From: a virus
Virus genome (UHGV): UHGV-1406243
DNA length: 11,436 bases
Direction: 5' to 3' (one strand)
Shown here: positions 1-11,436 of the stretch, piece by piece
Layout of the letters: the number at the start of each line of letters is the position of its first letter
How positions within the stretch are numbered: the stretch's first letter is position 1
The notes under the pieces: model-generated
The model's input: the letters and a program-made list of their open reading frames with translations, nothing else
Databases searched by the model: none
Told to the model about the DNA's origin: nothing
Made by a program: the position numbers and the translations under genes

Positions 1-9
1 ATAACAGCA
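1..9. repeat. 9-bp direct repeat ATAACAGCA, identical to 11428..11436; candidate att core or target duplication
   Basis: Exact 9-mer at both window edges. Too short to be significant alone and may reflect how the window was cut. Confidence 0.3.
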
Positions 10-95
10 TTTTATCATTTAGTGTTTTTTGCTGTTTCATAATGTTTCAGGCTGTGCATTATGTTTTTGATTATCAACAGATTTGTGATTTTCCT

Positions 96-161
96 TGTTC
101 CAGCTTGTTTCACGTTGTAGCCCTTTGTGCAACGATCGGTGTAGTCACTGGTGTAGTCACT
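96..161. repeat. attL-side arm region: TTGTTCCA..CACGTTGT followed by tandem 12-mers GGTGTAGTCACT x2 (138..161); imperfect direct copy at 11299..11355
   Basis: CGGTGTAGTCACTGGTGTAGTCA is read directly at 137..159 and again at 11331..11353 in the same orientation, each preceded by a TTGTTCCA/CGTTGT motif. Candidate integrase arm-type binding sites. Confidence 0.5.
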
Positions 162-184
162 TTTTCGTAAAGAGGGGGTAAAAC

Positions 185-1399
185 GTGAGCAGAGCAATGA
201 ACAAACTGAGCGATACCTTGCTAAGGAAACTTCATGGTAAGCCAGCGGAGAAAAACACGTTTTATAGTGATGGCGGAAACCTGAGCGTGAAATATTTAAC
301 ATCAGGGAAATTGACCTGGTATTTCACATACAGGGCCGGAACGGGAAGGGAGACACGACCCGAACGCATTAAGCTGGGAAGTTATCCTGATCTGAGCCTG
401 AAAGCAGCCAGGGAAAAAGCCGCACAGTGTCGCACATGGCTGGCTGAGGGGAAAAATCCACGTCATGAGATGAATTACACCGTACAGGAAGCGTTAAAGC
501 CCGTAACGGTTGGCGATGCGCTCACCTACTGGCTTGAGTATTACGTAAAGGAAAACCGCGTGGATTATATCGCCCTGAAAAGGCGACTTAATAATCACGT
601 AATACAGCAGATTGGTGCTATGCCGCTGGATAAATGCGAGCTACGGCACTGGCTGGCCTGTTTTGACCAGGTGGTAAAGCGAACGCCTGTTACTGCCGGA
701 TTCGTGCTACAGGCGTGCAAACAGGCGCTTAAGTTCTGCCGTAGGCGGCGCTATGCAATCAGCAACGTTCTGGACGATCTGAACGTTGCGGACGTTGGGA
801 AAAAACCGGATATAAGCGAACGTGTCTTAAGTAACAAAGAACTTGGCGAATTATTGCAGGCACTGGACAAAAAAATATTCTCCCCTTACTACGTCGCGTT
901 AATCCGCCTCCTGATTGTCTTCGGAGCCAGAACGGTAGAACTGAGGTTATCGGAGATCGGGGAGTGGGATTTTACGGAAATGCTATGGACCGTTCCGAAG
1001 GAGCACAGCAAAACGAAGGTCGCAATATTCCGGCCCATACCGGAAGCGATCCTGCCGTTCGTCACGCAGCTGGTGGAGCAGAACAGGCACACGGGCTTAT
1101 TGCTGGGGGAAGTGAAACAGGAGGCCAGCGTATCGCAGTATGGAAGATTAGCGCACAGGAGGCTTAATCACCCTCACTGGTCACTGCATGACATCCGGCG
1201 CACCTTTACAACCATGCTGAACGATTTAGGCGTTGATCCGCATGTCGTGGAGCAGCTTACAGGCCACCAGATGCCAGGAATGCAGCGAGTTTATAATCAT
1301 TCCCGTTATCTGTTTTCAGTATGCGCATCTAGCGAATCACTCTTTAAAGAGCGAGAAAAAAGGCATGGAACAATATTTTATGCCTTTGTATTAACATGA
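185..1399 (+). CDS. int: Tyrosine recombinase / site-specific integrase, P4-type
   Basis: 404-aa ORF. The N-terminus (LRKLHGKPAEKNTFYSDGGNLSVKY..LGSYPDLSLKAAREKA) matches the P4-integrase arm-binding domain pattern. The C-terminus carries HDIRRTF..LGH..VYNHSRY catalytic-type motifs (His-x-x-Arg and terminal Tyr). GTG start at 185 is 5 nt after GAGGGGG; an alternative ATG lies at 197. Confidence 0.9.
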   Translation: MSRAMNKLSDTLLRKLHGKPAEKNTFYSDGGNLSVKYLTSGKLTWYFTYRAGTGRETRPERIKLGSYPDLSLKAAREKAAQCRTWLAEGKNPRHEMNYTVQEALKPVTVGDALTYWLEYYVKENRVDYIALKRRLNNHVIQQIGAMPLDKCELRHWLACFDQVVKRTPVTAGFVLQACKQALKFCRRRRYAISNVLDDLNVADVGKKPDISERVLSNKELGELLQALDKKIFSPYYVALIRLLIVFGARTVELRLSEIGEWDFTEMLWTVPKEHSKTKVAIFRPIPEAILPFVTQLVEQNRHTGLLLGEVKQEASVSQYGRLAHRRLNHPHWSLHDIRRTFTTMLNDLGVDPHVVEQLTGHQMPGMQRVYNHSRYLFSVCASSESLFKEREKRHGTIFYAFVLT

Positions 1400-1456
1400 A
1401 TTTAAAAGATTTTATTCTTACTGTTTCATTTTCTGTAAATCATATATCCTCAGTAT

Positions 1457-1486
1457 TTGACATTCATCACTCTAGCGGGAACAATA
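1457..1486 (+). promoter_or_regulatory. Putative sigma70 promoter for alpA (perfect -35 TTGACA at 1457..1462, weak -10 near 1480..1486)
   Basis: Consensus TTGACA hexamer is read directly; the downstream -10 is only approximate (AACAAT/ACAATA). The TTG at 1457 that opens the 89-aa ORF in the track is part of this hexamer. Confidence 0.35.
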
Positions 1487-1537
1487 CGACACAATAAGAC
1501 ACCTGATGACTCTTTAAGAAACGAAAGGGGGGCAATA

Positions 1538-1726
1538 GTGTTAAGCACTGATCGGTTTATACGTGAAAAAGAATGCGAAAAACTAACCGGCCTTAGCCGT
1601 ACGTGTCGCTACCGCCTGGAAAAGGCCGGACAATTCCCATCACGTCGTAAACTTGGCGGTCGTTCCGTTGGCTGGTCTTTATCCGAGGTTCTGGCCTGGA
1701 AGGATAGCTGCAAGGCAGTTCATTAA
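1538..1726 (+). CDS. alpA: AlpA-family excisionase / transcriptional regulator (prophage CP4-57 regulatory protein family)
   Basis: The sequence DRFIREKECEKLTGLSRTCRYRLEKAGQFPSRRKLGGRSVGWSLSEVLAWK fits the AlpA/Xis MerR-like winged-helix pattern (hxxEVxxxTGLSRSTIYRLxxxGxFPxPxKLGxRxVxWxxSEVxxW). Start chosen at GTG 1538, 6 nt after AAAGGGGGG, because the longer ORF start at 1457 lies inside the promoter. Confidence 0.8.
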   Translation: MLSTDRFIREKECEKLTGLSRTCRYRLEKAGQFPSRRKLGGRSVGWSLSEVLAWKDSCKAVH

Positions 1727-1872
1727 TCACGCTGGCGGCACGCAGCCGCCACACATCAATCATCTGAACACAGAGCTATAACCATGAAGATTGAATATAC
1801 GCCAGAACGTGGGCGGGGATTCGTTCGCCCTGGTGAAACTGAAAAACAACAAAATTGGGGTTTTTCAGGTAT

Positions 1873-1901
1873 AAAAAAAGCGGCCCCGAAATGGAGCCGC
1901 C
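1873..1901 (-). terminator. Rho-independent terminator (bidirectional-looking hairpin GCGGCCCC-gaaat-GGAGCCGC flanked by an A-run and a weak T-run)
   Basis: On the minus strand the stem is followed by TTTTTTT (complement of A 1873..1879). It would end leftward transcripts from the repressor-side promoter before they reach alpA and int. Confidence 0.5.
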
Positions 1902-1995
1902 TTTCTGAACAGATAACCCGCTGCGCCGTTTGTGTGTGTGATCCCAAACATAAGCACGGGGATGATAGCCGTTATCAGGCTGGTGGGCAATGCAA

Positions 1996-2184
1996 TCAGT
2001 CTGGTTCAGTTCGTTGCCATACCTGCAATGAGCGCTTTTCCCTGTACTCTTTAAGGAATTGCTCAAGGGCAAAAGCACATGGCGCGAATCTTTCTGATTC
2101 ATGCTCTATCTTTCTGCGCCGTCTTTTCCGTGCCGGTGATAATGTTTTGGTCAATTCTTTATCGGTCATTGTGTTGTCCTGCAT
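1996..2184 (-). CDS. Hypothetical small basic protein (62 aa), possibly co-transcribed with the RHH gene
   Basis: ORF on the same strand and immediately downstream of the RHH gene, upstream of the minus-strand terminator. No convincing Shine-Dalgarno; arginine-rich stretch RKRRRRK. Confidence 0.3.
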   Translation of the reverse strand: MQDNTMTDKELTKTLSPARKRRRRKIEHESERFAPCAFALEQFLKEYREKRSLQVWQRTEPD

Positions 2185-2226
2185 AGCAATGCGCCGTAAT
2201 ACCTTACACCACGGCGCTGATGGTGA

Positions 2227-2406
2227 TTACTCTGGTTCTTTGGCCTTGCGCCGCTGGCGATATTCAACTTCTCGTTTTAATGCCGCAGTAACAAATTGCC
2301 CCGTACTTTCGCCAGGCATTTTTACCGCCTCAACATTGTTCATAACTTCATGCGGAACCCTTGCCGCAACGGTTTGTGATTTTGCGTTTACCGCTTTTGT
2401 CGCCAT
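2227..2406 (-). CDS. Ribbon-helix-helix (Arc/CopG/MetJ-like) transcriptional repressor, 59 aa; absent from the ORF track (below its length cutoff)
   Basis: Hand translation of the minus strand gives MATKAVNAKSQTVAARVPHEVMNNVEAVKMPGESTGQFVTAALKREVEYRQRRKAKEPE. It has an N-terminal beta-strand (VAARVP), helix A, a G-x-S/T turn (PGESTGQ) and helix B. GAGGGG lies 8-9 nt upstream of the ATG. The gene is divergent from the plus-strand operon, with operator palindromes in between. Confidence 0.6.
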   Translation of the reverse strand: MATKAVNAKSQTVAARVPHEVMNNVEAVKMPGESTGQFVTAALKREVEYRQRRKAKEPE

Positions 2407-2456
2407 GTGGTGTACCCCTCATAAAAAACAAATGCAGTATGCAGGAAAAAAAATAA

Positions 2457-2508
2457 GTGTTCAACACTTGACGTGTTTAACACCTGGGTTTAAATTGGTG
2501 TTCAACAC
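2457..2508. promoter_or_regulatory. Divergent promoter/operator region: three copies of the near-palindrome GTGTT(C/T)AACAC (2457..2467, 2473..2483, 2498..2508), overlapping a TTGACG -35 (2468..2473) and TAAATT -10 (2491..2496) for the rightward operon
   Basis: Repeats are read directly. The arms GTGTT/AACAC are inverted repeats, typical of dimeric repressor operators. The position between the divergent RHH gene and the rightward operon fits a genetic switch. Confidence 0.55.
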
Positions 2509-2605
2509 CTTGTTGGCGCAAGGTGCAGAAACGACGAAACCCGGCAGTGCGCTAACACTAACCGGGCTTCTAACCACCAACGATAGCGAAAGTATCGAGG
2601 TAGCT

Positions 2606-2806
2606 ATGAGAAATCATACCACACACCCGCAAGGGCGGGACTCGCACAACCTGAATAAATACATCTGGCGTTTTATCGCCCTGAGCACGGCACAACCGCG
2701 CGTGATTACCATTGAGGCCACCAGCGAACAGGAAGCACGCCAGCAATCTCCGGCTGGCTGCGTGATGGTATTTGCTGCCCGTATTCGTCAGGGGGTAGGC
2801 TTATGA
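2606..2806 (+). CDS. Small protein (66 aa), tentatively Icd-like host cell division inhibitor family; first gene of the rightward operon
   Basis: ATG 2606 follows GAGG by 5 nt. Product: MRNHTTHPQGRDSHNLNKYIWRFIALSTAQPRVITIEATSEQEARQQSPAGCVMVFAARIRQGVGL. The family assignment is from memory of similar satellite and cryptic-prophage proteins and is uncertain. The stop overlaps the next start (ATGA). Confidence 0.6.
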   Translation: MRNHTTHPQGRDSHNLNKYIWRFIALSTAQPRVITIEATSEQEARQQSPAGCVMVFAARIRQGVGL

Positions 2807-3033
2807 GCCAGGAAATCACACTACAACAGGCAGCAGAACGCGCCCACCAAATCGAAGTTATTTGCGCACTGGCAGAGGATTACCCTGGCATGATGACCGA
2901 CAGCGAATCAGGGGCAATCATCGGCTTACTTAAACGCCTTAGCGGTGAGGTCTGCGTATTCCTGAGCGATGAACAGGAAAGAAGAACGCTTATTTCTAAC
3001 GAAAAAAAATGCGGAGGGGTACATGTGCAATAA
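2803..3033 (+). CDS. Hypothetical protein (76 aa)
   Basis: ATGA overlap with the upstream gene (translational coupling); same strand within a compact operon. Confidence 0.6.
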   Translation: MSQEITLQQAAERAHQIEVICALAEDYPGMMTDSESGAIIGLLKRLSGEVCVFLSDEQERRTLISNEKKCGGVHVQ

Positions 3034-3244
3034 AACCACACCGGACGCAGCCGCCGCCGCGCTCACTACGCTGATGCACGCGCTTATTGATATTTCTGTT
3101 ATTGCTGACAGGGCGCATAAACACGCAGCCAGAGAATCAGAATGCATCTTCCATTTAGCATTTGTGCAGCTAAAAGCCGATCAGGCACTGGATAAGGCCG
3201 GAAAAATTATCATGGCTGATGTGCAGGAGGTGCACCATGCATAA
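3023..3244 (+). CDS. Hypothetical protein (73 aa)
   Basis: ATG 3023 is preceded by GGAGGGG (3012..3018). In frame with the 91-aa ORF in the track, whose upstream extension lacks an RBS. Overlaps neighbours on both sides. Confidence 0.55.
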   Translation: MCNKTTPDAAAAALTTLMHALIDISVIADRAHKHAARESECIFHLAFVQLKADQALDKAGKIIMADVQEVHHA

Positions 3245-3602
3245 TCTGTCAATTTCTGACCTTAACAGCATTCAGTTTGATGAGAAATTTACCGGGCAGT
3301 TGCTGGTCAATGTGGAGAACGGGCGCATAGTGCGTAATTATCACCTGCCGGATGGTGCAATTGCCGGAAGCGTTGAAGCATTGCTGGAACTGGCGGAACG
3401 TGCGCGACTGATTAAGCCGTCAACGAGCCATCACGATGATGATCTGCATTTTACCGGATGTATGGTGAGTCACTACGAAAACGGCGTCGAGGTATCCTGT
3501 GAACGGCTGCGTGATGATTGCTGTTTCGGCACACTGCCGGAATTTATCGAGTTGCTGACCAGTTGCGGTTATCAGGTCATTCAGGGGGGTAAACATGCGT
3601 GA
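3237..3602 (+). CDS. Hypothetical protein (121 aa)
   Basis: ATG 3237 is preceded by AGGAGG (3225..3230). The 127-aa ORF start at 3219 lacks an RBS. Confidence 0.65.
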   Translation: MHNLSISDLNSIQFDEKFTGQLLVNVENGRIVRNYHLPDGAIAGSVEALLELAERARLIKPSTSHHDDDLHFTGCMVSHYENGVEVSCERLRDDCCFGTLPEFIELLTSCGYQVIQGGKHA

Positions 3603-3861
3603 TGATCGTTTTAATTCCCTGAAACAGGAATGTGATATTTACCACGAAACAATAGACCGCGCATTTCTTGCACTTTCTCACAGTGAAAACATGCTGGAAA
3701 TATTGCGCATATGGCTTGAAACACTTGGCGACAATGAACGCGACAAACAAAAATCAAGAATTGCCACGGCATTAATAACGCTTCTTGAGCCTGTAATAAT
3801 GGAACTGCAAGAAATAGATCTATTGCACGACAGATATAAAGAACAGCACACCGGAGAATAA
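3595..3861 (+). CDS. Hypothetical protein (88 aa)
   Basis: ATG 3595 is preceded by GGGGGG; 8-nt overlap with the upstream gene. Confidence 0.65.
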   Translation: MRDDRFNSLKQECDIYHETIDRAFLALSHSENMLEILRIWLETLGDNERDKQKSRIATALITLLEPVIMELQEIDLLHDRYKEQHTGE

Positions 3862-3866
3862 AAATA

Positions 3867-4166
3867 ATGAAACTTAAATATTCTGGCTTAACTGCCAGTG
3901 GCAACACTCACCCTAAATTTACGCGCGGCGATATTTACCGCGACCAGTACGGCGGCACGGTAATGATTAAGGGCGTGGAAGAACGGCGCGTAACCTACCG
4001 CCGTGAAGGTTACGAATATGATTGCGTGATGCCTGTTTATCAGTTCCGGCGTGATTTTTCTCTGGTACAGACCGCGCCGCATAACGTGTCCACCAGCAAC
4101 GCCAGGGCACGGGCAAACATCCAGAAGCTGAAAACCATGATTAACGGATTCAGGGGTAAAAAATGA
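3867..4166 (+). CDS. Hypothetical protein (99 aa)
   Basis: ATG 3867 is preceded by GGAG. Its stop overlaps the primase start (ATGA at 4163..4166). Confidence 0.7.
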   Translation: MKLKYSGLTASGNTHPKFTRGDIYRDQYGGTVMIKGVEERRVTYRREGYEYDCVMPVYQFRRDFSLVQTAPHNVSTSNARARANIQKLKTMINGFRGKK

Positions 4167-5917
4167 AACTGGCACCGAACGTAAAACAGCAGTCACGCGG
4201 CATAAAACACAAAGAAACAGAAGTCATTATTTTTGCGGGTAGTGATGCCTGGTCACACGCAAAACAATGGCAGGAACATGACGCGCGTATGGCCGGAGAT
4301 AATGAGCCTCCTGTGTGGCTTGGGGAGCAGCAGTTATCCGAACTGGATAAGCTGCAAATTGTGCCGGAAGGCAGAAAATCCGTGCGCATATTCAGGGCCG
4401 GATATCTTGCGCCAGTAATGATAAAGGCGATTGGTCAGAAGCTGGCGGCGGCAGGCGTACAGGATGCAAATTTTTACCCTGATGGTATGCACGGTCAGAA
4501 GGTGGAGAACTGGCGCGAATATCTGGCCCGTGAGCGCCAGAATCTTTCTGATGGTCTGGTCATTGAGCTTCCGGTAAAGCAAAAGGCGCAACTTTCGCAG
4601 ATGGCGGACAGTGAGCGCGCGCAGCTGCTTGCCGATCGCTTTGATGGCGTTTGCGTACATCCTGAAAGTGAAATCGTTCACGTATGGCGCGGCGGGGTAT
4701 GGTGTCCGGTCAGCACAATGGAACTTAGCCGCGAAATGGTGGCGATCTATTCAGAGCACAGGGCCACTTTCAGCAAGCGCGTAATCAATAACGCCGTGGA
4801 AGCGTTAAAAGTTATTGCCGAACCAATGGGCGAGCCGTCCGGCGATTTGTTGCCGTTCGCCAATGGTGCGCTTGACCTGAAAACGGGGGAATTTTCCCCG
4901 CACACGCCGGAGAACTGGATCACCACGCACAACGGCATTGAGTACACGCCACCAGCACCAGGGGAGAACATCCGCGATAACGCGCCAAACTTTCATAAAT
5001 GGCTTGAGCACGCAGCCGGAAAAGACCCGCGCAAGATGATGCGTATATGTGCCGCGCTGTACATGATTATGGCGAACCGGTACGACTGGCAGATGTTTAT
5101 TGAGGCCACCGGAGACGGCGGGAGCGGTAAAAGTACATTCACACACATAGCCAGCCTTCTGGCAGGGAAACAGAACACGGTAAGCGCTGAAATGACATCG
5201 CTTGATGATGCTGGTGGACGTGCGCAGGTTGTCGGGAGTCGTCTTATCGTCCTGGCTGACCAGCCGAAATATACAGGCGAAGGAACGGGCATCAAGAAAA
5301 TCACGGGCGGTGACCCCGTGGAAATTAACCCGAAATACGAAAAGCGTTTCACGGCGGTAATCAGGGCGGTGGTGCTGGCGACCAACAATAACCCGATGAT
5401 ATTCACCGAACGGGCCGGAGGTGTGGCACGTCGTCGCGTGATTTTCCGTTTCGACAATATCGTCAGTGAGGCCGAAAAAGACAGGGAGCTACCGGAAAAG
5501 ATCGCGGCTGAAATCCCTGTCATTATCCGCCGATTGCTGGCGAACTTTACCGACCCTGAGAAGGCACGGGCTTTACTACTGGAACAGCGTGACGGTGATG
5601 AAGCTCTGGCAATAAAGCAACAGACGGATCCGGTTATTGAGTTTTGCCAGTTCCTGAATTTTCTGGAGGAAGCACGCGGCCTGATGATGGGCGGCGGTGG
5701 CGATTCAGTGAAGTACACGACCAGAAACAGCCTTTACCGCGTCTATCTGGCGTTTATGGCGTACGCAGGCAGGAGCAAACCGCTAAACGTAAATGACTTT
5801 GGCAAGGCTATGAAGCCAGCCGCGAAAGTTTACGGACATGAATATATTACGCGGAAAGTTAAGGGAGTAACGCAGACTAACGCAATAACAACAGACGAGT
5901 GCGACGCGTTTTTATAA
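4163..5917 (+). CDS. Replication initiator: P4 alpha-like primase/helicase (D5-type SF3 NTPase domain)
   Basis: 584-aa ORF. Walker A GDGGSGKST and Walker B-like RLIVLADQ are read directly in the C-terminal half. Gene size and the iteron array immediately downstream match satellite Pri-Rep / P4 alpha proteins. The N-terminal primase domain was not confirmed motif by motif. Confidence 0.85.
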   Translation: MKLAPNVKQQSRGIKHKETEVIIFAGSDAWSHAKQWQEHDARMAGDNEPPVWLGEQQLSELDKLQIVPEGRKSVRIFRAGYLAPVMIKAIGQKLAAAGVQDANFYPDGMHGQKVENWREYLARERQNLSDGLVIELPVKQKAQLSQMADSERAQLLADRFDGVCVHPESEIVHVWRGGVWCPVSTMELSREMVAIYSEHRATFSKRVINNAVEALKVIAEPMGEPSGDLLPFANGALDLKTGEFSPHTPENWITTHNGIEYTPPAPGENIRDNAPNFHKWLEHAAGKDPRKMMRICAALYMIMANRYDWQMFIEATGDGGSGKSTFTHIASLLAGKQNTVSAEMTSLDDAGGRAQVVGSRLIVLADQPKYTGEGTGIKKITGGDPVEINPKYEKRFTAVIRAVVLATNNNPMIFTERAGGVARRRVIFRFDNIVSEAEKDRELPEKIAAEIPVIIRRLLANFTDPEKARALLLEQRDGDEALAIKQQTDPVIEFCQFLNFLEEARGLMMGGGGDSVKYTTRNSLYRVYLAFMAYAGRSKPLNVNDFGKAMKPAAKVYGHEYITRKVKGVTQTNAITTDECDAFL

Positions 5918-5929
5918 TTTTTTGTAATT

Positions 5930-6160
5930 GCTGTCTACCCTGTCTACCTGAGTAAAGAAAAATACATTTAATTCAGTGCATTAAGTTAGGTAGATAGCCT
6001 TTTTTTACTGTCTACCCACTATCTACCCTCTCTACCTGATTTTACCTGAATCAGACAGGGAGGTAGACACGGGGTAGATAGTGGATAAAAGCACTCTACC
6101 CCGCTGAAAGCCGCGCCATTACTGGTATGAGGGCCACTAAGGTAGATAAGGTAGACAAGG
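5930..6160. other. Putative origin of replication: iteron array of YCTACC / GGTAGAY motifs with dyad organisation; duplicated at 6379..6609
   Basis: At least 11 copies of the core (T/C)CTACC. Direct copies lie at 5933..6048 (TGTCTACCCTGTCTACCTG, TGTCTACCC, ATCTACCC, TCTACCTG) and inverted copies at 6061..6160 (GGTAGACAC, GGTAGATAG, GGTAGATAAGGTAGACAAGG), centred near 6055. It sits directly downstream of the primase gene. Confidence 0.55.
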
Positions 6161-6205
6161 GGAGGCACAACTCAAAACTTTTTAAACGAGGGGGTAAAAA
6201 TAAAT

Positions 6206-6262
6206 ATGCACACTTCAGGGAAATTTAATAAATCACTCAAAATGACTTTGGCAAGGCTATGA
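6206..6262 (+). pseudogene. Truncated duplicate of the start of the 92-aa gene (18 codons, then stop), created by the tandem duplication
   Basis: Same RBS and first 12 codons (MHTSGKFNKSLK) as the gene at 6655; the reading frame then runs into the duplicated primase 3' fragment and stops. Confidence 0.4.
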
Positions 6263-6654
6263 AGCCAGCCGCGAAAGTTTACGGACATGAATATATTACG
6301 CGGAAAGTTAAGGGAGTAACGCAGACTAACGCAATAACAACAGACGAGTGCGACGCGTTTTTATAATTTTTTGTAATTGCTGTCTACCCTGTCTACCTGA
6401 GTAAAGAAAAATACATTTAATTCAGTGCATTAAGTTAGGTAGATAGCCTTTTTTTACTGTCTACCCACTATCTACCCTCTCTACCTGATTTTACCTGAAT
6501 CAGACAGGGAGGTAGACACGGGGTAGATAGTGGATAAAAGCACTCTACCCCGCTGAAAGCCGCGCCATTACTGGTATGAGGGCCACTAAGGTAGATAAGG
6601 TAGACAAGGGGAGGCACAACTCAAAACTTTTTAAACGAGGGGGTAAAAATAAAT

Positions 6655-6933
6655 ATGCACACTTCAGGGAAATTTAATAAATCACTCAAAAAACGCAGAG
6701 ACAGAACAGAACCGAAATATCGCGCGTTAGACATGACAGAGCACGCTTTAAAGGTGGCAATCAGAACGATAGACCGCCACGCGGGGGAAGGATACGCGAA
6801 AGCACATCCCGAACTGATAAGCGCATTCATGACCACGACGGCGGCAAATTTTGCCACGCTGACAGAGCGGGAGATTGCCGAAGCGGAACAGGTAACAACC
6901 ATCAACGTTAAAACCGGAGAGGTGGAATCATGA
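6655..6933 (+). CDS. Hypothetical protein (92 aa)
   Basis: Strong RBS GAGGGGGT upstream; stop overlaps the ssb start (ATGA). Confidence 0.65.
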   Translation: MHTSGKFNKSLKKRRDRTEPKYRALDMTEHALKVAIRTIDRHAGEGYAKAHPELISAFMTTTAANFATLTEREIAEAEQVTTINVKTGEVES

Positions 6934-7352
6934 CAGCACAGATAGCAGCTTACGGGCGGCTGGTGGACGACCCGCAGGTAAAACAGACCAGCAAGGGCAC
7001 ACCGATGACGCTGGCGCGTATGGCGGTCCCCCTTCCGTGCAGCCAGGCAGATGACGGAACGGCGACGATGTGGTTATCCGTCCTGGCATTTGGCAGACAG
7101 GCCGAAGCACTGGAAAGGCACCGCAAGGGTGAACTCCTGAGCGTGGCGGGTAACATGCAGATCAGCCAGTGGACTGGGCAGAACGGAGAAACGCGGCAGG
7201 GCTGGCAGGTTATCGCAGACAGTGTAATCAGTGCGCGAACGGCGCGACTGGGCGGCAAAAAAGGTCAACAGGGCCAGGCTACTGACGCGCTGAACAGGGC
7301 AAAACAACAGGCGGGGAATGATGATCCGTACGGGGATAACATACCGTTTTAA
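6930..7352 (+). CDS. ssb: Single-stranded DNA-binding protein (short SSB with acidic C-terminal tip)
   Basis: OB-fold pattern comparable to E. coli SSB (IAAYGRLVDDPQVKQT..WLSVLAFGRQAEALERHRKGELLSVAGNMQISQWTGQNGETRQGWQV) and C-terminal DDPYGDNIPF matching the conserved D-D-D-I-P-F tail. Confidence 0.85.
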   Translation: MTAQIAAYGRLVDDPQVKQTSKGTPMTLARMAVPLPCSQADDGTATMWLSVLAFGRQAEALERHRKGELLSVAGNMQISQWTGQNGETRQGWQVIADSVISARTARLGGKKGQQGQATDALNRAKQQAGNDDPYGDNIPF

Positions 7353-7368
7353 GCGACGAGTGACAGAA

Positions 7369-7390
7369 GCCGGAGCAATCCGGCTTTTTT
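7369..7390 (+). terminator. Rho-independent terminator after ssb (GCCGGA-gcaa-TCCGGC + TTTTTT)
   Basis: Hairpin and T-run are read directly. A near-identical hairpin recurs at 9810..9832. Confidence 0.6.
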
Positions 7391-7470
7391 ACGGGTCCTC
7401 CTGGCGGGGTGGGCCTGAACACGGGGCGGGAAGCGCGGAAAAAAGCGCATTTTTGTGATTTTATCGTCAT
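7388..7470 (+). other. Degenerate cos-like sequence (cosQ-like TTTACGGGTCCT, then ACGGGGCGGGAAGCGCGG in place of the lambda cosN core)
   Basis: Shares TTTACGGGTCCT and ACGGGGCGG with the cos at 9830..9900, but the 12-nt cohesive-end core is disrupted. Likely a relic or a divergent site. Confidence 0.35.
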
Positions 7471-7565
7471 CATCATCATGAGCGTAATTTATTGTTTTTA
7501 ATTGTTTTGATGCAAAAAAGATGATGGTTGTGGTTAATTTTCGTTCGACATCTTTGCAGGCAGAT

Positions 7566-7606
7566 AAAAAAGCCCGATAAGGTCAGAGGTGGCTTATCGG
7601 GCTTTT
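7566..7606. terminator. Bidirectional rho-independent terminator (10-bp perfect stem GCCCGATAAG / CTTATCGGGC, A-run upstream, T-run downstream)
   Basis: Read directly: AAAAAAGCCCGATAAGgtcagaggtggCTTATCGGGCTTTTG. Confidence 0.6.
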
Positions 7607-7683
7607 GCATATGAGGCTTTTTGGTGCACTGACACACATGAGCGGGATCATCATTTCATAATTTGCAACACAACTCAATATCA

Positions 7684-7732
7684 TTGCACAAAACGCAATC
7701 CTGATTATAATCAGAGCTGGATGAACATCCAG
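7684..7732 (+). promoter_or_regulatory. Candidate promoter of the capsid operon (-35 TTGCAC 7684..7689, 16-bp spacer, perfect -10 TATAAT 7706..7711) with a 7-bp inverted repeat CTGGATG-AA-CATCCAG (7717..7732) just downstream
   Basis: Hexamers and palindrome are read directly; the location between the upstream terminator and the RBS of the 68-aa gene fits an operator-controlled promoter. Confidence 0.45.
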
Positions 7733-7767
7733 TTATGATTTTTTAAGTCGAAGAGGAATTTCTTACT

Positions 7768-7974
7768 ATGGCTGAAGAGAAAAAAGGCGGTGTTTCGGTG
7801 TACATAAGCCCCGAAATCGTGGAGGTGCTCAAGCAGCGCCACAAAAAAAACTATGAGGCTGGCGTGGCGGCTGGACTGGATCCGCTGATGACGCCGGAGC
7901 CGTCGATAGGTTCACTTGTACGCTCTTATTTACTTGCGGCGCTTGGGATGCATAAAAATTATGGGGGTGAATAA
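7768..7974 (+). CDS. Hypothetical protein (68 aa), translationally coupled to the major capsid gene
   Basis: RBS AGAGGA upstream; its stop TAA overlaps the capsid ATG (TAATG). No recognisable similarity by eye. Confidence 0.65.
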   Translation: MAEEKKGGVSVYISPEIVEVLKQRHKKNYEAGVAAGLDPLMTPEPSIGSLVRSYLLAALGMHKNYGGE

Positions 7975-9029
7975 TGGCAGGCAAAGCAACGGCACTTAAC
8001 ACTAACCAGCTTTTCATGTACCTGAATCGCGGGGATATTGCGGATTTTAAATTCAGCCCTCTGTTTACTACGCTGTTTTTCCCGAACGTGGCGACATTCA
8101 GCACGCAAAACATCATGCTGGATACCCTGGACATTGAAGAAGTCACCATGTCGGCGTTTTGTTCGCCTATGGTGGGTAGCCAGGTTCAGCGCGATAAAGG
8201 GTACGAAACCAGCACGATTAAACCTGGCTACATGAAGCCAAAGCACGAAATCGATCCAACGAAAACCATCATGCGCATGGCTGGAGAAGATCCGGCACAG
8301 CTTAACGACCCTACCTATCGCCGTATGCGCCTGATTACTGGCAATATGCGCCGCCAGATAAACGCCATAAAAGCGCGCGTGGAATGGCTGGCGGTAAATG
8401 CGGTAACGACCGGAAAAAACATCATTGAGGGCGAAGGCATAGAGCGCTATGAAATCGACTGGAAGATACCGGAAAAAAACATCATAGAGCAGGCCGACGG
8501 GAAAAAATGGTCAGCGCAGGACAAAGAAACCCACGATCCAATCTATGATATCGAACTATACGCCGATCAGGCTGGTTGCCCCGCAAACGTCATGATTATG
8601 GGCGCTGAGGTATGGCGAACGTTACGCAGCTTTAAAAAATTCCGTGAGCTGTACGATCTTTCCCGTGGTTCAGAATCCGCCGCCGAACTGGCCTGTAAAA
8701 ACCTGGGCGAAGTGGTGAGCTTTAAAGGCTATCTTGGTGATCTGGCCCTTATCGTCTATTCCGGCAAATACACTGACAGCGATGGTACCGAAAAATATTT
8801 CCTTGAGCCTGATTTGCTGGTCCTAGGTAACACCAACAATAAAGGGCTGGTGGCCTATGGTGCGATAATGGATCAGGAAGCGGTAAGAACGGGCGCAACA
8901 CAAAACATGTTTTACCCGAAAAACTGGATTGAGGACGGCGATCCGGCGATTGAGTACGTGCAGACACACAGTGCACCGCAGCCGGTACCGGCAGATATTC
9001 GCAAATTTGTTACCGTCAAAATTGGTTAA
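7974..9029 (+). CDS. Major capsid protein, phage lambda gpE family
   Basis: Multiple collinear blocks match lambda gpE as I recall it: FKFSPLFTTLFF vs FKFDPLFLRLFF; PGYMKPKHEIDP vs PGYVKPKHEVNP; EDPAQLNDPTYRRMR vs EDPQNLADPAYRRRR; RGSESAAELACKNLGEVVSFKGYLGDLALIVYSGKY vs RGSNSELETAVKDLGKAVSYKGMYGDVAIVVYSGQY; YPKNWIEDGDPAIEY..SAP vs YPKNWVTTGDPAREF..SAP. Length 351 aa vs 341 aa. Confidence 0.92.
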   Translation: MAGKATALNTNQLFMYLNRGDIADFKFSPLFTTLFFPNVATFSTQNIMLDTLDIEEVTMSAFCSPMVGSQVQRDKGYETSTIKPGYMKPKHEIDPTKTIMRMAGEDPAQLNDPTYRRMRLITGNMRRQINAIKARVEWLAVNAVTTGKNIIEGEGIERYEIDWKIPEKNIIEQADGKKWSAQDKETHDPIYDIELYADQAGCPANVMIMGAEVWRTLRSFKKFRELYDLSRGSESAAELACKNLGEVVSFKGYLGDLALIVYSGKYTDSDGTEKYFLEPDLLVLGNTNNKGLVAYGAIMDQEAVRTGATQNMFYPKNWIEDGDPAIEYVQTHSAPQPVPADIRKFVTVKIG

Positions 9030-9041
9030 CGGGGGGATTCT

Positions 9042-9377
9042 ATGGACACTCCATACATTGAGTTATTTGCAGGCAGTCAGCGGGTCGCCACGACGCTGGT
9101 ACATTTTGCCGCTGATGCTGGCGTTATTCAGGAATTTACCCCGCTGATGCTGGCAGACAATGGCGAGTTTAAGCCGTGGGATGGTCAGGAATCTGGCAAG
9201 GCTGTTTATCTGACCTCGTACCCTGTGGACACGTCAAAGCAGAAATCAGCACAGTGTTACAAGACGGGGATTTTCAATATTGCCGCCGTTAACTGGCCTG
9301 AGAGCGTCGACACCGATGCGAAAAAATGCGCCGCCTTTGCGGGTTCCGGCGTATCCGTTCAGCCGCTGGCCCGATAA
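9042..9377 (+). CDS. Head decoration protein, phage lambda gpD family
   Basis: 111 aa vs 110 aa for lambda D. Blocks TPLMLADNGEFKPWDG vs TPLMLDTSSRKLVAWDG and YKTGIFNIAAVNWPESVDTDAKKCAAFAGSGVSVQ vs [44 protein letters not shown] upstream. Confidence 0.88.
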   Translation: MDTPYIELFAGSQRVATTLVHFAADAGVIQEFTPLMLADNGEFKPWDGQESGKAVYLTSYPVDTSKQKSAQCYKTGIFNIAAVNWPESVDTDAKKCAAFAGSGVSVQPLAR

Positions 9378-9389
9378 GCAGGGGGAACG

Positions 9390-9803
9390 ATGGCAACGAA
9401 TGAAAGCGTCATGACGCTACCGCTGGCGAGTAAATTTAAAGCCGAAGCGCGGGCAATGGCTGACAGAGGTTTATCAACCTACGAGGCCGTATATCAACTC
9501 AACAAACTGGAAGAGCAGGACAAGCCGCGCGCTGATGCGATTATGGCGCTTCATGAACATAACGACTATCAGCCGCTGTTACGTGCAATGGCAAACGTGC
9601 CATGTATTAGCGTCGATAATGCTCGTGAAATCCTGAACATGACCATAGAGCAGGAGCGCCCAAAGGTTGCGCCGGAGCTTACCGCAGCCTTTGAAAACTT
9701 TATGGACATGCACAGCCCGAAAGCCGTATCACCCGGCATGGCATACGACGGCAGAAACCAGGGCGATGAAGGCGACGTCGATCGCATACTGAAAACCATC
9801 TGA
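9390..9803 (+). CDS. Hypothetical protein (137 aa), last gene of the capsid module
   Basis: RBS GGGGG upstream; followed by a terminator. No recognisable motif by eye. Confidence 0.7.
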   Translation: MATNESVMTLPLASKFKAEARAMADRGLSTYEAVYQLNKLEEQDKPRADAIMALHEHNDYQPLLRAMANVPCISVDNAREILNMTIEQERPKVAPELTAAFENFMDMHSPKAVSPGMAYDGRNQGDEGDVDRILKTI

Positions 9804-9809
9804 CATAAG

Positions 9810-9832
9810 GCCGGAGAAATCCGGCTTTTTTT
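9810..9832 (+). terminator. Rho-independent terminator (GCCGGA-gaaa-TCCGGC + TTTTTTT), abutting the cosQ-like sequence
   Basis: Read directly; near-identical to the terminator at 7369..7390. Confidence 0.6.
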
Positions 9833-9912
9833 ACGGGTCCTTTCCGGCATATGGACCCGTTACGGGGCGGCGACCTCGCGGGTTTTCGCTATTTATGACG
9901 TTTTTCCGTGAA
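9830..9912 (+). other. Lambda-type cos site: cosQ-like TTTACGGGTCCTTTCCGG, cosN with the 12-nt cohesive-end sequence GGGCGGCGACCT (9864..9875), and a proximal cosB with one R3-like element
   Basis: 40 contiguous bases at 9858..9897 (GTTACGGGGCGGCGACCTCGCGGGTTTTCGCTATTTATGA) match the junction of the lambda right and left ends as I recall it, and TTTACGGGTCCTTTCCGG matches the lambda right-end sequence. It lies about 90 bp upstream of the Nu1-like gene, as in lambda. Confidence 0.8.
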
Positions 9913-9965
9913 GGTGACACCACCACCACTTGATTAATATTTAACCATGCAGTTAAGGTAACATT

Positions 9966-10400
9966 ATGATTGATAAAGCTTGTTTTGTAAGTCAGCAGGA
10001 AATAGCTGAACATTTCAAGGTTAACAGAACCACTATTCGCGCATGGACCAAACAGGGGATGCCGTATCTTAATGCGGATCGCGGAAAGTCTGGCGGTTAT
10101 CACATCGGGCATACATTGCTTTGGTCTTCAGGTAAAAGCCGTCTTGAGACCATCAGATATCACGTAGAAACCAGTGCGCTGGAAAAAATTATGTTTGCCA
10201 GGCTGCTTTCATCTGAGCGTGACGAGTACTCCAGTGAAGAAACAGAACATCGATTTGATGAAGGTTTGCAGATTTACGGCTATTCACCGGAAGATGTGAG
10301 CAAGGCACGAAATAAAATGGCTGGCTTTCTGGCTGGGTGGCGTCATGCCATAAGCGTTCGCCGTGCCAGCATGGAGCAATCAGCCGATACAGAACAGTAA
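9966..10400 (+). CDS. Terminase small subunit homologue, lambda Nu1-like N-terminal DNA-binding domain with a divergent, shorter C-terminal part
   Basis: VSQQEIAEHFKVNRTTIRAWTKQGMPYLNADRGKSGG aligns with lambda Nu1 VNKKQLADIFGASIRTIQNWQEQGMPVLRGGGKGNEV. 144 aa vs 181 aa; I could not align the C-terminal half to Nu1. Sits directly downstream of the cos site. Confidence 0.8.
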   Translation: MIDKACFVSQQEIAEHFKVNRTTIRAWTKQGMPYLNADRGKSGGYHIGHTLLWSSGKSRLETIRYHVETSALEKIMFARLLSSERDEYSSEETEHRFDEGLQIYGYSPEDVSKARNKMAGFLAGWRHAISVRRASMEQSADTEQ

Positions 10401-10453
10401 AGCCGATAACTTGTTAATCACTCGCAGCAATGCATGTGATTTGTGCACACTTT

Positions 10454-10568
10454 CGGTTAACTGGTTCGATGTCCGGTTTTAGTGTCTGTTTTTTGCGCAT
10501 GTCCGGTTCATGGAAAGCATGTTTTTATATTTTTCATATGGTTAACTTGCAGAGAAACCGGACATGGA
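10454..10568 (-). repeat. cosB-like repeat set belonging to the inverted cos: three ATGTCCGGTT elements (10470..10479 and 10499..10508 direct, 10557..10566 inverted) separated by an AT-rich stretch (10520..10545), plus a GGTTAAC duplication
   Basis: Repeats are read directly. Their spacing from the inverted cosN (about 40, 100 and 135 bp) and the AT-rich spacer resemble the lambda R3-I1-R2-R1 layout, but with a different R sequence (TCCGGTT vs lambda CGTTTCC). Confidence 0.45.
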
Positions 10569-10570
10569 TC

Positions 10571-10654
10571 CCGAAAAATTTTCATAAATAGTGAAAACGC
10601 GCGAGGTCGCCGCCCCGTAACGGGCCATAATTCCAGGAAGGACCCGACGACACC
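10571..10654 (-). other. Second lambda-type cos site in inverted orientation (reverse complement of cosN AGGTCGCCGCCC at 10604..10615, with cosQ-like and proximal cosB flanks)
   Basis: The reverse complement of 10571..10654 reads GGTCCTTCCTGG..GTTACGGGGCGGCGACCTCGCGCGTTTTCACTATTTATGAAAATTTTTCGG, matching the lambda cos junction on both sides of cosN. It is an inverted copy of the cos at 9830..9912. Confidence 0.75.
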
Positions 10655-10679
10655 AGACTATCAGAGCGATGGGGGCACA

Positions 10680-10961
10680 ATGACAGAAGCCGAACTACTG
10701 GGATTAATCCGCCGCGTTACCGGAATCAGCCAGCAGCATGACGAACAGGCCACGCAGCCGGACAGCGTGACCGCCGAAAATTACGCGCGTGTGGTTGCTG
10801 AGGTGATGCGCCGTGATGGTATCCAGCTTAATGATGTGGATATGCGCAACATACGGATCCGCGTTCTTGAAATGCTGGCCTACAATCGCCGCGTGGCACT
10901 GTATCGGGAAACGGAGAAAATTACGTACCACTGGAAGAAGCCGGAGCGGTTACGGCGTTAA
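10680..10961 (+). CDS. Hypothetical protein (93 aa)
   Basis: ATG 10680 follows GGGGG by about 5 nt. It is in frame with the 159-aa ORF in the track, whose upstream extension runs through the inverted cos site and is unlikely to be coding. Confidence 0.55.
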   Translation: MTEAELLGLIRRVTGISQQHDEQATQPDSVTAENYARVVAEVMRRDGIQLNDVDMRNIRIRVLEMLAYNRRVALYRETEKITYHWKKPERLRR

Positions 10962-10967
10962 CGAGTA

Positions 10968-11012
10968 GCGACATACCGTGACGGAGAGTGACAACCAGTG
11001 ACACGCCGTGAC
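10968..11012 (+). repeat. Phased array of GTGAC pentamers at exact 10-bp spacing (10978, 10988, 10998, 11008, plus GCGAC at 10968)
   Basis: Read directly: aGCGACataccGTGACggagaGTGACaaccaGTGACacgccGTGACaaaag. Further GTGACC / GGTCAT motifs and the near-palindrome TGGTCATAATGACCA (11122..11136) follow downstream. Confidence 0.6.
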
Positions 11013-11298
11013 AAAAGACGGTTTAACCGTTAATTAAAAATTGACGGGATTTTGTGCTTTCCGGACGACGTGACCAACGTCATTTTTTAGCGAAAAGTTC
11101 TGATTAAGGTCATTGTCTGAATGGTCATAATGACCACTCCTACAAAACAGGTAAAGCCCACCAGCCTGATTAACAGTTAACCGGAAAAAAAATCCGGTAG
11201 CCCCGTTATGGGGATCCCCATATCAACATTAACGCCCCTCATGAATTAGCGCGCTTCCCCCTGGAAAGATGACCCGCCTGTATATTTCTTGTGTCTAT

Positions 11299-11355
11299 TT
11301 GTTCCACGTTGTTTCATACAGTGCACCGAACGGTGTAGTCACTGGTGTAGTCATT
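11299..11355. repeat. attR-side arm region: TTGTTCCACGTTGTTTCA followed by tandem 12-mers GGTGTAGTCACT / GGTGTAGTCATT (11332..11355); direct copy of 96..161
   Basis: CGGTGTAGTCACTGGTGTAGTCA is read at 11331..11353, identical to 137..159. Confidence 0.5.
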
Positions 11356-11427
11356 TTGCGATTTATGGCACTTTTTGTAGTGCAAATCATTTAATTAAAT
11401 CAATGCGTTAAGTGAAATTAGTTATAT

Positions 11428-11436
11428 ATAACAGCA
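11428..11436. repeat. 9-bp direct repeat ATAACAGCA, partner of 1..9
   Basis: Exact match to positions 1..9 at the opposite window edge. Confidence 0.3.

Follow-up and report, generated by a model that had tools for sequence, protein, structure and literature searches.

An inverted second cos site with a prophage-like cosB in an EcCICFT073-type phage-inducible chromosomal island of Escherichia coli

The two cos sites of EcCICFT073, a phage-inducible chromosomal island (PICI), were published and named cos1 and cos2 in Fillol-Salom 2018 (PMC6092414) and Fillol-Salom 2019 (PMC6739421), and the two-cos arrangement is therefore not novel. EcCICFT073 excises and replicates on induction (PMC6092414). 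Plasmids with either site cloned in them were mobilised by lambda and phi80, though not as efficiently as with the cos of the phage itself, and deletions in the island gave the following results: (i) loss of cos1 reduced island transfer, (ii) loss of cos2 raised it, significantly for lambda, and (iii) loss of both sites abolished it (PMC6092414). Transfer by lambda and phi80 depends on cos1, whose island-specific cosB is read by a heterocomplex of RppA (redirecting phage packaging, Rpp) and phage TerS, and cos2 is dispensable for both helpers (PMC6092414; PMC6739421). RppA boosted transfer of the cos1 plasmid only, cosB swaps put the RppA response in the cos1 cosB, and the cos1 cosB segment conferred RppA-dependent packaging when moved into phage 80 (PMC6739421). 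Deletion of rppA alone brought lambda plaque formation back almost to that seen on a host without the island. No phage cosB was identifiable in cos1 or cos2 (PMC6739421), and the reason for having two sites was left open in both papers.

In Murialdo and Feiss 2022, the cos1-type site is proposed to have one R3-PICI box, at +48 to +65 (ACCACCACC, +55 to +63 from the cosN of cos1), and cos2 is unmentioned. The Fillol-Salom 2018 and 2019 papers display cos2 in the lambda orientation, and no discussion of convergent geometry, of a phage counterpart for the cos2 cosB, or of inversions was found there; a literature search found no paper on the PhiR12 phages (see below) and no later work on cos2. The cos2 feature itself is already known; the phage origin of its cosB (cosB2), the conservation of the convergent pair, and the natural inversion of the cassette between the sites, as described below, go beyond the papers searched.

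The window (the whole 11,436-nt stretch of DNA analysed, UHGV virus genome UHGV-1406243) was an 11.4-kb island splitting tqsA in E. coli EcPF5 and related strains, and identity along the island was 97–99.96% with EcPF5 and 78–97% with EcCICFT073. Pfam matches were obtained for an integrase, AlpA, and a D5-type primase, giving the int, alpA, and pri-ori set of a PICI within about 11 kb, and the other products included SSB, a lambda gpE-like capsid protein, and a gpD-like decoration protein. The tyrosine integrase (185–1399) was the sole recombinase found when the 10 largest ORFs were compared with Pfam and the ORF list was inspected. Since its RppA matched that of CFT073, its cos2 was identical and its cos1 differed by one base from the CFT073 sites, and the published Fig S1A sequences were recovered in it (see below), the element was assigned as an EcCICFT073-type PICI, closely related to EcCICFT073. 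The two islands shared int, alpA, pri, ssb, the gpE-like and gpD-like genes, and rppA between two cos sites, but EcCICFT073 had its own integrase and was integrated between roxA and phoQ, while the window island sat in tqsA.

Several further features of the window were recorded. At 5791–6691, a 449-bp unit was duplicated in tandem without mismatch (2.0 copies, 100% match); it took in the primase 3' end together with the origin and its many iterons, with the repeats CTGTCTACC, ACTATCTACCC, and TAAGGTAGA inside it; compared to the window, EcPF5 and CFT073 each had this pri 3' end/ori unit in a single copy. The cassette composed of the two cos sites and the gene between them was anchored on its right-hand side, in all related islands, by a 93-aa ORF (10680–10961, plus strand) adjoining cos2, annotated as a hypothetical protein and giving no Pfam match, and the flank with this ORF was conserved across loci. 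Repeats of 10 nt that contained GTGAC (AGTGACAACC-like) were clustered immediately after this ORF, in the interval from cos2 to the end of the island, at 10967–11014 and again at 11061–11075; about 2.8 copies were counted, with additional ones besides.

The core of cos1 (9830–9911, plus strand) formed the left arm of an inverted repeat and contained a cosQ-like core CGGGTCCTT (9834–9842), cosN GGGCGGCGACCT (9865–9876), and TATGACGTTTTT at the I2 position (9894–9905); it was followed by a cosB (9906–10046, plus strand) that overlapped the 5' end of rppA and to which the published chimera primers mapped. This cos1 corresponded to the published cos1 sequence of Fig S1A and differed from that of CFT073 by one base, located in cosQ. 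A 137-aa ORF was ended by a GC-rich hairpin with a T run behind it (GGCCGGAGAAATCCGGCTTTTTTT, 9809–9832), and this T run merged into the cosQ of cos1; a terminator scan did not flag the hairpin. GTTAAC, which was considered as an Rpp-binding motif and then dropped, occurred 7 times in the window.

The gene between the two sites (9966–10400, plus strand, 144 aa) had been taken in the original prediction for a Nu1-like small terminase. Its product matched the crystal structure of RppC (PDB 6hlk, E=4.5e-31), its first 50 aa were those of published RppA, and it was identical to CFT073 RppA at 142/144 residues (2 differences). The 6hlk match and the near-identity to CFT073 RppA make the gene an Rpp and no small terminase, with the DNA-binding domain of RppA showing 30% identity to lambda Nu1.

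Facing cos1 across this gene was the second, inverted lambda-type cos site (10469–10646, minus strand), which converged with cos1 as predicted. The two arms of the inverted repeat (9834–9911 and 10569–10646) were 78 nt long, 82% complementary, and 657 nt apart, and the 12-nt cosN sequence GGGCGGCGACCT occurred exactly twice in the window on opposite strands, at 9865–9876 (plus) and 10604–10615 (minus), against 0.05 occurrences expected and two matches in 0/200 shuffles. The core of cos2 (10574–10646, minus strand; the right arm) comprised an I2-like element TATGAAAATTTTT (10574–10586), the exact cosN (10604–10615), and a cosQ-like core CGGGTCCTT (10638–10646) common to lambda, phage 21, and cos1; this cosQ element was present about 30 nt upstream of cosN, and the cosQ–cosN spacer was divergent. 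The cosN-proximal part of cos2 was 94% identical to lambda over 51 nt. The whole site corresponded to the reverse complement of the published Fig S1A cos2, and it was identical to CFT073 cos2 over the 133 nt of cosB and from 45 nt upstream to 175 nt downstream of cosN.

The cosB of cos2 (10469–10567, minus strand) was composed of R3 CCATGTCCGGTTTCTCT (10551–10567), an AT-rich segment at the position of the IHF site I1 (10510–10550), R2 GAACCGGACATG (10498–10509), and a third box AAACCGGACAT (10469–10479). The repeat ATGTCCGGTT was found exactly three times, within about 100 nt, at 10469 (plus), 10499 (plus), and 10556 (minus); with up to one mismatch it gave 4 matches in the whole window versus 0.65 expected, a count reached by 1/200 shuffles. 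Counted from the first cosN base on the cos2 strand, the boxes started at +51 (rightward), +110 (leftward), and +140 (leftward), compared to +53/+114/+154 in lambda and +54/+112/+154 in phage 21, which places R3 and R2 of cos2 at lambda-like distances. The prediction of three R-like repeats spaced as in lambda accordingly stood for R3 and R2 but not for the third box, which lay 14 nt closer to cosN and in the orientation opposite to lambda R1. Three R boxes and an AT-rich segment at I1 were shared with the lambda and phage 21 cosB (R3–I1–R2–R1), and the box sequences were different: ATGTCCGG in cos2, CGTTTCC in lambda, and (A/G)TGTCGG in phage 21; the predicted complete three-box cosB with a repeat of its own was thus borne out. 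The IHF consensus was matched in the I1-position spacer only with 2 mismatches. With its 12-nt cosN, its cosQ, and a cosB carrying R boxes and an I1-position spacer, cos2 had the components of a lambda-type cos.

A search of 50,697 phage records gave PhiR12_1 to PhiR12_5 as matches of cos2, at 93% identity over 179 nt. Downstream of cosN and without gaps, cos2 was identical at 131/137 positions (96%) to PhiR12_1 and to prophages in FDAARGOS_401 and EC2, and the same 137-nt stretch matched an EDL933 prophage at 120/137, lambda at 57/137, and phage 21 at 53/137; upstream of cosN, only 27/40 positions agreed with PhiR12_1, and the cosQ-side spacer was of the island type. The phage resemblance therefore starts at cosN and covers the cosB side, and it breaks off right beyond the third R box, short of the phage terS. 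Phages and prophages have the genes for a 169-aa TerS (WP_000235436.1) and for TerL immediately downstream of the PhiR12-type cosB, prophages with this TerS occurring, e.g., in O157:H7 strain EDL933, O104:H4, and ST131. The PhiR12/EDL933-type phage cos shared with cos2 its cosN, I2, R3, AT-rich spacer, R2, and third box at the same spacing, but it had terS and terL next to it, while cosB2 of the island faced the 3' end of rppA; no cognate terS of the WP_000235436.1 type was found in the window.

The prophages compared in alignment A2 had been picked by terS/cosB similarity, independent of the motif (an alternative count of box conservation was discarded as circular, its sequences having been selected by motif). 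Their boxes CCATGTCCGGTTTCTCT, GAACCGGACATG, and AA(A/G)CCGGACAT were invariant while the spacers between them varied, as genuine binding sites would be expected to show. The third box kept its leftward orientation even where the following sequence differed (AR_0085), so the island has kept all three boxes that are conserved in the prophages. The TerS WP_000235436.1 was 46% identical to lambda Nu1 over residues 73–164 (the C-terminal half) and showed no similarity to Nu1 in its N-terminal DNA-binding region, which fits the different box sequence; RppA did not resemble this TerS (E=0.05). The cosB–terS module (WP_000235436.1) was present in 1153/5426 complete E. coli genomes (about 21%; at least 80% of the query covered). 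This number was obtained with a query of cosB plus the 5' part of terS, and the 133-nt cosB2 megablast query alone gave 226 genomes; such short-query counts understate the cosB family, since diverged prophage cosB sequences lack a 28-nt exact seed. These alignments show that, from cosN inward, cos2 reproduces almost exactly the region to which terminase binds in a common lineage of lambdoid prophages. At megablast sensitivity, the CFT073 genome contained the island copy only of this PhiR12-type cosB, and its known inducing prophage (phage 4) had a phage-21-type cosB.

Both genes flanking the cassette were found in 578/5426 complete E. coli genomes, which included O157:H7 in the TerS variant. 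In a spread sample of these 578, 27/28 full-length islands had a span fitting two sites, and representatives of the span classes were confirmed directly; in IMG/VR, the convergent pair was present in 20/20 RppA loci that extended past both ends of rpp, with a second site of the PhiR12 type in about half and of the cosB3 type in the rest. In the comparison with homologous islands that had been called for, both sites were kept in nearly all related islands examined. Cassettes of several types were seen among the fetched representatives, namely those with RppA, those with a full-length 180-aa TerS (SF-166 and O157:H7; 35% identity to Nu1), and those with an rpp-less remnant, and all types had the convergent pair except for one natural deletion (L011). 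In this island (1700–1760; E. coli GIMC1410:G-002-25), the deletion ran from the terS stop codon to the middle of cosN and removed the whole cosB2, and the first cosN showed a C-to-T change just after the 12-mer.

For a given Rpp or TerS gene the cosB at cos1 was constant; the cosB at cos2 varied among PhiR12-type, phage 21/PhiR5-like, O157-type, and cosB3 variants, and the second cosB is on this comparison apparently a swappable module. The variants had the following profiles: (i) the O157:H7-type islands, with the 180-aa TerS in place of Rpp (L012 1023–1901, Rafaela_II; 383 genomes), carried a second cos with three CAGATCC boxes (rightward, leftward, rightward) at +53/+113/+153, for which no close phage or prophage counterpart was found (best phage match 76%), and whose cosB2 had 383 E. 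coli matches with the full query covered, which, at a median of one locus in each genome, seem to lie in islands only; (ii) the SF-166-type cosB2 had its best match in PhiR5_1 (83.6%); and (iii) cosB3 matched phages in the cosN-proximal part only. The description of cos2 as a copy of a phage cosB is consequently firm for the variant in the window only, the other types lacking a close counterpart in the phage collections searched. Three IMG/VR loci with an RppB-like gene (L041–L043; 81–83% identity to RppA) had a different cohesive-end region (...ACACCGGGGGTA..CGCGCAAAAACGCGCT...) with no GGGCGGCGACCT, and they kept two convergent cos-like sites around rpp, the second being of the cosB3 type; a 70%-identical homologue had one site.

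On the best reading, which is given slightly better than an even chance, cos2 would serve for Rpp-independent packaging of the island by a second helper class with a PhiR12-type TerS, as is suggested by the sequence identity, by the architecture being intact, and by the conservation of the site. The terminase of the WP_000235436.1 helper class would start packaging at cos2 directly, with no Rpp retargeting, beside cos1, which is the Rpp-dependent site for lambda/phi80-type helpers, so that the second entry point would make the island usable by more helpers. From cos2, packaging would proceed to the left across the island as far as the following cos2 of the concatemer. Termination of lambda packaging requires a downstream cos in the correct orientation. 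As cosQ-dependent termination is orientation-specific, the inverted cos2 would not be expected to truncate packaging started at cos1, and the higher lambda transfer seen without cos2 would fit a site that is useless or competitive under the 'wrong' helper. The original prediction had offered one site for the helper terminase and the other for an island-specific small-terminase specificity; the idea of two specificities was the best supported of its options, but with the assignment reversed, the RppA-dependent cosB lying at cos1 and that of cos2 being phage-like. Counting against the match between cos2 and a second helper are (i) the cost of cos2 with a lambda helper and its natural loss in at least one island (L011), (ii) the CFT073 genome, which had no close PhiR12-type cosB outside the island and whose inducing prophage is of the phage 21 type, and (iii) the other cos2 variants (O157 type and cosB3), which had no close phage counterpart in the collections searched.

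A rival reading takes cos2 for a functionless relic, a piece of phage cos left by recombination or by joining of cohesive ends and nearly harmless to the island. In its favour are the dispensability of cos2 for lambda and phi80 transfer, which even increases on its deletion, the natural loss in L011 by a deletion from the terS stop codon into cosN, and the end of the phage homology of cos2 just beyond the third R box and ahead of the phage terS. A costly relic should decay, however, and cos2 has three intact R boxes and an intact cosN, a cosB 96% identical to the phage version, and activity as a cos in plasmid assays; the pair was moreover kept in 20/20 two-sided RppA loci, in nearly all sampled islands, and in islands with a different cosN. 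A relic is accordingly considered unlikely.

A somewhat smaller chance is given to cos2 as an interference decoy of high affinity, which would absorb or misdirect the PhiR12-type terminase, to the benefit of the host or the island, with no productive packaging from the site. The 131/137 identity of its cosB to that of the PhiR12 family would allow this, and helper interference is common among PICIs (PMC6739421), but a complete cosQ–cosN–cosB should be packaged and not merely bound, RppA alone explains the interference with lambda, and an intact site looks the same for decoy as for piracy. A decoy for the helper terminase had also been among the original suggestions and gained no support, given that deletion of rppA alone restores lambda plaques and that deletion of cos2 raises island transfer.

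The segment between the two sites had further been proposed to be invertible, and both orientations did occur, between genomes (L014 versus L009 and L010 versus L016). In NR3736, the 727 bp between the cosN sequences were flipped, with 99.7% identity to the window and 100% identity to the direct-form HM670, and the perfect arms were 47 nt long in NR3736 and in HM670. An apparent misfit of NR3736 to a simple reciprocal crossover (both of its spacers being of the cos2 type when compared to the window) was resolved by these same 47-nt arms in HM670. A second, independent pair with an rpp-less cassette, JNEC-KY203 and CEA601S, differed by a flipped 512-bp middle segment (99.4% identical); the perfect repeat was only 25 nt here and centred on cosN, and the distinct outer spacers had not moved, which puts this exchange inside the cosN core. 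The rpp-less islands L010 (1240–1330) and L016 also carried, beside the rpp stop-codon region, an inverted piece of the 3' end of rpp, 70 nt long, indicating an older rearrangement, and the cosB of their other site (cosB3: GGTGGTTGTTGTTT ... ATACAACAACCT) resembled the cosB beside island TerS genes.

These two pairs, differing only in cassette orientation (727 bp, 100%; 512 bp, 99.4%), together with 15 genomes in the inverted RppA form and 64 in the direct form (at least 80% coverage), might be seen as an invertible switch that alters rpp expression or the facing of cosB and is selected as phase variation. This is very unlikely: the scan of window ORFs (the 10 largest against Pfam, and the ORF list by inspection) turned up no invertase gene, the 15 inverted genomes were near-identical to one another and probably go back to one inherited event, 23/23 IMG/VR loci with orientable flanks had the direct form, and both sites are complete and convergent after inversion as before it, with no obvious change of functional state. 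Inversion is read here instead as occasional recombination between the cos cores, with cassette orientation looking fixed within lineages, and what survives of the proposal is a natural polymorphism in two genome pairs. A further probable benefit of the inverted orientation is that an exchange between the cos cores would flip the rpp cassette, which would be lost by deletion if the repeats were direct. A possible route to such a flip would be terminase cutting at both cosN, with the released middle fragment re-annealing in either orientation, because cos chemistry would leave it with two identical cohesive ends.

The phage-type cosB, the Rpp-dependent cos1, and the flipping cassette may be brought together in a joint reading, in which the island would have acquired an intact prophage cosB at cos2 beside Rpp retargeting at cos1, with the module joined at cosN and the cassette flipping around cosN; taken as a whole, this is plausible but held with somewhat less than even confidence. 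Least tenable of all is the predicted bidirectional lateral transduction, in which the two sites of an integrated island would package the flanking chromosome both ways, as nothing beyond the opposite-pointing geometry supports it, lambda termination requires a correctly oriented downstream cos, and EcCICFT073 excises and replicates on induction (see above).

Since the feature is published, its finding here adds little as a discovery. Naming a candidate helper family for cos2, however, turns the open question of why there are two sites into a direct experiment, and the phage-derived cosB2 may explain why the island keeps both. If cos2 is used by these prophages, EcCICFT073-type islands could be mobilised by more helpers than the lambda and phi80 experiments suggest; if true, this would bear on the spread of virulence and defence cargo and would mean that cosB specificity modules are exchanged at cosN.

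A described parallel to a second helper class acting at cos2 is given by the staphylococcal cos islands SaPIbov5 and SaPIbov4, which carry a helper phage cos and are thereby packaged by the unmodified helper terminase, SaPIbov4 having two putative cos sites (PMC6092414). Compared to these islands, the bacteria and phages are different, and the strategy of carrying a helper-type cos would here be joined with an Rpp-retargeted cos in one island.

Follow-up and report, generated by a model that had tools for sequence, protein, structure and literature searches.

A phage satellite and its right end

The window, by which we mean the whole stretch of 11,436 nucleotides analyzed here, is a complete EcCICFT073-type PICI (a phage satellite) that ends exactly at its attachment sites. 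It carries the features by which this type is recognized, namely int, alpA, a primase with an ori, and lambda-like capsid and decoration genes within ~11 kb, and it shows the order cos1, rpp, inverted cos2. The arrangement agrees with the published layout of EcCICFT073, which comprises the capsid c1499, the decoration protein c1500, two cos sites and RppA, a protein that redirects the small terminase of the helper (PMC6092414; PMC6739421). EcCICFT073 undergoes excision, replication, packaging and high-frequency transfer (PMC6092414; PMC6739421), and the reported helpers are lambda, phi80, HK106 and HK446 (PMC6092414; bioRxiv 10.1101/2022.09.08.507074). In E. coli 042 the island splits tqsA, and the right end of the window is 100% identical to the sequence found there. 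The features of the island, apart from those at its right end, are the following.

1-9 (attL) and 11428-11436 (attR), + strand: att core ATAACAGCA, 9 bp, with a copy at both ends of the window
138-159 and 11332-11353, + strand: doubled 12-bp motif GGTGTAGTCACTGGTGTAGTCA (written GGTGTAGTCACT GGTGTAGTCA or, in short, GGTGTAGTCACT x2), putative integrase arm-type sites
185-1399: P4-like integrase with an arm-binding domain
Within 1457-1726: AlpA-family protein
After the AlpA-family protein and before the primase, in left-to-right order: DUF4222 protein
4163-5917: primase, 584 aa
5791-6691: iteron-rich origin region after the primase, with a tandem duplication (449 bp x2)
Between the origin region and the capsid gene: SSB
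7974-9029: lambda gpE-like capsid protein
9042-9377: decoration protein
9865-9876: cosN GGGCGGCGACCT of a lambda-type cos site (cos1)
9966-10400: 144-aa protein with a Nu1-like helix-turn-helix (rpp)
10604-10615: cosN of a second, inverted cos copy (cos2)
10680-10961, + strand: last gene of the island, 93 aa from MTEAELL, phrog_1561 (PHROG)

The stop codon of the last open reading frame ends at 10961 and the attR core occupies 11428-11436. Between the two lies an array of phased GTGAC pentamers, where an earlier note on this DNA had placed it. The array and the sequence that follows it contain these features.

10968-11012, + strand: phased array of five 10-bp units, GCGACATACC, GTGACGGAGA, GTGACAACCA, GTGACACGCC and a final GTGAC
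11013-11022, + strand: junction AAAAGACGGT, the sole flank conserved in both types of downstream context
11013-11060, + strand: AT-rich tract of 48 bp (31% G+C), immediately 3' of the array
11027-11047: weak hairpin CCGTTAATTAAAAATTGACGG inside the AT-rich tract
11067-11089, + strand: hairpin GACGT-GACCA-ACGTC (11067-11081) followed by T6, terminator-like and the first such structure after the last gene
11108-11113: GGTCAT half-site
11122-11136: perfect palindrome TGGTCATAATGACCA, which marks the right boundary of the array module

The junction AAAAGACGGT contains an A-run that is 4-7 long in relatives. The hairpin at 11067-11089, with its 5-bp stem and T6, has the form of an intrinsic terminator and is predicted to be one; in relatives its stem is kept and its loop is variable (GTGGCT or GTGGCC). 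The GTGACC at 11070 is part of this loop. The earlier note had reported GTGACC / GGTCAT palindromes in this interval. These two motifs are not reverse complements of each other, and GTGACC falls within a non-conserved loop, but a true palindrome, TGGTCATAATGACCA, does exist at 11122-11136; it is found also in islands that have no array. We found no promoter-like site on either strand between 10400 and 11436. Because the array is upstream of the first terminator-like hairpin, it probably sits in the transcribed tail of the operon.

Phasing, constraint and distribution of the array

Four perfect GTGAC copies start at 10978, 10988, 10998 and 11008, an exact 10-bp step, and a degenerate first unit (GCGAC, one mismatch) starts at 10968. 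The exact 10-bp phasing and the four to five equally spaced copies described in the earlier note are thus what the window contains. In related islands (for instance L004) the first unit is GTGAC. The period-10 array was also called by Tandem Repeats Finder, at 10987-11014. The + strand of the window contains 11 GTGAC, about the number expected by chance; what stands out is therefore the phasing of the pentamer rather than its frequency. In order to compare the 10-bp periodicity with shuffled sequence, as the earlier note had proposed, we recorded the longest run of any 5-mer at periods 6-15 in 300 dinucleotide-preserving shuffles. The longest run was 2 in 262 shuffles and 3 in 38. Since none of the 300 reached four equally spaced copies, the array is real and non-random. 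With at least three direct repeats of one core in phase with the helix (4+1 units here, 4-5 in relatives), it has the form of an iteron array. A search of a phage collection returned no record similar to 10660-11300, and the published PICI papers that we consulted make no mention of a phased GTGAC array.

We assessed constraint on the four core units using 10 distinct variants from related islands. Variable sites made up 5 of the 15 spacer positions and none of the 20 pentamer positions (Fisher p=0.009). The units have only the pentamer in common and differ from one another at every spacer position. Because substitutions avoid the pentamers and the units share nothing else, the pattern is that of a binding site and not that of a recent slippage product. 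The proposal of the earlier note that proteins bind a motif repeated on one face of the helix gains support from these variants, in which changes occur only in the spacers, and from the position at which homology between islands sets in (see below). The geometry is not strict: a unit is missing from one variant, the spacing drops to 9 bp in one, and in the window the array opens with GCGAC.

The array is present in 282 complete E. coli genomes, at 88-100% identity, and the adjacent last gene in 1567; the array occurs in ~15% of the islands that have this gene. Islands that carry it represent three different packaging modules and occupy at least six insertion sites. They include Rpp/lambda-cos islands in tqsA (the window and L001), one island between cspD and clpS that has a ClpP-capsid fusion and no annotated terminase gene (L002), and, at cspD/clpS and in yifB, capsid-forming PICIs that encode an HNH-TerS-TerL set of their own (L003 and L004). 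Three more islands with the array lie by allC, inside a phage terminase gene and inside an IS110 transposase gene (L247-L249). No array is present in an O157:H7 island (L127), a helper-embedded island (L128) or EcCICFT073 (L252), all of which have the last gene and the terminal region, and there is no GTGAC-N5-GTGAC anywhere in EcCICFT073. Because EcCICFT073 completes the core steps without it, the array is optional and dispensable for any of them, including excision and packaging. Conservation in related islands, which the earlier note had suggested as a check, therefore has two sides: the pentamers are invariant in the 10 variants, and the array is missing from otherwise conserved homologues. 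The latter outcome had been named beforehand as one that would count against the array, and on that ground we reject any core life-cycle role.

The first unit of the array is exactly where homology between islands sets in, and the sequences to the left are unrelated. To the right there are two alternative contexts, which have only AAAAGACGGT in common. L002 has a copy of the palindrome TGGTCATAATGACCA on each side of the array module, and L125 has a half copy, ATGACCAC, at the left of the module. The array is a self-contained module that passes from one island to another.

Counterparts in phage replication-initiator genes

Exact GTGAC-N5 x4 occurs in at least 120 IMG/VR contigs. All three spacers are different in 74 of the at least 120 GTGAC contigs listed, compared with 3 of 54 for GATGC and 4 of 64 for GACTG, two control pentamers of the same composition as GTGAC. 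Given these controls, phased GTGAC with free spacers is strongly over-represented in viral DNA. Only 6 among the at least 120 matches listed belong to the PICI family studied here. Among 120 listed arrays, 67 lie inside an opposite-strand open reading frame of one family, whose N-terminus resembles WLRLWHDMPNDPKWR and which PHROGs names replication initiation protein, primosomal protein or replisome organiser. The form from E. coli carries DnaT as its C-terminal domain, and the gene that comes next encodes a DnaB-type helicase. Several arrays that did not cluster with this family are within divergent initiators, and one is directly upstream of a Phage_rep_org_N gene. Units in the initiator genes are spaced at 10 bp (235 cases) or 11 bp (64 cases), in 4-6 copies that lie beside an AT-rich repeat. 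Phased GTGAC is not exclusive to initiators and was also found beside integrase genes and between terL and portal genes.

Phage Evi illustrates the arrangement. Its initiator gene occupies the position of lambda O (after genes for a repressor, a cro-like and a cII-like protein) and contains GTCAC at 10-11 bp in two arrays, the first with 4 copies and the second with 5, and an AT-rich repeat comes after the second. In lambda, ori-lambda is located inside gene O, and the SPP1 oriL is located inside gene 38, which encodes G38P. By analogy with these two origins, the arrays in initiator genes are most simply read as origins bound by the proteins that the genes encode. We found no description of GTGAC iterons or replisome-organiser iterons in the literature. 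On sequence grounds, phased GTGAC arrays are a marker of these phage replication-initiator genes, a very common family whose iteron array appears to be the closest counterpart of the island array.

Our main reading, to which we give a probability of only about 0.3, is that the island carries an orphan, iteron-like array that would be bound in trans by a phage initiator and would act as a decoy or as an auxiliary origin. The array would be an optional non-coding protein-binding module, in which 4-5 GTGAC on one helix face are followed by an A-tract and an AT-rich stretch. The binder would be a winged-helix replication initiator of the phage type, known as a 'replisome organiser' and equivalent to lambda O, and it would be provided by a lambdoid phage that either resides in the same cell or infects it. 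As a decoy, the array would titrate the initiator and dampen phage replication after the island amplifies. As an auxiliary origin, it would bring the phage initiator and helicase loader to the island. The lambda O/ori-lambda and SPP1 G38P/oriL pairs suggest, by analogy, that GTGAC arrays are bound by organisers; that organisers bind the island array, and what would follow from it, is a further step on the same analogy. The earlier note had listed a second replication element and a helper-factor binding array among its candidates, and the identical GTGAC-N5 arrays inside phage initiator genes lend these two circumstantial support.

We ranked this reading first because the array has the core, the spacing and the copy number of the initiator-gene arrays, has an AT-rich neighbour and probably lies in transcribed DNA, and because no protein of the island resembles the DNA-binding domain of an organiser. 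The core and spacing are those of the initiator-family arrays (GTGAC at 10 or 11 bp, as in the 67 among 120 listed). The AT-rich neighbour, a candidate unwinding region, is the 48-bp tract with 31% G+C in the window, and islands with the second type of downstream context have a different AT-rich flank. A profile of the organiser N-terminus had no match among the open reading frames of the window (best E=0.36). As the island thus has no organiser-like DNA-binding domain, a binder of the organiser type would have to come in trans. Potential partners are abundant: of 5426 complete E. coli genomes, 2256 (42%) carry the initiator type.

The iterons inside initiator genes (the known ones of ori-lambda and SPP1 oriL and the putative ones of the Evi/Tritos type) resemble the array in having 4-6 direct repeats at 10-11 bp with one conserved core and free spacers, an adjacent AT-rich tract and a position in a transcribed region, and those of the Evi/Tritos type also have the pentamer GTGAC. 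The array differs from them in being an orphan: no cognate initiator is encoded in, beside or around it. Its AT-rich tract is, relative to the orientation of the motif, on the opposite side from that of the phage arrays. The flanking bases differ as well. The base before GTGAC is C or T in 91% of the phage units, whereas A precedes 2 of the 4 perfect island units, and the spacers of the island array are A-rich, unlike the flanking preference of the phage arrays. In contrast to the initiator-gene systems, the island with the array has its own primase and its own iterons. The latter are of the TCTACC type and lie at 5900-6650, downstream of the primase gene; given their different sequence and location, we rejected the array as the island's own origin. 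None of lambda, phi80, HK106 and HK446 is among the 24 phage records with the initiator domain. It also counts against the main reading that the element in common is only five bases plus a spacing, that phased GTGAC occurs outside initiator genes, and that the geometry is looser in some variants.

The decoy mode has a precedent in the iteron-dependent silencing of lambda replication. Cloned iterons of a phage can silence its replication (PMC3349717). The 'inhibition phenotype' of plasmids with a part of ori-lambda (Hayes et al. 2012, PMC3349717) resembles the decoy in that extra iterons are carried on another replicon. It differs in that it also needs oop RNA transcription and involves the lambda O iterons, and a decoy role of the array is our proposal.

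Alternative readings and implications

A possible but improbable alternative is that a protein encoded by the island or the host binds the array where the operon ends and would act there as a regulator or roadblock, limiting read-through from the late operon into attP and int. The position of the array is compatible with such a role: the last gene always precedes it and the first terminator-like hairpin always follows it, and in several islands it abuts the last-gene stop codon, although in others 90-400 bp of unrelated modules part the two. The binder could be the 93-aa product of the last gene or a host winged-helix response regulator of the OmpR/PhoB type. The former is predicted to be a small helical protein with a basic tail, but its model is weak: the AlphaFold structure (pLDDT 65) gave nothing at E below 1 in a Foldseek search against the PDB. 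As a binder we rejected it because it has no Pfam match and belongs to a PHROG family without known function that is very narrow (38 clusters among 1.8 billion representatives). When one genome per species was searched, only a Shigella locus was found to have the gene. The gene is also present in 1567 genomes and the array in only 282 of the same collection, which argues against a partnership. The last gene is a neighbour of the array and at most a candidate partner.

As for host regulators, proteins of the OmpR/PhoB type line up head-to-tail on sites 10-11 bp apart. Those of OmpR consist of tandem 10-bp units with G..AC, and the reverse strand of the array, TGTCAC, resembles the pho-box half-site CTGTCAY; both likenesses serve as leads only. 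Pho boxes, however, have 11-bp spacing and AT-rich spacers, unlike the array, phased GTGAC is found nowhere else in the window (for instance at promoters), and there is no promoter-like site nearby on either strand. With spacing and spacers that misfit the pho box and without a promoter, a host regulator of this type is a weak lead, and the lack of any promoter-like site in 10400-11436 also led us to reject a promoter with an upstream activator site. MatP, considered on account of the half-site, was rejected too. Its site matS is GTGAC-RNY-GTCAC, whereas the repeats here are direct and the sole inverted pair nearby has the wrong spacing.

It is unlikely that the array has no present function and is a relic, that is, a short tandem array hitch-hiking in a mosaic accessory region and derived, perhaps, from an old phage origin. 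The low frequency of the array among last-gene islands (~15%) and its absence from the functional EcCICFT073 would fit, as would the copy number of 4 to 5, the one 9-bp spacing and the region itself, which is a patchwork of small cassettes bounded by repeated palindromes. The spacers speak against it, since units that are alike only in the pentamer and differ at all spacer positions are unlike a recent slippage product, and since substitutions avoid the pentamers (p=0.009). The array is, moreover, kept at 88-100% identity in 282 genomes despite their differing insertion sites and cargo. If it were a relic, it would be merely a tidy example of a modular repeat.

A role as an accessory site of recombination is very unlikely. 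The array could be imagined as a set of integrase arm-type sites or as the site of an AlpA/excisionase filament in an excisive complex at attR, the first candidate of the earlier note. The island encodes an AlpA-family protein, the array is on the attR side, distal to int, where lambda-like excisionases bind, and phased direct repeats are bound by excisionases and by arm-binding domains. In two unrelated viral contigs, GTGAC arrays are beside tyrosine integrase genes. The arm sites are, however, already accounted for by the doubled 12-bp motif, whose copies fall at ~+145 and -89 when measured from the middle of the reconstructed attP. P4 attP has annotated arm repeats that are likewise 12-bp tandem doublets flanking the core on both sides, and helper-embedded PICIs (HE-PICI) carry a 'doubled motif' at -81 and +132 (PMC10111431). 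Because their layout matches both, the 12-bp doublets, and not the GTGAC array, are likely to be the arm-type sites. Like these doublets, the array is made of short direct repeats, is near att and belongs to a satellite whose integrase is P4-like, but the doublets are at fixed distances on both sides of the core, whereas the array has another sequence and is one-sided, far from the core and at a variable distance. On the basis of the att core, the doubled motif and the comparison with P4 attP, we rejected integrase arm sites.

The distances and the distribution argue in the same direction. The array is 420-464 bp from the core, and its distance to the arm doublet is ~350 bp in the window, ~580 in L002 and ~680 in L004; an intasome needs a fixed geometry, so such a variable gap makes the array an unlikely part of one. 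The arm motifs differ among islands (GTAGTCAC versus GTAGTTAA) while the array is unchanged, and it does not co-vary with the integrase. Most islands with the same kind of integrase have no array. Excisionase filaments, such as those on lambda Xis X1-X1.5-X2, P22 Xis sites and P2 Cox boxes, form within ~100-150 bp of the core. They resemble the array in their direct repeats about one helical turn apart, which are bound cooperatively head-to-tail, but their sites are close to the core in a fixed geometry and are needed for excision, and neither is true of the array. EcCICFT073 has int and alpA and is without GTGAC-N5-GTGAC, yet it excises and integrates (PMC6092414). AlpA binding was rejected for this reason and because GTGAC is absent near alpA and its promoter.

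There is very little to recommend an action of the array in RNA, where it would be an element in the 3' UTR of the operon transcript that is structured or bound by a protein. The array is probably transcribed, given its position upstream of the first terminator-like hairpin, and a 141-nt RNA folds better than shuffles (z=-2.7), with a predicted 12-bp helix that pairs array units with a downstream UUGUGCUUUCCG. In L247 and L045, however, changes disrupt the helix without compensation, and all islands with the second downstream context lack its 3' arm. A strict 10-bp period is meaningful for duplex DNA and not for RNA. With no family match in an Rfam search and a predicted helix that is not conserved, the RNA element was rejected.

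Least credible of all is a packaging accessory, as also put forward in the earlier note, in which Rpp-TerS, or a small terminase of the island itself, would use the array as cosB-like R elements: small terminases do bind repeated sites, the R elements of PICI cosB are undefined (PMC6739421), and lambda cosB R sites and the PICI cosB for Rpp-TerS (PMC6739421) are, like the array, repeats, there for a winged-helix protein and in the same kind of island, but cosB is situated between cosN and terS/rpp (where GTGAAGGTGAC is found at 9909-9918, just right of cos1), whereas ~1.1 kb separates the array from cos1 and the array is found at the cosQ side of the inverted cos2. The array occurs equally with three unrelated packaging modules, in Rpp/lambda-cos, ClpP-capsid fusion and HNH-TerS-TerL capsid-forming islands, and is thus not specific to one packaging system. 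It is missing from EcCICFT073, which is packaged efficiently (PMC6092414) and whose cos1 and cosB have been mapped functionally beside rpp (PMC6739421). Its position and its spread across packaging modules led us to reject cosB.

Returning to an orphan iteron array for a phage initiator, a more specific version is doubtful but would be of consequence. A gene-less orphan-iteron cassette of ~50 bp, swapped between satellites, might, once the satellite has amplified, soak up or exploit the initiator of prophages present in ~40% of E. coli genomes. It would be a minimal non-coding module with which to interfere with phage replication or to hijack it. Satellites are known to hijack the capsids, terminases and regulators of their helpers; to our knowledge, the use or sabotage of a phage replication initiator by means of a bare DNA decoy has not been described for PICIs. 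Phased protein-binding repeats are a well-known kind of element, and an orphan copy in a satellite would be new. For the phages themselves, phased GTGAC arrays would offer a simple signature with which to locate the origins of many temperate phages. If an organiser does bind the array, a non-coding layer would be added to the conflict between satellites and phages, and part of the mosaic right end of these islands would be explained.

Repeats and palindromes at the right end

The array module, the GTGAC units phased at a 10-bp step between the last gene and attR, is bracketed by a 15-bp palindrome, TGGTCA(T/A)(A/G)ATGACCA, a variant of which is TGGTGATAATCACCA. The palindrome is found at the following positions, and also in the related islands L127, L128 (both without the array) and L004 (with it):

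window 11122-11136, one copy
L002 (array-bearing related island), about 12975-12990 and about 13145-13160, two copies

It is kept near the right end of array-positive and array-negative islands alike, and may serve as an operator or mark a breakpoint of recombination.

The interval between the last gene and attR of related islands also holds a unit of ~40-55 bp, present in one to six copies. No copy of this unit occurs in the window. The regions are:

L252 (EcCICFT073), 23655-23860
L128 (helper-embedded island), 1985-2400
L127 (O157:H7 island), 2215-2400
L125 (array-bearing island), 3285-3520
L247 (array-bearing island), 295-705
L002, 12915-12960

The flanks of the unit are conserved (5' YTGATWnTTYC..AA and 3' ..TCGG) around a central hairpin whose stem takes forms such as TTCGCC/GGCGAA, CCCCC/GGGGG, CGCAA/TTGCG, CCTCA/TGAGG and CCTGC/GCAGG. 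Because the stem varies among copies with both sides altered together, the unit points to a structured element at the RNA or DNA level.

The cos pair and other features of the window

The window has a pair of lambda-like cos copies, each made up of cosQ and cosN (GGGCGGCGACCT). They are inverted relative to each other and 82% complementary, with the rpp-like gene between them, in agreement with the published cos1 and cos2 of EcCICFT073. As cos2 is inverted, its cosB side faces back to rpp. GTGAAGGTGAC lies within the undefined PICI cosB, past the cosN of cos1 and before the rpp-like gene, and has a possible link to the GTGAC motif.

window 9834-9911, cos1
window 9909-9918, GTGAAGGTGAC
window 10569-10646, cos2

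The primase gene's 3' end is included in a perfect 449-bp tandem duplication, together with the iteron-rich origin region and its repeats CTGTCTACC, ACTATCTACCC and TAAGGTAGA; the island thus carries two copies of its presumed origin. A doubled 12-bp motif, GGTGTAGTCACTGGTGTAGTCA, stands on either side of attP in the same layout as the arm repeats of the P4 attP. Its sequence depends on the island, being GTAGTTAA in cspD/clpS islands. Two further features lie in the left part of the window: a 10-bp direct repeat that is a candidate regulator-binding site, and a match to the SymR antitoxin RNA family that is weak and below threshold (33 bits where the gathering score is 61; E=0.009).

window 138-159 and 11332-11353, GGTGTAGTCACTGGTGTAGTCA
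window 1481-1502, ACAATAAGAC (2.2 copies), directly upstream of, or inside the start of, an AlpA-family ORF
window 2533-2605, minus strand, SymR match
window 5791-6691, 449-bp duplication

Phased GTGAC arrays in other viral contexts

Among the IMG/VR contigs matching four GTGAC-N5 units (L005-L124), phased GTGAC/GTCAC arrays are built into the protein-coding part of genes for phage replication initiators ('replisome organisers'), a widespread family; a literature search found no published description of such arrays. They comprise 4-6 copies spaced by 10-11 bp with free spacers, often as two clusters per gene, the second adjoined by an AT-rich repeat. The embedded arrays impose peptide motifs such as ..VT..H..S..VT.. 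on the protein. The E. coli type of this initiator is found in 42% of complete genomes, and phage Evi carries an array-bearing example:

L126 (phage Evi), 2507-3577, initiator gene

A high-G+C contig family (L006, L017, L038, L040, L074, L096, L100, L118 and L121) has a near-perfect GTGAC(attca/aaacg) tandem array that fills the short gap between the portal gene and the ORF upstream of it, which is probably the large terminase. This gap beside the portal gene is a separate context for the same phased pentamer. Finally, four-copy GTGAC arrays adjoin tyrosine integrase genes in two unrelated contigs, L093 and L091 (in the latter, 118 bp upstream of int), and such arrays may therefore act as arm-type sites in some elements.
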